The notes beneath the pieces were generated by a model. The model was not told where the DNA came from, did not search any database, and saw only the letters and a list, made by a program, of their open reading frames with translations. A program made the position numbers and the translations under genes. From positions 34,326 through 98,325 of the forward strand of contig JBEIPA010000020.1 of NCBI GenBank assembly GCA_040377305.1: 64,000 bases of DNA, given 5' to 3'. Positions 1 to 64,000 of this stretch are shown here, one piece after another. Source of the DNA: Flavobacteriales bacterium. Lineage in GTDB: Bacteria > Bacteroidota > Bacteroidia > Palsa-965. Numbering within the stretch: position 1 is the first letter of the stretch; each line of letters opens with the position of its first letter.

Positions 1-91
1 TGATTAGAAAATTCACGCCCGGCACCTGTTCCCAAAAGAGATACGAGTATGCGGCGAGGCTTGCGAGGTAAATCCAGTCGGTTTTTTTCAT
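1..91 (-). CDS. 5' part of a membrane protein (DUF4153/DUF4173-like), runs off window edge
   Basis: ATG at 91 gives MKKTDWIYLASLAAYSYLFWEQVPGVNFLI; hydrophobic and co-oriented with the upstream operon; family guessed from context. Confidence 0.5.
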   Translation of the reverse strand, partial: MKKTDWIYLASLAAYSYLFWEQVPGVNFLI

Positions 92-97
92 TGTGTG

Positions 98-619
98 TTA
101 GAGTGTATGATGGGTGTTGTTAAATTCCTGATGTTGTAATTTTTCGAGTTGAGAAATCCAGCGGAGCGCAATCAGAAGCGGAATGGCACCAAAGAATCCG
201 AATGAGCAATCGATAAGTGTCCAGAAAAGTGGAATGCCGCGTATACTGCAAACGGCGAATGCGAGAACGAAAACACCTGCACATGCAAGCAGGCCAATTC
301 TCAACACCCAGGCGTTGCGCACCGGATCGCGATAAGCCCCGACAAAGAATAACGCGATCACGATGTGCGCATACGCCAGCCAATCGTATCCGTAGATCAA
401 AAACGGATACTTAGAGGCGGTTGAATTCACAGCCTCAGCAACTGTGATCAACCAGGGTTGCATGAAATCAGGAAGCATATTGAGATGCAACAGCAGGAAG
501 TTGAGTTCGGTCTGCACTGGAAACGCAGTAAGTCCGCTGAGGATTAAGAGCGTCATGAATCCTACAATGAGAATGCGGATTCTGCGTGTGAGATGCTTAC
601 TGGTTGTTGGCATGGTCAT
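98..619 (-). CDS. conserved 4-TM hypothetical membrane protein
   Basis: 173-aa ORF with hydrophobic segments and motifs SGLTAFP, YGYDWLAYAH, RDPVRN. Confidence 0.75.
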   Translation of the reverse strand: MTMPTTSKHLTRRIRILIVGFMTLLILSGLTAFPVQTELNFLLLHLNMLPDFMQPWLITVAEAVNSTASKYPFLIYGYDWLAYAHIVIALFFVGAYRDPVRNAWVLRIGLLACAGVFVLAFAVCSIRGIPLFWTLIDCSFGFFGAIPLLIALRWISQLEKLQHQEFNNTHHTL

Positions 620-923
620 TTTCTTCCTTAGTTAAAATTCGTTTGTGTAAACGCTGAATTCTGTACATCACCAATGCAACAACCGGAGCACCGTATCCGA
701 AAACCATAAACGCTTCAAACGTGTGATCGATAATTCCCAGAACTATTGTACACATGAGATAACTCCAATAGATACCAATGGAAGCTTTTGAATATCGTCC
801 CGTTATTGCACTTACCGTGTACATCAACGCGAAAAGAAAAAATACGATCGCAAACATGAAGCTGAGCACGAATAATCCGATCAGTATGTCTTGTGTTGGT
901 GATGTATCCCACATGTGTTCCAT
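597..923 (-). CDS. small hypothetical membrane protein
   Basis: 3 hydrophobic segments; ATG 923 chosen, just downstream of operator-like palindrome. Confidence 0.6.
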   Translation of the reverse strand: MEHMWDTSPTQDILIGLFVLSFMFAIVFFLFALMYTVSAITGRYSKASIGIYWSYLMCTIVLGIIDHTFEAFMVFGYGAPVVALVMYRIQRLHKRILTKEENDHANNQ

Positions 924-932
924 ATCCAAAGT

Positions 933-949
933 ACTTTGTACTACAAAGT
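933..949. promoter_or_regulatory. palindromic operator ACTTTGTACTACAAAGT
   Basis: 8-1-8 perfect inverted repeat; near-identical copy at 1964-1980. Confidence 0.65.
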
Positions 950-965
950 TTTAAGTCAAATTTTT

Positions 966-1274
966 TTACTTCTTAATTCTTCCTTTCAAAAGATTCTCCA
1001 ACACGTTGAGGTGTTCGTTGAATGCTTTCTTTCCGGAGCTCGTCACGGCATACGAAGTATTAGGTTTCTTGTTTACGAATTGCTTAATCACTGCGACGTA
1101 TCCCTCCTTCTCCAATGCCGATAAATGACTCGCCAGGTTGCCGTCTGTTACGTCAAGCAGCTCTTTCAATCGCGTAAACTCCACACTTTCGTTCACCATA
1201 AGGATAGACATAACACCCAATCTTATTCGGTTCTCAAAAACTTTATTGAATTTCGAAAAGTAGTCCTGCCCCAT
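966..1274 (-). CDS. winged helix-turn-helix (MarR/ArsR-like, HTH_34) transcriptional regulator
   Basis: FENRIRLGVMSIL...TDGNLASHLSALEKEGYV...KPNTSY motif pattern. Confidence 0.9.
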   Translation of the reverse strand: MGQDYFSKFNKVFENRIRLGVMSILMVNESVEFTRLKELLDVTDGNLASHLSALEKEGYVAVIKQFVNKKPNTSYAVTSSGKKAFNEHLNVLENLLKGRIKK

Positions 1275-1278
1275 TCTA

Positions 1279-1953
1279 CTATGCTTCCTTGTTTTTCTCG
1301 TATTTCACGTAAAGAACTATTCCGTAAACAATGTGCATTACCCCAAATCCGATTGACCAGATCACCAGACTGTACTCATAGAATATTGCCGCGATGAAAG
1401 ACAAAATGATCTGGATTACACCGAGGTAGCGAATATCGTTGATGGTATACTTGCTTGCGTTGATCAAAGCCGTACCGTAAAACGCCAAAGTAATCGCTGG
1501 GACAAGTCCGATTATTCCGTGAGCAAGCAACACCATTGCAAATCCCCCACCGGTCACCAATGGAATAAGCAGGTTGATCGTCATTCTCTTTGCGGTATCG
1601 TCCCACATTGGCAAACCCAGCTTCTTTGCTTTGCGACGTGTGAAATACCATGCACCGACCAATGCGCCTCCTAACGTCAGAGCGGCAATCATGAAGATGT
1701 CACGGATCAGGCCAAACGTTGGAGTTGGAGTTACATATTCTCCCCGACCTGTCGCAACGAGAATTTCCGATACAGTAAAAGGCAAATGCAGGAAGAAATC
1801 GCCCAACAAGAAATAGACGAGTGTAACTCCAATCAAACCCACAACTCCTGCAGCCACACCCGACAATCCACTCATTGATATGAAGCGTGATGACTTGTTC
1901 ATCAAATCGCGCATCTCAGTAAGTGCGCTCAGTTGTTCTTCTTGTTCGGTCAT
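1279..1953 (-). CDS. conserved multi-pass membrane protein paired with the wHTH regulator
   Basis: MRDLMNKSSRFISMSGLSG N-terminus, several TMs, GFGVMHIVYG; ATG 1953 preferred over the ORF-track start. Confidence 0.8.
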   Translation of the reverse strand: MTEQEEQLSALTEMRDLMNKSSRFISMSGLSGVAAGVVGLIGVTLVYFLLGDFFLHLPFTVSEILVATGRGEYVTPTPTFGLIRDIFMIAALTLGGALVGAWYFTRRKAKKLGLPMWDDTAKRMTINLLIPLVTGGGFAMVLLAHGIIGLVPAITLAFYGTALINASKYTINDIRYLGVIQIILSFIAAIFYEYSLVIWSIGFGVMHIVYGIVLYVKYEKNKEA

Positions 1954-1963
1954 GTCGGGTCGG

Positions 1964-1980
1964 ACTTTGTAGGACAAAGT
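1964..1980. promoter_or_regulatory. palindromic operator ACTTTGTAGGACAAAGT
   Basis: 7-3-7 inverted repeat 10 nt upstream of ATG 1953; matches 933-949. Confidence 0.65.
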
Positions 1981-2044
1981 AACAACTATTTTCTTTATAC
2001 GCACAAGATGCTTTGGCTTTTTTTAACCAGATCTACTCTTTCTT

Positions 2045-2190
2045 CACCACGGAGGCACGGCGATCACGGCTTATATTTTAGATGGATCTAGAAGTAAAAA
2101 GCGAAAGGAGCCCAAAAACTGAGCTCCTTTCCAAACAATAATATCTTTTCGCCGTGCTCGCCGTGCCTCCGTGGTAAAGCGCGCCGCAGG
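2045..2190. repeat. REPIN-like inverted pair (ACCACGG family) enclosing a terminator-like hairpin
   Basis: caccacggaggcacggcgatcacggc / gccgtgctcgccgtgcctccgtggt; inner gaaaggagc..gctcctttc at 2103-2131. Confidence 0.75.
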
Positions 2191-2202
2191 CGACCAGAAC
2201 GC

Positions 2203-5200
2203 TTATTCCTTCACAAACTTCATCGCATACCCCTGCTCTCCTTCAATCATGAGCGAGTAGAATCCTGATGCGAAGTTGCTCATGTCAATCATGAACATAT
2301 TCGCTCCCGCTGGAACCTGCATGGTATACACAACCTGTCCGATGCTGTTCACCACCGTTACGTTTGCTGATTGCGTACGTACCGGAGAATTCACCTGAAT
2401 GTGATTCTGCTGAGAGTTGAAGAACGCGCTCCACTCGTTGTGCATTTCAGGAACACCGGAACAACCTACACCAATGTTTGTGTAGTTGATCGTGTCTGTT
2501 CCACATGTGTTTGTAACGATGAGCTGAGCGGTGAATGTCCCTACCGAGTTGTAAGTAATCACCGGAGCAGATGAAGTCGATGTGCTCGGCGTTCCTCCCG
2601 GAAAATTCCACGAGAACGACGTTGCGTCTGTAGAGTTTGATCCGTCAAACGTAATTGTTCCATTTACGCAGATGAAAGTATCACTCATAACCAGGCTCGC
2701 TACCGGTGTTGTGATAACTGTGATCGGAACTACTGAATTCGCTGAACAACCATTCGCTCCGGTACCCTGAACGTTATACGTAATTGAAGTCGTCGGCGTG
2801 GCCGTTGGTGTGGCAGACGTTGTCGAACTTAAGAACGTAGATGGCGACCATAAATACGAACTCGCACCGGATGCTGTTAAATTGATTTGCGTACCGGTAC
2901 ATACGGTGTTCGCTGGCGTAACCGACACATTCACGGTAGGATTTGCATTAACCGTAATATTCACGAACGCAGAATCGAACATGCTGCAACCTCCGCCTAC
3001 AACATACAACACCGCCTGATAGGTTCCTGGCGTGTTATAGGTCACTGTTGGATTTAATGCATTCGACAATCCCGGATTTGATCCCGGGAACCACCACAGA
3101 AGCGTGTCTTCGTAAGTAGATCCTGTTGCATCGAATGTGATCTGATCTCCCTGACAAATCGTAGTTGAAGTCTGTGTGAATGTTGCAACTGTATTTGCAC
3201 TGGTGAGGAAAGGATGCATCACCAACGATGCTGCTAAGTTCCATGAGCCCGCGGTTGTGTACTGATACCACGTTCCGTTCGATTGCTTTTCCCAGATCGG
3301 AATTGGTGCTGTTGTTTGTCCGTTCGAGTTACTCACGATTGAAAGTGTATCATGTACACTCGGTGAAGCCTGCCACTGAAGGTTGGAAACGTCAACACTA
3401 CAGAAGAAACGTTTTGATGCCGGAAGCGTAACCGGATTATTCACGAATGAATATTCGGTATAATAACCACCTGCTTCATCGGCCATAATTTGCCCCATAG
3501 TTGCATTGACGGTTCCAAGAAGTGCACCCGGTGTTCCGCTTGTTCCGTCATAAATTTTCATTGCAACAATCTTCGCCGGGTTCGCTGAATACGCACGTCC
3601 GTAAGCAACATAAACACTTACCAGCGTGTTATAAGGGCTTGAAGATGCATCGTAGTACATTGCCTTCTCATCATCCAGATAAACATTCATACCGTTAATC
3701 CAGCCATCAATACCAACTGTAGCTCCAGCGTAATAATTCACAAGTGTCCATCCTGCAGGAATTGGATAGTTGATAATCTCGCAACCACTTGCTGCAGTCA
3801 CCGTAATGTAGTTTGTGTTCGTCTGGACATCACTTCCGTTTCCATTGCTCACAGTAAGCGACACGTTGTAAGTTCCCGGCGTGTTGTAAACGATTGCAGG
3901 AGGAAATTGTCCGTTGTGTGTTGCCGGTGTTCCGCCAGGGAATGACCAGCTCCATGTTGTTGGATTGTAAACCGAAAGATCAGTGAACTGAACGTTACCT
4001 CCTGCTGTTACTGTGGTCACGTTGGCTGTGAACAAAGCATTTGGTGCCCAGTTCATCGTTGCGCTGATACACTGCATTGCAGAATTCGCATTGATTCGTC
4101 CGGAACCAAGTTGTCCCGGATAACCAGGATTCTGAGTTGCAATGCTCGTAGCAGTTGAAGTCAAACACTGACGGATATCTGCAGGAGTCAATGATGGATT
4201 TAACGACAACATCAATCCGCAAAGTCCCGCAACAATTGGTGACGCCATAGACGTTCCTGAATTGTTTGCGTATGTGTTTCCTACATAAGTTGCGTAGATG
4301 TTATTTCCGGGAGCTGAGATATCAACCCACGTTCCGTAATTGGAGAAGCTCGCTTTTGTATCGTTACTGTTTGTAGCGGCAACTGCAATTACGTTTGTGT
4401 ATCCCGCAGGATAAAACATCGTGCTGGAGTTGTTGTTACCTGCTGCTGCAACTAGAACACATCCAGAGTTGTACGCCCAGTTGATGATATTCTGCGCCGT
4501 TGTAGAAGAACCAGTTCCGCCCCACGACATGTTGATTACATCAGCTCCCGCTGAAACTGCATAAACAATTCCATCGTAACCGTTCGTGATTGAACTTGAC
4601 GATGTAGTTGCTTTTACGGCCATGATCTTCGTACTGAAACCAATTCCGGCAACACCTGTTCCGTTGTTAGTCGCTGGACTTGCACAACCGGTTACGTGAG
4701 TTCCGTGTGCAAACGCGTTGCTCGGTGGATTCGGGTTGTTGTCGTTGCTACCAACGTCGTAACCATTGATATCGTCCATGTATCCGTTACCGTCGTCATC
4801 GATGTTGTTGTTTGCGATCTCACCCGGATTCACCCAGAGGTTCGGAGAAATGTCGCTGTGCGTACGCTCAACTGCATCGTCTACAATCGCAATTTTGATT
4901 GTAGAACCAGTTGAGAAATAGTTCCACGCTCCGGCAGCATTGATCACGCTCAAATGCCACTGAGAAGAAAAGCTCGGATCGTTTGGTGTAAGACATGTGC
5001 GATCAACAGGTACTTGTTCAGCATAATCGATCTTGCCCGTTGCTTTCATCTCGTTGATGATTGCAGTTACGTTTGCGTAGTCGCTGAACTCCAGCAAATA
5101 CGTGCGTAACAATTCAGGAGAAGTTTTCGCCGCATAAAACGGACGAGAGAGGTTCGTAACCTGGTGGTTCTTTGCAATTGCATCCAGAAATGGAAGTGTG

Positions 5201-5358
5201 GCGATCGGAAGCTTGGTCGGATCTTCATTCAAAGATGCGTTGGCTCTGTAATCACTTTTAATGCGGAACCAGATTTTTCCGTCCTGGTATTCTGGTGCTT
5301 GTGCAAATGAAGTCAATGCGAAACACATCGCAACGATAGCTAGTAGCAGTTTTCTCAT
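2203..5358 (-). CDS. secreted S8 subtilisin-like serine peptidase with PKD domains and T9SS C-terminal domain
   Basis: Triad motifs IAIVDD, HGTH, GTSMASP; WSFPGGTP PKD repeats; CTD (NSIGQVV...ASGFYSL); signal peptide MRKLLLAIVAM at 5358. Confidence 0.92.
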   Translation of the reverse strand: MRKLLLAIVAMCFALTSFAQAPEYQDGKIWFRIKSDYRANASLNEDPTKLPIATLPFLDAIAKNHQVTNLSRPFYAAKTSPELLRTYLLEFSDYANVTAIINEMKATGKIDYAEQVPVDRTCLTPNDPSFSSQWHLSVINAAGAWNYFSTGSTIKIAIVDDAVERTHSDISPNLWVNPGEIANNNIDDDGNGYMDDINGYDVGSNDNNPNPPSNAFAHGTHVTGCASPATNNGTGVAGIGFSTKIMAVKATTSSSSITNGYDGIVYAVSAGADVINMSWGGTGSSTTAQNIINWAYNSGCVLVAAAGNNNSSTMFYPAGYTNVIAVAATNSNDTKASFSNYGTWVDISAPGNNIYATYVGNTYANNSGTSMASPIVAGLCGLMLSLNPSLTPADIRQCLTSTATSIATQNPGYPGQLGSGRINANSAMQCISATMNWAPNALFTANVTTVTAGGNVQFTDLSVYNPTTWSWSFPGGTPATHNGQFPPAIVYNTPGTYNVSLTVSNGNGSDVQTNTNYITVTAASGCEIINYPIPAGWTLVNYYAGATVGIDGWINGMNVYLDDEKAMYYDASSSPYNTLVSVYVAYGRAYSANPAKIVAMKIYDGTSGTPGALLGTVNATMGQIMADEAGGYYTEYSFVNNPVTLPASKRFFCSVDVSNLQWQASPSVHDTLSIVSNSNGQTTAPIPIWEKQSNGTWYQYTTAGSWNLAASLVMHPFLTSANTVATFTQTSTTICQGDQITFDATGSTYEDTLLWWFPGSNPGLSNALNPTVTYNTPGTYQAVLYVVGGGCSMFDSAFVNITVNANPTVNVSVTPANTVCTGTQINLTASGASSYLWSPSTFLSSTTSATPTATPTTSITYNVQGTGANGCSANSVVPITVITTPVASLVMSDTFICVNGTITFDGSNSTDATSFSWNFPGGTPSTSTSSAPVITYNSVGTFTAQLIVTNTCGTDTINYTNIGVGCSGVPEMHNEWSAFFNSQQNHIQVNSPVRTQSANVTVVNSIGQVVYTMQVPAGANMFMIDMSNFASGFYSLMIEGEQGYAMKFVKE

Positions 5359-5425
5359 AGGTGTGTATGGTTTTGTAGGAAAGTGTAATTTCCGAAATCT
5401 CCTCGTAATTACCAAGTTTTGGACG

Positions 5426-5750
5426 CCTGCGGCGCTTACCACGGCGAAACGGGGAAACGGCGCGTTTTTCATTGCGCTAAACCCAACCGGCGGACACGGT
5501 GCAAGATAATCAGTGGGCCTTTTTACCGCCAAGTCGCCAAAACGCCAAGGGTATTCGTTGTAATTCACACTTGGGTAGTGATTAACAACACAAGAAGTTA
5601 AGTTCCAATTACCATTGATCTTCACAAGACTTTCCTGGCGTATTGGTGGTTAAATTATTTGGGTCCCCTTCTCCGTGACTTCCGGTTAGGTTTAGATCAA
5701 CGCACACAAAGTTTCGCCGTAACTCCGAGTCGCCGTGGTAAGCGTCGCAG
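5426..5750. repeat. nested REPIN-like element (outer ACCACGG family, inner ACCGCCAAG family)
   Basis: ctgcggcgcttaccacggcg / cgccgtggtaagcgtcgcag outer arms; accgccaagtcgccaa / ctggcgtattggtggt inner arms. Confidence 0.7.
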
Positions 5751-5799
5751 ACAACCAAAGAATTATATTAGGTCTTATCTTAGTTGAAATTATCCATTT

Positions 5800-6378
5800 A
5801 TGAATCCAAAAGTTGATTGGTACTTTGTCAAGAACAAACAGTGGTCCGAAGAACTCGACCGTTTACGTGCGATCTGTCTCAGTTCTAAACTTACCGAAGA
5901 GCTGAAATGGGGTTGTCCTGCATACACGCTCGACGGTACAAACGTTGTGTTGATTCATTGTTTCAAAGAATACTGTGCGCTGTTATTCTTCAAAGGATCT
6001 TTGATGAACGATCCGGATGGAATTCTCATTCAGCAAACGAAAAATGTGCAGGTCGCGCGACAACTGCGTTTCACTAGTGCAGCCGAAATTTCGAAGATGA
6101 AAACAATCATCAAAGGTTACATTCAGGAAGCGATCCGTGTGGAGAAGTCGGGAGAGAAAGTCGTTCTCAAAAAGACGAAGGAATTTGAAATGCCGGAAGA
6201 GTTTGCACTGCGACTCAGCAAGAACGCAACTTTGAAAAAAGCGTTTCATGCATTAACTCCGGGAAGACAACGCGCCTACCTACTCTACTTTGGATCGGCG
6301 AAACAGGAGAAAACGAGATTGGATAGAATTGAAAAGTATTCCAAGCACATACTCAAAGGCAAGGGCCTTGATGATTAG
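5800..6378 (+). CDS. YdeI/OmpD-associated family protein (DUF1801 + OmdA domain)
   Basis: EELKWGCPAY, LLFFKG, LTPGRQRAY, AKQEKTR motifs. Confidence 0.9.
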   Translation: MNPKVDWYFVKNKQWSEELDRLRAICLSSKLTEELKWGCPAYTLDGTNVVLIHCFKEYCALLFFKGSLMNDPDGILIQQTKNVQVARQLRFTSAAEISKMKTIIKGYIQEAIRVEKSGEKVVLKKTKEFEMPEEFALRLSKNATLKKAFHALTPGRQRAYLLYFGSAKQEKTRLDRIEKYSKHILKGKGLDD

Positions 6379-6482
6379 ATGATACGATGATACAATGATT
6401 TGATGATCCGAACTGTGCTCAATAACTCAATCGTCACTTGCGAAGCAAGTGCACTTTCCTCCCAAAATGGCGAGTGATGATA

Positions 6483-6507
6483 ATAACCGTGTGGCTTCAG
6501 CCCACGG
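6483..6507. repeat. solo REP-like palindrome (GGCTTCAGCC family)
   Basis: ataaccgtgtggcttcagcccacgg; same family as 19039-19298. Confidence 0.65.
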
Positions 6508-6542
6508 ATGGAAGAACCGCTCGAACCTAGAAATTGATAATC

Positions 6543-7025
6543 ATGGCAAAGAAAAAATCTCCAGCAAAGAAGGTCGCAAAAAAAGTAGCGAAGAAAACTA
6601 CTTCAAAGAAATCTGCTCCTAAGAAAAAAGTGAAACTTCTCTCAGGCGAAAACCCGCAGATTGCTAAAGGCGAAGGCAACGCTCCTGTGCAGGCGTACAT
6701 CAAGGCCATTCCCGGATGGAAAAAAGACGTAGCAAAACGTGTGGACGAAATAGTTTCAGAAACAATTCCGGAAGTAAAGAAAGCTGTGAAATGGAACTCA
6801 CCTTTTTATGGAGTTGAAAACGGAATTTGGTTCCTGAGCATGCACTGCTTCAATAACTACGTTAAGCTAACCTTCTTTAAGGGTTCCTATCTCAGCCCAA
6901 TTCCATCCGGTACATCGAAAGTGAAAGACGTGCGTTACCTGGATATTCGGGAAGGTGAACTGGATGAAAAACAATTGGAGAAGTGGGTTTTGCAGGCTGC
7001 AGCATTACCGGGAGAAAAACTGTGA
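6543..7025 (+). CDS. DUF1801-domain protein with Lys/Ala-rich histone-like N-terminus
   Basis: LLSGENPQIAKGEG, KAVKWNSPFYG, RYLDIRE motifs; AKK repeats. Confidence 0.85.
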   Translation: MAKKKSPAKKVAKKVAKKTTSKKSAPKKKVKLLSGENPQIAKGEGNAPVQAYIKAIPGWKKDVAKRVDEIVSETIPEVKKAVKWNSPFYGVENGIWFLSMHCFNNYVKLTFFKGSYLSPIPSGTSKVKDVRYLDIREGELDEKQLEKWVLQAAALPGEKL

Positions 7026-8222
7026 TTACTGCTTGATAAACCTTCCGCAATAATTCTGCTTCTCCCCACGAACCACAACCGAATACATTCCTTCCGGCAA
7101 CTGCAGTACATTCAACAACATTTCTTTTCCGTTCACATCTTCGCGCATTACAACGCGACCGGTGATGTCGATCACTTCCACTACTCCAATTTCTGCTTTC
7201 GGCAATTGAAGTCTGATTATTTCGTTTGAAGGGTTTGGTGAAATACCGATTGTTGTAATTGGAGTTTCCGGTATTCCAATAGTGCAAGGACCAGTCGCGC
7301 AATGAGTCACTGTGCCCGCTTCCGTGCCGATGTTGAGATCCCATCCTCCACCTGTTTGATCACAGATGTCTACTGTTCCGGTAATCGCTCCTGAATTCAA
7401 CGTAGAATCAACTACACAAAAATCGCCGCTACCATTCACGTCTTCGCTGTTGAAGAAACTGTTTTGCAGACTTAGTGTACCGTTGTTCGTGAACGTTGCA
7501 GTTCCGTTAATCGTATCGCCGTTGTAAAGTGTTTGTGCAATGAAATAAGAATTGACCGTGAAATTTTCAGCGTTCCAGATATCACCTGAAACAGAACCTG
7601 AAACGTTCAGCGTTACGTTGCCTGTGTTGTAAAAACTTCCGTTACATGTTACCGGACCCATTCCGTTAAATGTTCCAACGTTCAGGAGATCATCGCTGAT
7701 GAAACCACCGGATGTGGTGATCGTCCCTGCAGAGAGAAAAGTCGCTGCAGAGATATTTCCAACACTATTCAATGTACATGCGGTGTTGATGTAGGTACTG
7801 TCACCAACTGCAATCGATCCGTTATTCACTGTCGTAACACCTTGATCAATGAGCATGCTTGATGTAACCGCTAACGTCGCGTTGTTCACGAATGAACCTC
7901 CGTTGTGAGCCACATATCCCATTGTCATTGTACCATCATTGACAAAATAACCGCCGCTCACTCCAAAAATCCGTGCGCCTGAATTTCCGGTTACTGTTCC
8001 CGACGGACTGATACGAATTCCGCCCATCGTGTACGCGTAGTCGACATCCAATGTAACGTTGTGATTGATGGTGATGGAATCTCCATCCATTGGAATACAT
8101 GTACAACTCCAGGTAAACGGACTTGTTGCATTTCCGTTTGCTACTGATGTGATAACGGTTTGTGCAGCGAGTGAAGATGCAGTCAGCGTTGCTGCGATGA
8201 GGAAAGAGTAGAGGTTTTTCAT
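7026..8222 (-). CDS. T9SS-secreted beta-rich (G8/beta-helix-like) protein
   Basis: Signal peptide, N/G/T-rich beta repeats, CTD with PNPS...DITGRVV...LPEGMYSV. Confidence 0.8.
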   Translation of the reverse strand: MKNLYSFLIAATLTASSLAAQTVITSVANGNATSPFTWSCTCIPMDGDSITINHNVTLDVDYAYTMGGIRISPSGTVTGNSGARIFGVSGGYFVNDGTMTMGYVAHNGGSFVNNATLAVTSSMLIDQGVTTVNNGSIAVGDSTYINTACTLNSVGNISAATFLSAGTITTSGGFISDDLLNVGTFNGMGPVTCNGSFYNTGNVTLNVSGSVSGDIWNAENFTVNSYFIAQTLYNGDTINGTATFTNNGTLSLQNSFFNSEDVNGSGDFCVVDSTLNSGAITGTVDICDQTGGGWDLNIGTEAGTVTHCATGPCTIGIPETPITTIGISPNPSNEIIRLQLPKAEIGVVEVIDITGRVVMREDVNGKEMLLNVLQLPEGMYSVVVRGEKQNYCGRFIKQ

Positions 8223-8288
8223 GAGTCTAATTTACACCAAAAACATCAATCTTCACTCGCGCAGCGAGTGCACTGTCCCCCAATTCGA

Positions 8289-8438
8289 CGTCAGTGCGAG
8301 ACCGGACGCTTGCGGGAGGTCGAAGCAATCCCATGTAGAAAGCAACATGACTTTTCTGCTGTCTTCGTGGGATTGCTTCGTCGCTGATTGTCGCGCCAAC
8401 TAAAGTTGCACTCGCAATGACAGCTCCTCGCAATGACG
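8289..8438. repeat. GTCATTGCGAG...GAAGCAATC-type palindromic element between convergent genes
   Basis: cgtcagtgcgag..cgaagcaatccca / tgggattgcttcg..ctcgcaatgacg. Confidence 0.75.
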
Positions 8439-8482
8439 TAGCGCAGGGGCATTATGCGCTCGCTACGCTCGCGAACGTTGTT

Positions 8483-9559
8483 CTAGTACCAAAGAAAACT
8501 ATTCGGTATCACACCAACCGTATCCACATCGGTCTGCACTCCCAACGCATTAAAACGATACAACAACCCCGACTGCACATAATCCAATGCATCGCCGGCG
8601 AAGAAGTTGTTCGAGTTGCCCATGATACCGATTGTATACCATGCGTGACCGGTTCCGGAAATGAATGGCGCAGCTGGCAATGTGAGATCGTTAATTGACA
8701 GGCGATAGATGTTGAAGTTCACATAGTACAAGGAATCCCCTGTTGCATTCGCAGTAAGGTGTGTTGCGAAATCGAATGAGGTCATTGGCATGGACGCTTC
8801 GACAATATTACCGAGTGGATTCACACGGAACAATCCGCCTGGAGCTGAAGTTGCCCAGTAACCGTAAGCAAGCACCCACACTTTTCCATTTGCATCAACA
8901 ATCATACTGTTTCCACCGGGCGCAATGACCATTGACGAATCGATGATTGTAGGATTCTGCGCGTCGATCGTGTACAACTTGTCTGATTCCTGACTGGTGA
9001 TGAGTACTTCGCCCTGCGTGAGGAGCATTGCTTCTGTTGTTACTCCAACGCTGAGGTAACCGGAAATTGTTCTGGTGTTCAGATCAATCACCGCAATCTG
9101 ATCAGTATACATCTGTGTCACCCACGCCGTGTTCGCATCAATCTGCACAATGTTGCGTGGACCTGCGAAACCGGTAATGGTGCCAATCACTTTCAGATCA
9201 TGCGGATTCATAACCACAATTTTATTCGAGTTGTTGATCACAGCGTAGATGCGACCGTTAATCAATGTCATGCTTTGTGCAACATCGCCAAGCGGAACTC
9301 CATTCGCCAGCAGAAAAAGATTGTTGAACGATGATCCGGTGCTGATTCCGTTCATAGCGTAGTAGCTCACCGATGAATTTCCAGCAGTGAATCCACCTTC
9401 ATTCAGTATGAAGAAACCTTCTCCGGACGTGAATGTGCGCGAAGAGCCTCCCGTTCCCGGGTTTGGTGTATCACGATCGCATGACGTGAGAAAAGTAAGA
9501 CATACAAGTGCGGCAAGCGAAAGTGTTTTGATTGGGTGTATCATATTCATAATGTTCAT
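8483..9559 (-). CDS. btuG: BtuG-like (YncE-type beta-propeller) cobalamin-binding surface lipoprotein
   Basis: Lipobox FLTSC; ILNEGGF, LGDVAQSM, DALDYVQSG, VGVIP motifs; follows btuB. Confidence 0.8.
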   Translation of the reverse strand: MNIMNMIHPIKTLSLAALVCLTFLTSCDRDTPNPGTGGSSRTFTSGEGFFILNEGGFTAGNSSVSYYAMNGISTGSSFNNLFLLANGVPLGDVAQSMTLINGRIYAVINNSNKIVVMNPHDLKVIGTITGFAGPRNIVQIDANTAWVTQMYTDQIAVIDLNTRTISGYLSVGVTTEAMLLTQGEVLITSQESDKLYTIDAQNPTIIDSSMVIAPGGNSMIVDANGKVWVLAYGYWATSAPGGLFRVNPLGNIVEASMPMTSFDFATHLTANATGDSLYYVNFNIYRLSINDLTLPAAPFISGTGHAWYTIGIMGNSNNFFAGDALDYVQSGLLYRFNALGVQTDVDTVGVIPNSFLWY

Positions 9560-9566
9560 GGGTGAA

Positions 9567-11585
9567 TTAGAAATTATTCTTTTCGGGTAATTGTTTTGCG
9601 AAGTCAATCGTGAGTCCAAGCGTGAACGCACGTCCGGGCATTGGACGCCACGCAACAGATTGGTATTCTACATTGCCAATGTTGTTGCAACGCACAAATA
9701 AATTAATCTCGTAAAATTTCGGATACGCTTTCTTGCGATAACACCAGCCAATAGCCGCATTGCCGATTGAATATGCAGGAAGCCATTCGAGATGGTCACG
9801 TGTCGTGAATCGAAGATCGTTGTACTGTTGAGAATATGTTGCGAAGAAACTCTTCCACTCTACTGTGAACGATGCACCACCGAACCACGCGGGAACGTAA
9901 ATGAGTTGTTTGCCCAAAGCAACATCATTCGGATTGTCCGTCTTCTCGTACGTCGACCGAACATAGTCGGCATTCGCGGTGAAAATGATACGCGTTTGAT
10001 TTGTGAATGTTCTAGCTACACGCAGACGATGCTCAATTCCTCTGCTCCACACGGCGGCAACATTCACCGGACTCCAATACGAAGCATGAGGAACCCACGT
10101 AATCATGTTGACCACGTTACGATTGTAAACCGTTGCACTGTAATTAATTTTCCAGGGATTCTTATTGAAGCTCAACGCCGCAGTCAGTTCTTCTGTCCAT
10201 CCTGTTTCTGCTTTCAGGTCGCGATTTCCTCCCGGTGCCCAATACAAATCGTTGAACGTTGGAACACGATAGTTGTGCGACACACAAGCTTTGAGATTTA
10301 ACCAGGTTTTCAAGAACAACGAATACCAAATGCTTCCAACCGGTTCCACAGGTTTACCATCAATAATTTCTTCGCGAAGCATGATGCTGAATTCATCGTA
10401 CTCTCGTAAAAACTTGTTGTATGACACATACACACCGGCACGTATCTGCTCGTGATGAACAATGAACTCCGTAACCTCTGAAGAAGCCCAGTTACCCGTT
10501 ATTCCCGCACCAACAAATGACTGGTTGGATAGTTTATTCCTCCGATAACCGAGATATTTTTTCACGCTCGCTTCAGAAATAACGGTCCACGCATTTGTAT
10601 TGCTGATTGGCGTGCTGAATCCTGCGTCCCACAACAAGCCTTCGTGAATTACAGCGGTGTGTGCATTGACAAACCATCCGTCGCGATTATAACTCCACTG
10701 TGCAACTGAACGCATTGCATAATCGCGCTGCACGGCTTCGTTAGAAGTTTGCAACATGGTTGGTGCAATTTCACGACTGGTTTCCTGTACCCACATGCGC
10801 ACGGAGAAACTGTGATACATGCTCGGAGTCCAGGAAGCGCTTGTCATGAATCCCTGCTGAAATGTAGCGGCGTGCTTAAGTGTGTCGAGCGGATGTGTAT
10901 TCGATCCCGGACTCGTTAGCACAGCGAAATTCGTGAACGTATAGTTGTTCTCTGCCGTTTGACGATACACGCGCAGATCGAAATCCCATCTCTTAGTGCC
11001 GTATCCGATTTGAACTCCATTCAATAATGTGCTGAAGCTTCCATACTCGTTCACTGTGCGCGCGCGGAAGTACGGACGCGCTAATCGTGTTCCGTCAAGT
11101 ATAGTTGGAGTTGTCCACGAGTTCACGCGAATCACACCACCAATTGCACCATTTCCCCAGGAAGCAGAAGAACTGCCGGGCTCAACAGAAACGCCGTCGA
11201 ACAGAAAAACAGGAATGAGTGAAAGATCAACGGTATTGTTGTTGATGTTCTGGAGATTGACTCCATTCCACAACACCGGAGTTTGCATGGAGTTTGCACC
11301 ACGTATCGCAACTGTTGAGAGGGCACCCGGTCCTACTGACTTCAACGCAACAGTTCCATTGCCAAGCAAATCAGAAAGAGTTCCTGCTGGATATATTCTT
11401 GCGAGTGTTGAATCCGTTACATCTCGTCGCGTTCCGTTCTGAATAATGCGAACGGTTTGAACAATATCGACAGAAGACATTTCGTGATGAAACGCAACTG
11501 TATCGATACGATGCAATAATGAGTCCTGCGCACTAAGCACAACACAGAACAGACAGAATAATACTGTTGCGACCTTTTTCATCAC
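9567..11585 (-). CDS. btuB: TonB-dependent receptor, BtuB-like cobalamin transporter
   Basis: Plug motif IRG...VLWNG; RVPTFNDLYW; RPMPGR near C-terminus; downstream of cobalamin riboswitch. Confidence 0.85.
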   Translation of the reverse strand: MMKKVATVLFCLFCVVLSAQDSLLHRIDTVAFHHEMSSVDIVQTVRIIQNGTRRDVTDSTLARIYPAGTLSDLLGNGTVALKSVGPGALSTVAIRGANSMQTPVLWNGVNLQNINNNTVDLSLIPVFLFDGVSVEPGSSSASWGNGAIGGVIRVNSWTTPTILDGTRLARPYFRARTVNEYGSFSTLLNGVQIGYGTKRWDFDLRVYRQTAENNYTFTNFAVLTSPGSNTHPLDTLKHAATFQQGFMTSASWTPSMYHSFSVRMWVQETSREIAPTMLQTSNEAVQRDYAMRSVAQWSYNRDGWFVNAHTAVIHEGLLWDAGFSTPISNTNAWTVISEASVKKYLGYRRNKLSNQSFVGAGITGNWASSEVTEFIVHHEQIRAGVYVSYNKFLREYDEFSIMLREEIIDGKPVEPVGSIWYSLFLKTWLNLKACVSHNYRVPTFNDLYWAPGGNRDLKAETGWTEELTAALSFNKNPWKINYSATVYNRNVVNMITWVPHASYWSPVNVAAVWSRGIEHRLRVARTFTNQTRIIFTANADYVRSTYEKTDNPNDVALGKQLIYVPAWFGGASFTVEWKSFFATYSQQYNDLRFTTRDHLEWLPAYSIGNAAIGWCYRKKAYPKFYEINLFVRCNNIGNVEYQSVAWRPMPGRAFTLGLTIDFAKQLPEKNNF

Positions 11586-11624
11586 TGCATCTGATCTCTT
11601 CCCGGATCAGCATATTAGTTATAT

Positions 11625-11814
11625 GTGCAGTGGCAGGTCTTCTGACTTGTCCGGTTTTTGGCGCCTTCCCGTCAGCCGAGGCAAACAGTGGCATTTAGAG
11701 GCCAAAACTTCATCCCGTATTACCGGGGGACTTACAGCAGCGGGAACTGTTCCTGAGTTTCACAGGATTCCCTTTTCATTCCGATTGCAGCCAAGCGTTC
11801 GGAAACCAATGCGC
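11625..11814 (-). promoter_or_regulatory. cobalamin riboswitch
   Basis: Minus strand reads ...AAAAGGGAATCCTGTGAAACTCAGGAACAGTTCCCGCTGCTGTAA...GCCACTG...GGGAAGGC...AAGTCAGAAGACCTGCC; TACATTTG promoter just upstream. Confidence 0.95.
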
Positions 11815-11877
11815 AGCAAATGTAGGAAAAAGTCTGAGATGAGAAATCGTGACTCTTATTGGCAGGCAGATGTCGGC

Positions 11878-12093
11878 TTCATGTAGTGCCCCTACAGGGC
11901 ACGGTGGCTCACGGGTGTCTGTGGCTTATGCATGTTTGGCTGCGCTGCAGCCGGGTGTAGAGAAAATACACCCGGCTGCTTTTGATCAAATGCATTACAA
12001 TACTTAGAGCACTCGGCTGCAGAGCAGCCAAACATGCATTGCTTTAGCAATGCCCTCCCCCCTTTTCCTTTTGTGTCCCGTAGGGGCAACAAC
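11878..12093. repeat. composite four-REP palindromic array, left of tnpA
   Basis: catgtagtgcccctacagggcac, catgtttggctgcgctgcagcc, ggctgcagagcagccaaacatg, gtgtcccgtaggggcaacaaca. Confidence 0.85.
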
Positions 12094-12229
12094 AACAAAC
12101 ACCGCTCTGCATTTTCATTCGCCGACCCAAACTTTTTTGAACTTAAACGTTTGTAAACGGCTTAAGTTATTTTCATGTTTTATGTTTGCAACATATCAAT
12201 AATGTTTTATCATTTAATCTTAAATTTTT

Positions 12230-12691
12230 ATGGCTAACACTTATTCAAAAATTTACCAGCACGTAGTTTTCGCCGTGCGCAATCGTCAGGCTCTTATCAC
12301 AGAGAAATTCGAAACTCCGATGTATGAATACATGAGCGGCATCGTAACTAATCAAGGACAAAAACTTCTGATTGGAAACGGTCATCACGACCATGTGCAT
12401 TTGCTAATGACTTGCAAACCTACCTGTTGTCTTGATCAGGTAGTTCGTGAAGTAAAAGAACACACAACGAAGTTCATCAATCAGAATCGTTTGGTACCCG
12501 GAAAATTTCAATGGCAAAATGGTTACGGTGCATTTTCCGTAGGGCATCAGAATCTTGATATGATCTTCAACTATATCCGAAAGCAAAAAGAGCATCACAC
12601 CACTGTAAAATTCCGGGAAGAGTATTTGCAGCTACTGAAAGATGCGGCAGTGGAATACGATGAGAAGTACATCTTTGACGAACTCGTCTAA
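12230..12691 (+). mobile_element. tnpA: IS200/IS605-family HUH Y1 transposase (TnpA/RAYT-like), no tnpB
   Basis: HVVFAV, DHVH (HUH), WQNGYGAFSV, YIRKQKEHH (catalytic Tyr, YxxxQ). Confidence 0.92.
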
Positions 12692-12723
12692 CAAAACCTG
12701 ACTTGGGCTGCGCAGATCGTGGT

Positions 12724-12988
12724 TTCATGTTGTGCCCTTACAGGGCACGTGGCTCGCGTACATTCGTGGCTTATGCATGTGTGGCTGCGCTGCAGCCGGG
12801 TGTGGTAGAAATACACCCGGCTGCTTTTATATAATGCATAATCAAACTCCGACTATGGCTGTGCGGATCTCGCCTGCATGTTTGGACGCATTAATAAACT
12901 GCATTTGAAATGAAAAAGGCTGCAGAGCAGCCAAACATGCATTGCGATAGCAATGCCCAATTAATAGTGCCCTGTAGGGGCACAACAT
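12724..12988. repeat. composite four-REP palindromic array, right of tnpA (diverged direct repeat of 11878-12093)
   Basis: Same four units in the same order plus the same internal hairpin gcagccgggtgt..acacccggctgc. Confidence 0.85.
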
Positions 12989-12992
12989 AAAA

Positions 12993-13820
12993 TCAGGTAG
13001 TCTTGTAGAGATACCATCCATTCCCCAACGGCCGTATCAAAATAAAATACCCCGCTGTCACCGCGGGAATTTTTGTTGGGTCGGGTTGATACATGTAGCC
13101 AACAGAATTGTCGAGTACACCGCCCACATGATACAACACTGTTCCTTGAGCTTTGGGGTCAAGAAGAACATCACGCAGCAAAAGTTTATTCATCACTTTG
13201 CGCATTTTCTTATCGATGTTCAGACTGATCTTGAGCGTGTCGCTTGCTTTCAATGGAAAATTCTTTGCACGCATTTTCTCCAGCTTCAGAAAGGCTTCCT
13301 TGTTGTCGTAAAAATGCTGTGCGAGTAAAGTATCTGACTTTCCCCACAGCACTGTGTTGTCATAATCGAACTGCCAGGTGTGATTGGAAATGTTGGCGTA
13401 TGGCTTTCCTCGTTGCTTTGTAGGCACACTATCCAAACGCTTCAACTCGGCTTTGGCAAAGTCTTTCATCACCAGTGAACGCACGGCATAAACTGTCCAT
13501 ACCGTTCGATGTTGCAAATAGAAATACACATCCATTGAAGTCGTTGAATCGTGCAGCCAAACGGTAATAACCGCACGCGCCGAGTCCTCATACAACAAGG
13601 TGAACTCCCGCTTCACAGACACGGCCAATTGTTCTCCCAACGTTTTCGGCGCTCCCCACTCGTGATACATTTCACAGCAGAAGTGACGCATCTTCTCCGG
13701 GAAACCCTGCGGCGACAAATACTTCTCGATCACACGCATGGGCGAAAGCGTATCACCTGCGTTTTGTGCATTCACTGAAATCGTGAACATCAAAAGAAAA
13801 ATGGAGAGAAGTTTTTTCAT
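12993..13820 (-). CDS. hypothetical exported protein
   Basis: Signal peptide MKKLLSIFLLMFTISVNAQ at 13820; last gene of the surE-lpxB operon. Confidence 0.75.
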   Translation of the reverse strand: MKKLLSIFLLMFTISVNAQNAGDTLSPMRVIEKYLSPQGFPEKMRHFCCEMYHEWGAPKTLGEQLAVSVKREFTLLYEDSARAVITVWLHDSTTSMDVYFYLQHRTVWTVYAVRSLVMKDFAKAELKRLDSVPTKQRGKPYANISNHTWQFDYDNTVLWGKSDTLLAQHFYDNKEAFLKLEKMRAKNFPLKASDTLKISLNIDKKMRKVMNKLLLRDVLLDPKAQGTVLYHVGGVLDNSVGYMYQPDPTKIPAVTAGYFILIRPLGNGWYLYKTT

Positions 13821-13821
13821 T

Positions 13822-14973
13822 TTATTCCTCACGGAAAAAATCGAGTCGCGATAAATGTACGATCTCGACATTCTGATAATAAAAGTTGATGATGTACTCG
13901 TACGTGTAACCAAGTTTTGCCATGCGAATGCCACCTTCCTGACACATACCTACTCCATGTCCATAACCACGACCAGTGATCAGAATGCTGTCCTTCATTT
14001 CGGCTATTGAAAAGTACGCGGACTTCAACTGCCAATCGCTGCGAATGGTTTTGAACGGAATACGAATATTTCCATACACATATTCTTTTTCACGATCATA
14101 TTGTGTCATGTGCAACGCTTTGTAACATGCCGCGCTGTCATTAACCGGATACTTGTGTTTTGTTTCGAGATAATTTAACCAATCGCTGCGCGCAATTTTT
14201 CTTTTCCAATACGCATTAGGCATGCTCGTGCAAAACGTGTCGCTCACCGAACGGAGATAAGAAAGCTGACCTCCCCAAACATCTTCAGAGTTTGCCGTTT
14301 CTCCACCGCAGTTTGAATGAAAAGCAGCGGTTACTAAATTCAAGCCACGATCAACAAGTACAAGTCCTTCTGTTTCGGCTACCGCTTGTTGTATCAACGG
14401 TTGTTGTGTTTTCCCGCGATAAACCTGACAATGTACACCGTCACACACATCAAATCCATCAATGAAATGACGATTGATATGTGCCAACGCGTATGTTCTG
14501 CAAATGATTGACTGCACTTTGTAGAATTCTAAAAACGATCGTCCTCCGGATTCTGATTCCACCACTCCACCGGTATAACTCTCCAACATGACGTTATTCC
14601 GGCAGAATAGTTGTCCGGCCACAACTGAAACACGAAAATCTGAATCGTATGTTCGTGTTCCGCTGTTAGGCACAATCGGTTTAATTCGAAAAGTGGATGT
14701 ATCATTCAACGCCTGCAGAAAAAATGTCTGATAAATCCCCAACGTGTCTCCGGGAATCCGTACTTCAACCGAATCGCCTTTCATCGCGATTTGAAATACT
14801 TTGGTGAGCATGGTATCATTCTGCTGCACCCCGTCGAGTAGCAAACGATAGCTACCGCGTTGAACAGAAACGTTGACCACGGATGTTTTCATCGTCGAAA
14901 GAATCCGCACATTCACACGTTGTGCATGGGCGAACAATGGAATGATGAATAAAGCAATCAACAACTTCCTCAT
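13822..14973 (-). CDS. SpoIID/LytB-domain lytic transglycosylase
   Basis: CRTYA, CDGVHCQVY, FHSNCGG, GRGYGHGVGMCQEG. Confidence 0.92.
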   Translation of the reverse strand: MRKLLIALFIIPLFAHAQRVNVRILSTMKTSVVNVSVQRGSYRLLLDGVQQNDTMLTKVFQIAMKGDSVEVRIPGDTLGIYQTFFLQALNDTSTFRIKPIVPNSGTRTYDSDFRVSVVAGQLFCRNNVMLESYTGGVVESESGGRSFLEFYKVQSIICRTYALAHINRHFIDGFDVCDGVHCQVYRGKTQQPLIQQAVAETEGLVLVDRGLNLVTAAFHSNCGGETANSEDVWGGQLSYLRSVSDTFCTSMPNAYWKRKIARSDWLNYLETKHKYPVNDSAACYKALHMTQYDREKEYVYGNIRIPFKTIRSDWQLKSAYFSIAEMKDSILITGRGYGHGVGMCQEGGIRMAKLGYTYEYIINFYYQNVEIVHLSRLDFFREE

Positions 14974-16061
14974 TTCGCGAGATAATTCTTAATGTGTTCT
15001 GCGGTGCGTGCCGAAGCTCCAGTTCCGCCGAGTTTTGTTTTCAAATCTGCATACTGGTGCATTATTCTCTCCCGATCACTTCCGAGCAGTTTCGTCAGTT
15101 CTTCAGTAATCAAACGCGCATTCATATCCTCCTGTATCAGCTCGCGAACAATTTCTTTGTCCATGATGAGATTGACGAGAGAGATGTATTTCACTTTCAC
15201 CAATCGCTTTGCAATGTGATAGGAAATCAAGGAACCTTTGTAACAAACAACTTCCGGCACATCGTGTAATGCTGTTTCCAGCGTAGCCGTTCCCGATGTC
15301 ACCACTGCTGCCTGCGCATTCTTCAACAACGGATATGTTTGTCCAAATACAATTTCAATGCCGCTGTTTCCTAAAATATCCTTGTAAAACGATTCCTGTT
15401 GAGAAGGAGCTCCGGCAATGACGAAACGATACTCAGGAAAGTGTTTCACAACTTTCATCATCTCGGGTAGCATCGTGCGGATTTCCTGTTTGCGGCTTCC
15501 GGGCAGAACTGCAATGATCTTTCTCCCATCTTGTGAAAGTGAAAGCTCTTTGGAAGGCTGATCGAGTGCATCAAGCAAAGGATGGCCAACGAATTCAACA
15601 TCGTAACCAAATCCTTTGTAGAAATCCTTCTCGAACGGAAGTATGCAAAACACTTTATCGGTGTTCGCAGCAATTTTATGTACGCGCGATTGTTTCCAGG
15701 CCCAGATCTGCGGCGAGATGTAATAGAAAACCGGAATTCTGATTTCCTTCGCAAATGGAGCGATGCGCAAATTAAAACCTGGATAGTCAACGAGAATCAG
15801 TGCATCCGGTTTCCATTGCTGAATGTCGGCTTTGCACGCGTCAATGTTTTTGAGAATGGTACGGAGATTCGCAACTACTTCGATGAATCCCATAAAGGCA
15901 AGATCGCGGTAGTGTCGAACGAGATGTGTTCCTTGTGCTTGCATTAAATCGCCACCGAATCCGCGAAACTCAGCACCGGGGTCGTTCTTCCTGATCTCCT
16001 TAAGCAAATTACTTGCGTGAAGATCACCTGAAGCTTCTCCGGCGATGACGTAATACTTCAT
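14970..16061 (-). CDS. lpxB: lipid-A-disaccharide synthase
   Basis: IAGEASGDLH, DYPGFN, SPQIWAW, LPGSR, SGTATLE. Confidence 0.96.
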   Translation of the reverse strand: MKYYVIAGEASGDLHASNLLKEIRKNDPGAEFRGFGGDLMQAQGTHLVRHYRDLAFMGFIEVVANLRTILKNIDACKADIQQWKPDALILVDYPGFNLRIAPFAKEIRIPVFYYISPQIWAWKQSRVHKIAANTDKVFCILPFEKDFYKGFGYDVEFVGHPLLDALDQPSKELSLSQDGRKIIAVLPGSRKQEIRTMLPEMMKVVKHFPEYRFVIAGAPSQQESFYKDILGNSGIEIVFGQTYPLLKNAQAAVVTSGTATLETALHDVPEVVCYKGSLISYHIAKRLVKVKYISLVNLIMDKEIVRELIQEDMNARLITEELTKLLGSDRERIMHQYADLKTKLGGTGASARTAEHIKNYLAK

Positions 16062-16360
16062 CAGGCGATGAATTTTTCATAGATCACCCAAACGGTATAA
16101 CCCATCGTTGCGAATAAAACTCCACGTGCAGCTTTGTTCATGTTTCCCCAGATGAACCCGAAGAACAACGGAAGGTTTGATGCATACACACTAAGGCTCA
16201 TCGTTGCTACCAAAACATGGCGTTGCGAAAAGTAATCGAGAAATCCGGTGAAAGATGTTTGATACCGATACGTGAACAACCAGTATATGTACATGCCCAC
16301 TATCGGCATGATAGCTCCGATCACTAATCCGAGAATGATATTGTCGAGTTTCTGCTTCAT
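16061..16360 (-). CDS. small membrane protein
   Basis: 3 TMs; overlaps lpxB and surE by 1-4 nt. Confidence 0.75.
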   Translation of the reverse strand: MKQKLDNIILGLVIGAIMPIVGMYIYWLFTYRYQTSFTGFLDYFSQRHVLVATMSLSVYASNLPLFFGFIWGNMNKAARGVLFATMGYTVWVIYEKFIA

Positions 16361-17136
16361 GCGATTGTGCCGTTGAGTGAACTGATTTCCTGAAGCGACT
16401 TATGCGCAGTTAAATCAAATTGAGAAGGCACAACGGAAACGTATCCGTTCTCCAGCGCCCAAACATCTGTATCATCTTTACCCGGTTCGAAATTCTCGAA
16501 ATGTCCGGTGAGCCAGTAATATTTTCTTCCTGAAGGATCTGTGCGCTCATCGAGTTCTTCATTCCATGTTCCGCTCGCTTGTCTGCAGGTTCTTATGCCT
16601 TTGATTTCATCAAGGTGCAAACGCGGTATGTTCACGTTCAGACATACTCCTTTGGTGAGTCCGTTCTTTAACACCCACGAACAGATTTTCTGCGCTATAA
16701 CTGACGACGCTGTGAAATCTGCTTCGATGGAATAATCGAGCAAGGAAAAACCAATCGAAGGAACACCTTCAATCGCGCCTTCCATTGCCGCCGACATGGT
16801 ACCGGAGTAAATGATATTGATGGAATGATTTGCGCCGTGATTGATTCCGGAAAGAACCAAATCAGGTTTGCGTGGCAAAAGCTTATTGATTGCCATCTTC
16901 ACACAATCGACAGGAGTACCCGTGCAACTCCAGCTTTCAACACCCGCATGCGCATTCACTTTATCGACACGTAAAGTTGCGTTAATCGTAATCGCGTGCC
17001 CCATTCCCGACTGAGGTTTGTCTGGAGCCACAACAACAACATCGCCCAGCGCTGCAGCAACTTTTACAAGTGTTGTAATTCCCGGGGCGTGAATGCCGTC
17101 ATCGTTGGTTACGAGAATAAGTGGTTTATGCGACAT
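16357..17136 (-). CDS. surE: 5'/3'-nucleotidase SurE
   Basis: ILVTNDDG, GTPVDCV, SGINHG, YSGT. Confidence 0.96.
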   Translation of the reverse strand: MSHKPLILVTNDDGIHAPGITTLVKVAAALGDVVVVAPDKPQSGMGHAITINATLRVDKVNAHAGVESWSCTGTPVDCVKMAINKLLPRKPDLVLSGINHGANHSINIIYSGTMSAAMEGAIEGVPSIGFSLLDYSIEADFTASSVIAQKICSWVLKNGLTKGVCLNVNIPRLHLDEIKGIRTCRQASGTWNEELDERTDPSGRKYYWLTGHFENFEPGKDDTDVWALENGYVSVVPSQFDLTAHKSLQEISSLNGTIA

Positions 17137-17228
17137 GTTACAAAACTAACCTCTAGTATTCCACTTCCTGTCCCGAAACCGTCGAGTAATCAAGAGTGGA
17201 ATGTTAAAAACAGTTAGCATAAGCGAAC

Positions 17229-17364
17229 GCGACTCTATGGAGTCGCATATTCCTAACAAAACGCCCCTTTCTAAAGTCCCAATGCGCGGCGCCTTCGGCG
17301 CCGCGCATTGGGACGGAGAGTAGCCACTGGTACTTGTTAGGAATATGCGACGCCATAGCGTCGT
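17229..17364. repeat. REPIN-like element: two REP hairpins around an 18-bp perfect stem
   Basis: gcgactctatggagtcgcatattcctaacaa / ttgttaggaatatgcgacgccatagcgtcgt; inner stem 17276-17314. Confidence 0.8.
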
Positions 17365-17503
17365 AAAATTGTAAGCAAACAACAAGTCCCCCAACTGCTA
17401 CTGCAGAGGAGGACTTGCCTGCATAAACCCAACCTAACCCACTTTACCCGCTTATGCCACACGGATTTCGTTGTGTCAGGATTTCACTCCCGACAATGTT
17501 CAC

Positions 17504-17944
17504 TTATGCGATTTTGATTTCTTTCGCCACTTTTTCAGGCGCAACTTCCTTCTTCGGCAACGCAATCTTCAGGATTCCATTCTCGTATGCTGCTGCGATT
17601 CTTTCTACATCAACCGCATTTTCTTTGATCCGGAATGAACGTGAGAATGATCCGTAAGAGAATTCGCGACGTGTATAATTCTTCTCGTCTTTGTTTGCTT
17701 CCGTTTTGTGTTCAGCACTGATGGAGAGTACTTCTTTCTCGAGGTTGATTTTGAAATCTTCCTTCGAGAATCCCGGAGCAGAAACTTCAAGGTTCCATTC
17801 TTTATCGTTCTCAGAAATATTTACTGAAGGAACGAATGATGCGAAATCTTTTCCGTCAAAAGTGTCTTCGAAATAAGAAGGAAGTGTTCCAAAAAGTGAT
17901 GAAGGAAACATTCTTCGAGCTGGTGAAAATTTAAGTGTGTTCAT
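17504..17944 (-). CDS. Hsp20/alpha-crystallin small heat-shock protein
   Basis: PSVNI.E, APGFSKEDF, REFSYGSFSRSF, AAYENGILKI.LPK. Confidence 0.95.
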   Translation of the reverse strand: MNTLKFSPARRMFPSSLFGTLPSYFEDTFDGKDFASFVPSVNISENDKEWNLEVSAPGFSKEDFKINLEKEVLSISAEHKTEANKDEKNYTRREFSYGSFSRSFRIKENAVDVERIAAAYENGILKIALPKKEVAPEKVAKEIKIA

Positions 17945-18102
17945 GATATTTTGTTTTTATAGAGTTTGACTTGTTTGGTACAATATGATCAAAGCACAGA
18001 CCACTGCAATTTTCAAGTCAAAGCGTCAGTTTTCATTGACAAAACGCGACAAAATTTCAGATTGGACCCAAAGTTTCTGCCAGAAATGCCGACTTTAGGC
18101 CT

Positions 18103-18990
18103 GTGAAAAAACGCGTTGCATTCGTCATCAATCCAAAATCGGGCAGCGATCGGAAAACAGATCGTGTGGCATTGATCAGAAATAATCTTTCCGACAAGTA
18201 TGATGCAACTATTTTCGAGTGGAAGAAAGTTGGTGACCGCGATCGCATTTTCAAAGAAGTACTCGAAGGCGGATTTGATATCGCTGTTGCCGTAGGTGGA
18301 GATGGAACAGTGAGTCAACTTGCGTCGGCACTGTGTAATTCCAATGTTGCATTAGGAATTATACCATTCGGTTCCGGCAACGGACTCGCCCGACACTTAC
18401 AGGTTCCGATGGATCGCGTTGCAGCAATCAGACTCATTGCCGACGGTGCGATTCAAACCATAGACAAAGGCATCATAAACGGACAAGACTTCTTCTGTAC
18501 TTGCGGAACGGGTTTCGATGCACGAATCGGAAAGTTGTTTGCCGATAGCTCTACACGGGGCTTCTGGACTTATGCGCGATTAATTCTCCGTGAATACAGA
18601 AAGTACAATCCCGAACAGTATCGCATCACGCTTGACGGAAAAGTAATCGAACGAGATGCATTTCTGGTGACTGTTGCAAACGCCGGCCAATACGGAAACA
18701 ATGCGTGGATTGCACCGGGAGCGCTTGTGAATGATGGATTACTTCGCGTAGTCGTTCTCAAACCTTTTCGCTGGTGGAAATTGCCGAGTCTCATTCGTAA
18801 AGTATTCTTTAAACAGATGCAGACTTCGAAATACGCGGAGACTTACACGGCGAAAGAAATCAGAATTGAACGTGTAGATAAAGGTCCGGCGCATTACGAT
18901 GGTGAGCCAACTGAATTCGGAACAACGCTGGATATTAAAGTTGTACCGGCGTGTTTGAAAGTTGTCGTTGCTGCCGACTTTAAAGGCTAA
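18103..18990 (+). CDS. diacylglycerol kinase family (YegS/BmrU-like) lipid kinase
   Basis: INPKSG, VGGDGT, PFGSGNGLA, DGE. Confidence 0.93.
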   Translation: MKKRVAFVINPKSGSDRKTDRVALIRNNLSDKYDATIFEWKKVGDRDRIFKEVLEGGFDIAVAVGGDGTVSQLASALCNSNVALGIIPFGSGNGLARHLQVPMDRVAAIRLIADGAIQTIDKGIINGQDFFCTCGTGFDARIGKLFADSSTRGFWTYARLILREYRKYNPEQYRITLDGKVIERDAFLVTVANAGQYGNNAWIAPGALVNDGLLRVVVLKPFRWWKLPSLIRKVFFKQMQTSKYAETYTAKEIRIERVDKGPAHYDGEPTEFGTTLDIKVVPACLKVVVAADFKG

Positions 18991-19038
18991 CGACGTATGC
19001 ATAGGCGAGCGGCGGATACTCAAGTGAGCGGTGGATCT

Positions 19039-19298
19039 TAAGCCGTGGGCTGAAGCCGCGCGGTTATCACTTGAACTTTTCTATTGTAGAGGTTTGGGGA
19101 TATAAAGTTGCATCGCAACTTTATATCCCCAAACCATTTTCTCTTATGCCTCAAGTGATAACCGCTCGGCTTCAGCCGGCGGGACTTATCTGAACTAGCA
19201 ATACATCGTGAGCTTAATGACATTGGGCTTCAGCCAGCGGCACTCCTCTGAACTAGCAATACATCGTGAGCTTAATGACATTGGGCTTCAGCCCGCGG
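19039..19298. repeat. REPIN (GGCTTCAGCC family) with 21-bp perfect inner stem, followed by a 58-bp-period tandem duplication
   Basis: Outer arms 19039-19074 / 19151-19188; inner stem 19091-19135; identical 47-mer at 19189 and 19247. Confidence 0.85.
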
Positions 19299-19307
19299 AA
19301 TTAAGAT

Positions 19308-19850
19308 CTATTCAGGAATCACACTCGTCACTCCAAGAAACCGCTTCGGATATCCCGACTTGTAATAATTCGTGATCACAACACCGTAGTGTTTATCAGA
19401 AGACGAAGAGTGAATGAACTGCAGTGAATCTCCTTCGTTCGAAATTACAATTCCAACGTGTCCAACACTGCGGTCACGATGATCGGTGCCGGTGAACAAC
19501 ATGATATCGCCTTTCCTGCACGTCTCCAGCGTAACGCGGGTTCCGACTGTAGAATAATCTTTCGATGATCTCGGAAGTTGCACGCCAAAATGATTGAACA
19601 CAAACCAGGTGAATCCTGAACAATCAAATCCGCCGGAAGGAGATGCGTTTGCGTATTTGTAAGGAGTTCCGAGAAATGTTTTTGCGTAGTCGACAACACT
19701 GTCACGCGTTGCTGCTGTTGCCACAAATTCCTGCCGTATCGAAACTTGTTCGATTACTTCCCCAGCCTGTGTACGTTGATTGTGCTCATTACAAGTAACA
19801 CCTAACGCTGAGAAAGCATGTGCAAGAATAAATGACGCTACTACGCTCAT
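19308..19850 (-). CDS. NlpC/P60 (C40) peptidase
   Basis: GTPY, GFDCSGF, HVGI, FIHSSS. Confidence 0.93.
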   Translation of the reverse strand: MSVVASFILAHAFSALGVTCNEHNQRTQAGEVIEQVSIRQEFVATAATRDSVVDYAKTFLGTPYKYANASPSGGFDCSGFTWFVFNHFGVQLPRSSKDYSTVGTRVTLETCRKGDIMLFTGTDHRDRSVGHVGIVISNEGDSLQFIHSSSSDKHYGVVITNYYKSGYPKRFLGVTSVIPE

Positions 19851-20833
19851 TTTCCTTCGAAGTATTCAAATGCATTTACGAGGTCGAGGTAAACTCCATC
19901 AAATCCGGATGCAACAACGCGGTTAACGTAAGAATCGCCGCTATTGCCAGTGATGATGTGTTTCCACGTCGGATCCCAATAGTTAACGTAATAATTAGCG
20001 TTCCAGTATGGGTCTTCTTCTACGATAAATGACGGCGGAGATGCCATCCAGAATGGTTTCCAGTACCAACGATAGCTTTCTGCCTGACCAATGCTCATGT
20101 AAGAAAGAACCAGCCGCGTTCCTCCTTGTGGTTTCGTACGAAGACTATCGAGATCAGCTTGAGTGAGCGATTCTGTTTCACTGAAGAATGCATCGATGAT
20201 GAGTACATCGTGATGTGATTGCTTCAATGCGTCGATGTATGCAGCTTTTGTATCCTGAGTTGGATTGATCATGAACAGAAAATTCTGCGCATCGGAAAGT
20301 GCGAGAATATTATTCGTGTTTTCGTTGTGCGGATTGGTCTGCACTTTATCGAGCTCGCGCGATTCAGCTGCGAAACCAATGAAACCTTCTGCATCGTTCT
20401 TCGCATAGGAATCAACAATCAGGTCGGGAGCGCTGCAATAGTCGATCACCAACACAGAAAGATTGTGTGTAGTTGCGAATCTGCATTGCGTCAACCAAAG
20501 CTGAGCTTCTTCATGCGTCTGGCTTACGAAGTTGTTCTGGTTGTCGTAACCATAGAACAATTCTTCCTGTCCGCAACCGTCAATTGCTGCGATGTAATCA
20601 GCACTCGGCGTTCCATTTCCACCGTCTTCACTCGAAAGCAGTTGCATTCCGTTTTGCGGGACTACAATGAATCCGGGTTTAAGCGATTCCCCGTGTTCAC
20701 TGATTTCGATCACGAACTTTCGCATCTCTTCGCGGTAGTCGGGCTTCACCGAATCGGTCGAACAAGCCTGAAACAGAACAATTGCCGAAGCAAGACCAAT
20801 GTATTTTCTCAAAAGGAGTATGATTTTTTCCAA
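19847..20833 (-). CDS. GH114-like endo-alpha-1,4-polygalactosaminidase lipoprotein
   Basis: Lipobox LFQAC; PQNG, YMSIGQAESYRWYW, GFDGVYLD. Confidence 0.8.
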   Translation of the reverse strand: MEKIILLLRKYIGLASAIVLFQACSTDSVKPDYREEMRKFVIEISEHGESLKPGFIVVPQNGMQLLSSEDGGNGTPSADYIAAIDGCGQEELFYGYDNQNNFVSQTHEEAQLWLTQCRFATTHNLSVLVIDYCSAPDLIVDSYAKNDAEGFIGFAAESRELDKVQTNPHNENTNNILALSDAQNFLFMINPTQDTKAAYIDALKQSHHDVLIIDAFFSETESLTQADLDSLRTKPQGGTRLVLSYMSIGQAESYRWYWKPFWMASPPSFIVEEDPYWNANYYVNYWDPTWKHIITGNSGDSYVNRVVASGFDGVYLDLVNAFEYFEGK

Positions 20834-20919
20834 AATTACTGAAAAGTATTACTTTTGCAGTCCCTAAAAACCGCGTAATTCACGACTTTTAGGTTGTTCT
20901 TTCCGCATAGTAGAGTAAT

Positions 20920-20999
20920 GCCCAGGTGGCGAAATTGGTAGACGCACCATCTTGAGGGGGTGGCGAGCAATCGTAGGAGTTCGAATCTCCTCCTGGGCA
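20920..20999 (+). tRNA. tRNA-Leu(GAG)
   Basis: GCCCAGG/CCTGGGC acceptor stem, anticodon loop TTGAGGG, variable arm, TTCGAAT; CCA not encoded. Confidence 0.95.
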
Positions 21000-21086
21000 C
21001 TTTCGATTAGTTGATTTCCGATTAGTTTATTTCCAGTTGATTCATCAATTGGCATATCGGAAATCGGCTGATCGGCACATCGAATT

Positions 21087-21171
21087 GCCCACGTGGCGAA
21101 ATTGGTAAACGTTGCGGTCTCAGAAGCCGTTGTCATTAGACTTAAGAGTTCGAGTCTCTTCGTGGGCACCA
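21087..21171 (+). tRNA. tRNA-Leu(CAG)
   Basis: GCCCACG/CGTGGGC stem, loop CTCAGAA, variable arm, TTCGAGT, encoded CCA. Confidence 0.95.
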
Positions 21172-21174
21172 ATT

Positions 21175-21404
21175 GCAGAAGCAGCGCGAGAAGTGAGAAA
21201 GAGTGAAGAGGTTCTGTACACAACATCGTTCCTAAGTTGCGTACTGAGTTTCTGCAAATGCACTCTTTCTCGCGTTGTTTCTCTCCAAATGCTGTTCGGG
21301 GAAAAAGTGATTGAACAGAAAGAGCTCATCATTCGGGAGTGTCTCACTGTTTCAATTTCCTTCTTCAGAAAGATTTCCGGAGCGCGCAACAAAATTTGCC
21401 GGAA
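21175..21404 (+). ncRNA. candidate structured RNA (two long imperfect hairpins plus a small one)
   Basis: agaagcagcgcgagaa..agagtg pairs with cactctttctcgcgttgtttct through G-U wobbles; family unknown. Confidence 0.35.
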
Positions 21405-21469
21405 CTTTAGTAGAAATTTAAAAGATGCTGTTCACTGGGAGCAGTAACCTGAGTGAAGCCAAGTAATCC

Positions 21470-21913
21470 GTGAAGACAGTAGTAATCCTCAACAAAAAAG
21501 CTTCCTTCGAGTTTTCCTTTCTGGAAAAGTACGTGGCTGGAATGGTGTTGACCGGAACGGAAATCAAATCGATACGACTGGGCAAAGCGAATATTACGGA
21601 TGGATTCTGCCTGATTCATGGCGAGGAGATCATCGTGCGCAACATCGAGATTGCTATCTACGAGAAAGGCACGCATTACAATCACGAGCCGAAACGCGAC
21701 CGCAAACTGTTGCTGAAAAAATCGGAAATCAGAAAACTGATGGGCAAGATGAAGGATCAGGGATTGGCGATTATTCCTCTGAAGCTATTTATCAGTGACG
21801 AAGGTTGGGCGAAACTGGAAATTACCCTGGCAAAAGGAAAGAAGCTCTTCGATAAGCGACAGGATATTAAGAAGAAAGATACGGAGCGTGAGACGCAGCG
21901 GAAGCTGAAGTAG
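21470..21913 (+). CDS. smpB: SsrA-binding protein
   Basis: NKKA, AGMVLTGTEIKSIR, RKLLL, GKKLFDKR; GTG start. Confidence 0.97.
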   Translation: MKTVVILNKKASFEFSFLEKYVAGMVLTGTEIKSIRLGKANITDGFCLIHGEEIIVRNIEIAIYEKGTHYNHEPKRDRKLLLKKSEIRKLMGKMKDQGLAIIPLKLFISDEGWAKLEITLAKGKKLFDKRQDIKKKDTERETQRKLK

Positions 21914-21917
21914 TTCC

Positions 21918-21953
21918 CGGTTCTAAGTTCTAGGTTCTAGGTTCTAGGTTCTA
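21918..21953. repeat. heptamer tandem repeat (GGTTCTA)n, about 5 units
   Basis: ggttctaagttctaggttctaggttctaggttcta. Confidence 0.85.
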
Positions 21954-21986
21954 AATAGAGTTTTATACTTGAAGTATATACCACAC

Positions 21987-22019
21987 AAAAAAAGCGCTCA
22001 CCTTTCGGTAAGCGCTTTT
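21987..22019 (-). terminator. intrinsic terminator, probably bidirectional
   Basis: aaaaaaagcgctcacc-tttc-ggtaagcgctttt between convergent genes. Confidence 0.8.
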
Positions 22020-22038
22020 CAATTAATATCTACTTAGA

Positions 22039-22917
22039 CTAGAAGTGGAAATGGATAAGAACAGCAGCTGGTGCAAGACCGAATGCGTTGTTATCTGTGT
22101 CAACACCAAACATTGACCATTTAGCAGTTGTAGTTGTAGTTGTTCCAACACGGTTGTTTGGAGCATCCCAGAACTCAGAAGTTGAAGTTCCTTCTCCGAT
22201 AGAGCTGAACATCAATCCCCAACCGAATTCACCACCGATAGAAATTTTAGGAAGGATGAAGAACTCAGCTCCAACGAATCCGCGAAGACCAAAGCCCATT
22301 TCAGTTCCGTACTTTCTTTCAGTTGTACGTGATGCAGCAGGACCCGAAGAGAATCCGCCACCAGGAAGTGGAGTTGTGAAATCTGTAGTAACTGGCATCT
22401 GGTAAGTTGCGTCGATTACGTTACCGTAAGTGTAAGTGTCTTTAGCTCCGCTCATAGTGAACATTGCCATTCCACCCCAGTAACCCTGAAGACGACCTTT
22501 TCCACGGCGCCACTCAAGACCACCACCAAGACCGATGAAATTTCCAGACGCTTTCATTTCGTCAAGAACCATTTCAGGCGGGTTAGATACTGTTCCGTTC
22601 TTAGTAACGTAGTTAGCAGACTTTGTGCTTCCGAATCCGATACGAAGCATACCACGGTAAGCCATTGTCTCAGAAGCAAACATTTTGCCTGTGATCATAG
22701 CACCGTTGTTTGTGAAATTCCATCCGAATGGAGCGTTGCCTTGTGTTCCGTTTGCCAAATTACCGAAGTAGTTAAGCAAAGGGTATGCATCCACGCCAAT
22801 TGCGTAATCGCCAGCCTCAGGAAGAATCGGCTCACCTTTTTTCGAAGTGAGGTCCTGAGCAAATGCTGTGGTCACACCAAAAGCAAGAGCTGCAATGAAT
22901 AGTGATGATTTTTTCAT
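22039..22917 (-). CDS. outer-membrane beta-barrel protein
   Basis: Signal peptide MKKSSLFIAALAFG, amphipathic strands, terminal HFHF. Confidence 0.8.
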   Translation of the reverse strand: MKKSSLFIAALAFGVTTAFAQDLTSKKGEPILPEAGDYAIGVDAYPLLNYFGNLANGTQGNAPFGWNFTNNGAMITGKMFASETMAYRGMLRIGFGSTKSANYVTKNGTVSNPPEMVLDEMKASGNFIGLGGGLEWRRGKGRLQGYWGGMAMFTMSGAKDTYTYGNVIDATYQMPVTTDFTTPLPGGGFSSGPAASRTTERKYGTEMGFGLRGFVGAEFFILPKISIGGEFGWGLMFSSIGEGTSTSEFWDAPNNRVGTTTTTTAKWSMFGVDTDNNAFGLAPAAVLIHFHF

Positions 22918-23055
22918 AATGTGTGGTTTTGGTTTTACTTGTTTAGAGTTCAAAGTTATAATCCCTACACGAGGGAGATGTGCCCAAATGTCCGAATTTC
23001 TTCGTTATTGGCTTATTAACAATTCGGTACTTGTTAACGGATTTCTGTTCATATC

Positions 23056-23706
23056 CTACTGTTTCCATTCACGTTCTCCTAACATCGGCACGAAGCGGAA
23101 CTTCCCATAAGACTCCGTAACTATTTGCCCATCAGGAGATTTATGAACCAGAATCATGTCCTGTACTTCACCATCTCCTATTGGAATTATCATTCTGCCG
23201 TTTGGCTTCAATTGGTCAACAAGCTTTTCTGGAAGTGAGGTCGCTCCACAGGTCACTATTATTTTATCGAATGGCGCAAATGCAGGTAATCCTTTATATC
23301 CATCTCCATAATAAAGATTGGGCTGATATCCCATCTTCGACAACATAGGCTTCGTTTTGTCGAAAAGCGATTTCTGTCTTTCGATACTATACACTCGTGC
23401 GCCACATTCCAGCAGCACCGCAGTCTGGTAGCCAGATCCGGTACCGATTTCTAAAACTTTATCGCCTTTTTTGATTTCGAGCATCTGTGTCTGAAACGCT
23501 ACGGTATAAGGTTGTGAGATAGTTTGTCCAGCTCCAATGGGAAATGCCTTATCGTCGTATGCAAATTTAAGGAACACATTGTCCATGAAAAAATGACGAG
23601 GGACAGTTTCTATGGCTTTAATTACTGACTTATCTGTAATACCCTTTCCAGCTACTTCCAACGCCAGCTTCTTTCGCATTCCTTTATGTAAGTAACTGTC
23701 CTCCAT
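23056..23706 (-). CDS. pcm: protein-L-isoaspartate O-methyltransferase
   Basis: VPRH, GQTISQPY, VLEIGTGSGYQ, APFDKI, FRFVPM. Confidence 0.96.
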   Translation of the reverse strand: MEDSYLHKGMRKKLALEVAGKGITDKSVIKAIETVPRHFFMDNVFLKFAYDDKAFPIGAGQTISQPYTVAFQTQMLEIKKGDKVLEIGTGSGYQTAVLLECGARVYSIERQKSLFDKTKPMLSKMGYQPNLYYGDGYKGLPAFAPFDKIIVTCGATSLPEKLVDQLKPNGRMIIPIGDGEVQDMILVHKSPDGQIVTESYGKFRFVPMLGEREWKQ

Positions 23707-23932
23707 GCACGATGTAAAGTTAAGATTACGTTCACACTTATATAGTACACTGTTCTTACAGATAGGAAAAGCAGACAACCAGCTTAAAAATATACATGGC
23801 TGACGACTATCGGTAACAGTGAACCAATCAACAACTTAACGGTGAACTGACTTTGTGATGTTGATATGTTACGAATGTACTCCACGATGAAGGCGATGCG
23901 TGAAAGTATTTTTGTAAGAAATCAATACATGT

Positions 23933-24937
23933 ATGTTGAAAATCGGAGTGCTTGGTGCCGGACATCTTGGTAAGATCCACATTCGTTGTCTGAAGGAGAT
24001 TCCTACGTTTCAACTCATGGGCTTCTTTGACCCTGATCCTGAAAACGCTGCGAAGGTTGAGGCTGAATTCGGAATCAAGGCATGGAACTCGGCGGCAGAA
24101 CTGACAGACGCGTGCGATGCAGTCGATATTGTTACGCCTACTTTATATCACTACGACCTCGCAGTGCAGGCTGTGAAGAAGTCGAAGCACGTATTTATTG
24201 AGAAGCCGTTGACACATACGGTTGCTGAAGGAAAATCGCTGGTGCAGCTGGCTACCGAAGCCAATGTCAAAGTTCAGGTTGGACACGTTGAGCGATTCAA
24301 TCCTGCATTTCTCGCATCGAAGCATATTCTGGAAGAACCCATGTTCATTGAAACGCATCGACTTGCGCAATTCAATCCGCGCGGAACAGATGTTTCTGTG
24401 ATTCTCGATTTGATGATTCACGATATCGACATTGTCCTGAGCCTCGTGAAAGCAAACATCCGTCGCATCAGTGCAAGCGGTGTGTCTGTAGTAAGTGAAA
24501 CACCTGATATCTGCAATGCCCGAATTGAATTCGATAATGGTGCAGTTGCAAATCTCACGGCCTCACGCATCTCCTTAAAGAATATGCGCAAGAGCCGCTT
24601 CTTCCGAAAAGACGCGTACATCTCGGTCGATTTCCTCGAGAAGAAAGTAAACATCGTTCGCATGAAGAATGTGGAAGGTCCGGTTGATGATCCGTTTGCA
24701 ATGCTCATTGACCTCGGCGCGAACAAAGGCAAGAAGCAAATTTGGTTCGAAAGCCCGAATGTCGATCCGCTGAACGCAATCAAAATGGAACTCGAAACAT
24801 TCGGCGATGCAATACGCAATAACACACGACCAATTGTATCAATTGAAGAAGGATACAAAGCGCTTGAAGTGGCGCACAAAATCATTGAGCAGCTGGCGAT
24901 AAATCAGTTGGAGTCGGCTCCGGCTGCGATTAGTTGA
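23933..24937 (+). CDS. Gfo/Idh/MocA family oxidoreductase
   Basis: GAGHLG, EKP, GHVERFNP, DLMIHD. Confidence 0.92.
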   Translation: MLKIGVLGAGHLGKIHIRCLKEIPTFQLMGFFDPDPENAAKVEAEFGIKAWNSAAELTDACDAVDIVTPTLYHYDLAVQAVKKSKHVFIEKPLTHTVAEGKSLVQLATEANVKVQVGHVERFNPAFLASKHILEEPMFIETHRLAQFNPRGTDVSVILDLMIHDIDIVLSLVKANIRRISASGVSVVSETPDICNARIEFDNGAVANLTASRISLKNMRKSRFFRKDAYISVDFLEKKVNIVRMKNVEGPVDDPFAMLIDLGANKGKKQIWFESPNVDPLNAIKMELETFGDAIRNNTRPIVSIEEGYKALEVAHKIIEQLAINQLESAPAAIS

Positions 24938-24973
24938 TGTGCGAATTAGTTGATTAGTTTATTCGGGTGTATT

Positions 24974-24996
24974 TGTCAGACTGAGCGAAGTCGAAG
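24974..24996. repeat. solo CTGAGCGAAGTCGAAG-type REP half
   Basis: tgtcagactgagcgaagtcgaag with no partner arm. Confidence 0.5.
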
Positions 24997-25236
24997 GTTG
25001 ACGGCCCGGGATTTATCCGTTGCCAGTTACAAACTGGTTGTTTTCTCAGGGGAATGGACTTCCTATTTTTATTCCAGAGAAAAGTTCTCTAGTCGCGTTG
25101 AGCTAAGCCAAGCTGCAAAATTTCGAGTTTTGTAGTCTGAATACCGAATCCCCGGTTCCAAGTCGCGAATTCCTTTATTTTTGCGCCCGCTTGCACAATA
25201 CGATGCAATATTTGGCGTTATACACGTGCACATCAG

Positions 25237-26097
25237 ATGAAACACATTCTACGCAAAGTTGGCCTGCTAGTGGTAGCCATCGGGGCTTTTGCCTTTGATG
25301 GTTGCTCCGTTTTTGATCCCGCAGAGGAGATTCCTTCTTATGTCCGGATTGAATCGATTTCCCTTCAAATCAACAATTCGGTAATCGAGGGGTCCGGATC
25401 ACAAAAGATTACAGATGCCTGGGTTTACGTCGATGGCGACCTGATTGGCGCTTTCGAAATGCCGGTAAATATTCCGGTTCTGGCTGAAGGAACACACCAG
25501 ATTCTGGTTCTTGCCGGGGTTAAACAGAACGGCCTCTCCACTACCCGCGCCATTTATCCGTTTTACAAAGGCTGGCAGAGTACGATAACACTTACCCGCG
25601 GACAAATTCTTACCGTTAGTCCGGTGGTTGAATATTACTCGGCAACCAACTTCATGTGGATGTGCGATTTCGATCAGCCCGGAACAAACATCAACGACAA
25701 TTTTGGGCCCTGGCCCGGACGTTTGCAGGAAGTTTCCGGTCCAATGGCTTACGAAATTGAGTCGGGATACGTGACTTTGACGGCAGATACTTTCGAGTTC
25801 TACGCACAAAGTTCGCTTGCCTACGAGTTCGAAGGACAGTACGACATCTATCTCGAGATGAACTATTCGTGCAACCAGAACTTTGTAATTGGACTCTATT
25901 GCGTGGAGACCGCTGCCTACATTCCATGGGTTGAAGTGTCGAACAGCGATACCTGGAATAAGATTTATATACGTTTGAATGACGCGGTCCTAACTCAACC
26001 ACCGGGGAGTCGTTATCACGTGTACGTAGCCATGAAAAAGGACGAAACCGTACCTAATCCTTGGCTTGCGATAGATAACCTTAAACTAATCAACTAG
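25237..26097 (+). CDS. hypothetical exported protein, probable lipoprotein
   Basis: Hydrophobic N-terminus ending FDGC; ITDAWVYVDG, WNKIYI. Confidence 0.75.
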   Translation: MKHILRKVGLLVVAIGAFAFDGCSVFDPAEEIPSYVRIESISLQINNSVIEGSGSQKITDAWVYVDGDLIGAFEMPVNIPVLAEGTHQILVLAGVKQNGLSTTRAIYPFYKGWQSTITLTRGQILTVSPVVEYYSATNFMWMCDFDQPGTNINDNFGPWPGRLQEVSGPMAYEIESGYVTLTADTFEFYAQSSLAYEFEGQYDIYLEMNYSCNQNFVIGLYCVETAAYIPWVEVSNSDTWNKIYIRLNDAVLTQPPGSRYHVYVAMKKDETVPNPWLAIDNLKLIN

Positions 26098-26105
26098 AGT
26101 ACTTT

Positions 26106-27527
26106 ATGAATAAGACCGCACAGGTCATTAAATACCTGTTGAGCGACACCGTAGCCGCGGCTGCCGCATGGTTTTGTTTCTATACTTATCGCAAAAAGAG
26201 CATTGAGTCAACCAAGTTCGGCATCGATTTGGATGTGCCTTACGACTCCAAATTCCTGATTAGTTTGATAGGAATTACCGCGTTCTGGTTGTTCCTCTAC
26301 ATCATCACCGGAACGTACCGCAACATCTACCGCAAGTCGCGATTGAAAGAAATCGGCCAGACCTTCCGCATCACATTCCTCGGCGTAATCGTCATCTTCT
26401 TCACCCTCCTACTCGACGACACCATCATCAGCTATCAGACGTATTATATGTCTACGCTCATGCTGTTTTTGTCGCACTTCGGTTTCACCGCTTTCGGACG
26501 CATGGTTCTTTCATCGTTCACCAACAGCCGAATCCGGAACCGGAAGATTGGTTTCAACACCATTCTTATCGGCAGCAATGCCAATGCATACAAGCTCTTC
26601 ACCGATCTCGAAAGCCAACAACGTTCATGGGGACACAAGTTTGTTGGTTTCGTTCACGTCGACAACAAGAACGGTTTCTCTGAAGAACTCCGGCAAAAGC
26701 TTCCGAATCTGGGTGAAGTAGAAAATCTCCGCAAGATTGTAAACGAAACGAAAGCCGAAGAAGCAATCATTGCCATTGAAACTTCGGAACACGATCGCAT
26801 CAATTCCATCATCAATCAGGTAAACAGCTCAAGTGTGATCGTGAAGATGGTCCCGGACATGTACGATATTCTTTCCGGACAGGTAAAGATGACGTCCATT
26901 TTCGGAGCGCCACTTATTGAAATCAATCGGGAGATCATGCCGCAGTGGCAAGTGGTCCTCAAGCGAACGATGGATATTGTTGCATCGATTTTCGCGTTGA
27001 TCATCCTGTCTCCTCTTTATCTCGTATTGATGATCGGAGTAAAGATGTCATCGAAAGGACCCATTTTCTATTCCCACGAACGTATTGGTGAACACGGAAA
27101 GCCATTCAGCATCTGGAAGTTCCGTTCTATGTATACCGATGCAGAAAAAATGGGGCCCGCCTTGTCGAGCAAAGAAGATCCACGTATTACACCTTTCGGA
27201 AAGTTCATGCGTAAGTCTCGCATGGATGAATTACCTCAGTTCTGGAATGTACTGATCGGTGAAATGTCGTTGGTTGGTCCACGTCCTGAACGCCAGTTTT
27301 TCATTGACCAGATCGTTAAGATAGCGCCGCACTACTCTCACCTGCACAAAGTGAAACCAGGGATCACTTCCTGGGGACAAGTAAAGTATGGCTACGCAGA
27401 AAACGTGGACCAGATGATCGAACGTCTCAAGTACGATCTGCTTTACATTGAGAATATGAGTCTGTATGTAGACTTCAAGATTCTTATTTACACCGTGCTC
27501 ATCGTAGTCCAAGGGCGTGGAAAGTAA
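26106..27527 (+). CDS. polyprenyl-phosphate glycosylphosphotransferase (WcaJ/WbaP-like sugar transferase)
   Basis: KRTMDI, KFRSM, DPRIT, DELPQ, MSLVGPRPE, KPGIT. Confidence 0.93.
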   Translation: MNKTAQVIKYLLSDTVAAAAAWFCFYTYRKKSIESTKFGIDLDVPYDSKFLISLIGITAFWLFLYIITGTYRNIYRKSRLKEIGQTFRITFLGVIVIFFTLLLDDTIISYQTYYMSTLMLFLSHFGFTAFGRMVLSSFTNSRIRNRKIGFNTILIGSNANAYKLFTDLESQQRSWGHKFVGFVHVDNKNGFSEELRQKLPNLGEVENLRKIVNETKAEEAIIAIETSEHDRINSIINQVNSSSVIVKMVPDMYDILSGQVKMTSIFGAPLIEINREIMPQWQVVLKRTMDIVASIFALIILSPLYLVLMIGVKMSSKGPIFYSHERIGEHGKPFSIWKFRSMYTDAEKMGPALSSKEDPRITPFGKFMRKSRMDELPQFWNVLIGEMSLVGPRPERQFFIDQIVKIAPHYSHLHKVKPGITSWGQVKYGYAENVDQMIERLKYDLLYIENMSLYVDFKILIYTVLIVVQGRGK

Positions 27528-27631
27528 TTGAGCTTGTTTTCCATTTGTAAAAGGTTTCATCCCACTTATTGATTCTCTTAAGTTATTGCGTTTACGCTGA
27601 TTTATATTTACTTGAATCAACACGCAAAACG

Positions 27632-29326
27632 ATGAAGAAACTCATTACACTACTTCTGCTTATTGGTTTTTGTAAGTGCGGATTTTCACAGATGAATCTA
27701 CAATGGGGATTCAGCGTTGGCGACCAACTTGGCGCATTGAACATTACATCGCTTACCAGCGATTCGAACGGAGATGTAATTGCGATGGGACACTTCGGTG
27801 GAACTGTTGACTTCGATCCAGGTCCAGCTAATTCCGCAACCGTAGCTCCGGGAAGCTTTGATAATATTTTTGTAGCGAGGTATTCATCTGCTGGAACCTT
27901 CACACGGGTTTTCGTTTTCGGCTCCAATGGACAGATCCGTCCAAATGAAGTGATCTCTGATAATGCAGGAGCTCTATACATCAACGGTTGTTACACAGAC
28001 TCATTTGATATTGATCCAGGTTCACAAACCTTCGTTCTGCCCGGTACTTCAAACTTCAAAGGTTTTTTCGCGAAGTTCACTTCTGTCGGCCACTTAATAT
28101 GGGCTAAGTCATTCGATGATGGATCTGATAATTACGTCCATGATCTCGCAGTTGGTATTAGTGGTTCATTACACCTGAGCGGAAGTTTTAATGGAAGCTC
28201 TATGGACCTTGATCCTGGGTGGAGTACATTGAACGTGCCAAATCCCGGTACTTCTGTGACATATCTCTCAACATTCGACACGGCAGGAAATTTTGTTGAT
28301 TCCTGGTACTACCAGAATAATCTCTCGACGTTCGCCATTTATTATTCAATTGATTATTTATCCGACGGCTCATTAATTCTGTACGGCGGCGCAACTGGAG
28401 CAATGGATGTTGATCCGACCAGCGGGACTGCATACATTTTTGGTGGCTCTCATAACTTTCTGATGCGCTATATCTCGGATAGTTTGGCTTGGTGTTCATT
28501 ATTGACCATTTCCACAGGTTACGGCTGCGTAGGCAATCTGGCGGTCAATTCGAATGATGATATTCTTCTCTCCGGTCAATTCGATGGCGAAATCGACATG
28601 GACCCTGGTGCTGGAATCGATACGATTAACAATGGTCAAGGAACCTATGACATTTACGTTGCAAGTTATAGTTCCAGTGGTAATCTGAATTGGGCACACA
28701 GTTTGGGATCACAAGGTCACGATGAGATTACTGGAATTGCAATTGATCAATCAGACAATATATACCTAACCGGTGAGCTTGACGGAGCGATTGATTTCGA
28801 TGCTTCTACAGCCACTGCTTTAGACTCGTCGACCAACTTCACGCGAGATCCTTTCATTCTGGTATACTCTCAAACCGGAGGATATTTACAACACTATTCG
28901 TTTGGTACCGCGAACAATATTGAACAAGGCATCAGTGCGACCGCAACCAATTCCGGTGTTGTTTTCTCTGGTCAGATTCGCGGGACTGTCGACGTACAAC
29001 CAGGTTCCGGCACAGTTAATATTGGCGATATGTTTTCCGATGGTTATCTCATTTCATACGATTTTGTTCTTGGTATTTCCACATTTGAAATGACCGACAC
29101 CAAATTGTATCCCAATCCTATGAACAACTATACGAACGTAAAACTTCCAATAACCATGAATAGCGGAAACGTAGAAATATATAATGCGTTAGGCCAACTA
29201 GTATCCAGCTTTGCAACTACCAACAATGAGTTTGTAATTGAGAGGAACAACCTTCCCGCAGGAATTTACAGCGTAATTGTAACTTCAGATTCAAAAGTTG
29301 CTCGCGCACAGCTAATTATCAACTAA
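27632..29326 (+). CDS. T9SS-secreted protein with SBBP-like beta-propeller repeats
   Basis: Repeated G.F.G.VDFDPG motifs; CTD YPNP...YNALGQLV...LPAGIY. Confidence 0.85.
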   Translation: MKKLITLLLLIGFCKCGFSQMNLQWGFSVGDQLGALNITSLTSDSNGDVIAMGHFGGTVDFDPGPANSATVAPGSFDNIFVARYSSAGTFTRVFVFGSNGQIRPNEVISDNAGALYINGCYTDSFDIDPGSQTFVLPGTSNFKGFFAKFTSVGHLIWAKSFDDGSDNYVHDLAVGISGSLHLSGSFNGSSMDLDPGWSTLNVPNPGTSVTYLSTFDTAGNFVDSWYYQNNLSTFAIYYSIDYLSDGSLILYGGATGAMDVDPTSGTAYIFGGSHNFLMRYISDSLAWCSLLTISTGYGCVGNLAVNSNDDILLSGQFDGEIDMDPGAGIDTINNGQGTYDIYVASYSSSGNLNWAHSLGSQGHDEITGIAIDQSDNIYLTGELDGAIDFDASTATALDSSTNFTRDPFILVYSQTGGYLQHYSFGTANNIEQGISATATNSGVVFSGQIRGTVDVQPGSGTVNIGDMFSDGYLISYDFVLGISTFEMTDTKLYPNPMNNYTNVKLPITMNSGNVEIYNALGQLVSSFATTNNEFVIERNNLPAGIYSVIVTSDSKVARAQLIIN

Positions 29327-29463
29327 ACTCGGGATAACTTTTCTCCTGTCTCCCGTCTGTCGTCTCCCGTCTGTTACTTACCTTCGGCGCAAATAAACAG
29401 ACACTTTCAGAATGAAACCGCGCCCCAAGCGGTTCACGAATTCGAAAATGAAAACTAAAAAGC

Positions 29464-30351
29464 ATGAGTAAAAACATCACCGTCATCGGTTCCGGCACCA
29501 TGGGCAATGGAATCGCACACGTATTCGCACAAACAGGTTACGCAGTAACACTCGTTGATATTTCCAAAGAAGCGCTTGATCGCGGAATTGCAACCATTAC
29601 AAAGAATCTGGATCGTCAGGTTGCGAAAGGAACACTCACGGAGGCCGACAAAGCAGCTACCCTCGCCCGCATTGCACCGGTAACCGATCTTGCAACCGGA
29701 GTTTCACAGGCTGATCTGGTTGTAGAAGCTGCAACAGAGAACGTTGATCTCAAATTGAAAATCTTCCGCGACATCGATGCAAACGCTCCGGCAAATTGCA
29801 TTCTCGCGTCAAACACTTCTTCAATTTCAATTACGCGAATTGCAGCGGCAACAAAACGTTCGGAGAAAGTAATCGGTATGCACTTCATGAATCCGGTGCC
29901 GATTATGAAACTCGTGGAAGTTATCCGCGGTTACAATACGACCGATGAAGTGACGAATTCAATCATGGAACTTTCGAAGAAACTCGGAAAAGTTCCTGTT
30001 GAAGTGAACGACTATCCCGGTTTCGTTGCGAATAAGATCCTTATGCCGATGATCAATGAAGCGATTATCACTTTGCACGAAGGAACAGCAGGTGTTGAAG
30101 AAATTGACACCGTGATGAAACTCGGTATGGCTCACCCAATGGGTCCACTGCGACTTGCCGATTTTATCGGACTTGATGTATGCTTGTTCATCATGCGCGT
30201 GTTGCAGGAAGGATACGGAAATCCGAAATATGCTCCTTGTCCTCTACTCGTAAACATGGTTCAGGCAGGACATCTCGGCGATAAAACCAAAAAAGGTTTT
30301 TATGATTACAGTGATCCGAAAAACCCTGTCGTAGCTACACGTTTCAAATAA
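29464..30351 (+). CDS. hbd: 3-hydroxybutyryl-CoA dehydrogenase
   Basis: GSGTMGNGIA, SNTSS, GMHFMNPVP, HPMGP. Confidence 0.92.
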   Translation: MSKNITVIGSGTMGNGIAHVFAQTGYAVTLVDISKEALDRGIATITKNLDRQVAKGTLTEADKAATLARIAPVTDLATGVSQADLVVEAATENVDLKLKIFRDIDANAPANCILASNTSSISITRIAAATKRSEKVIGMHFMNPVPIMKLVEVIRGYNTTDEVTNSIMELSKKLGKVPVEVNDYPGFVANKILMPMINEAIITLHEGTAGVEEIDTVMKLGMAHPMGPLRLADFIGLDVCLFIMRVLQEGYGNPKYAPCPLLVNMVQAGHLGDKTKKGFYDYSDPKNPVVATRFK

Positions 30352-30354
30352 TTG

Positions 30355-30516
30355 ACCACATAGAATCATAGTCTGCGTTAGTTGCTAAGGCGCTACGCGT
30401 ACATAGTTCACATGAGAGAGGCTGCAACCAAGTTGCAGCCTCTCCTGTGTTCTATGACGAATGCGCGTGCGCATTTTCGCTTAACACCTTACGATTTTTC
30501 TATGATCCTATGTGGT
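30355..30516. repeat. REPIN-like pair (ACCACATAG family) around a 13-bp perfect hairpin
   Basis: accacatagaatcatag / ctatgatcctatgtggt; inner gagaggctgcaac-caa-gttgcagcctctc. Confidence 0.75.
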
Positions 30517-30887
30517 TAACCGTAAAGCCGGCCATGGCTCGAAACTTCATCAATAAACCAGAACAGAAAAATGAAGTAGCAGATGAAGAATATCCACGAG
30601 AGAATACCAACAACCAAACCGATGATTCCGCAAATGCGTCCGGTTTTGATATTGCCCATTGAATTCGGATCGTATACACCCGGCTTCGCTTCAAATTCTG
30701 CTTTTGCACCTTTCGCAAGGATGAGCGCAATAGTTCCGAGAATTGGTCCAAGCGTACACAACACAATGCTGCAGATCCCGAGTACGAGCACTGCTGTGCC
30801 ATTTGGAATCGGTGGCAGGTTAGCTACGAAACCCTGAGGTTGTGTGTATGGATTGTATTGCTGTTGATTCGGATTATTTGGTTCCAT
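30516..30887 (-). CDS. DUF4190/CCC-motif-like membrane protein
   Basis: PNGTAVLVLGICSI, KTGRICGIIG; Q/N/P-rich N-terminus. Confidence 0.8.
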   Translation of the reverse strand: MEPNNPNQQQYNPYTQPQGFVANLPPIPNGTAVLVLGICSIVLCTLGPILGTIALILAKGAKAEFEAKPGVYDPNSMGNIKTGRICGIIGLVVGILSWIFFICYFIFLFWFIDEVSSHGRLYG

Positions 30888-30889
30888 AG

Positions 30890-31393
30890 TTAGTATCGGT
30901 TTTGCGGAGGATAATTTCCGTGTGGATATTGTTGCATTCCTTGCTGGAAGCCATACGGATTATTGAACTGCACAGGATTTTGTTCCAGTGTATTCTTGTA
31001 TGCGCGCATCTTGTTCCAGTAAATGATAAGCATGATGCAGCCCGCAATGGCAGAAAGGATTCCAAGAAACGGAACCACACTGCAGATCATCAGAATCTGT
31101 GAAGTAAGTCCTGTGGAATAACCCGGACGTTCTTCATCCAGCTGTAAATTTCGGTTGCGGAATTCAATAGCCAATGAATCGGCAACTCTGCCAATCATGA
31201 TGAATTGCCACACGATTCCGAAAGCGGGAATGAACACCATCCACACTTCTCCCGGATTCATCTTGCGCGTGTGCGGATGACACAGCTCCAGTATTCGCGA
31301 CATGGTGAGCAGGTAGAAAATAAAGACGACGAACATTCCGAAACCCAGAATGATCATCAGAATCCAAAGAATGAAAAAACCTGCGAAGAACAT
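30890..31393 (-). CDS. membrane protein (DUF4328-like), paralog of 31406-32077
   Basis: M.PG.VW...IP, ADSLA.E, EERPGY shared with neighbour. Confidence 0.75.
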   Translation of the reverse strand: MFFAGFFILWILMIILGFGMFVVFIFYLLTMSRILELCHPHTRKMNPGEVWMVFIPAFGIVWQFIMIGRVADSLAIEFRNRNLQLDEERPGYSTGLTSQILMICSVVPFLGILSAIAGCIMLIIYWNKMRAYKNTLEQNPVQFNNPYGFQQGMQQYPHGNYPPQNRY

Positions 31394-31405
31394 GTGTGCT
31401 GAATA

Positions 31406-32077
31406 TTACTGTGGTGGATTCGGATTATTCGGAGGCGACCACGGATTTTGCGGTGGCGGCGGTGATGTCGGAGGACCCTGCTGATTCATATAAGGATTCT
31501 GTTGGTTCGGATTCTGCTGCTGATTCATATAAGGATTAGCCTGTCCCTGGTAAGGTTGAGGCTGTCCTGGAAATTGATTTGGAAACTGATTCATATTCGG
31601 ATTTCCCATTCCAAATTGAAACTGGTGTTGCATTAATTCGTTTTTGTATTTCGACATACGAACCCAATAAACGATCCAGCATACGAATCCTGCAAGTCCG
31701 GCAAGCTGAGGAAGAATTGGAATACCGATCCACTGAAGCACTCCACAGCACGTTAAAATGGCGTAAGCCATTCCTAACTGATAACCGGGTCGCTCTTCGC
31801 TTGGATTTAGTCCGCGCATTCTGTATTCAGCCGCCAGAGAGTCTGCCATTGCACTGGCAATTCTGAAATTCCAATAGTAATTGAAGAAAGGAATTAGTCC
31901 AAGCCACACCATTCCGGGAGCCATTTGTTGATTTTGCGGAGCACACTGTTTGAGGGTATTCTGCAAATTGAGAAAATAGAAAATTGCAATCACGATACCG
32001 ATTGCAAGTCCAATTAGCAGTGCTCCCAAAAAGGGCGCCAACATACTGGAGTCGAGATTGGAGAAATTGTTCATCAT
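31406..32077 (-). CDS. membrane protein (DUF4328-like) with long Q/N/P-rich tail
   Basis: Same motifs as neighbour; about 70-aa low-complexity C-terminus. Confidence 0.75.
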   Translation of the reverse strand: MMNNFSNLDSSMLAPFLGALLIGLAIGIVIAIFYFLNLQNTLKQCAPQNQQMAPGMVWLGLIPFFNYYWNFRIASAMADSLAAEYRMRGLNPSEERPGYQLGMAYAILTCCGVLQWIGIPILPQLAGLAGFVCWIVYWVRMSKYKNELMQHQFQFGMGNPNMNQFPNQFPGQPQPYQGQANPYMNQQQNPNQQNPYMNQQGPPTSPPPPQNPWSPPNNPNPPQ

Positions 32078-32094
32078 GCAGTGAAGATAAAAAG

Positions 32095-32127
32095 AAAAGC
32101 CCCGATGCTTTCACAACGGGGCTTTTC
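32095..32127 (-). terminator. intrinsic terminator
   Basis: gaaaagccccg..cggggcttttc with U-tract on minus strand. Confidence 0.7.
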
Positions 32128-32147
32128 AGATTAGTAGTTAATAACTA

Positions 32148-32591
32148 CTAGTTCATATGCTTAAGGTTCATAGCGTACATCCCTACGAATGCAGCACCAA
32201 AGATTAGACCGAAAGTAGTCCAGTTTCCGTCGATGAATCCCATAATAGCGGAAATTGCAAATGCAGCCGCATAAAGGAAGAATCCAGACTTCTTCAATTT
32301 CCACATGCGAAGTACCCCAATGAAAGAAAGCACTACACAAATTAATCCAACTACAACTCCTGCGTATGCAAGGCCGTTGCCCGCAGATTCTGTTGTCGTT
32401 TCTGTCATTGTTACTCCTTCCGCTTCCATCATATCCACACCTTCATTAGCAACTACTGCAACAGCACCAATTACCATTGCTGCGAGAATAATTAGAATTG
32501 CTACAATTCCCTGCCAGATGAATGACAGAATGCAAAGTACTGTAAGAAATGTTGGTCTTTGAGCCGGAGCCCCAGCGTTTTGTTGTTCCAT
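32148..32591 (-). CDS. conserved 4-TM membrane protein
   Basis: RPTFLTVLCILSFI, MWKLKKSGFFLY, YAMNLKHM. Confidence 0.8.
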   Translation of the reverse strand: MEQQNAGAPAQRPTFLTVLCILSFIWQGIVAILIILAAMVIGAVAVVANEGVDMMEAEGVTMTETTTESAGNGLAYAGVVVGLICVVLSFIGVLRMWKLKKSGFFLYAAAFAISAIMGFIDGNWTTFGLIFGAAFVGMYAMNLKHMN

Positions 32592-32676
32592 AATAATTAG
32601 AGTTTTGTCGGTTAGTTTCGTTTGGACTCAAAACAACTCCAAATTCCCGTGCTTTCAAATAGACACCGGTGTTTAC

Positions 32677-32839
32677 TTATTAACAGAAACTTGACGGAGT
32701 TCCGACGATTGCAGATATAAACATTCTGTTAACAGATAATAGCCTAATCACCTTAAAACCCGCGTATTTGACATCATTTTTAGGGTTAACATGTGGGTAA
32801 TACTGTCCACATCCGGGTACTTATTCACAATGTTCATAT
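32677..32839. promoter_or_regulatory. cluster of DnaA-box-like 9-mers
   Basis: TTATTCACA 32821, TGTGGGTAA 32792, CTGTCCACA 32803, TTATTAACA 32677 and weaker matches. Confidence 0.45.
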
Positions 32840-32885
32840 CCTGAATGGCGAATATCGCTGTTGTAAACGTCCCAAACTGCGTCGG

Positions 32886-34643
32886 CTATCCTACGTTCCA
32901 GCTCTTTTTCGCAGCCCAAACGGACCAATTATGACGCTGTGTTTCCGTCGGATTTGAGAGCATTTTCACGACAGGATTACCGTAGTACTCTTTGCCATCT
33001 GGTTTCACGGTAATATCGCGAATGATTCCTCCCGAGTTTACTTTCAGCACGAATTCCTCCGTTGCGAAATAGGTCATCCATTCATTCATGTCATTCTTTA
33101 CCTGCTGTCCGTTCACGAGAATGACTTCATCGCCCACACAAAGTCCGCAAGTTTCTGCAGGAGAACCGTAATACATTTCTGTAACACGTGTAATGCCTCC
33201 AGGCTCATTCACTTTGAATCCGAATACGCGGTCGTGTACTTTCCGCATGGAGTTGAACTCTAAACGATGACCAATGTAATCGAGCGCCTCACTCAGCACC
33301 GGTGTATAATCATTCGCTTTGTAGAAATAGTTGTTCCAGTAGAAACTGAAATCGGCACCGGCTTCCTCTTCAATGAGTTTTTTGTAATCGGCCTCAGTAT
33401 AGCCTTTGCCTTGTTTTGCGAATTCAACCCAGAGACGACGCATGACATCATCCAGCGATTTTTTGTTCAATGAATTTCTGCGGATGAAAATGTCTGTGAC
33501 AAACGCGAGCAAACATCCTTCGTGGTAAATACTCGTCTTACGATGCGGTGCACCCGGTACATAACCATCGAGCCAGGTGTCCATTGAAGATTCTGTAACC
33601 GACAGGAATTTTCTCGCTTCCGTTTCGAAATGCTTGTCCATTCGCTCGTTGAACGTTGGCCAGAACTGATCCGCTGTCCATACACCGGAACGATACAGCA
33701 AGTAATCGCCGTAGTAAGTGGTCACTCCTTCTGCAACGAATCCTAAGCGGGAATAGTTTTCTTTCGTAAAATCATAAGGCAGCATTTCCGCCGGACGAAT
33801 CGATTTGATATTCCACGCATGAAATAATTCGTGACAGCTTACACCCAGAAGATCATCGTACAGATCATTCATCAGTTTGTACGAAGGTCCAAGTCCGATT
33901 ACAGTTGAATCGACATGCTCAACACCATGATAGAAACGCGTTGGCAAAATCTGGTATATGAAGTGAAATTCCTCAGAAGGAAAGCTACCGAAGACACGCA
34001 TATTTTCATTCACGAAAATAAAGAAGTCAGTAATGAGTTTCGACCAGTCCGGTTTTGATTCACCCTGGAACCACAAGTGAAATTCAACTCCGTCAAGAAT
34101 GAAAAATTTGTGTTTAATATTCGGACTCGCAATAAATGGGCTGTCTGCAAGTCGGTCAAAGTTTGGTACAACAAAACTTTGACTGCCGACTGTGATACGG
34201 CCAGACTGCTGACTGGATTTCATTGCAGTTGCCACTTTCCATGTTTCCGGAATCGCTAGTTCAACTGTACATTCTTCATCAAGTCGTCCTTCAAGATAAA
34301 CACAACAGTTCACCGGATTCACATACAACTGCGAGGCATCGAGAAATGTGGATCCGGCATTCGGATCAGCAGCGAAGTACTCGTACTTAATTGTGAGCGA
34401 CTTCACTCCTACCGTATGCACTTTCCATTTATCCTTAGTCGCTTTCGTTGCCGGTAGAATTTTCCCTCCTCCATCAAACACCTGAAGGTTGCGCACGTTC
34501 TTCGCGAAATTTCCAAGCTCATAACGTCCGGGACGCCAGGCAGGCAATTGAATGTAAGTAATTTCAGAAGAAATATTTTGTGCTGTTACTTCGAGCTGAA
34601 CGTAACGAGAAGAAGGGTTGATCCAGGAAAACTTGTAATGCAT
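32886..34643 (-). CDS. M61 family glycyl aminopeptidase with PDZ domain
   Basis: PAWRPGRY, GVEH, HELFHAWN, EGVTTYY, C-terminal PDZ (GSPA..GL..GD). Confidence 0.92.
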   Translation of the reverse strand: MHYKFSWINPSSRYVQLEVTAQNISSEITYIQLPAWRPGRYELGNFAKNVRNLQVFDGGGKILPATKATKDKWKVHTVGVKSLTIKYEYFAADPNAGSTFLDASQLYVNPVNCCVYLEGRLDEECTVELAIPETWKVATAMKSSQQSGRITVGSQSFVVPNFDRLADSPFIASPNIKHKFFILDGVEFHLWFQGESKPDWSKLITDFFIFVNENMRVFGSFPSEEFHFIYQILPTRFYHGVEHVDSTVIGLGPSYKLMNDLYDDLLGVSCHELFHAWNIKSIRPAEMLPYDFTKENYSRLGFVAEGVTTYYGDYLLYRSGVWTADQFWPTFNERMDKHFETEARKFLSVTESSMDTWLDGYVPGAPHRKTSIYHEGCLLAFVTDIFIRRNSLNKKSLDDVMRRLWVEFAKQGKGYTEADYKKLIEEEAGADFSFYWNNYFYKANDYTPVLSEALDYIGHRLEFNSMRKVHDRVFGFKVNEPGGITRVTEMYYGSPAETCGLCVGDEVILVNGQQVKNDMNEWMTYFATEEFVLKVNSGGIIRDITVKPDGKEYYGNPVVKMLSNPTETQRHNWSVWAAKKSWNVG

Positions 34644-34780
34644 AAATCCAAAGTTACACGATTCGATAATTCGAAATTCGAAGATTTGAAGATTCCAGTA
34701 GAGTATACTCAAAAACAAAAATCGTGTGAAGTTTATGCAACACACGATTTTCAAATCTTCGAATCTTCAAATAGTTTGCC

Positions 34781-35851
34781 TCAGCAAACTTTAAACACCC
34801 AATTGTGCTTGTCTTCCGTTCTTCCGCGACGAATATCATCCATCATCTTGCCAACTTTCGATGAGAAAGAATCTGCAGAGAAAGCAGGCAACTCGTAATC
34901 AACACCGTCTGCACCAATATTCGAAATGCGGGCAATCGTTGCAGCAGTTCCTGTTCCGAATGCTTCCTGCATGGTTCCATTGTTAAAGGCTTCAACAATT
35001 TCTGCAACAGCAATCTTGCGTTCTTCCACTTTCATTCCCCAGTCGCGTGCGAGCGTGAGTACACTATCGCGGGTGATGCCGGCAAGTATTGTATCGCCAA
35101 GCTGCGGTGTGATCAACGTGTTATTGATAACGAACATCAGGTTCATTGTTCCTGATTCCTCAACGAACTTATGCTCCTTTGCATCAGTCCAGATGAGTTG
35201 ATCATATCCTTCTTTCTTCGCGAGTGAAGTCGGATACAAAGAACGACCGTAGTTGCCCGATGCTTTCACGAATCCAACTCCGCCTTCAACAGCGCGGAAG
35301 AATGTGCGCTCCACTTTTACTTTGAGCGGATGATCGTAGTATGCTCCAACAGGAGTTGTGATGATGATGAATCTGTAATTGTCGGATGGTTTTACGCCAA
35401 TGTAATCGTCGCTCGCAAACAGGAACGGACGAATATAAAGTGAACGTCCGTCACCAGTCGGAATCCAATTCTGGTCGAGACGCAGGAGTTCAACAAGACC
35501 TTCCATGAAAATTTCTTCGGGAACCTCCTGCATGGCCATACGTTGTGCAGAAACATTTAATCGTTTATGATTATCTGTAGGTCGGAACAGCAAAACTTCT
35601 CCTGAATCAGAACGATGTGATTTCATTCCTTCGAAAATTGCCTGACCATAATGCATCATGGAACTCGCCGGACTGAGATTCAAATCGCCATAAGGCATAA
35701 TCTTTCCCGGTTGCCATTGTCCATCGATGTAATCAGCGATAAACATGTGATCCGAAAACACTTTTCCGAATGGAACATTATTGATATCGAGTCCGGGTAA
35801 ACGCGAGTGTTGCGTCTTCGTGATTTCCATAAGCGTTGCAAGGTTGCTCAT
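34781..35851 (-). CDS. ilvE: branched-chain amino acid aminotransferase
   Basis: FSDHM, HYGQAIFEGMK, LYIRP, KASGNY, EESGTMN, ILAGITR, GTAA. Confidence 0.95.
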   Translation of the reverse strand: MSNLATLMEITKTQHSRLPGLDINNVPFGKVFSDHMFIADYIDGQWQPGKIMPYGDLNLSPASSMMHYGQAIFEGMKSHRSDSGEVLLFRPTDNHKRLNVSAQRMAMQEVPEEIFMEGLVELLRLDQNWIPTGDGRSLYIRPFLFASDDYIGVKPSDNYRFIIITTPVGAYYDHPLKVKVERTFFRAVEGGVGFVKASGNYGRSLYPTSLAKKEGYDQLIWTDAKEHKFVEESGTMNLMFVINNTLITPQLGDTILAGITRDSVLTLARDWGMKVEERKIAVAEIVEAFNNGTMQEAFGTGTAATIARISNIGADGVDYELPAFSADSFSSKVGKMMDDIRRGRTEDKHNWVFKVC

Positions 35852-36000
35852 TGGTAAACAGTTATGCTGGTACGCGTAATTTTCATTGTAACAGCGGTTC
35901 TAACAAAGATGCCAATTATATTCTGGAAGAGTATAGAAATGGCACAATATTCGACGGGGAATAGTATATCAAAGACGATTTCGTTATATTTAGTAGTACC

Positions 36001-36123
36001 ATGAAAAGAATAGTGTTTATTACGTATTTGTTGCTCGCTTTAGTCGCAGCATCTTGCGGTGAGAAACATGGAACGGGAAAGAAAAGACCGCCACCATGTG
36101 ATTGTCCTCACTTCAAATCGTGA
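36001..36123 (+). CDS. 40-aa lipoprotein with C-terminal CDCP motif (absent from the ORF track)
   Basis: MKRIVFITYLLLALVAAS-CGEKHGTGKKRPPPCDCPHFKS*; lipobox; 3 nt before the next ATG. Confidence 0.7.
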   Translation: MKRIVFITYLLLALVAASCGEKHGTGKKRPPPCDCPHFKS

Positions 36124-36126
36124 TAA

Positions 36127-36474
36127 ATGAACAAACTCATTTTACTATTTCCCGCGCTCTTCCTGTTTGCTTGTGGTAGCACTCCCGATAACGGTGGTCC
36201 ATGCACTTACGTAACAGATACCGTTGGAGCAACAATTGTTCGTCTGGATTCAAACGGAACTCCTTATCCCGACATGATGCTTCACGTAACAAAGGCAAAT
36301 GGGAAAATCGATTCAATTCGCTATCCTCAAAACAATGGTGAAGTCTTTACATGGGATACAGTGACTGCACACGGTTTCAAAGTGGGTATGCAATTAAAAG
36401 CAAGGCACGAACTGAGAACGAGCGGGCATTGTAGTCCTGAGTATTATGTGGTAAGCAAGGAGATATTTAAGTAA
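36127..36474 (+). CDS. hypothetical lipoprotein
   Basis: Lipobox LFAC; two further Cys (GGPC, SGHCSP). Confidence 0.75.
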   Translation: MNKLILLFPALFLFACGSTPDNGGPCTYVTDTVGATIVRLDSNGTPYPDMMLHVTKANGKIDSIRYPQNNGEVFTWDTVTAHGFKVGMQLKARHELRTSGHCSPEYYVVSKEIFK

Positions 36475-36549
36475 TTAGGTAGGCACCTCGATCGTGAATA
36501 TTGTTCATGACTCGCCTACTTAAAGACTTAGGTACTTATATTTGACTTC

Positions 36550-37206
36550 ATGTCAATAATCTCCTGCTCGAATCTCACCAAGTCATACGGACCGCTACAG
36601 GTTCTTAAAGGAATTAACCTGGATATTAAGCAAGGTGAAATAATTTCTATTGTAGGAGCTTCGGGAGCCGGCAAAACCACTCTTCTGACTATACTCGGAA
36701 CGTTGGACAAAGCAGACGGCGGTTCATTGATGATGAACGGAAATGAGTTGATGGCACTCAACTCCAAACAGCTCGCTGAGTTCCGCAACAAAAACATCGG
36801 ATTCGTTTTTCAGTTTCACCATTTACTTCCTGAGTTTACTGCATTAGAGAATGTATGTATTCCGGCTTACATCGGCGGAGCAGGTAAAAAAGAAACCGAA
36901 GCCCGCGCTCACGAATTGCTCGACATGCTGGGACTCGCAGAGCGTAAAACACATAAACCATCTGAGCTTTCCGGTGGAGAACAACAACGTGTAGCTGTTG
37001 CACGCGCACTCATCAACAAACCAGCAGTCGTTTTTGCCGACGAACCTTCAGGCAATCTCGATTCTGCAACTGCAACTCAGCTTCATCAGCTTTTCTTCTA
37101 TCTCCGCGAGACGATGGGACAAACTTTTGTCATCGTAACACACAACGAAGCATTGGCGGATATGGCGGATCGGAAACTGGTGATGAAAGATGGTGTGATT
37201 CTTTGA
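36550..37206 (+). CDS. lolD: ABC transporter ATP-binding protein, LolD-like
   Basis: [35 protein letters not shown]. Confidence 0.8.
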
Positions 37207-37299
37207 TTGAACATTGCGCTTTTGGCGTTTGACATTGAACATTTGATGCCACGATCCTGACGAGAGAACGCTCAACGCAAAATGTTCAACGCTCAAGTG
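37207..37299. repeat. heptamer-built palindrome, copy 1
   Basis: ttgaacatt..ttggcgtttgacatt..gccacgat..acgagagaa..tcaacgc.aaatgttcaa. Confidence 0.75.
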
Positions 37300-38028
37300 T
37301 CAAGGAAAATGATCCTTGTGCACATCCCGGAACAACAACATCTCCTTCAACTTCAGTTCCTTTTCTGTATCAAATCCGCATGTCTCTTCCCACGTTTTCG
37401 GATTACGATACGTACCGAACATCATATCCCACCAAACAATATCGCCGTAGTTGTATTTGTGCTTTTCAAACTCGTGATGAATGCGATGCATTTCCGGTCG
37501 CTGGAAAATATAACCAACCCATTGCGGTGTTTTTACATTGGTATGATAGAAGAATTCACCGAGAGCAGTACACAGGGTGTAAATCGCTCCGGCTTCTGCG
37601 CTTAAACCGAGAAATGTAAATACGAGCAAGCTTCCGATGATTGAATTCACAGTCATTTCCAAGGGATGCTTGTAAAATGATGTGATCACTTCAAGCCGTT
37701 GCGGACTGTGATGTATCTGGTGAAAGCGGGTCCAGAGAAAATCAACGGTGTGTCTCCAACGATGCCACCAGTAGAAAATGAACGTGGCAATGAAATACGC
37801 GATGCATCCACCAGCGATAGGCGAAACATGTTCACTCAAATGAAAGACACTGAATGCAGAAAGCCATTTCTCCCAGGTGAATCCAGCGACGACCACGATA
37901 ATGAGTTGTACAAAGTTGATTGCGAGAACCCGAATCGTCCAGGTTGGAACTGTGGGCAATTTCCAACCGGGAATCATTCTTTCAAGAATGAAGCAGAAGG
38001 CGAATACGCCGATAATAACAGGTAGCAT
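37300..38028 (-). CDS. sterol desaturase/fatty-acid hydroxylase family protein
   Basis: His boxes HRWRH, HQIHH, H...HRIHH; NYG. Confidence 0.9.
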   Translation of the reverse strand: MLPVIIGVFAFCFILERMIPGWKLPTVPTWTIRVLAINFVQLIIVVVAGFTWEKWLSAFSVFHLSEHVSPIAGGCIAYFIATFIFYWWHRWRHTVDFLWTRFHQIHHSPQRLEVITSFYKHPLEMTVNSIIGSLLVFTFLGLSAEAGAIYTLCTALGEFFYHTNVKTPQWVGYIFQRPEMHRIHHEFEKHKYNYGDIVWWDMMFGTYRNPKTWEETCGFDTEKELKLKEMLLFRDVHKDHFP

Positions 38029-38140
38029 TGCAGGTAGGTTTTGGTTTTACTTCCGTTAACCCTGCAAATCGACGATTCTAATGTCAGGAGAGTATCCGAT
38101 AAATGTGAAGAGATGCGAGGAAGTGTTCAGGGGTGTTAAA

Positions 38141-38238
38141 TTGAGCATTGGAAGGTTGGCGTTTGACATTTGACATTGCAAGCCACGATTCTTACGAGAG
38201 AATGATCAACGCCAAATGTTCAATTTTTAATGTCCAAC
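38141..38238. repeat. heptamer-built palindrome, copy 2 (direct repeat of 37207-37299)
   Basis: Same blocks in the same order and orientation. Confidence 0.75.
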
Positions 38239-38243
38239 AGGTA

Positions 38244-38280
38244 AAAAGGCCAAAGGCTCCACGTTTCCGTGAAGCCTTTG
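38244..38280 (-). terminator. rnpB terminator
   Basis: caaaggcttcacg-gaaa-cgtggagcctttg then T-run on minus strand. Confidence 0.65.
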
Positions 38281-38287
38281 ATAAAAT

Positions 38288-38678
38288 ACAGACCTGTAAG
38301 CCGGGTTCTGTCCACTCGAGTGACTCGCACTCTCGCTATCCGCCATTTCTCTGGGATTGCAATCACTCACAACCTCTAGCAACCTACCCGTTACACGAAC
38401 TTGCGTTCTCGGCGAGTAACCGATCTCTTGCGAGCGCATAACCTATTTGGTTTTTCAACACCTGTGGTTTGCCCCATGCTGCATCACTGCAACACGCGTG
38501 AGCTCTTACCTCACGATTTCACCCTTACTTTCCACCGAAATGGATTAGCGGTATGTTTCTGCTGCACTTTCCGTCTTTCGCCAATCACTCAACGAAAGCC
38601 TTCCCGTTAGGAAGCAGGTTACTCTTTGTTGCCCGGACTTTCCTCCCCGATTTTCATCGGAGCGACGGATTAGTCTGC
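38288..38678 (-). ncRNA. rnpB: RNase P RNA (type A)
   Basis: GAGGAAAGTCCGGGC near 5' end; ACAGAACCCGGCTTA near 3' end; TATCTTTG promoter upstream. Confidence 0.96.
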
Positions 38679-38844
38679 GACGCAAAGATAGGAAAACCAC
38701 TAGAGACAGGTTCCGCTAGAAAGTAATTCAAGACAAGATAGTCTCCAAATGAATCAAGGTCCACAATCCACTATGAGTGAGCCTTCGCGCCTCAGCAGTG
38801 AACCATGAACCTTAAAATTCTATTAAACCGGGATAGGTTTAAGT

Positions 38845-39681
38845 CTAGTCGTGTGCGCCGAAGTAAAAGTGCATACCAACCGAAACTCCAATAGAGCTCA
38901 TCGGCAAGAAGAAACGTAGATCCTGATCAGGCTGACCGTCGTTCTGTGGATTCTGAGTTGTGAATTCTGTCACATACTCTGTTTCCTTCTGACGGATGTT
39001 CATTCCTGCCAATTGATCTTGTCCATCTACATCAAGCTTAGTGATAATGGAATGATTCGGAGAATAGTTCTGCGCATTCATAGTTGCTTCAGCATAAAGG
39101 CCGAACATGTCGCTTAGATGGTAATGAATACCAAGTCCGCCTGTGAAACCAAACGCAACACCCTGGTTAAATTCTTCAACACGATGATAAGATGAATTGA
39201 AAGAAGGTCCGGTAGTTGTCGTTTCCATTTCACTGAAAACTTGTCCGCCTACGCCGATCAATACTCCAACACGCATGTATGGTTGCCAAGCACCTTCGCT
39301 TGCAGTTACTCGACCACCAATCATAAACTGGTGCATACGTGCCCACATTTCCTGTGTGCCTGTTTCCACGTTTGGACCAGAGGCATCACGAATGTCAGAC
39401 GTGATCTTGCTGCCGAGCAAGTATCCGTAACCGAATTCCATTCCAACGTTTGGATTGAATTTCCATCCGAACGTAACATTCGGGTTAAATCCTTGTCCAA
39501 GGCTGGAATATATTCCTTTATAAGTAGCAGTATTGCCATTATCGTCGTATTCAACAGCAATCAACTCGCGAAGAGCAGGTGCACCGTATCCGATACCAAC
39601 GTTAATATAGGTTTGAGAATACGCAGAATGAGAAAGAAGCACACCAAGTGCCGCTATCGTGATTGTTTTTAGGTGATTCAT
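38845..39681 (-). CDS. outer-membrane beta-barrel protein
   Basis: Signal peptide; amphipathic strands; ends PMSSIGVSVGMHFYF. Confidence 0.8.
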   Translation of the reverse strand: MNHLKTITIAALGVLLSHSAYSQTYINVGIGYGAPALRELIAVEYDDNGNTATYKGIYSSLGQGFNPNVTFGWKFNPNVGMEFGYGYLLGSKITSDIRDASGPNVETGTQEMWARMHQFMIGGRVTASEGAWQPYMRVGVLIGVGGQVFSEMETTTTGPSFNSSYHRVEEFNQGVAFGFTGGLGIHYHLSDMFGLYAEATMNAQNYSPNHSIITKLDVDGQDQLAGMNIRQKETEYVTEFTTQNPQNDGQPDQDLRFFLPMSSIGVSVGMHFYFGAHD

Positions 39682-39808
39682 TGGTTGTTTGGTTAGATAT
39701 GATCGAAGGTAGATCAAGTACTAACCGGCGAGCTCAGGTTTTCGTGCGTTCGACTTCAAATGGCGACGCTTTGCAGAAAGTCTATCACAAACTGCAATGT
39801 GAAAATTG

Positions 39809-40630
39809 CTAGAGTTGTGGAGTAGTTTCTACACCATCGGGGTTAAGCAGAAGGAAAGTTATGCCGAGGTTGAATCCAAATGCGTTCATCGGAACACGTA
39901 TGTTTGGATTATCAGATTGCAATTCATCTCCTCGCGTGTTCGTATTATATGCAACAGATTGTACCATCTCCGTTGGTTTCCAATTTTGCCAGGTATAACG
40001 GAACTGAAATCTCCAACTGCATCGAAGGTCGCGATTGAACGCAAGCCCTGCTCCCAAAAAATATCCGACAGATACTCCGCCGGAATACGTTTCATGGTTC
40101 ACGTAAAACTTATTTCCAGCCTGCGATCGCGGAAGCGTATCAACCTCGAAGCTTTTCTGGAATTGCGGATGAATCAAAGCACGTGCACCTACATTCACGT
40201 AAGGCTGCATCTTTCTTTTTCCGAAGTAATATGTAAAGGAAATACCTAACCGGTTATTTGCAGTCAATACTGCCGTGCGCCGAATGTGCATCCACGAGGC
40301 CGTGTCTATTTCTTCGCGCAGGTATGCACCAGCAACAGCACGCGCATGCCATTCGAAATTGATTCCCACTTCAAAGTTGCTATCGAGCCGTACTCCACCT
40401 TCTCCGTTTAATACCCAACCACTACCAAATCTGCCGCGCATCAGTTCAAACGGAGGTAGTCGCTCCGGAACCCTGTCAAAGGAATAAAACTCAGTGGCAC
40501 CGGAACCTGCATCAGCCCCAAATGAGAAACGGAAATAAGGTTGTGCTGACGAAGTTTGTGTCCAAAAGACAAAAACCAACAGAACGGGCGTAAGGAATCT
40601 ACTTGAGCGTAGTGCTGTACGTGTTATCAT
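39809..40630 (-). CDS. outer-membrane beta-barrel protein, divergent paralog of 38845-39681
   Basis: QPY, QN(W/Y).P, PMNAFGFNLGITF parallel the neighbour. Confidence 0.7.
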   Translation of the reverse strand: MITRTALRSSRFLTPVLLVFVFWTQTSSAQPYFRFSFGADAGSGATEFYSFDRVPERLPPFELMRGRFGSGWVLNGEGGVRLDSNFEVGINFEWHARAVAGAYLREEIDTASWMHIRRTAVLTANNRLGISFTYYFGKRKMQPYVNVGARALIHPQFQKSFEVDTLPRSQAGNKFYVNHETYSGGVSVGYFLGAGLAFNRDLRCSWRFQFRYTWQNWKPTEMVQSVAYNTNTRGDELQSDNPNIRVPMNAFGFNLGITFLLLNPDGVETTPQL

Positions 40631-40681
40631 GGTGTGCGAATACCGGTGGTAAAACGCATCAACATTCACTTTAGTATGTAC

Positions 40682-41710
40682 CTAGAGAATTTCCGCTTCC
40701 GTTGCGCCGAATCCAAACCGCGCAAAAGAACCGTCATTAATGCGGACACCTTTGTAAGTAGAGAGCAACTTCCGCACTTCCGTTTTCAATCGCCCGTTCC
40801 CTACGCCATGAATGAACACCACTTTGCGCATGTGAGCGGCAACGGCTTCATCCATTTCCTTTTGTACACGCTTCAACTGAATGTCGAGCAATTGTGCGTT
40901 ACTCATCCCCGACCAATTATCCATGAGCTCTTCGATGTGAAGATCAACTTCCTTCTCGAGCACCTGGTGCTTCTGATGAGGAACAGAAACTTTCTTCGCG
41001 GTAGAAACGCGCTCTTTCAGTTCCATCATGCGACGAATATCATCGTTGGTTACAAAAGGTTTTTCTTCCTGCGTAGTCATGTCGCCAATCAACGCAACTT
41101 CTGCAACATAACATTTCTTGTCGGTCAGCAAATGCGCCTGATACGACGAGTCTTTCATAAACTTTACACCACGGAGCTTGACGGTGTTGCTCATCGGATT
41201 CAAATGTTCGTATGCTTCATCGCTGTAGAATATCACATCCGTTTTCGCCTGACCCCATTCGTCAATGTCGGCTGGAGTCATCGTATCAACTTCCGCTTTT
41301 CTTCCCGGACCAAGTGTTCCCGATTGAATGCAAATCCAATCGCGTCCATCTTTCAACGAAACGGTAAAGAAGATATGATATTCACTTCTGTTCAATACAA
41401 ACACATCGATTTGTCCAACTGAAGGTATTTGCTGATTCTGCGGTTGAAATACAAGATAAACTCCATCCGGAAAACCAGGATTGATCACTTCATGAACACT
41501 TGTCGTTGCCGACTTTTCCTCGACTACAGGAGCCTCATACTTCGATGCACGCTCATGCGATTTCACAGGAACCAATTCTTTGAGTGGGAATGGATATTCG
41601 AAACCATCCTGCACTTCTACAATTGCCATTCCATTCCCGCTATTGCGGACGAATGTTCCTTCGCCTGTTTCGTTGAGGAAACGTACTTTATCGCCTTTTT
41701 GGAATGACAT
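40682..41710 (-). CDS. DUF2027 + Smr/MutS2-domain protein
   Basis: GDKVRFL, DGFEYP, EVDLHIEEL, FIHGVGNGRLK, FGFGAT. Confidence 0.9.
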   Translation of the reverse strand: MSFQKGDKVRFLNETGEGTFVRNSGNGMAIVEVQDGFEYPFPLKELVPVKSHERASKYEAPVVEEKSATTSVHEVINPGFPDGVYLVFQPQNQQIPSVGQIDVFVLNRSEYHIFFTVSLKDGRDWICIQSGTLGPGRKAEVDTMTPADIDEWGQAKTDVIFYSDEAYEHLNPMSNTVKLRGVKFMKDSSYQAHLLTDKKCYVAEVALIGDMTTQEEKPFVTNDDIRRMMELKERVSTAKKVSVPHQKHQVLEKEVDLHIEELMDNWSGMSNAQLLDIQLKRVQKEMDEAVAAHMRKVVFIHGVGNGRLKTEVRKLLSTYKGVRINDGSFARFGFGATEAEIL

Positions 41711-41871
41711 AGTGCAAAAGTAGGCATAAGGAATTAAGGATGTGGTGCGAAGGAGAACAGATGCGGGACAAAATTGTTGTGGGTTTCGCACAATTGAAGT
41801 AATTTTTGGGAATGAAATTGGTTGACCTAACAGTCCGGTTCACGAATTACAACCTCAAACAAACCAAAACA

Positions 41872-42624
41872 ATGATCAAAAAGTTATTGATCCTCCTTGC
41901 CCTCATTCCTACGCTTGCAATTGCTCAGAAAGTAAAAGTCGATGGCGACACCGTTTACAAAGACGAAGCTCCGTATTGCCTGATTCTGAAACAAGGAACC
42001 GGACTCGCTCCCGTTTATAGCATTCGCACCTTGACTAACGTTGAAATTGCGACCGTGATTCAGGATGACGCTGTTCCTGCTAACGAACAGAAAACTGCTT
42101 ACGTGCGTATTACTTTTACAGCGTCGGGCGCTATTTCACATTTCGGCAATACAATTCCATTGGTAAAACGATTGGCAAAAGCTTTGGTAGAAAGTGATGT
42201 AGTTGGAACAAACGGCAGTAATCCGGAAGGAGAAAAGCGATTTGTTTCCTTGTATCCGAATAAAATCGTGAATCAGGCAACGGTTATCGTCAATATCAAT
42301 ACAAACGGACCTGATTACACTCCAGTTACGCGTAGCAAAGTGAATTCAATACGTGCACTCAACGGAAAGCTTTCACAAGGTGGAACCGATATCGGAACAT
42401 ATGCGACATCGAATACAATGTCAGGTGGCAAAAGTGTTTCAACAACGACCTACTCGCTTCCGAATGGAGTTCAGTGTGCTGTTGCAACGTACGATAACAT
42501 TGGTGCGAAGACAGCTTCTGTGAGAACATTGCGCGATAATGCAACGCATACGGTTACGATTAAGAATTCAGCAATGAGTGAACAGGAAATTGCGGATTGG
42601 TTGTCGACTAACGGATACCTGTAA
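41872..42624 (+). CDS. hypothetical exported protein
   Basis: Signal peptide MIKKLLILLALIPTLAIAQ. Confidence 0.75.
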   Translation: MIKKLLILLALIPTLAIAQKVKVDGDTVYKDEAPYCLILKQGTGLAPVYSIRTLTNVEIATVIQDDAVPANEQKTAYVRITFTASGAISHFGNTIPLVKRLAKALVESDVVGTNGSNPEGEKRFVSLYPNKIVNQATVIVNINTNGPDYTPVTRSKVNSIRALNGKLSQGGTDIGTYATSNTMSGGKSVSTTTYSLPNGVQCAVATYDNIGAKTASVRTLRDNATHTVTIKNSAMSEQEIADWLSTNGYL

Positions 42625-42625
42625 A

Positions 42626-43768
42626 CTACGCGGGCTGATTCACGCCTTCCATCACTTTCATATACAGCTCTTCATATTGCGGAAGTATCGCTGCAATATC
42701 AAATCGTTTCGCGTGCTCGTAAGCATTTACTTTGAATCGGTTCAGTAGTGCATCATCGGTGAGTAACTTGATTGCACTGTTCGCCATGTCATCTACATCT
42801 CCAACGTGAGAAGTAAATCCGGTAACACCGTTTTTGTTCACTTCCGGAATACCACCCGTATTTGTGGAGATCACCGGAATTCCAGACGCCATTGCTTCCA
42901 ATGCGGAAAGACCAAAACTCTCGGTTTCGGAAGGAAGTAAGAATAAATCTGCAATCGCCAGCACTTCATTCGGATTTACAACTTTCCCGAGGGAAATAAC
43001 GTCATCGCACGTGTTAAGCTTACGGCACAATGCGTCAATGCTCGTACGCTCCGGACCATCTCCAACGAGAATCAGTTTCGTCGGAACTTTCTTCCGCACC
43101 CGATCGAAAATATGCAAGACATCTTCCACGCGTTTTACTTTGCGGAAGTTCGAAACGTGTACCATTATTTTCTCACCCTTCGGAGCAAATACAGAACGCT
43201 GGCACGCTTCTGAATGATGACCATAATCTTCCAGGCGGATAAAATTCGGAATCACTTTTACTTCCTGTGTCAGATGAAAGTACTTCAATGTATCAGCGCG
43301 TAAGCTCTCCGAAACTGCAGTCACTGCACTTGAGTGATTAATAGCGAACGTAATCACCGGTTCAAACGATGCATCGCGACCTAAGAGCGTGATGTCTGTT
43401 CCGTGCAGCGTTGTGATGAAGGGAAGTTGTTTGCCTTTGTCTTTCAGAATCTGTTGTGCCATGAAAGCCGCCGACGCATGCGGAATGGCATAGTGCACGT
43501 GCAGCAAATCCAGTTTTTCGCTCAGCACCACATCGACCATTTTGCTCGTCAGTACTAATTCGTAAGGCTGATAATCGAACAGCGGATAATTCGACACTAC
43601 AACTTCGTGGTAAAAGATATTCGTATGGAAGGAATCGGCTAATCGCACGGGCTGACTGTACGTAATAAAATGCACCTGGTGGCCTTTGGCCGCCAACGCT
43701 TTTCCCAACTCAGTAGCTACAACACCCGAACCTCCGAAGGTTGGGTAACACACAATGCCGATTTTCAT
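42626..43768 (-). CDS. bshA: N-acetyl-alpha-D-glucosaminyl L-malate synthase (bacillithiol pathway, GT4)
   Basis: MKIGIVCYPTFGGSGVVATELG, HVHYAIPHA, TTLHGTD, SNFRKVKR, ESFGLSALEAM. Confidence 0.95.
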   Translation of the reverse strand: MKIGIVCYPTFGGSGVVATELGKALAAKGHQVHFITYSQPVRLADSFHTNIFYHEVVVSNYPLFDYQPYELVLTSKMVDVVLSEKLDLLHVHYAIPHASAAFMAQQILKDKGKQLPFITTLHGTDITLLGRDASFEPVITFAINHSSAVTAVSESLRADTLKYFHLTQEVKVIPNFIRLEDYGHHSEACQRSVFAPKGEKIMVHVSNFRKVKRVEDVLHIFDRVRKKVPTKLILVGDGPERTSIDALCRKLNTCDDVISLGKVVNPNEVLAIADLFLLPSETESFGLSALEAMASGIPVISTNTGGIPEVNKNGVTGFTSHVGDVDDMANSAIKLLTDDALLNRFKVNAYEHAKRFDIAAILPQYEELYMKVMEGVNQPA

Positions 43769-43798
43769 GCTGCAAAGATAAGGTGCAGATTGTTAAGG

Positions 43799-43989
43799 GG
43801 AACGCGGATTTTATGTCCGTTGGTTGCTAGGTCCTTGCCCGGATGACTCTGGTTTACATCAACACTCGGCTGGGGATTTTATGAGATAAACTCGAACCTA
43901 TCTCATAAAATCAAATTGACGAACTTTGAATTCACCGTCCTGATCCGAGTGAAAGACTAACAATTATAGGACTTCAATATCCGCGTTCC
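43799..43989. repeat. REPIN-like pair (GGAACGCGGAT family) around a 14-bp hairpin
   Basis: ggaacgcggat / atccgcgttcc; inner gattttatgagata / tatctcataaaatc. Confidence 0.7.
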
Positions 43990-44042
43990 AGTTACGATCA
44001 AAACTGAGCACAATCTCCGATCTTATCGCTACCTTAGGGTCT

Positions 44043-44429
44043 ATGAACGACAAATCCAATGTGCTGAATTGGTTTGAGATTCCCGTTTCAGATTTCGGCC
44101 GCGCAAAACGTTTCTACGAGTTCATCTTCGATATCAAAATGACTGAATCGCAGATGGGTCCGATCAAAATGGGATTCTTTCCATCTGTTCCAGGAAGCGG
44201 AAAAGTTTCTGGCGCTTTAGCCTACAATGAAGATTTCTACAAGCCCAGCGTCTGGGGTCCTGTTATTTATCTCAATGCCAATCCCGACCTGCAGGTTGTC
44301 CTCGATCGCGTAGAAGCAATCGGCGGAAGAATTCTCATGTCGAAAAAACTCATCGCAGCAGACGCCGGCTACATGGCACTGTTTGTAGATTGTGAAGGGA
44401 ATCGGATGGCGTTGCATTCGAATGGGTGA
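44043..44429 (+). CDS. VOC/glyoxalase family protein
   Basis: WFEIPV, RAKRFY, DCEGNRMALHS. Confidence 0.9.
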   Translation: MNDKSNVLNWFEIPVSDFGRAKRFYEFIFDIKMTESQMGPIKMGFFPSVPGSGKVSGALAYNEDFYKPSVWGPVIYLNANPDLQVVLDRVEAIGGRILMSKKLIAADAGYMALFVDCEGNRMALHSNG

Positions 44430-44441
44430 CAATTAAAGTGT

Positions 44442-45545
44442 ATGAAGGTTATTACATGCACATTATTCGTCCTGGCATTTACTCTAACGTCATTCTCCCA
44501 AGAAACCTTTGAGGTTGCTGATACAAAATTCACCGTTCAGTGCCCGGTTAATTACTATGTATTTGACAAGAAGAATGGATCTAACCCTGAAGGAGGATTG
44601 TCCAACGTTGTATTCAAATCAAATAAGTTCGATGAGTGCAGTTATTCAATTATCGGGTTGCAACTCGTCAATACGAAAATCCAACCTATTCCGCATAAAA
44701 AAAGATCCGCTAAAGTTCTTGAAAGCTCTGCGGGTTACGTAGGTGTGGGAGCATATCAATGTTTCTATTTTAGCAGCAAGCAAAAATCGAAGCGCAAGTG
44801 CAATAATTTGCATTATTACGCATCATTCAGCCACAGAATAAATGATTCTTTAGATGTGAGAATATTTCTAACGTCTGTGGCACTGGAATCGGAAATCAAT
44901 TACCTCGACACAATTCTCCGAACGCTCGCAGATAGCTTCTTCATTGTCAATAATTACTTATTGGAATCACTTAAACCAGTGCACAGTTTTAATGGTGAAG
45001 ATTCAATATCAATTCTTAATAAAGGATTCTACTTTCCACTAATACCAGGTTGGGGCGTAACTAAACGGCGCGCGGAATTCAACGATGAAAATGATCCAAC
45101 GGGTAAACGTCTTGTAATTCAAGAAATACGTGCTAAAGCAATCAGCTCGTGTGCCATAACATTTACCGTAACCGATATGACATTTACTAAACAAGATGAA
45201 TTAAACTATTTTCTAAATACCCGAAACAGATTGCCGAATAGTGGCGAGCGTCCCATGTTTGCAGTTCGAACAGATTCAATTCAAAAAAACTGCGAAGCAA
45301 ATGGCTTTGATACTTTATCTGCTTGGGGGTTGATTCGGAAGGATGTGAATGGCGAAGCAAAACATTTCTACGCTTATTACTATTCTTACTTTTTCATGAC
45401 CACAAAAGGTATGTTTAGGGTAACGCTGGAATTTGTTGCACCGATCTCAGATCCCCTGCAGGCTTCGTTCAAGGGTGAAGAGTTTCAAGCATACTGTGAT
45501 GATGTTTTAAAACAAAATAATTTCAAAAAATGGATGGTTCATTAG
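44442..45545 (+). CDS. hypothetical exported protein, paralog 1 of 3
   Basis: Signal peptide; FYFPLIPGW motif. Confidence 0.7.
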   Translation: MKVITCTLFVLAFTLTSFSQETFEVADTKFTVQCPVNYYVFDKKNGSNPEGGLSNVVFKSNKFDECSYSIIGLQLVNTKIQPIPHKKRSAKVLESSAGYVGVGAYQCFYFSSKQKSKRKCNNLHYYASFSHRINDSLDVRIFLTSVALESEINYLDTILRTLADSFFIVNNYLLESLKPVHSFNGEDSISILNKGFYFPLIPGWGVTKRRAEFNDENDPTGKRLVIQEIRAKAISSCAITFTVTDMTFTKQDELNYFLNTRNRLPNSGERPMFAVRTDSIQKNCEANGFDTLSAWGLIRKDVNGEAKHFYAYYYSYFFMTTKGMFRVTLEFVAPISDPLQASFKGEEFQAYCDDVLKQNNFKKWMVH

Positions 45546-46789
45546 TACGAGGAAAATTTGAATTGGCGAGTTTGATTGTCACTGTTGCAGCTATGTTCGG
45601 CTCAATTTCGGCGCACTCACAACGTATTGATTCTCTACGAATTCTTGGACAACCTTTTGAAATTGCAGTTCCTTATGCATGGACCGCGAGCCGTGTTGAT
45701 ACGGGTTTATGTAAACAGGATGGATTTAACATTCGTCTTGATATGCCGATTTCAGATTACAATTGCGGTGGACACATCACCGTTAAGGCAACCGCAGTTA
45801 CTCCGGAACTGCGAAAGGAGCGCGAGAACAGGGTTCATGAACCAATCGAAGACAGCCTTTTCGCTGCATACTATCGTACAGATATCGGAAACTATACACT
45901 CAACTGCGGATTTGTTGAACAAAAGGGAGGAAAAGACCCCCGGCCGGTCAATAAGGCCGACAAACCAGCCTACCAGAAAAGAAAGAGAGAATTATATAAA
46001 GACCCATCCCATTTGTACACCACGTGGTTGTTCTATTCAATCAACGATACAATTGAGTTTCTGATTCTGTTTCAGGGAAGAGTTCCCCACAGCTATGAAC
46101 AATTTGCAGATCATGCTGTGAGACACATTGCAGAACACATTTTCATTGAGGATTCTACTTCAATTAAGACATTAACCGATGTAACAAATCCCTTTCGTCA
46201 TGAACCTGAACAGCTACCGATGGATTCCGTGACTTTTCTTAAAACCAGCTTTAAATTTCCACTCTTACCGGGCTGGTCTTATGATACAACCAGAACTGAA
46301 TCAGAGCGAAAGACCGTTTTTCTAAGGGTTAAATCTCCGAATCGCGAAGGTTGTGATAAAGGCAATATTGTATTATCCTATCGCGTCAGAACAGTAGATG
46401 ACAATACTTCTAAAAAAGATGAACTATCGAAGATTACATTGGAAGGAATTTACAAGCAGTATAAACCACTTATGCCAAAAATGGATTCCAGTGAAATCCG
46501 GAAGATCGACTCAACATTTGCAACCTATGAGCAACATTTCTATTTCACACAAGCAGGGAGTAGTTTCCCTGCTCCCCTTTGTCCGGAATACGAAGAAGTG
46601 AATGAGGTGCTATATATTATCATTTACACTTCACCCAGTGAACGAATACGCATTGAAGTGTCAACGACATACACCGGCTATGATTACCAAAGCGCCCGCG
46701 AATACAGCCATCAATATTATCGGTTCATTTATCTCATGGCAGAAGCAAATGACTTCGAACAGTTTTATCTGAACAACAAAAAGGACTGA
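45530..46789 (+). CDS. hypothetical exported protein, paralog 2 of 3
   Basis: Signal-like N-terminus; FKFPLLPGW motif. Confidence 0.7.
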   Translation: MDGSLVRGKFELASLIVTVAAMFGSISAHSQRIDSLRILGQPFEIAVPYAWTASRVDTGLCKQDGFNIRLDMPISDYNCGGHITVKATAVTPELRKERENRVHEPIEDSLFAAYYRTDIGNYTLNCGFVEQKGGKDPRPVNKADKPAYQKRKRELYKDPSHLYTTWLFYSINDTIEFLILFQGRVPHSYEQFADHAVRHIAEHIFIEDSTSIKTLTDVTNPFRHEPEQLPMDSVTFLKTSFKFPLLPGWSYDTTRTESERKTVFLRVKSPNREGCDKGNIVLSYRVRTVDDNTSKKDELSKITLEGIYKQYKPLMPKMDSSEIRKIDSTFATYEQHFYFTQAGSSFPAPLCPEYEEVNEVLYIIIYTSPSERIRIEVSTTYTGYDYQSAREYSHQYYRFIYLMAEANDFEQFYLNNKKD

Positions 46790-46791
46790 AA

Positions 46792-47889
46792 ATGAAGAAA
46801 CTATTTCTGCTTTTCATATTCATCAACCTGTTTCAATTCTCGAATGCACAAAAAGCTGCGAATGTTGATACGTTCACTATTGCGGGAGCGAATTTTGTGG
46901 CAACAACGCCTGCCGATTGGTTTTCCCTTTCAGTCAACGATAGTATTCAGAAAGATACCACGTGGAATTACAAAATGTGGTATGCTCCGGACGTAAACTC
47001 TAATGCCGTTTTCGCTCAGGTCTGGATTCACGTAATCAACAATACTGATTATGTCCCAACAAAGAAAGAGAGAAAGAAATTTGAACGGAGATGTAAAGTA
47101 TCTCAAAGAAAAATAGGAAACTGGCCCTGTTATTTTCTCAATTATGAAGGTCAGAAGATGAAAGACTGCCGGAAATGCAAATTAGTTTATCAGCAGCTCT
47201 ATTCTGTTCCATTAAATGCAAAGCAATCATTAGAGATATTGTTTGTTGGGCAAGGAGATTGGAACAAACTTTATCCGCTAAGTAAAACGTACGCTCAGTT
47301 TGCGGAAAATTTTATCCGAACCAATGATCAGTCGCTTTCCACTTTTCGACTTATTAATTTCTACATGCCCGTGACCACATATAACATAAACGTTGGTCAA
47401 ACTTATTCCAAAGTCCTGATTCCAAATGGATTTACCTTTCATGATCTTACGAATGGAAATGCCACTATCACGGGTAAACAAATGACGATACACATTAACG
47501 CGTTGACTCAGATTAAAGATTCAACTGCAATTCAACAGAAAATAGATACAAATGTTAGTATCGTCCCGCTGAAAACATATTCATTTCTGTCTGGATCTGC
47601 TGTTGCTAAACTCGTGACGCAACGTAGTCTTCTCGCAAATGATGGAAGTTGGATACTGTACAAATTTTCAATGGACATTCCACAAGCCGATGCAGCTATG
47701 TTGGAATATTACAAGTGTCTTTTGAGTGAATATGCAACATACACCACCCAACATCAATTAGATGCATCCAACTCAATTCCCGCAATTAATTTACAGGACA
47801 TCGATCCTCGAAAAAACAGTAAGCCCAGAAGTGAAGGGCCCGCTCTGAATATTGAAAGAAAAAAAGACCAGTTACCCCGACCGAAATAG
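46792..47889 (+). CDS. hypothetical exported protein, paralog 3 of 3
   Basis: Signal peptide MKKLFLLFIF; TPADW and VLIPNGF motifs. Confidence 0.7.
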   Translation: MKKLFLLFIFINLFQFSNAQKAANVDTFTIAGANFVATTPADWFSLSVNDSIQKDTTWNYKMWYAPDVNSNAVFAQVWIHVINNTDYVPTKKERKKFERRCKVSQRKIGNWPCYFLNYEGQKMKDCRKCKLVYQQLYSVPLNAKQSLEILFVGQGDWNKLYPLSKTYAQFAENFIRTNDQSLSTFRLINFYMPVTTYNINVGQTYSKVLIPNGFTFHDLTNGNATITGKQMTIHINALTQIKDSTAIQQKIDTNVSIVPLKTYSFLSGSAVAKLVTQRSLLANDGSWILYKFSMDIPQADAAMLEYYKCLLSEYATYTTQHQLDASNSIPAINLQDIDPRKNSKPRSEGPALNIERKKDQLPRPK

Positions 47890-48035
47890 ATTTGAAAATT
47901 CAGCCGAAATAATCTCAGATCACGATTGGAAGATTATTCCTTGAGAAAAACAGTCATTCGTTCAATCTCCGGCTAACACCAAACACAATCGGCACATTGG
48001 CACATTGGCACATTGGCATCGGCATAGGCACATCC

Positions 48036-48122
48036 TTACGGACGCTTTTTCAACTCCACAACCAGCTCCTGCATTAGTTTTCCGCGTATCCCTTCCTTCG
48101 CCAACTTATTCGCTTCAGTATC
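48036..48122 (-). pseudogene. displaced duplicate 3' end of the GH3/serine-hydrolase gene
   Basis: Encodes DTEANKLAKEGIRGKLMQELVVELKKRP*, versus DTEPNKLAKEGIRGKVMSELVIELKRGKK* in the intact gene. Confidence 0.88.
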
Positions 48123-48130
48123 TGTTACTG

Positions 48131-48397
48131 TTATGGAAACACCTTGTAAATATCCTTGCGATGCAGAATCCGCACAAACTCCACTGTATCTGTTGAAATA
48201 AACATTCCAACCCTGTAGTCTCCAATTCTCAGACGGAATGCATTCTTGTGTCCGGATAACTTCTTAATGTTCGGATGATTTTTCAAAGTAGAAGCTCGCT
48301 CCACGTCCTCAATAAATAACTCCAATATTCGTCGTGCTCCCTTATTGGAAACAGAATCCAAATCCTTTGAAAACTTCTTCAGGAAAACAACCTGCAT
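48131..48397 (-). CDS. relE: RelE/ParE-family type II toxin
   Basis: F.KDL, IKKLSG, FRLRIGDYRVG, LHRKDIYKVFP. Confidence 0.9.
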   Translation of the reverse strand: MQVVFLKKFSKDLDSVSNKGARRILELFIEDVERASTLKNHPNIKKLSGHKNAFRLRIGDYRVGMFISTDTVEFVRILHRKDIYKVFP

Positions 48398-48398
48398 G

Positions 48399-48596
48399 TT
48401 ACTTCCGTAGCTTCTTGAGAATTGAAGCTTTCGATACCGTCTTCTTACGGTCAACACCTTTCATCAATTTACTCAATCCAAAGTCTTCCATTTCCTCGCG
48501 CGTGTAGGTAACGGCAGGAAGACCCAGTGATTCGAGAAAATCATTGATCAACCGAAGTTCGGACTTGTCTCTTGGTGTAATTACGAACGATTTCAT
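48399..48596 (-). CDS. cognate antitoxin
   Basis: 65 aa directly upstream of the toxin; EEMEDFGL..LM...VS. Confidence 0.8.
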   Translation of the reverse strand: MKSFVITPRDKSELRLINDFLESLGLPAVTYTREEMEDFGLSKLMKGVDRKKTVSKASILKKLRK

Positions 48597-48669
48597 TAAT
48601 CAAATTTACAAAAATCTATTCCTAACACCTAACACCATCTGCAAATCAGCATATCTGCTCATTCGCAAA

Positions 48670-51600
48670 TCATTTTTTCCCGCGCTTCAACTCAATAACT
48701 AATTCACTCATCACCTTTCCTCTAATCCCTTCCTTCGCCAACTTATTCGGCTCGGTATCCGGATAAACTCTGTTCGACAGAAACACAAACACCAATCCGG
48801 TTTCAGGATCTGCCCAGGCTTGTGTACCGGTGAAGCCCTGATGACCGAAACTCGCACAGGAAATTGAATCGACTGCTGCATCGGGTTTCTTCGGATCCGG
48901 ATCTGGCTTGTCGAAACAGATTCCGCGACGACAATCTTTCATGGCGTAACCAGTGAAGTCATTAACCGTTTCCGATTTGAAGTAACGTTTGCCGCCGTAT
49001 GTGCCCCCGTTGAGATAAAGCTGCATCATCACGCCCACATCATTTGCGTTGCTGAAGATTCCTGCGTGACCACCTACTCCACCCAACATGGCTGCACCTT
49101 GATCGTGAACATCGCCTTGAAGTTGTTGCTTGCGCCATTTGGTGTCGTTCTCGGTTGGAGCACAACGCGCACTTGCAAAACGCAAACGAGGCTGATAACC
49201 CATCGTGGTCAGTCCGAGCGGCTTGTAGAAATTCTGCATCACGTATTCGCTTTCACGCAGATTGCTTTTCTCTTCGATAATTTGTTTTACGTAGTAATAT
49301 CCCAAATCGCTGTAGAGATACTTGTGATCAGGATTCACATTGCACGCATTAATCTTCTTGTAAATACTGTCGTGATAATGTGCCTGTATCCACATGTTGG
49401 GTGCTACGTAAAACGGAAATGAATCTGTACGCGTTTTGTTGTAGACTTTCGTATCCCAATTTCCATTGGCGTCCAACGTTTTCTCGTAGAAAGGAATCCA
49501 TGCGGGAAGTCCAGCTGTATGCGTCATCATATTGCGGATGACCATGTTCTCCTTGTTGGTGTTCTTCACCATGGGAAGATGTTTACCAAGCGAATCACTG
49601 AGCTTAATCGTGCCGTCATCAACCATCTTCATCAAACTCGGAGCAGACGCCATGATCTTGGTCACCGAAGCAACGTCATACAAATCCATGTTGTTCACCG
49701 CGTGCTTCTTCTCGTACGTGAAATGACCATACGATTTCATGAGAAACACTTTCCCGTCTTTCGCAGCGAAAACCTGACAACCAGGATACGCTTTGTCTGC
49801 AATTCCTTTGTTCACGATGGAATCAATACGCGCCAATGTCTTCAGACTAAATCCGATTTCCTCGGGCACCGTGTATTTCAACCGCGATGAAACAGTTGCG
49901 ATTCCTGTCTGTGCCTTCCAACCATTCAACGTAACGGGCAGATTTCCCTGACAAGAAATTCCACCGAACACAGCTTGCGCAGCCAGATCTTCGATGTACG
50001 ACTGATCTTCATAAGCCTGAATCACCGCGTCACACTCTTCTATGCGCTTGATTTCATTCAACGCATAAGGTGAACCGAACAACACTGCAACAATTTTCTT
50101 ATTCAGCTTCAGTAAGGTGTCAATGAGCTTGTCGGGAACATCAGAGAGTCCGCCGTAATTGTTTGCCGGACGTTGAGACACTTTGTGAATGGCCATTACA
50201 ATTACATCGTGATTCGACAGATACGCAATCATGGAATCGATGGAATCTTTCTTTGCATCGTATGGAATTGCGTATGGTTTCACCGGTGCATAGTATGAAC
50301 TACGTTCCTGGAACATGTTATTTTTTGAATGTCCGACAGAAACAACTGCGAGATTCAGTGTATCCAGATTGGTTAGCGGCACCAATGAATTTTTGTTGTT
50401 TAAAAGTGTCATCGAGGCTTCTCCGATCTCCCGGCACAACCACTGTGCGTTACGGTCGTTCAGTGATTCAAATAAACCCTTTGACTTAAGACGCTTGCGC
50501 TTGTCTAATCCAACCCATTTTTTTGTCGCGAGAATCTTTTTGCAACGAAAATCGATTTCCGCTTGTGAGATTTCACCTTTCGTAATTGCTTCCTGTATGA
50601 GTGTAATTGCCTTCGGAACATCGCCGGAGAAAAGAATGACGTCGTTGCCTGCTACTAATGCTTTCACATCCAGTGCGCCCGGACCGTAATACTTACTTAC
50701 GCCTTTCATGTTCAACGCATCGGTAATCACGAGTCCTTTGAAACGCATTTCCTGTTTGAGCAATGTATCGACTACGTATCGCGAAAGTGTGGTTGCCTGA
50801 TTCGCTGTTGTGTCAAGCGCCGGAATGTACAAATGCGCTACCATCATACTTCCAACTCCTGAACGAATCATTTCACGGAAAGGATAAAGCTCCAGTGAAT
50901 CCAATCGCTCACGTGTTGCGTTGATTTGCGGAAGTGTCTTGTGCGAATCGGAATCTGTATCTCCATGTCCGGGGAAATGTTTTGCACAAGCGAGAATGCG
51001 GTTATCCTGCAAGCCATTTGAATACATGATCGCTTTCTCGGCAACATCGTATTTGTTTTCTCCGAAAGCTCGAGTTCCAATCACCGGATTATTCGGATTG
51101 TTGTTCACGTCAGCAACCGGAGAAAAACTCACGTTCACTCCAAGCAGACTGCACTGACGAGCCATTTCTACTCCGTACCAATACACCAGTGAATCATTGT
51201 CCATTGCACCGAGCTGCATCTGATGCGGGAAGTTGATGCAACTGTCAATGCGCATCACCGGTCCCCACTCTGCATCCATTCCAATAAGCAGCGGAACTTT
51301 TGCTTCTCCCTGATAACGATTCGTGAGATTCACTTGTCGCACCGGGCCGCCTTGCATGAAAATGAGGCCACCGACTTTCTGCGTTTTGATGAGCTCTGAA
51401 ATTTCGTTTTCGTGTTTCTTGTCTTTATTCGACCACGCAGCGACCATGAATAACTGACCTATTCTTTCTTCGGGTGTCATTGAATTAAAAACAGAATCCA
51501 CCCATTTCGAATTCGTGTCGTTGAGAAATGCAGGCGCCACAGCAAGATCAAACTTGTTGATTTGTGCAGGCGAACGATCCGGATCATCGGCATATGCGTC

Positions 51601-51684
51601 TTGCCGATCAAAAGCCAACAGCACGAACACCACGATCATCGGGATAAACAGAAGGAGGGAAAAAGAGATTTTTCTAATCATCAC
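48670..51684 (-). CDS. GH3 beta-N-acetylglucosaminidase fused to a beta-lactamase-like serine hydrolase (NagZ-AmiE-like)
   Basis: DAEWG, KHFPGHGDT..DSH, ITDALNM; ASVTK (SxxK), YSD, GHAG, FGHQGFTGT. Confidence 0.92.
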   Translation of the reverse strand: MMIRKISFSLLLFIPMIVVFVLLAFDRQDAYADDPDRSPAQINKFDLAVAPAFLNDTNSKWVDSVFNSMTPEERIGQLFMVAAWSNKDKKHENEISELIKTQKVGGLIFMQGGPVRQVNLTNRYQGEAKVPLLIGMDAEWGPVMRIDSCINFPHQMQLGAMDNDSLVYWYGVEMARQCSLLGVNVSFSPVADVNNNPNNPVIGTRAFGENKYDVAEKAIMYSNGLQDNRILACAKHFPGHGDTDSDSHKTLPQINATRERLDSLELYPFREMIRSGVGSMMVAHLYIPALDTTANQATTLSRYVVDTLLKQEMRFKGLVITDALNMKGVSKYYGPGALDVKALVAGNDVILFSGDVPKAITLIQEAITKGEISQAEIDFRCKKILATKKWVGLDKRKRLKSKGLFESLNDRNAQWLCREIGEASMTLLNNKNSLVPLTNLDTLNLAVVSVGHSKNNMFQERSSYYAPVKPYAIPYDAKKDSIDSMIAYLSNHDVIVMAIHKVSQRPANNYGGLSDVPDKLIDTLLKLNKKIVAVLFGSPYALNEIKRIEECDAVIQAYEDQSYIEDLAAQAVFGGISCQGNLPVTLNGWKAQTGIATVSSRLKYTVPEEIGFSLKTLARIDSIVNKGIADKAYPGCQVFAAKDGKVFLMKSYGHFTYEKKHAVNNMDLYDVASVTKIMASAPSLMKMVDDGTIKLSDSLGKHLPMVKNTNKENMVIRNMMTHTAGLPAWIPFYEKTLDANGNWDTKVYNKTRTDSFPFYVAPNMWIQAHYHDSIYKKINACNVNPDHKYLYSDLGYYYVKQIIEEKSNLRESEYVMQNFYKPLGLTTMGYQPRLRFASARCAPTENDTKWRKQQLQGDVHDQGAAMLGGVGGHAGIFSNANDVGVMMQLYLNGGTYGGKRYFKSETVNDFTGYAMKDCRRGICFDKPDPDPKKPDAAVDSISCASFGHQGFTGTQAWADPETGLVFVFLSNRVYPDTEPNKLAKEGIRGKVMSELVIELKRGKK

Positions 51685-51817
51685 GTCTAATTACAATTCG
51701 CTTAAAAGTATAGACAAACGCTGTGCCCGATCGTTGGACTCATAGCGGGTTTTCACCAAATCATTGTTAATCTGAAGCAGGGACAAGCGTGTACTTTCGG
51801 CTGACAACCGTAGTATT

Positions 51818-51887
51818 GACCACTAAGCACACAAAGACACGAAGATTGTTGATTCTTTTCCTTTGTGTCTTCGTGAACTTAGTGGTC
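51818..51887. repeat. inverted pair (ACCACTAAG family)
   Basis: gaccactaagcacacaaagacacgaag / ctttgtgtcttcgtgaacttagtggtc. Confidence 0.75.
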
Positions 51888-51944
51888 CAAAAGCCCATCA
51901 ATTGTGTAAATTTACAGGCGTTTAACCCGCTGAAGAAAGTGCCC

Positions 51945-53804
51945 GTGAGTCTCGATATAATCTCTGTCCTTCCCGATTCAGTTGCCAACCAGATTGCCGC
52001 AGGAGAAGTAATCCAGCGACCAGCATCTGCCGTGAAGGAATTAATGGAAAATGCCGTTGACGCCGGCGCCGATTTTGTGAAGCTGATTGTGAAAGATGCG
52101 GGACGCACACTCATTCAGGTTGTTGACGACGGCAAAGGAATGTCGGCTACCGATGCCCGCTTGTGTTTCGAGCGACATGCGACTTCAAAAATCAGAGTTG
52201 CAGACGATTTGTGGGCGCTCAACACCATGGGATTCCGTGGTGAAGCATTGGCTTCGATTGCTGCTGTCGCTCAGGTTGAAATGAAATCGCGTCGTGAAGA
52301 AGATGCAATGGGCACGCTCATTCAGATCGAAGGCACAGAAGTGAAATTGCAGGAACCTTGCGCAGCTCCGAAAGGAACTTCAATCAGCATGAAGAATCTG
52401 TTCTACAATGTTCCGGCGCGCAGAAACTTCCTGAAATCAGACGGTGTAGAATTCCGGCATATTCTCGAAGAGTTCGAACGCATTGCATTTGCAAATCCTA
52501 CGGTTGGATTCGCACTCTGGCACAACGGCAATGAAATGTATCGCCTCGAAGCCGGAACAACGGAAGAGCCTCGTGCTTCTTTGCGTCAGCGCATTCTTGC
52601 TTTGTACGGAACACCTTATAATCAACGATTAGTTCCGCTAGAGGAAGATGCTGGCATTGTAAAGATTTCCGGATTTGTAATCAAACCTGAATTCACACGC
52701 AAGACACGCGGCGAGCAGTTCTTCTTCCTCAACAGAAGATTCATTCGCAATTCATATCTGCATCACGCAGTTCAAAGTGCATTCGAACAGTTACTACCTC
52801 AGGGGAATTTCCCTGGATATTTCATTTTTCTGGATGTTGATCCGAAAACGATAGACGTAAACATTCACCCAACGAAAACGGAAGTGAAGTTTGAAGATGA
52901 ACGTTCGATTTACATGGTGCTTCGTTCGTCTGTGAAAAAATCACTCGGACAATACAACATTGCTCCTACCCTCGACTTCGAACAGGAAATGAGCATGGAA
53001 ATTCCGTTGCCGAATTCACAGCCCATCCGTATGCCGGAGATCAAGGTGAATCCTTCTTTTAATCCGTTTGAGAAAGACTCACACAAAACTTCCGTTTACA
53101 ACGAACCTCGGGAGAAAAGCAATGTGCAGAACTGGGAATCCATGTTCAATCAGCACATTCATTCAATGCCTGGTGCGGATGTGATTCCGGCCGTGCAGCA
53201 AGTATTGCATGAATCACAAACCAAACCTGTTTCGGAAGGTGCTTCGTTTATGCAATTGCATGAGCGCTACATCCTTTCTCCAATGAAAAACGGATTATTG
53301 GTGATCGATCAGCAGCGTGCACACGAACGCGTGTTGTACGAGCGTTACATACAGGCGATGGCTCGTCAGCAAGTTCAGATACAACAGAAATTATTTCCCG
53401 AGAACGTGACGTTTTCTCCCGCGCTTACGCACGTTGCAGAAACGCAGATTGAAGCCTTGCAGGCAATTGGCTTTGATATTCACCCGTTCGGACAAGGCAC
53501 ATTTGTTGTACATGGTATTCCGGCGGGCACAGAAGATTACGACGTAGCTCATTTGCTCGAAGAAGTGCTCGAAACCTTTCGGGAAAACGAACAGCAGATG
53601 CATCTCAAACCGCTGGAGAACGTGGCTCGCTCATTAGCGAAACGCGCAGCCATCAAATCGGGAAAATCAATGGGCACGCAGGAAATGCAAGCGCTCTGCG
53701 ACGAGCTTTTCGGTTGTGAACAGCCGGCATTCTCACCCGATGGCAAACCGATTTACATCAACTTCCCGATCGACGAGATCGATAAACGAATGAAACGCTC
53801 ATGA
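51945..53804 (+). CDS. mutL: DNA mismatch repair protein MutL
   Basis: NQIAAGEV, GFRGEAL, DVNIHPTK, DQQRAHER; GTG start inferred. Confidence 0.96.
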   Translation: MSLDIISVLPDSVANQIAAGEVIQRPASAVKELMENAVDAGADFVKLIVKDAGRTLIQVVDDGKGMSATDARLCFERHATSKIRVADDLWALNTMGFRGEALASIAAVAQVEMKSRREEDAMGTLIQIEGTEVKLQEPCAAPKGTSISMKNLFYNVPARRNFLKSDGVEFRHILEEFERIAFANPTVGFALWHNGNEMYRLEAGTTEEPRASLRQRILALYGTPYNQRLVPLEEDAGIVKISGFVIKPEFTRKTRGEQFFFLNRRFIRNSYLHHAVQSAFEQLLPQGNFPGYFIFLDVDPKTIDVNIHPTKTEVKFEDERSIYMVLRSSVKKSLGQYNIAPTLDFEQEMSMEIPLPNSQPIRMPEIKVNPSFNPFEKDSHKTSVYNEPREKSNVQNWESMFNQHIHSMPGADVIPAVQQVLHESQTKPVSEGASFMQLHERYILSPMKNGLLVIDQQRAHERVLYERYIQAMARQQVQIQQKLFPENVTFSPALTHVAETQIEALQAIGFDIHPFGQGTFVVHGIPAGTEDYDVAHLLEEVLETFRENEQQMHLKPLENVARSLAKRAAIKSGKSMGTQEMQALCDELFGCEQPAFSPDGKPIYINFPIDEIDKRMKRS

Positions 53805-54535
53805 ACCAGTTTAAGTTTCGGCCCGTTGGCAATGGAGTAGATATGCAATCGGCGGTGATTAATCTGATCATCATCAACGTGATCTTTTTTATTGCCAAAT
53901 TTTTCGCAAGCTCTAAAGGAATAGATCTGGATAATACGCTGGCTCTTCATCACCCGCTTAGTCCCGATTTTCATTGGTACCAATTCATTACTTGTATGTT
54001 CATGCATGCTAGTTTTATGCATATTCTCTTCAACATGATTGGCCTATTCTTTTTTGGCAGAATGTTGGAGAATGTTTGGGGAACAAAAAGATTCCTGATC
54101 TACTATATGGTTTGTGGTCTGGGAGCTTCGGCTGTTTACATTGGATGGGAAACATTCAGTGCAGTGCGAATGCTTGACCAATATAGTGGTGGAGATGGAT
54201 GGAACACACTCATGAACATGACGGATGACACTTCACGGATTGGAGTGTCAACAGGCATTTATGATATGATCTTTGGCGTGATGTTAGGCGCTTCCGGTGC
54301 AGTGTACGGATTGATTATGGGTGCAGCGATGTTGTTCCCAAATACCACGATCTACGTTTATGGCGCCTTTCCGGTTAAGTTAAAGTGGCTTGCTCTGATT
54401 GTCGGAGTAATTGCATTGTACTCCGGTTATAGTCCGTCAGGAGATCACGTGGCTCATTTCGCCCATCTCGGAGGCATGATATTTGGATTTATTCTGGTAC
54501 AGATTTACAAACGCGATCGCGGCACATTCTATTAG
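53801..54535 (+). CDS. rhomboid intramembrane serine protease
   Basis: HILFNM, GASG, AHLGG. Confidence 0.93.
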   Translation: MNQFKFRPVGNGVDMQSAVINLIIINVIFFIAKFFASSKGIDLDNTLALHHPLSPDFHWYQFITCMFMHASFMHILFNMIGLFFFGRMLENVWGTKRFLIYYMVCGLGASAVYIGWETFSAVRMLDQYSGGDGWNTLMNMTDDTSRIGVSTGIYDMIFGVMLGASGAVYGLIMGAAMLFPNTTIYVYGAFPVKLKWLALIVGVIALYSGYSPSGDHVAHFAHLGGMIFGFILVQIYKRDRGTFY

Positions 54536-54538
54536 GTT

Positions 54539-55378
54539 ATGAGTTTCATGAACGACATCCGGATGCACCTGAAAGGAACTTATCGTTCCATGGTAATCTT
54601 CCTGATCATAAACATCACGATCTTCCTTATTGCCAACCTGCTTGTTCATGCAACAAACCTCGGTGGTGGTGGAGATGGCGCATGGGTGATTGTTCGTAGC
54701 ATGATGTGTTTGCCCGGAGAAATTGAAGAGTTCTTTTCTCACTTCTGGACGCTTGGAACGTACATGTTCTTTCACCTCGATGTGCGCCACGTACTTGGAA
54801 ACATGTTGTGGCTCTATTTCCTTGGACGCATCTTCTGCGATTTGCTGGGAAGCAAGAGAATGGTAACTGTTTATTTGCTCGGTGGAGTTGCGGGCGGAGT
54901 GCTTTATCTCCTCATGGCTCCTTTTATTCCGGGCGGACAATTCTCTTACCTCATGGGTGCTTCAGGTTCTGTGATGGCAATTGTAGCCGGTGTTGCAACA
55001 CACGCTCCGGATTACCGCATTTATCCTTTCGGTATTCCAATGAAACTGAAATGGCTTGCGGTTATTTCTTTCGTTCTAACCACAATCATTGACATGTCGT
55101 CAAATACCGGAGGAAAAGTTGCTCACGTGGGTGGAGCAATATTCGGAATTCTGTGGGCGCTCAATCTGAAAAATCAATGGCTTACGGGTATGTTCAAACC
55201 GAAATCCCGCCTGAACGTTGTTCACAAAAGAAAAATAAGCGACACCGAATACAACGAGAAGAAAGTGGGTGTGCGTTCCCGTGTTGATGAGATACTCGAC
55301 AAAATTTCCCGCTCCGGTTATGACAGCCTGACGAGAGAGGAAAAAGATTTCCTGCAGAAGAATCACGACAAATTCTAG
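54539..55378 (+). CDS. rhomboid protease with C-terminal ILDKI..SGY.SL domain
   Basis: GASG, AHVGG, VDEILDKISRSGYDSLT. Confidence 0.92.
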   Translation: MSFMNDIRMHLKGTYRSMVIFLIINITIFLIANLLVHATNLGGGGDGAWVIVRSMMCLPGEIEEFFSHFWTLGTYMFFHLDVRHVLGNMLWLYFLGRIFCDLLGSKRMVTVYLLGGVAGGVLYLLMAPFIPGGQFSYLMGASGSVMAIVAGVATHAPDYRIYPFGIPMKLKWLAVISFVLTTIIDMSSNTGGKVAHVGGAIFGILWALNLKNQWLTGMFKPKSRLNVVHKRKISDTEYNEKKVGVRSRVDEILDKISRSGYDSLTREEKDFLQKNHDKF

Positions 55379-55384
55379 CCCCAA

Positions 55385-56524
55385 TTGACCGAAAACGTTC
55401 AGATTGAACCTGTACCATCGAGACAAAAGCTCGGCTGGTTCAATCGCATCGTGCTTTTCCTCAACTGGTTTTTCATCGTGTGCTTGTTGTGCGCGAATTT
55501 TTCTCCGTTGGTAAATCCTGCGAAAGTCTGGCCACTGGCATTTCTTGGTCTCGCACAACCGGCCTTGATGCTGGTGAACGTTCTCTTCCTCATTTACTGG
55601 CTAATCCGGAGAAAAAGACAAGTGATGTATACGGTTATCACCTTGCTGATTTCCATGATTCACTTCAGCAAATACTACCAGATCACTTTCGGAGCACAAG
55701 ACCCTGCGCCAGATTCGACCTTCAAGCTCATGACGTGGAACGTGAAGTTGTTCGACCTCTACAACTGGACGGGCAATAAAGAAACCCGTTCGAAAATGTT
55801 TGATCTCATCAAGAATGAAAATCCGGCTGTGCTGTGTTTGCAGGAATTCTATTCGGAAGACACAGGTTCGTTCAACAACCTCGATTCACTACGCGGTCAC
55901 CTCGACTATTCCTATTCGAGTCATGCGTACACAATCACGTTGCGAAAAATCGATCACTGGGGTGTAGCCATATTCTCACGCTACCCGATCATCAACGAAG
56001 GCAAAATTGTATTCAATAACCGAAGCAACAACATTTGCCTGTATTCGGATATCAATGTAAACGGCGACACCATCCGCGTTTATAATATGCACCTGCAATC
56101 CATCAACTTCGGATATTCCGATATTCATTTCGTCGAAACCATGCTGAGCGCAGAGGAGTCCCAGGATGAAATGGAAAATTCCAAGAGTATTTTACGACGC
56201 ATGAAACGCGCTTACACCCGTCGCGCCGAACAAGCCAATGCAATTTCTGCTCACATGGCTACGTGCAAATACCCGATGATCATTTGCGGAGACTTCAATG
56301 ACACGCCTGTCTCCTACTCGTACCGCGTGTTATGCAAAGACATGTCGGATGCATTCCGGGAATCAGGTTCCGGTTTCGGAAAAACGTTTGTGAATCCACT
56401 GCCGCTTCCGCGAATCGACTACATTTTTCATTCGAAGACGTTGCAATCCTGGGAGTTTAATACGATTGAGACGGAAGGGATGAGTGATCATTATCCGGTG
56501 ACTTGTAAGATTAATGCACAATAA
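55385..56524 (+). CDS. endonuclease/exonuclease/phosphatase family membrane protein
   Basis: TWNV, LQE, GDFND, RIDYIF, SDHYPV. Confidence 0.92.
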   Translation: MTENVQIEPVPSRQKLGWFNRIVLFLNWFFIVCLLCANFSPLVNPAKVWPLAFLGLAQPALMLVNVLFLIYWLIRRKRQVMYTVITLLISMIHFSKYYQITFGAQDPAPDSTFKLMTWNVKLFDLYNWTGNKETRSKMFDLIKNENPAVLCLQEFYSEDTGSFNNLDSLRGHLDYSYSSHAYTITLRKIDHWGVAIFSRYPIINEGKIVFNNRSNNICLYSDINVNGDTIRVYNMHLQSINFGYSDIHFVETMLSAEESQDEMENSKSILRRMKRAYTRRAEQANAISAHMATCKYPMIICGDFNDTPVSYSYRVLCKDMSDAFRESGSGFGKTFVNPLPLPRIDYIFHSKTLQSWEFNTIETEGMSDHYPVTCKINAQ

Positions 56525-56583
56525 ACAATGCGCAATACGCAATATCGGGTCGCGTTTGCGCATTGCGTATTGACCATTGAGCA

Positions 56584-57552
56584 TTAAATTTCAATGATCA
56601 CAGCCGGTCTTTGAGTGATTTCGTGATAGCAAAGAACTCCGCCCTCACAGAAATAATGAATCACCAAACTCTTTCGGGTTGAATCCGGAATCGTGACTTC
56701 CTCTCCCCCGTGAAGCAGATTCGCATGCCAGAAAAGCACATCGCCTTTTTTTGCGTGGAAGATTTCCTTCTTCAACTTGTTTTTAGAAACCTGCTCGTCA
56801 ATTTTCTTTTCGAAATTCCCATAGAGATCGTCGCCTACAGACCACGCGCTCGAAGAATGATCGAAATCTTCTCCAAGCACATAAGGCAATTTATGACTGC
56901 CCGGATAATAATGTAACGGGCCTTGTCCTTCGCCAATATCTTCCAACGCAATCCAGGCCGCAACGAGAAATCCTTTTGGCTCCGTAGTCATGTGAATGAA
57001 GTCGGAATGCGTGTGCTGTTCGCTTCCTCTGAAAAAATTGATCGTCTGAAAAGGAACCACTTTCTTTCCGAGTGTGAATGAAAGAAGGTCAATCATCTGC
57101 TCATCATGCACAATTTTCCGAACCGTCTGTGAAGCTTGCCACGAGTTCATCACGCGTGAATTCGTATAATCGAAATCCAGTTCTTCATTCTGCACAATTC
57201 GTTCCATCTCGGTATTCACCTGATCAGCAACATCCCGAAACATTCCGGGAAAAATCATATAGCCCTTGTCAATCCAATTTTCAAACTGCGAAACATACTC
57301 TCTGATAAACGAGCGGGTTTCCGGATTTGCATTTAAACGTGTTCGCGCATCCGGACGATCGAGCCAGGGAATATCTTCAGATGATTTCGAAATGTCTTTG
57401 TGTGAAACAGAACGCACAACCGAGCGATCAATTCCAAATTCATCGTACAGCTTTTTGTTACTCTTGAGCCGGGAATAATGGCGCATGTTGTGCAACAGGT
57501 GAAGGATTTTCAGCCTGCGAAGTGTTGCCCAATATTTGGTCAGAATTCCCAT
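56584..57552 (-). CDS. phytanoyl-CoA dioxygenase family Fe(II)/2OG oxygenase
   Basis: HSD, AWIALED, YPGSH, WHANLLHGG, TRKS. Confidence 0.88.
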   Translation of the reverse strand: MGILTKYWATLRRLKILHLLHNMRHYSRLKSNKKLYDEFGIDRSVVRSVSHKDISKSSEDIPWLDRPDARTRLNANPETRSFIREYVSQFENWIDKGYMIFPGMFRDVADQVNTEMERIVQNEELDFDYTNSRVMNSWQASQTVRKIVHDEQMIDLLSFTLGKKVVPFQTINFFRGSEQHTHSDFIHMTTEPKGFLVAAWIALEDIGEGQGPLHYYPGSHKLPYVLGEDFDHSSSAWSVGDDLYGNFEKKIDEQVSKNKLKKEIFHAKKGDVLFWHANLLHGGEEVTIPDSTRKSLVIHYFCEGGVLCYHEITQRPAVIIEI

Positions 57553-57795
57553 CGTTTTGTGTCTCACAAAGATCGTATTATTCAACAAGCCCGCTAAAAC
57601 AATTGGAGTTCCCTGACTTTCAGGTGTTCCGCTTAAATCCTCGGTCGACAAAAACAAGTTTACCGATACGGTTTTTTGCTATCAAAAGGTTATTTTTGCA
57701 TTGCGTTAAAAATCACGCTTGATTTTGGATTTGATAGTTATGATTTGATATCAGTCCGGAATCACAAATAATAAATCTCAAATCACAATTGGTCT

Positions 57796-59154
57796 ATGTC
57801 ACAGGTTGAATTGATTATGCCCAAAATGGGCGAAAGCGTAAACGAAGCGACCATTATTAAATGGCTCAAGAACGAGGGCGACAAAATTGCACTCGACGAA
57901 CCTGTGCTTGAAATTGCAACCGACAAAGTTGATTCTGAGATTCCTTCACCGTATGAAGGCTTTCTTGCGAAGAAATTATTCAATGACGGCGATGTAGTTC
58001 AGGTTGGTAAAGCTGTGGCGTTAATTTCTACGGAAGCTCCGGTTGCTGGTAATAATGGTTCAGTTTCTACTCCTCCAATCGAAGAGAAAAAAGAATCTGT
58101 TACTTCTTCTGCTCCACTCACGGCAGCTGCTACTGCTACTGCGACAATTAAAAGCAGCGATTCTTCCCGTTTCTATTCTCCGCTGGTAAAAAGCATCGCG
58201 AAACAAGAAGGAATTTCTGTTGCCGAGCTTGATTCCATTTCCGGCTCAGGTCAGCACGGACGCGTTACCAAAAACGACGTTCTCGCTTACATTCCGAATA
58301 AAGGAAAGACTGTTGCTCCTGCAACGAACGGCACAGCTACAACATCAACACCTACGCAGACTCAGACTGCAACTCCAACGACTACTACCACATCGCAGGA
58401 ATCACCTGTTGTGCAAATGAAGCGTCCTGCAGTTTCCCTCATGGGTGGCGACGAAATTATCGAAATGGACCGCATGCGCAAGATCATTGCCGACAACATG
58501 GTGATGAGCAAGCAGGTTTCTCCTCACGTTACATCATACGTTGAAGCCGATGTAACGAATCTGGTGATGTGGCGCGACAAGTACAAGAAAACTTTCGAGA
58601 AGCGTGAGAATGAAAAACTCACATTTACTCCGCTATTCATCGAGTGTATTGTCAAGGCGATCAAAGATTTCCCGATGATCAATATCTCGGTAGACGGAAC
58701 CAAAATCATCGTCCGCAAAAACATTAATATCGGAATGGCTGCAGCGCTTCCTTCAGGAAACCTGATTGTTCCGGTAATCAAGAATGCAGATCGTTTAAAC
58801 CTACTTGGAATTACTAAGTCGGTTAATGACCTTGCTGCCCGTGCGCGTGCCGGTAAGCTTCAGCCTGACGAAATTCAGGGCGGAACTTACACGCTGACCA
58901 ATGTGGGTACCTTCGGAAATGTGATGGGTACTCCGATTATTCCACAACCTCAAGTGGCGATTATGGCAGCGGGAGCTATTCGCAAAAAACCGGCTGTTAT
59001 TGAAACACCACAAGGTGATTCCATCGGTATTCGCCACATGATGTTCCTTTCCCATGCTTACGACCACCGTGTAGTTGATGGTGCGCTTGGCGGACAATTC
59101 GTTCGTCGCGTTGCAGATTACCTGGAGCAGTGGGATGTAAATCGGGAAATCTAA
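57796..59154 (+). CDS. 2-oxoacid dehydrogenase E2 (dihydrolipoamide acyltransferase, branched-chain type likely)
   Basis: Lipoyl motif TDKVDSE, E3-binding GSG..GRVTKND, catalytic DHRVVDG. Confidence 0.93.
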   Translation: MSQVELIMPKMGESVNEATIIKWLKNEGDKIALDEPVLEIATDKVDSEIPSPYEGFLAKKLFNDGDVVQVGKAVALISTEAPVAGNNGSVSTPPIEEKKESVTSSAPLTAAATATATIKSSDSSRFYSPLVKSIAKQEGISVAELDSISGSGQHGRVTKNDVLAYIPNKGKTVAPATNGTATTSTPTQTQTATPTTTTTSQESPVVQMKRPAVSLMGGDEIIEMDRMRKIIADNMVMSKQVSPHVTSYVEADVTNLVMWRDKYKKTFEKRENEKLTFTPLFIECIVKAIKDFPMINISVDGTKIIVRKNINIGMAAALPSGNLIVPVIKNADRLNLLGITKSVNDLAARARAGKLQPDEIQGGTYTLTNVGTFGNVMGTPIIPQPQVAIMAAGAIRKKPAVIETPQGDSIGIRHMMFLSHAYDHRVVDGALGGQFVRRVADYLEQWDVNREI

Positions 59155-59167
59155 GTTTGAATCCTAC

Positions 59168-59200
59168 CCGAGGCAGCAGATACTGCTTCGGTTTTTTTAT
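59168..59200 (+). terminator. intrinsic terminator
   Basis: ccgaggcag-cagata-ctgcttcgg followed by T7. Confidence 0.8.
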
Positions 59201-59228
59201 AACCGCCCCCTACACCGACAAAGGACTG

Positions 59229-61271
59229 ATGAAGAAGATCCTCAGCTTTTTTGCACTTGCGTGCCTGTTCATGATTGCGGGAGCGTTCGTTCTGAAGAAA
59301 AACGGACCCAAGCAAAAAATCACACAAGGCGATGCGTTTTTCGCAACCGACGATTTCGGAGCGGCACTTCCGCTCTACCTCGAAGCCTATCAAATGGATC
59401 CTTCGAATGCAAATACGGCATTCAAGATCGGGGTATGTTATTTAAACATGTCCGGCAAGAAAGCATCGGCGTATTCCTATCTCGTTGCTGCTTCCCGAAA
59501 TATTTCGGAGAACTATAAAATAACAAGTGCTAAGGAAAAGCATGCACCTGTCGACACCTGGTATTATCTCGGTCAATCGCAGCATCTGAGAAACAATTTC
59601 GATTCGGCCATCATCTGTTTCAACAACTACACAAACTACATTGATACAGCCGATCAGAAAATGCTTTCCGACATCAACCTTCGCAAGGTGTGGTGTGAGA
59701 ACGGAAAGAAACTGGTGATGAACCCGGTTGCAATCACGGTAGAAAATCTTGGTGAGAACATTAACTCGGAGTATCCGGAATACTCTCCGGTAATATCTGC
59801 CGATCAGCGCATGATCATTTACACCACCCGTCGTCCAAGCAACGTAGGTGGGAAAATCGACACACGAGACAATTTGTACTTCGAAGACATTTACTACTCG
59901 GTGATGAATGATTCCGGCGTATGGTCGAAAGCAGTTCCGCTCGGACAAAACATCAATACCCCAGGTCACGAAGCAACAATTGGTATCAGCGCCGATGGTC
60001 AACAGCTTTTGATTTACAAAGACGATCAGGGCGATGGCAATATTTACCTCAGCTATCAGCAAGGTGATTCGTGGGGAAATCCGACGAAGCTTACCGACAA
60101 TGTGAATTCGAAAGGATGGGAACCGTCAGCTACGATTACACCAGATGGAAACACACTTTACTTTAGCAGCAATCGCGAAGGCGGACTGGGCGGAACAGAT
60201 ATTTACCGAAGTGTTCGTCTCCCCAATGGTGAATGGTCAAAGCCTCAAAATCTCGGTGCGCCAATCAACACAAAGTATGACGAAGATGCGCCATCCATTC
60301 TTGCTGATGGTTTGACATTGTATTACGCATCGAACGGAGAAATGTCAATGGGCGGATTCGACATTCTTAGCACTACAAAGAATGATGAAGGAGTTTGGAG
60401 TGCGCCGACCAACATTGGGTATCCGGTGAACACCAGTGATGACGATATTTTCTTCGCGCCAACGCCCGACAACACACACGCGTACTATTCCTCCGCAAGC
60501 AGTTCAAATGGCTTAGGTGAGAAGGATATTTGCCTCCTTACCTTCCCGGGTAAAGAAGAAAATCCTTTGACCGTTTTGACCGGAGTAATCACAAGTATTT
60601 TTGGCGGAGTTCCTCCGGGTACCGTGATAACAGTTACCGATGTTCAGACAGGCGAACTCATGGGAACATATCAGCCCAACAGCGCAACGGGAAAATATGT
60701 GATCATTCTTCCTCCTGGACGCAACTACAGCATCTCGTACGAAGCAACCGACTTCCTGTATCAATCAGACAACGTGAACATTGCAGATACTGCTGCTTAT
60801 CAGGTTATCAATCGTCCGGTAGAACTCGCGCCACTTTCTGTCGGACAGAAAATTACTGTTCGCAATATCTTCTTCGCTTCTGGTAAATCTGAATTGCAAC
60901 CGGAATCGAAAGCAGAATTGGATAAACTTGTTTCACTGATGAACAGCTTTCCAAAGCTCATTCTTGAAATCGCCGGACATACGGATGCTGCGGGCGGTGA
61001 AGAAATGAACCAAAAGCTTTCTGAGAAGCGGGCAATTGCTGTTGCTGATTATCTGATCGCTCAAGGAATCGATAAGTCACGGCTTCGTACGAAAGGAATG
61101 GGAGAAACTTCTCCGATTGCTCAGAACTACAATAAAGACGGAAGTGCAAATCGCGCAGGAATGTCAATGAACCGACGTTTTGAATTTACCGTGCTATCGA
61201 TTGATGGCGAGGTGAAGGATGTAGTTGAGCCGATCAAGGTACCGGAGAACCTGCAACACCAGAATAAGTAA
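59229..61271 (+). CDS. TPR + PD40 + OmpA-like (PorE-type) protein
   Basis: TPR N-terminus, INS..EY.P PD40 repeats, GHTD, LSEKRA, NRR. Confidence 0.9.
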   Translation: MKKILSFFALACLFMIAGAFVLKKNGPKQKITQGDAFFATDDFGAALPLYLEAYQMDPSNANTAFKIGVCYLNMSGKKASAYSYLVAASRNISENYKITSAKEKHAPVDTWYYLGQSQHLRNNFDSAIICFNNYTNYIDTADQKMLSDINLRKVWCENGKKLVMNPVAITVENLGENINSEYPEYSPVISADQRMIIYTTRRPSNVGGKIDTRDNLYFEDIYYSVMNDSGVWSKAVPLGQNINTPGHEATIGISADGQQLLIYKDDQGDGNIYLSYQQGDSWGNPTKLTDNVNSKGWEPSATITPDGNTLYFSSNREGGLGGTDIYRSVRLPNGEWSKPQNLGAPINTKYDEDAPSILADGLTLYYASNGEMSMGGFDILSTTKNDEGVWSAPTNIGYPVNTSDDDIFFAPTPDNTHAYYSSASSSNGLGEKDICLLTFPGKEENPLTVLTGVITSIFGGVPPGTVITVTDVQTGELMGTYQPNSATGKYVIILPPGRNYSISYEATDFLYQSDNVNIADTAAYQVINRPVELAPLSVGQKITVRNIFFASGKSELQPESKAELDKLVSLMNSFPKLILEIAGHTDAAGGEEMNQKLSEKRAIAVADYLIAQGIDKSRLRTKGMGETSPIAQNYNKDGSANRAGMSMNRRFEFTVLSIDGEVKDVVEPIKVPENLQHQNK

Positions 61272-61383
61272 TAAGGATTGAAGTTATTAATTAGGCAAGT
61301 CAAATTGAATTTCACTGGCCTACTTCTTTACTTGCCTACTTAAGTACTTTGTGGTAACTTTCCTAATGGTTCAACGCCCTCCT

Positions 61384-63561
61384 ATGAACTACAAAGGAAA
61401 ATTCAGCATTCTCTTGCTGGCAATCATGCTGGCTGTTCCATTATTGGTTCGTGCGAAGTCAACACAAAGTTCTGCCGATAAGAAAAAGCTGAAGCAGGCC
61501 GAAATCCTTTTCACCTACGCCGACTTCGAAAGCGCTCTTCCTATTTATCTCGAGGTGCTTCGTAATTCTCCGGACAACTGGCTGATCAATTACCGCATCG
61601 GAGTTTGTTATTACTACTCCACTACTGCCCGCCCAAGAAGCGTGACTTACCTCGACAAAGCGATCAGTAATTCAAAGCTGGATACAGTTCCAGATTTACT
61701 TTACCATACTGGACTTGCTCACTTGTGTGTCAACGAGTTTGACGTTGCAGAAAAGTACTTCCTCGCATTTAAAAAGAAAGCTGGTCCGAAGTACAAAGAT
61801 CCTTTGCTCGATCAACTCATTCGTGGTTGTGCATCGGGTCGCGAGCTGTGGAAGTCTCAAGGTAAAATGCGCATTACTAATCTGGGTGCAAATGTAAATT
61901 CAGACTATCCGGATTATGCACCGGTCATCATTTATGGCAGCGACATATTACTCTTCACATCCAAACGCCCGGGCAATACGGGTCGTGAGAAAGATGACGA
62001 AGGATTTTACTACGAAGACATTTACCAGGCCAAAGGTGAAAGCTGGAATCGTTGGAAAGAACCTGCACGTTATGATACATCTAACGTGAAACGTCGCGGA
62101 ATCTTTTCTCTCCTCTTCAATAAGGCGGAAGTAGTTTCTGAAATCAATACAGAAGATCACGATGGTTCCATTACGCTTTCACCCGATTCCACTGATCTAT
62201 ATATTTTCCGTTACGGAGATATCATGAAAGCTTCGTGGGATGGAAAACGCTGGCATCGCCCGAACAGAATCGGAGAGGAAATAGATGCCCGTGCAAGTCA
62301 TGAGCCTTCTATCTTTTTAAGTCGCGATGGTCAATCCATGTTTTTTGTGAGCGATCGTAAAAAAGGTGTTGGTCAGAAAGACATCTGGATCTGCGAGAAA
62401 GAAGGCAACAACTGGGGCGCACCGAAGAATCTTGGAATGGAAGTGAATTCTCCTTTCAATGAAGATTCTCCTTTCCTTTCTCCGGATGGTAAAACGTTGT
62501 ACTTCTCTTCAGAAGGTCACAACAGCATGGGAGGCTACGATGTTTTCAAGTGCACGAAGCAGGAAAACGGACGTTGGTCGTCGCCTGAAAATCTTGGAGC
62601 ACCAATCAACAATGGTGGCGATGACATTTTCTACACACCGCTGGAGAATGGCTCGGGCGCATACTACTCCAGCTTAAATCGTGATGGCGAAGGAGATCTG
62701 GATTTGTATTTCATTCAGTACTTCCCTCCTGTTACACCAATGGCGAAACTTCTGGTAAATGGAAAAGGTCTAGGGCCACAGGATAAAATGAATGTGCGCA
62801 TTTCCTCCCCGGATGGTAAAGAATTGCGATCGTTCAGCATGTCCTCGTCAGACAGCGTCATGTATGAATACGAACCTGGTTCAACGGTCAACTTCGAAGT
62901 TTCCGCTCCATGTTTCACCACGGTAAACATGACGGTAAACTACCCGAATGAAACACGTGATGAATTCGTTCTGCAGCAAATGAATGTATCCTGTTCGCCT
63001 GCTACTGCAAATGTTACGCTGAACAATTACAGCTTCGCTATTGACAATGCGGTGAACTCAGGCACAGTGAGCGATCCGTTTACAGAACTGCCTGCAATCC
63101 GGAACAACTATCTCGACAGTCTCTCAGATGTAAATGAACTCCGTATCGCTTATGGAACCAATGCGACACAGGGATCATCGATGTCAATCGGTAACAATGA
63201 CCAGATGGTGAGTGTGGGTGACCAATTCGGTGATATTTTGTTCGGCTTTGACAGCTATGAGCTTAGTCCTTCAGCGAAAATCGAAACCGGATTTGTAGTC
63301 TCGTGGATGAAAAACAATCCGGATACGAAGATTGAAATCATTGGTCATGCCGATGAGAAAGGAACCTCGCTCTACAACCAACTACTCTCGGAAAAGCGAG
63401 CAAATGCAGTCAAACAAATTCTGGTCAGTTCCGGTATTCATCCAAGCCGTATTGTAACGATCGGAAAAGGCGAAAATGAGCCTATTTTGACCGATCCGAA
63501 GGATAACTTGTTGGATCCGGGCAGTATTAATCGTCGCGTGTCCATTCGGGTGGCTGAATAA
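61384..63561 (+). CDS. TPR + PD40 + OmpA-like (PorE-type) protein
   Basis: Same architecture; GHAD, LSEKRA, NRRV. Confidence 0.9.
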   Translation: MNYKGKFSILLLAIMLAVPLLVRAKSTQSSADKKKLKQAEILFTYADFESALPIYLEVLRNSPDNWLINYRIGVCYYYSTTARPRSVTYLDKAISNSKLDTVPDLLYHTGLAHLCVNEFDVAEKYFLAFKKKAGPKYKDPLLDQLIRGCASGRELWKSQGKMRITNLGANVNSDYPDYAPVIIYGSDILLFTSKRPGNTGREKDDEGFYYEDIYQAKGESWNRWKEPARYDTSNVKRRGIFSLLFNKAEVVSEINTEDHDGSITLSPDSTDLYIFRYGDIMKASWDGKRWHRPNRIGEEIDARASHEPSIFLSRDGQSMFFVSDRKKGVGQKDIWICEKEGNNWGAPKNLGMEVNSPFNEDSPFLSPDGKTLYFSSEGHNSMGGYDVFKCTKQENGRWSSPENLGAPINNGGDDIFYTPLENGSGAYYSSLNRDGEGDLDLYFIQYFPPVTPMAKLLVNGKGLGPQDKMNVRISSPDGKELRSFSMSSSDSVMYEYEPGSTVNFEVSAPCFTTVNMTVNYPNETRDEFVLQQMNVSCSPATANVTLNNYSFAIDNAVNSGTVSDPFTELPAIRNNYLDSLSDVNELRIAYGTNATQGSSMSIGNNDQMVSVGDQFGDILFGFDSYELSPSAKIETGFVVSWMKNNPDTKIEIIGHADEKGTSLYNQLLSEKRANAVKQILVSSGIHPSRIVTIGKGENEPILTDPKDNLLDPGSINRRVSIRVAE

Positions 63562-63675
63562 ACGCCATACTGTTGGTAATTCTCAGGTTTTTAGTTAAAA
63601 ATCGCGGTGAAAGCCGTAATTTTGCCGCTTAACCCATTTGGCTCCTGGCGCCAGATACCAAGTTGTGAAGTGAAT

Positions 63676-64000
63676 ATGTCGCGTTACTGGTTTTCTATAA
63701 TTGTTCTCGCCCTGTTTTTAAGCACCGACTGTGTTGCGCAAGAACCTACGCCCGGAGATTATAACAACAATTTCGTTGAAGGCAACAAGCTGATTGAAGA
63801 AGGTAACTGGCCTATGGCCCTTGTCTATTTCAAGGAAGCTTATAAAACAGATTCATCCGTTGCGAACATCAATTTCAAAGTTGGACAGAGTCTTCTCAAT
63901 TCGGCTTCTCACAAGAAAGAATCACTCAAGTATTTGCGTCGTGCTGCCAAAAACGTAACACGCAATTACGACCCTTATGCATTCCAGGAAAAAAAACTCC
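63676..64000 (+). CDS. third TPR-starting paralog, truncated by the window end
   Basis: MSRYWFSIIVLALF...EAYKTDSSVANINFKVG parallels EAYQMDPSNANTAFKIG of 59229. Confidence 0.75.
   Translation, partial: MSRYWFSIIVLALFLSTDCVAQEPTPGDYNNNFVEGNKLIEEGNWPMALVYFKEAYKTDSSVANINFKVGQSLLNSASHKKESLKYLRRAAKNVTRNYDPYAFQEKKL

Follow-up and report, generated by a model that had tools for sequence, protein, structure and literature searches.

An IS200-type Y1 nuclease gene between arrays of paired-hairpin modules: a probable REPtron-like locus in a Flavobacteriales bacterium

Two questions, by what route IS200 transposases turned into REP-associated nucleases and in what way REPs spread, are described as open in the portions available of two studies (Bertels 2017, 10.1101/119735; Corneloup 2021, PMC8266576). 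Among the Y1 proteins closest to the one considered here, TnpA-Y1 subclass 1.2 is listed with no REPs in Table 1 of Quentin 2018 (PMC6006769, available in part), and a term search of the two supplementary files of that study returned a REP table with no row for subclass 1.2. A second description, again from a partly available source, is that of "RAYT-like IS200 Group 3" (Bertels 2017, 10.1101/119735), whose members are not duplicated, are absent from plasmids, and are flanked by abundant 16-mers. IS200 Group 3 may be the same as subclass 1.2.

The locus described here lies in a window of 64,000 nt, the whole stretch of DNA analysed, and pairs an IS200-type active site with REP-like repeats, in a subclass that had been reported to lack them. 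What is already known is the protein class; what is undescribed in the literature found is its repeats only. The literature searched, which included few subscription papers and did not include ISfinder, held no description of these repeats, nor did the available text of Di Nocera 2013 and of a 2026 preprint on noncoding clusters; IS200, TnpA, and RAYT go unmentioned in the accessible main text of that preprint.

The tnpA gene and the modules that flank it

As the original prediction had stated, the catalytic motifs of the 153-aa ORF are intact (H55-x-H57 and Y115xxxQ119), and the gap between the neighbours of tnpA contains no tnpB-like ORF. The protein passes the Pfam Y1_Tnp profile and scores 74 bits with the NCBIfam IS200/IS605 profile NF033573 (cut-off, 55). 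The Pfam core ends at residue 119 of 153; beyond it is a C-terminal extension with near-invariant tail residues and, in the model, a helix at 128 to 138. H55, H57, W95, Q96, Y115, Q119, and H123 are invariant in 50 aligned homologues, and YxxxQxxHH is found in 115 of 119 extracted homologues. Three homologues (L034, L052, and L096) carry an internal stop codon. In the predicted structure (pLDDT 88), the nearest folds are ISDra2 and IS608 TnpA (Z 14.5, rmsd 1.9, 107 aligned), and the next is E. coli TnpA-REP 4ER8 (Z 11.3, rmsd 3.7, 126 aligned).

A phylogeny against IS200 TnpA and RAYTs, proposed with the original prediction, placed the family beside the IS200 rows and apart from the RAYTs. In this tree of 74 rows, made by a quick method with 45 of the 119 homologues drawn at random and only 5 IS200 and 17 RAYT rows, a branch with SH-aLRT 86 splits off the 52 family rows, which lie beside the 5 IS200 rows and are set apart from the 17 RAYTs (99). 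The DHVH, WQ, and YIRKQKEHH of the ORF are motifs given for subclass 1.2 in Table 1 of Quentin 2018 (PMC6006769; bioRxiv 10.1101/279083), and W95/Q96 match by motif W94/Q95 of E. coli TnpA-REP, which the available text places among the residues at the GTAG guide (PMC6006769). As judged from sequence, TnpA is a member of the published subclass 1.2 and not a RAYT, an assignment that rests on motifs and our own tree, not on Quentin's clusters or profiles. Membership in the RAYTs was rejected: the motif is YxxxQ, not Y---NP, the RAYT profile NF047646 gives 20 bits against a cut-off of 80, and the protein lies outside the RAYT branch.

Sequence reading and repeat search identified two arrays that bracket tnpA, at about 11881 to 12088 on the left and 12727 to 12988 on the right (Table 1). 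They had been predicted to be the same array in direct repeat, and this is what we find, with 80 nt at 85%, 41 nt at 95%, and 38 nt at 84% identity and a spacing of 845 to 903. The order on both sides is A> B> central hairpin B'< A'<, each array being two modules that face each other, with four family hairpins per side of tnpA, and each folds as one long palindrome. The predicted A-B-hairpin-B'-A' order and fold are thereby borne out; the left A' is, however, degenerate and stands 59 nt from B'. The foot of Module 4 stops 4 nt short of the stop codon of the right neighbour (12993 to 12995).

Table 1. Positions of features in the window
Feature	Position	Strand	Details
Cobalamin riboswitch	11615..11825	-	Rfam RF00174, 100.9 bits; precedes 672-aa gene
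Module 1, left array, inward	11881..11952	+	A-to-B 51 nt; foot ATGT 11881-11884; hairpin A 11887-11901; TTAT 11926-11929; foot ATGT 11932-11935; hairpin B 11938-11952
Central 13-bp hairpin, T tail, left array	11947..11979	+	3' arm of B in common; terminator-like
Module 2, left array, faces away from tnpA	12015..12094	-	hairpin A' 12074-12088 (degenerate); CAAT; hairpin B' 12015-12029; A-to-B 59 nt
Putative tnpA promoter region	12145..12188	+	genome-wide upstream motif at 12145-12160; TATGTTTG at 12181-12188
tnpA, 153-aa Y1/HUH nuclease, TnpA-Y1 subclass 1.2 by sequence	12230..12691	+	DHVH 54-57; WQ 95-96; YIRKQKEHH 115-123; C-terminal extension
Module 3, right array, faces away from tnpA	12727..12797	+	hairpin A 12733-12747; TTAT 12771-12774; hairpin B 12783-12797; A-to-B 50 nt
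Central 13-bp hairpin, T tail, right array	12792..12824	+	
Module 4, right array, inward	12918..12988	-	hairpin A' 12968-12982; CAAT; hairpin B' 12918-12932; A-to-B 50 nt
Gene-free three-hairpin element, two outward modules with common central hairpin	17230..17363 (17229-17364 in the original prediction)	.	C19-paralogue subfamily

The central hairpin is found at this locus only and is absent from all six solo quartets described below; the right-hand copy is a possible terminator of the tnpA transcript. The region between the left array and the gene probably serves as the tnpA promoter, and it contains TATGTTTG, which we take to be a match to the Bacteroidota -7 box TAnnTTTG. The motif upstream of it is one of 47 genome matches (this one plus 46 elsewhere) to a 17-base sequence beginning CCGTTT; some are extended into 11-nt tandem copies, and the motif precedes numerous genes that have no relation to one another, four tnpA paralogues and a RAYT among them. 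The neighbours of tnpA are, on the right, a 313-aa gene and, on the left, a 672-aa gene behind the riboswitch. The latter is TonB-dependent-receptor-like in appearance and probably a B12 receptor. In congeners the riboswitch is kept next to the same right-hand neighbour.

The repeat unit is one module, consisting of hairpin A, 22 to 27 nt, a conserved YWAY tetranucleotide, 8 nt, and hairpin B, with an A-to-B period of 48 to 54 nt. Near homologous genes the consensus reads, in order, a WTRT head, 2 nt, hairpin A, 22 to 27 nt, YTAY, 8 nt that include a second ATRT head, and hairpin B. The original prediction described bulged GC stems; the stems are instead of 5 bp around a 5-nt C...G/A loop, and A and B belong to one hairpin family. 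It had also distinguished two REP types, but with the fixed period and the single hairpin family A and B are halves of one module, and independent types were rejected. In the paralogues on C4, C8, C38, and C43, the period of the module that immediately precedes tnpA is longer (57 to 61 nt), and its spacer is purine-rich.

Copies of the strict unit ATGT-NN-stem5-loop5-stem5 number 28 in the 5.18-Mb genome, seven of them at this locus, as against 1, 0, and 1 in three Markov controls; the array repeats are therefore not due to chance. When eight arrays are aligned, 99.4% of 160 cells pair, with compensatory change in 14 cells and 0 of 500 shuffles as high, a lenient control given that the structure was derived from those same eight arrays. 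That REPs are conserved and spacers diverged, as first proposed, is clear from six solo quartets of the type found here, in which feet and hairpins are 69 to 91% identical and spacers 33%.

Modules in this genome, in homologous loci, and in relatives

A strict scan of the genome yielded 33 modules, against none in either the reversed or the complemented control. Cluster detection gave 37 clusters (2 and 0 in controls), and a foot-based census gave 73 B units (4 and 4 in controls). As for tnpA, whose copy number was to be compared with that of the REPs, the genome carries seven paralogues, with 29 to 63% pairwise identity. We found no near-identical tnpA duplicates in the 60-contig assembly, in which identical repeats may be collapsed, and the solo elements are dispersed; this is the opposite of the near-identical IS copies without solo REPs that had been named as the contrary case. 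An ordinary multicopy IS200 was rejected, there being no near-identical copies and more than one hairpin per end. The genome also carries class-2 (RAYT-like) Y1 genes (C49:214484, C3:388, C52:172624, and C8:24105), one of which exceeds the cut-off for NF047646, along with several further repeat families of high abundance.

Most paralogues have their own module subfamily, sorted by foot. Type I, with the foot found at this locus, forms six gene-free quartets, on C2, C6, C10, C27, C54, and C60. Type II modules lie beside the C46 paralogue and in about a dozen solo quartets, type III modules lie beside the C19 and C8 paralogues, and outward-facing forms flank the C38 and C43 paralogues. The three-hairpin element of the window belongs to type III; it bears the foot GTTAGGAATATGC that flanks the C19 paralogue, not the foot of this gene, and the proposal that the present TnpA seeded it was rejected. 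In one case only, a quartet at C17:58094, type II outer arms surround a type III inner pair, and the switch falls at the tetranucleotide. The most divergent paralogue (C1:1-1200) is flanked by tandem repeats with different hairpins and was missed by the module scan.

Of 37 outer ends, 18 are 12 nt or less from an in-pointing stop codon, many of them at 5 to 6 nt, a count made with crude ORF calls, with no null model, and including at least one shadow ORF. This adjacency fits targeting and later spacer trimming alike. Rfam at gathering score gave nothing in 20 module-bearing loci except one tRNA; 14 solo loci gave sub-threshold miRNA-type matches only, with no match to Acido-Lenti-1 or Flavo-1. 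Around tnpA itself, the cobalamin riboswitch was the sole Rfam family to pass.

The modules recur beside homologous genes. Among 126 homologous loci, which are kin and not independent and of which the named ones are almost all Bacteroidota, 16 were left out for short flanks; of the 110 with full flanks, modules were present at 74 (0 in reversed controls), on both sides at 28, and as an outward pair at 22, and the scan found no module at 36. Quartets on both sides were seen at only 1 of the 110 by strict scan. At 107 loci, units of the form stem5-C[TG]NN(N)[GA]-stem5 numbered 152 in 148 kb near the homologues and 11 in 229 kb farther off, and same-strand units had a sharp spacing peak at 48 to 54 nt. 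When only the 5' half was used to find candidates, base pairing at 4 to 5 of 5 positions was seen for 275 of the 377 near the gene, compared with 6 of the 128 far from it. The locus also suggests that many lone "IS200/IS605 transposase" labels in Bacteroidota do not denote ordinary insertion sequences.

A comparison with relatives, the empty-site check put forward originally, points to a gain in this lineage. The right neighbour was found in 24 of 27 congeners (a tally that counts the source genome and the unpublished G012, on which no conclusion here depends), and 18 of the 23 other loci were examined, L117, L119, and L131 to L133 being left out. At ten of these the riboswitch adjoins the right-hand neighbour, and tnpA is present in none of the ten. 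In nine the gap is 132 to 462 nt, versus 1259 in the source genome; in the tenth, the closest relative (G015), it is filled by an unrelated ORF of about 1 kb (L134, G015:C305:4576-6242). The C38 paralogue is likewise missing from its site in G015. At five of the six type I solo sites, the same gene pair is adjacent in G015, none with a quartet, and the C54 flanks are not adjacent there; at the C27 site, two relatives have no gap at all. The A hairpin 15-mer occurs in 0 of 5 relatives. Most simply, the gene and the quartets were gained in this lineage, loss in all relatives being less likely; with tnpA absent from all ten congeners that have the same neighbours, this is probably a lineage-specific gain and not an old, fixed housekeeping locus. 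That the locus is "domesticated," as the original prediction had it, is accordingly doubtful.

Slots that hold a quartet here carry other palindromic repeat families in relatives (L159, L165, L171, and L177 of G015; L166, L184, and L192), and such intergenic gaps look as if repeatedly refilled. Exact module ends were not readable from the orthologous sites, where the gaps are filled by other repeats or genes. Sequencing run X2, which comes from a different study, contains tnpA and parts of the right array in nearly unchanged form, and no excision joint that skips the cassette was seen in X2 or in X1, a possible source run. A single contig of X2 connects 1122 with 1383 over a type III element (L247), stop to stop; its short side is only 22 letters, it may come from another organism, and it was given no weight.

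Explanations for the association of gene and modules

We favor a REPtron-like explanation, with a probability of about 0.58: an intact subclass 1.2 Y1 gene is flanked by four modules that are also dispersed gene-free, and the enzyme would bind, nick, and spread these modules on single-stranded DNA. Its observed basis is the anatomy of the module, its dispersal, the paralogue-linked subfamilies, the conservation of hairpins, feet, and spacing against random spacers, and the empty orthologous sites. By analogy with IS200/IS605 chemistry (He 2013, PMC3597680) and work on REPs (Corneloup 2021, PMC8266576), both drawn on in part, we propose that a TnpA dimer would grip both hairpins of a single module, A with one subunit and B with the other, the strand concerned being that with an ATRT head 5' of each stem. 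A nick at the conserved YWAY between the hairpins, predicted between A and Y, would yield a phosphotyrosine link, and strand transfer or copying primed by the 3'-OH would then make, reshuffle, and move inverted module pairs. The predicted cut comes from analogy with the guide rules of group 3 REPs, which, applied to ATRT, give a cut between A and C or between A and T, a step present in the tetranucleotide. For the gene we picture only infrequent movement, either carried along between modules or horizontally transferred. Because most of the seven paralogues have a repeat subfamily of their own within a single genome, cross-specificity is testable with short oligonucleotides.

Some observations sit less easily with this mechanism. 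Across 49 modules, Watson-Crick covariation between the tetranucleotide and either foot was near chance (B-9/B-4 in 19, B-9/A-4 in 26); B-9 and A-stem position 2 are complementary in 39 of the 49, a figure confounded by lineage, and the match fails at this locus. By the IS608 rules in the available text of He 2013 (PMC3597680), strand transfer requires a left linker longer than 8 nt. Mismatches divide 6 versus 4 between the strands, which favours neither, and with six type I solo quartets the copy number is low for a REP system.

The same layout might instead reflect a slow autonomous IS200-type element, which we consider unlikely. B would be its left end and A its right end; the 845-nt segment from left TTAT to right TTAT (B...tnpA...A) would excise as a single-stranded circle and insert into existing modules, leaving the solo quartets as MITE-like relics. 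Insertion into one quartet is expected to give the direct-repeat layout, and visual inspection of L003 and L069 shows a similar layout. The absence of tnpA from the site in 10 of 10 congeners, the empty site of a second paralogue, the seven paralogues in one genome, and a fold and profile nearest to IS200/IS605 TnpA agree with such an element as well. Yet paralogue identity never exceeds 63%, full-length relatives of more than 30% identity turned up in just 2 of 72,556 plasmid records, each a 600-kb Bacteroidota replicon, and in none of 50,697 phage records, both-side quartets are confined to a single locus by strict scan, and the solo copies retain hairpins and spacing with randomised spacers, unlike dead relics. 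The opposite strand could also be the active one, though this seems to us rather improbable: the module, read there as B-8 nt-RTAR-22 to 27 nt-A, resembles the junction between the right and left ends of IS200/IS605, and TnpA would cut after RTAR, usually GTAG or ATAG. On that strand 92 of 146 loops read YG(N)NAG, which could mark it as the folded one; cG(N)NAg-type loops form very stable DNA hairpins. The linkers of IS200/IS605 are similarly short on the right (8 to 10 nt) and long on the left (15 to 19 nt) in the text available of He 2013 (PMC3597680). Nevertheless, neither hairpin has a conserved guide 5' of it on that strand, the tail columns are near random, and it is the other strand that matches the geometry of group 3 REPs.

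We think it very unlikely that the modules are simply RNA 3'-end elements kept by the host, as terminators or mRNA stabilisers, with tnpA only their historical source or a bystander. The stop-codon adjacency of 18 of 37 outer ends, the frequent presence of unrelated palindromic repeats in orthologous gaps, and the resemblance of the central hairpins to intrinsic terminators would be expected of such elements, but the paralogue-linked feet, the fixed 48- to 54-nt period, the conserved tetranucleotide, and the enrichment beside homologous genes (152 units within the 148 kb nearby, against 11 within the 229 kb farther off) are left unexplained, and Rfam at gathering score returned no family in the 20 loci apart from one tRNA. 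A 3'-end role can hold in addition to the REPtron-like explanation, with which it is compatible. Extending the latter, one can envision, tentatively, that subclass 1.2 is an unrecognised REPtron class between IS200 and RAYTs, in which a bipartite module would mimic an IS200 end-junction and a dimer would cut the internal tetranucleotide, swap halves between co-resident paralogue families, and put inverted pairs right behind stop codons across Bacteroidota; we regard this as possible and less than probable.

Comparison with known systems

The protein agrees with subclass 1.2 as given in the available text of Quentin 2018 (PMC6006769) in its DH[IV]H, WQ, and YIxxQKEHH motifs, its length of about 150 aa with a C-terminal extension, its occurrence in Bacteroidetes, and its divergent copies per genome. 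It differs in that the subclass was published without REPs, whereas a two-hairpin module flanks 74 of 110 loci here, and in having 7 copies against a published mean of 1.7. The modules contradict a descriptive trait of the subclass, not the assignment of the protein. With IS200 Group 3 (10.1101/119735) it shares an IS200-like protein without duplicates, and the flanking 16-mers of that group are a published hint of partner repeats; the available text gives no repeat, taxonomy, or sequences for the group, and the comparison is by description only.

IS200/IS605 TnpA (IS608 and ISDra2; PMC3597680, in part) has the same fold and the same HUH and YxxxQ catalytic set, and two hairpins with a tetranucleotide between them resemble its right-end/left-end junction. 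Here, in contrast, there are no identical copies, four modules stand in place of two ends, guide/cleavage covariation did not rise above chance in 49 modules, and four family hairpins lie on each side where IS200/IS605 elements have one subterminal hairpin per end.

The original prediction of an undescribed Bacteroidota REPtron class holds for the arrangement, the non-GTAG foot, and the recurrence across Bacteroidota, but the protein class had already been described, as subclass 1.2. Relative to RAYT/REPtron systems, the locus has a gene flanked by inverted palindromes that recur gene-free; the GT[AG]G head is absent, its position being taken by ATGT (WT[GA]T in the consensus of the family), and the stable, vertically inherited locus of those systems is not what is seen in the congeners. 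The group 3 (subclass 2.5) REPtrons and BIMEs, such as Stenotrophomonas Smal4 and Marinomonas Mb, differ in having YxxxNP, where this protein has YxxxQ, and a GT[AG]G head in place of ATRT. In addition, the unit here is a tandem hairpin pair with a fixed period and an internal tetranucleotide, its copies number tens and not hundreds, and the locus is not common to congeners. In the parts available of the published accounts (PMC2817692; PMC8266576), however, these REPtrons have a gene bracketed by inverted short perfect hairpins, each with a four-base head, 2 nt, and a 5-bp stem, together with solo copies scattered as inverted pairs, genomes with several cognate systems, and hybrids between families, all of which are found here. 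The Smal4 REP (Nunvar 2010, PMC2817692, Table 1) shares the head-2 nt-5 bp-C(3)G geometry and has the same CGCTG loop.

Follow-up and report, generated by a model that had tools for sequence, protein, structure and literature searches.

A toxin–antitoxin pair between two divergent tails of a GH3/serine-hydrolase gene in a Flavobacteriales bacterium, probably placed there by integrase-free recombination

The window, by which we mean the whole stretch of 64,000 nucleotides analyzed here, comes from contig JBEIPA010000020.1 of a Flavobacteriales bacterium (window genome, G000). It carries a toxin–antitoxin (TA) pair at the 3' end of a GH3 gene, with the following features.

48670..51684, minus strand: host gene, intact, 1004 aa, with GH3 N- and C-terminal domains and a beta-lactamase-fold (serine hydrolase) domain
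48670..48759, minus strand: in-gene tail (copy 1) of 29 codons with the stop, which would have come in with the TA pair
48725..48749, minus strand: 25-bp core, equal to 48088-48112 in copy 2 and matched 25/25 in the TA-free relative L058
48622..48669, no strand: octamer/heptamer tract 3' of copy 1, member of a repeat dispersed over the genome
48601..48608, minus strand: TAAATTTG, predicted promoter element matching the Bacteroidota sigma-A -7 box
48399..48596, minus strand: predicted antitoxin, 65 aa, with a weak RelB-like match below the cut-off
48131..48397, minus strand: toxin of the ParE/RelE family, 88 aa, with 72-81% identity in three relatives and pN much lower than pS
48123..48130, minus strand: spacer of 8 nt from the toxin stop to the copy 2 junction
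48036..48122, minus strand: downstream tail (copy 2) of 28 codons with a stop but no start codon, probably the former working end of a GH3 allele
47973..48035, no strand: octamer/heptamer tract 3' of copy 2
44442..47889, plus strand: three unannotated secreted-looking proteins (367, 419 and 365 aa) in a variable region between the GH3 gene and a glyoxalase gene

The layout given in a preliminary description, a TA pair between two copies of the GH3 tail, was correct in coordinates and content, and the host gene is intact, as it had claimed. Between the GH3 and glyoxalase genes, the relatives have zero to a few homologues of the three secreted-looking proteins.

The toxin matched the ParE_toxin profile PF05016 with 35 bits (cut-off 23), and its partner gave 19.8 bits with the RelB-like PF18506, below the cut-off of 27. 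The most likely toxin start is ATG 48397 (88 aa, as in three relatives) rather than GTG 48457. The predicted antitoxin was 71-82% identical in three relatives. In all four TA-bearing genomes found, the antitoxin stop and the toxin start were separated by 1 or -1 nt and the -7 box match TAAATTTG stood 4 nt 5' of the antitoxin ATG; the consensus of this box and its -12 to -5 position are those described in the available text of PMC9723704. An own promoter and a leaderless mRNA are predicted for the pair. Both genes are under purifying selection. With its toxin domain, small upstream partner, coupled operon and predicted promoter, the pair appears to fit the type II TA systems of the RelE/ParE superfamily.

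The insert comprises 547 nt with two ORFs. Without gaps, the tail repeat extends over 48049-48122 and 48686-48759, with 77% identity over 74 nt and a spacing of 637; the two copies translate as DTEPNKLAKEGIRGKVMSELVIELKRGKK and DTEANKLAKEGIRGKLMQELVVELKKRP, each followed by a stop. The 25-bp core reported before was confirmed as the longest identical run between them; it is a plausible crossover stretch, yet it is also simply a conserved sequence. The repeat had been put at 140-150 bp, of which the 87-90 nt of coding tail proved locus-specific, whereas the octamer/ctaacac tract is a dispersed repeat with blastn matches on many other contigs and 40 tracts of at least three units genome-wide by a simple pattern. 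Direct repeats of more than 30 bp flank the insert: 74-87 nt here, and 107 and 216 nt in two relatives, G013 and G007. In X1, possibly the source run, one contig spanned 47989-50500 with zero differences and a depth of 14.4 against 14.3 in the flank. In another study, contigs of runs X2 and X4 ran from the TA region into the in-gene tail (48187-48727 and 48567-48763); the junction of the toxin and the second tail was spanned by no listed piece from the independent runs.

Among 32 genomes, four had the TA pair at the GH3 site (G000, G007, G013 and G015). The second tail was present in three of these four and in none of the 28 TA-free genomes, G015 having the TA pair alone; among 35 family genomes its match was limited to G000, G007 and G013. 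Persistence of both tails in TA-free strains, which the preliminary description had named as an argument against its reading, was therefore not seen. Six of the seven metagenome loci were likewise TA-free with a single tail. These 28 congeners and six metagenome loci, all single-copy, belong to species other than that of the window genome, and the sole close strain (run X2) carries the TA pair. Related TA pairs elsewhere lacked flanking repeats in 9/9 loci with both flanks, three of the 12 loci being short of a flank.

The architecture of TA pair and second tail was the same in G007 and in G013/L053, and the details differed between genomes. The second-tail match measured about 75, 107 and 216 nt, with junctions 0-11 nt past the toxin stop, and the second tail started about 87, 123 and 228 nt ahead of its stop, although later erosion may have contributed. 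In G007, the glyoxalase gene directly followed the second tail, as it follows the gene in the TA-free L054, L055 and L059. The second tail was closest to its own genome's gene in G007 (0.88) and in G013 (0.91) and had lineage-specific residues in common with it; together with the differing junctions, this indicates that the duplication arose, or was renewed, in each lineage. The downstream tail of the window was closest to the TA-free L058 (0.82, its own gene scoring 0.73). The tail tree grouped the window's in-gene tail with that of TA-bearing G015 (85/86), whose TA pair was also the closest, and the downstream tail with L058 at 80/0, i.e., without SH-aLRT support. The TA tree of the four genomes, (G000,G015),(G013,G007), agreed with the GH3 tree, a result also expected from vertical inheritance with losses (G001, whose sequence has non-letter characters, was left out of the trees). 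Nucleotide identities between lineages were of similar magnitude for the TA pair (0.68-0.77) and the GH3 gene (0.76-0.82).

The differences between the two tails lay mostly at synonymous sites. The pS/pN values were 0.47/0.03 in G007, 0.29/0.04 in G013 and 0.70/0.12 in G000, with pN far under pS/2 in all three. Duplication followed by neutral decay would place at most half of the differences at third positions. In G007, they were distributed over the codon positions as 2/2/22 (p=3e-4), and on its downstream branch alone 15 of 19 changes were at third positions (p=6e-5). The window tails (7/2/12, p=0.33) are too short for a significant result, and G013 gave 0/2/5 (p=0.23), so that the significance of the codon bias rests on G007 and on the pooled loci described below. 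This bias indicates that both tails formerly served as functional gene ends, each in a lineage of its own, as the earlier claim of tails from different functional alleles had it; simple in-genome duplication is thereby rejected and recombination between alleles supported. Read-through translation of the second tail was rejected, its frame relative to the toxin differing between genomes, with a stop in G007 and frameshifts in G013. No clear switch marking a mosaic breakpoint was seen in the GH3 gene in sliding identities to 11 relatives.

In the suggested genome scan for duplicated 3' ends, a short copy of the tail lay downstream of 17 of 2641 long ORFs, compared with 2, 3, 0 and 0 of 2641 in four controls. 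Three rows resembling tandem paralogues (C7:29305, C17:7306 and C30:111625) were dropped and C50:1859 was added, leaving 15 loci for analysis; C50:156585 is a repeat under a shadow ORF. Pooled over the 15 loci, the differences by codon position were 46/27/130. The cargo between the tail copies consisted of varied genes, of a second TA pair (at mpl, with tail copies 98% identical) or of nothing, and in two of nine cargo cases it was antisense to the host gene. The same architecture with varied or no cargo shows that addiction is unnecessary for creating it. The proposal of a self-standing, addiction-driven element therefore found no support, G015 having the TA pair without a second tail and the nine other TA loci with both flanks being free of repeats.

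Several of these loci bear on how the copies arise. At a metallo-hydrolase gene, the tails were almost the same over about the first 190 nt and divergent over about the last 55 nt, the pattern a tail swap predicts. A chimeric middle copy at recG indicates that the repeats do recombine; near-identical tandem tail arrays were found at recG and C50, and young cases had 93-98% identity. At a mutase locus, the in-gene tail was nearer to the cargo-bearing alleles in no more than five of eight such genomes. The direction of transfer was sought from orthologues at five other genes, where differences of a few percent ran both ways (22 loci). The distance from cargo stop to junction was 3, 41, 21, 8, -4, 53 and 12 nt, and no shared motif was noticed on visual inspection of 14 junctions. 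The toxin end and the GH3 gene have a 7-nt match, which was discarded as a junction motif because it is absent from G007 and G013. Strict alignments of the 15 loci showed no increase of broken codons toward the junction, the damage gradient that a homing model with inherited junctions predicts (33 vs 41 position-1/2/gap and 64 vs 78 third-position differences, p=1.0).

Altogether, we favor, with somewhat better than even confidence, the reading that the TA pair arrived on a short DNA fragment from a related lineage, together with the tail of the same GH3 gene, and that host recombination at the shared end inserted it. The gene would then end in the tail that came in, and its former tail would stay behind the toxin. 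The RecA-type event could have been a single crossover of a small circle of tail plus cargo or, alternatively, the capture of a linear fragment by one homologous and one non-homologous joint. DNA uptake would be the entry route; the genome has one ComEC gene. Addiction would only help to retain the insert afterwards. Of the C-terminal swap claimed earlier, the origin of the tails from two alleles is supported; that the in-gene tail is the incoming one would follow only if the TA pair came in, which is presumed here as the most economical reading. The outcome is shared by three genomes at the GH3 gene and by about 14 genes of the window genome, and it seems that an integrase-free recombination route was used three times at the former and at about a dozen other genes too. 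Against this reading stand the short tails of the window, the unsupported pairing with L058, the congruent TA and GH3 trees, the missing breakpoint and the mutase locus. For homologous recombination to work efficiently, a synonymous divergence of 0.3-0.7 is also high, unless much of it arose later or the crossover fell within the short conserved core, and random illegitimate joints do not explain junctions flush with the cargo stop. As regards empty sites, circles, pop-outs or skipped junctions, none were found in contigs of four runs at the GH3 and mpl TA loci, which for pop-out is no proof of absence because contigs drop rare forms.

A more general scheme, an integrase-free homing of gene tails, is speculative and in our view doubtful. 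Stop-flush cargo would travel together with its host gene's 3' end, the spare tail serving as a landing arm into any empty allele, whatever lies downstream. A working allele would refresh this arm each time the cargo enters, the end of any housekeeping gene could become an attachment site, and junctions flush with the stop would point to a host or trans-acting processing step.

Alternatively, the TA pair may be an old resident, the incoming DNA being the tail of a TA-free allele plus downstream DNA, joined non-homologously just past the toxin and homologously further on; the host gene's C-terminus would then not have been swapped. A clean replacement would remove the TA pair and kill the cell. 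The congruent TA and GH3 trees, the comparable divergence of both, the G015 allele with no second tail, the long branches on the downstream copies and the variability of the downstream region agree with such a history. Nevertheless, we regard it as unlikely: this structure is also found around non-addictive cargo or no cargo at all, the second tail of G007 is followed by nothing new, repeated TA loss is required (in L056, L058 and others), and a four-taxon tree match has a one-in-three chance.

Less likely still, the locus could be what is left of an integrase-driven prophage, ICE or IME, or else a non-autonomous cassette that a site-specific recombinase mobilized in trans, with the tails as attL and attR. 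Its geometry is identical to that of e14 at icd-icdC in the available text of PMC13626634, transposase loss leading to TA-only islets is proposed in the part of PMC13617665 consulted, and the identical core, the processed look of the stop-flush junctions and seven tyrosine recombinases elsewhere in the genome would all suit it. None of these recombinases lies on the window's contig and no integrase was found among the 60 window ORFs scanned, as the preliminary description had noted for the surroundings of the TA pair. Moreover, one gene has three junction positions, about 14 unrelated target genes have no common junction motif by eye, none of the four genomes has remnant DNA between the TA pair and the tails, and the core is conserved in TA-free relatives regardless. 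The insert has no cognate integrase in it or beside it, and the varying start of the second tail, unless due to later erosion, speaks against a fixed att site. Past the toxin stop, where an integron cassette would have its attC hairpin with conserved core and inverse core, the four genomes had no sequence in common. A retro-element inserting via cDNA was rejected, with no PF00078 reverse transcriptase match in the genome (99.99% complete) and the two antisense cargoes.

Duplication of the tail within the genome, by slippage or by tandem duplication with loss of the second TA copy, followed by divergence and perhaps by overwriting of the gene copy through allelic exchange, is improbable and is already contradicted for G007. 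The second tails nearest to their own genes in G007 and G013, the tandem arrays and the young cases speak for it. Against it, the downstream copies show purifying selection in the absence of conserved translation, as judged from third-position changes, pN values, frames, stop and frameshifts. A chimeric assembly of two strains, suggested by tails resembling two alleles in a genome that is probably metagenome-assembled, is hardly credible given the even-depth contig over both tails, the independent study joining the TA pair to copy 1, the recurrence in G007 and G013/L053 and a contamination of 0.53%.

In homology-facilitated illegitimate recombination, foreign DNA taken up by transformation is captured through a homologous anchor on one side and a non-homologous joint on the other, usually with loss of recipient DNA, whereas at our locus sequence of the recipient type exists twice and the joint lies flush against a stop codon. 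The process was reportedly described by de Vries and Wackernagel in 2002 and by Prudhomme et al. in 2002.

The closest known case is the insertion of restriction-modification (RM) genes with long target duplication (Furuta, Abe and Kobayashi 2010, PMC2853133). As far as the accessible text goes, it also involves a small selfish gene pair with no mobility gene in an insert below 20 kb, a direct repeat of variable length above 30 bp over the stop codon of an intact target gene, and amplification via the repeats. Here the cargo is a type II TA pair, which that text does not mention, so that the DNA-break trigger proposed there is missing. Its Table 2 has two integrase-free examples with 44/46 identical repeats, compared with 77-91% identity and a synonymous bias here; in addition, one site was hit in three lineages here and the pattern also occurs cargo-free. 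According to the available part of PMC13626634, prophage e14 likewise supplies the 3' end of icd, leaves a C-terminal homologous fragment (icdC) with mostly synonymous differences at its far end and makes a chimeric gene upon its loss; e14, however, is a 15-kb prophage with site-specific excision, whereas our insert is 0.55 kb and recombinase-free with variable junctions. The solitary chromosomal type II TA islets of PMC13617665 are similarly TA-only, patchy, beside core genes and free of mobility genes, and are described as spreading by homologous recombination at flanking core genes; such two-arm allelic replacement leaves no duplication, unlike here, and the terms "direct repeat" and "target site" are absent from the text available. 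Orphan C-terminal fragments of rhs genes (PMC3967940, accessible text) are also displaced 3' of the full gene and can recombine back, but there the variable C-terminus is itself the toxin and serves diversification. In our case, the cargo is separate from the tail, which is the conserved end of a housekeeping gene.

The GH3 locus offers a small test case, with 0.6 kb, one target gene, three natural repeats, and filled and empty alleles in one genus, and its signature, a 3'-only tail copy with synonymous-biased divergence, can be searched for in genomes. If the proposed route is true, the last 15-80 codons of conserved genes would be swapped between species as a by-product. Gene trees would then be misled by such tail exchange, and gene ends would be general sites of capture.

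The toxin-antitoxin (TA) pair sits behind its host gene and is followed by a second copy of that gene's end:

51684-48670, minus strand: host gene with GH3 domains and a beta-lactamase-fold domain, 1004 aa
48596-48399, behind the host gene: small partner ORF, 65 aa, matching RelB-like PF18506 only below the cut-off
48397-48131: ParE/RelE-family toxin, 88 aa (PF05016, 35 bits against a cut-off of 23)
48122-48036: second copy of the host gene's last 28 codons, beginning eight bases after the toxin stop

The two tails were 77% identical across 74 nt, at a spacing of 637 nt. The octamer tract that follows each of them proved to be a dispersed repeat present on many contigs, so of the repeat of about 150 bp proposed in the preliminary description only the tail part, about 90 nt, is a locus-specific duplication. 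The 25-bp core was also identical in the TA-free relative locus L058 and is thus a conserved stretch, which could allow crossover between species. The G+C content was 39.7% in the insert, 46.1% in the host gene and 39.6% in the genes on the insert's other side. At the host gene end (48670-48760) third codon positions were G-rich and C-poor (13 G and 1 C in 25 codons; about 0.28 G and 0.27 C in the gene body), as also in G013 and more weakly in G007, two TA-bearing relatives; such a bias may help gene ends of different species to match. Three co-oriented secreted-looking proteins encoded at 44442-47889 (40% G+C) had no match in Pfam or NCBIfam, and relatives carry diverged homologues (24-37%) in variable number at the same site. 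Type IX secretion tails occur in window proteins and point to a Bacteroidota source.

Comparison of the GH3 gene end in 32 genomes placed this TA pair at exactly the same site in four: the window's own (G000), G007, G013 and G015. Their toxins share 72-81% identity, and the family's next homologues, at 58% or less, sit at other sites. Purifying selection acts on both TA genes (pS 0.54-0.98, pN 0.09-0.20). In all four copies TAAATTTG lies 4 nt upstream of the antitoxin ATG and matches the sigma-A box described at -12 to -5 in the available text of PMC9723704, which predicts a putative promoter of the pair's own and a leaderless mRNA.

The second tail accompanied the TA pair in three of the four genomes, G015 lacking it, and was absent from all 28 TA-free alleles within the 0.45-1.5 kb or more inspected. 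When the last 120 aa were searched against 35 family genomes, only G000, G007 and G013 gave a further match downstream. A metagenome pattern scan yielded seven loci, one resembling G013 and six TA-free with a single tail, two of these six being identical over the stretch printed. The second tail spans about 75 nt in the window, 107 nt in G013 and 216 nt in G007, starting 8, 11 and 0 nt, respectively, after the toxin stop. In G007 and G013 it was closest to the own genome's gene (0.88 and 0.91) and carried that gene's private residues, whereas over 78 nt the window's second tail came nearer to L058 (0.82) than to its own gene (0.73). This pattern indicates that each lineage made or refreshed its duplication independently.

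Nine toxin homologues at other sites, with both flanks available, had no flanking repeat. Related toxin genes (55-58%) adjoin a similar pair of ORFs at another site shared by G030 (L042) and G017 (L045), with no flanking repeats in the one locus having both flanks. At L048 (G010:C13) a homologous pair with a broken toxin adjoins a 423-aa ORF, whose C-terminal residues resemble an integrase by eye. The unpublished genome G012 is counted once each among the TA-free alleles, the toxin homologues, the mutase loci and the mpl loci, and is nowhere the sole basis of a conclusion.

Duplication in place followed by decay predicts that no more than about half the differences fall at third codon positions. 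The G007 tails differed by 2/2/22 across the three positions (p=3e-4), and, with 10 relatives as the reference for polarity, third positions took 15 of the 19 changes on the downstream branch (p=6e-5 against one third). The window and G013 tails are too short for significance alone (p=0.33 and 0.23). Between tail copies pS/pN was 0.47/0.03 in G007, 0.29/0.04 in G013 and 0.70/0.12 in the window. The spare tail was not kept by translation, since it is interrupted by a stop in G007, carries two deletions in G013 and stands in differing frames relative to the toxin. Both tails were thus once working gene ends. The structure is accordingly a merger of two diverged alleles, as the preliminary description had proposed, one with the TA pair and one without.

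We consider it rather probable that host recombination brought in a tail plus TA from a related lineage, through a single crossover with a small circle or by way of a linear fragment joined homologously on one side and non-homologously on the other. By either route the stop-proximal part of the gene would become the donor's, which is the C-terminal swap suggested earlier. Homology-facilitated illegitimate recombination provides a comparison. Such entry is favoured by the clustering of the in-gene tail with that of G015, which carries the TA pair most like the window's, and by the methylmalonyl-CoA mutase locus, where the nearest relatives with cargo resemble the in-gene tail more (G015, 0.86 vs 0.75; G007, 0.82 vs 0.76), a preference holding in just 5 of 8 cargo-bearing alleles. 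A damage gradient towards the junction, as an inherited-junction homing model predicts, was not found, and this mechanism leaves the flush junctions without explanation. Across the four taxa the TA and GH3 trees agree in topology, which leaves some room for a TA pair resident at the locus and an incoming TA-free tail, an unlikely course of events. Still less likely is a decayed or trans-mobilised site-specific element. No integrase was detected among the 60 window ORFs scanned, as described earlier, and the genome's seven tyrosine recombinases are all on other contigs. The sole mobility-type gene detected in the window, Y1_Tnp (12224-12688; IS200-like or REP-associated), lies 36 kb from the TA locus. 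The genome has one ComEC and no reverse transcriptase. Tail duplication within the genome, judged improbable, also fits less well than entry of tail plus TA. A chimeric assembly fits less well too and is scarcely credible, as one contig of X1, possibly the source run, spans 47989-50500 with zero differences at depth 14.4, and two other genomes have the same tail-TA-tail architecture. In runs X2 and X4, from another study, the TA region is continuous with the in-gene tail; the toxin/second-tail junction is spanned by none of the listed pieces from independent runs. The window structure is not an assembly artefact.

The last 35 residues of 2641 ORFs of at least 250 aa were sought as a short copy up to 6 kb downstream. 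Such copies followed 17 ORFs, against control counts of 2 (tail upstream), 3 (head upstream), 0 (head downstream) and 0 (middle downstream). Removing three likely paralogues and adding one contig-edge case gave 15 loci, with duplications of 39-245 nt at 72-98% identity and pooled codon-position differences of 46/27/130. Hosts include genes for an mpl-like Mur ligase, RecG, methylmalonyl-CoA mutase, a P-type ATPase, an ABC ATPase, YceG/MltG, RsmF and an HI0933 protein. ORF cargo was present at nine loci (a second ParE/RelB pair, a Y1 transposase-like gene, a 2OG-Fe(II) oxygenase, large secreted proteins, membrane proteins) and short repeats alone at six. At the seven loci where cargo and host gene share an orientation, the distance from cargo stop to second tail is -4 to 53 nt; no motif common to 14 junctions was seen by eye.

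At L060 (G000:C43, about 9595-10300), also found in run X2, the second ParE/RelB-like pair runs antisense to the Mur ligase gene. It is flanked by tail copies of 84 nt with 98% identity, and the final codons of the host gene overlap the toxin's end. L061 (G000:C11, 142400-142900) holds at least three tandem recG-end copies at 165-nt spacing without cargo; the middle of three is a chimera of the outer two, so these repeats recombine. L062 (G000:C52, 172400-173400) has a Y1/IS200-like transposase gene between two mutase tails; 8 of 25 congeners have a homologue close to the end of the mutase gene, without a clear second tail. At L063 (G000:C22, 20240-25250) a 1490-aa secreted protein separates 245-nt copies of a metallo-beta-lactamase-fold gene end, near-identical over the first ~190 nt and divergent over the last 55 nt. 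Outside this genome tail duplications are sporadic: none at 22 orthologue loci, none clear at 25 mutase loci (one borderline score) and one at 23 mpl loci. The latter (L132/L148; G016:C17, 271600-273200) is G016's own, with 101 of 113 nt identical and a different cargo, a 258-aa antisense gene of unknown function.

As far as the available texts go, the window locus works like restriction-modification gene insertion with long target duplication (PMC2853133), differing in cargo and repeat identity, and shares the geometry of e14 in icd (PMC13626634) without a phage; the systems of PMC3967940 and PMC3784515 are more distant analogies. The available text of PMC13617665 attributes TA-only islets to the loss of transposases and to flanking homology, and says nothing of direct repeats. 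Our literature search, with most subscription journals outside its scope, found no paper on TA pairs between diverged host-gene tail copies. The tail-copy architecture is not special to TA pairs, and the earlier framing as an addiction-stabilised element was too narrow. The structure is real and more than chance; it is of a kind already known and mechanistically unsolved, and the window locus is a new form of it.
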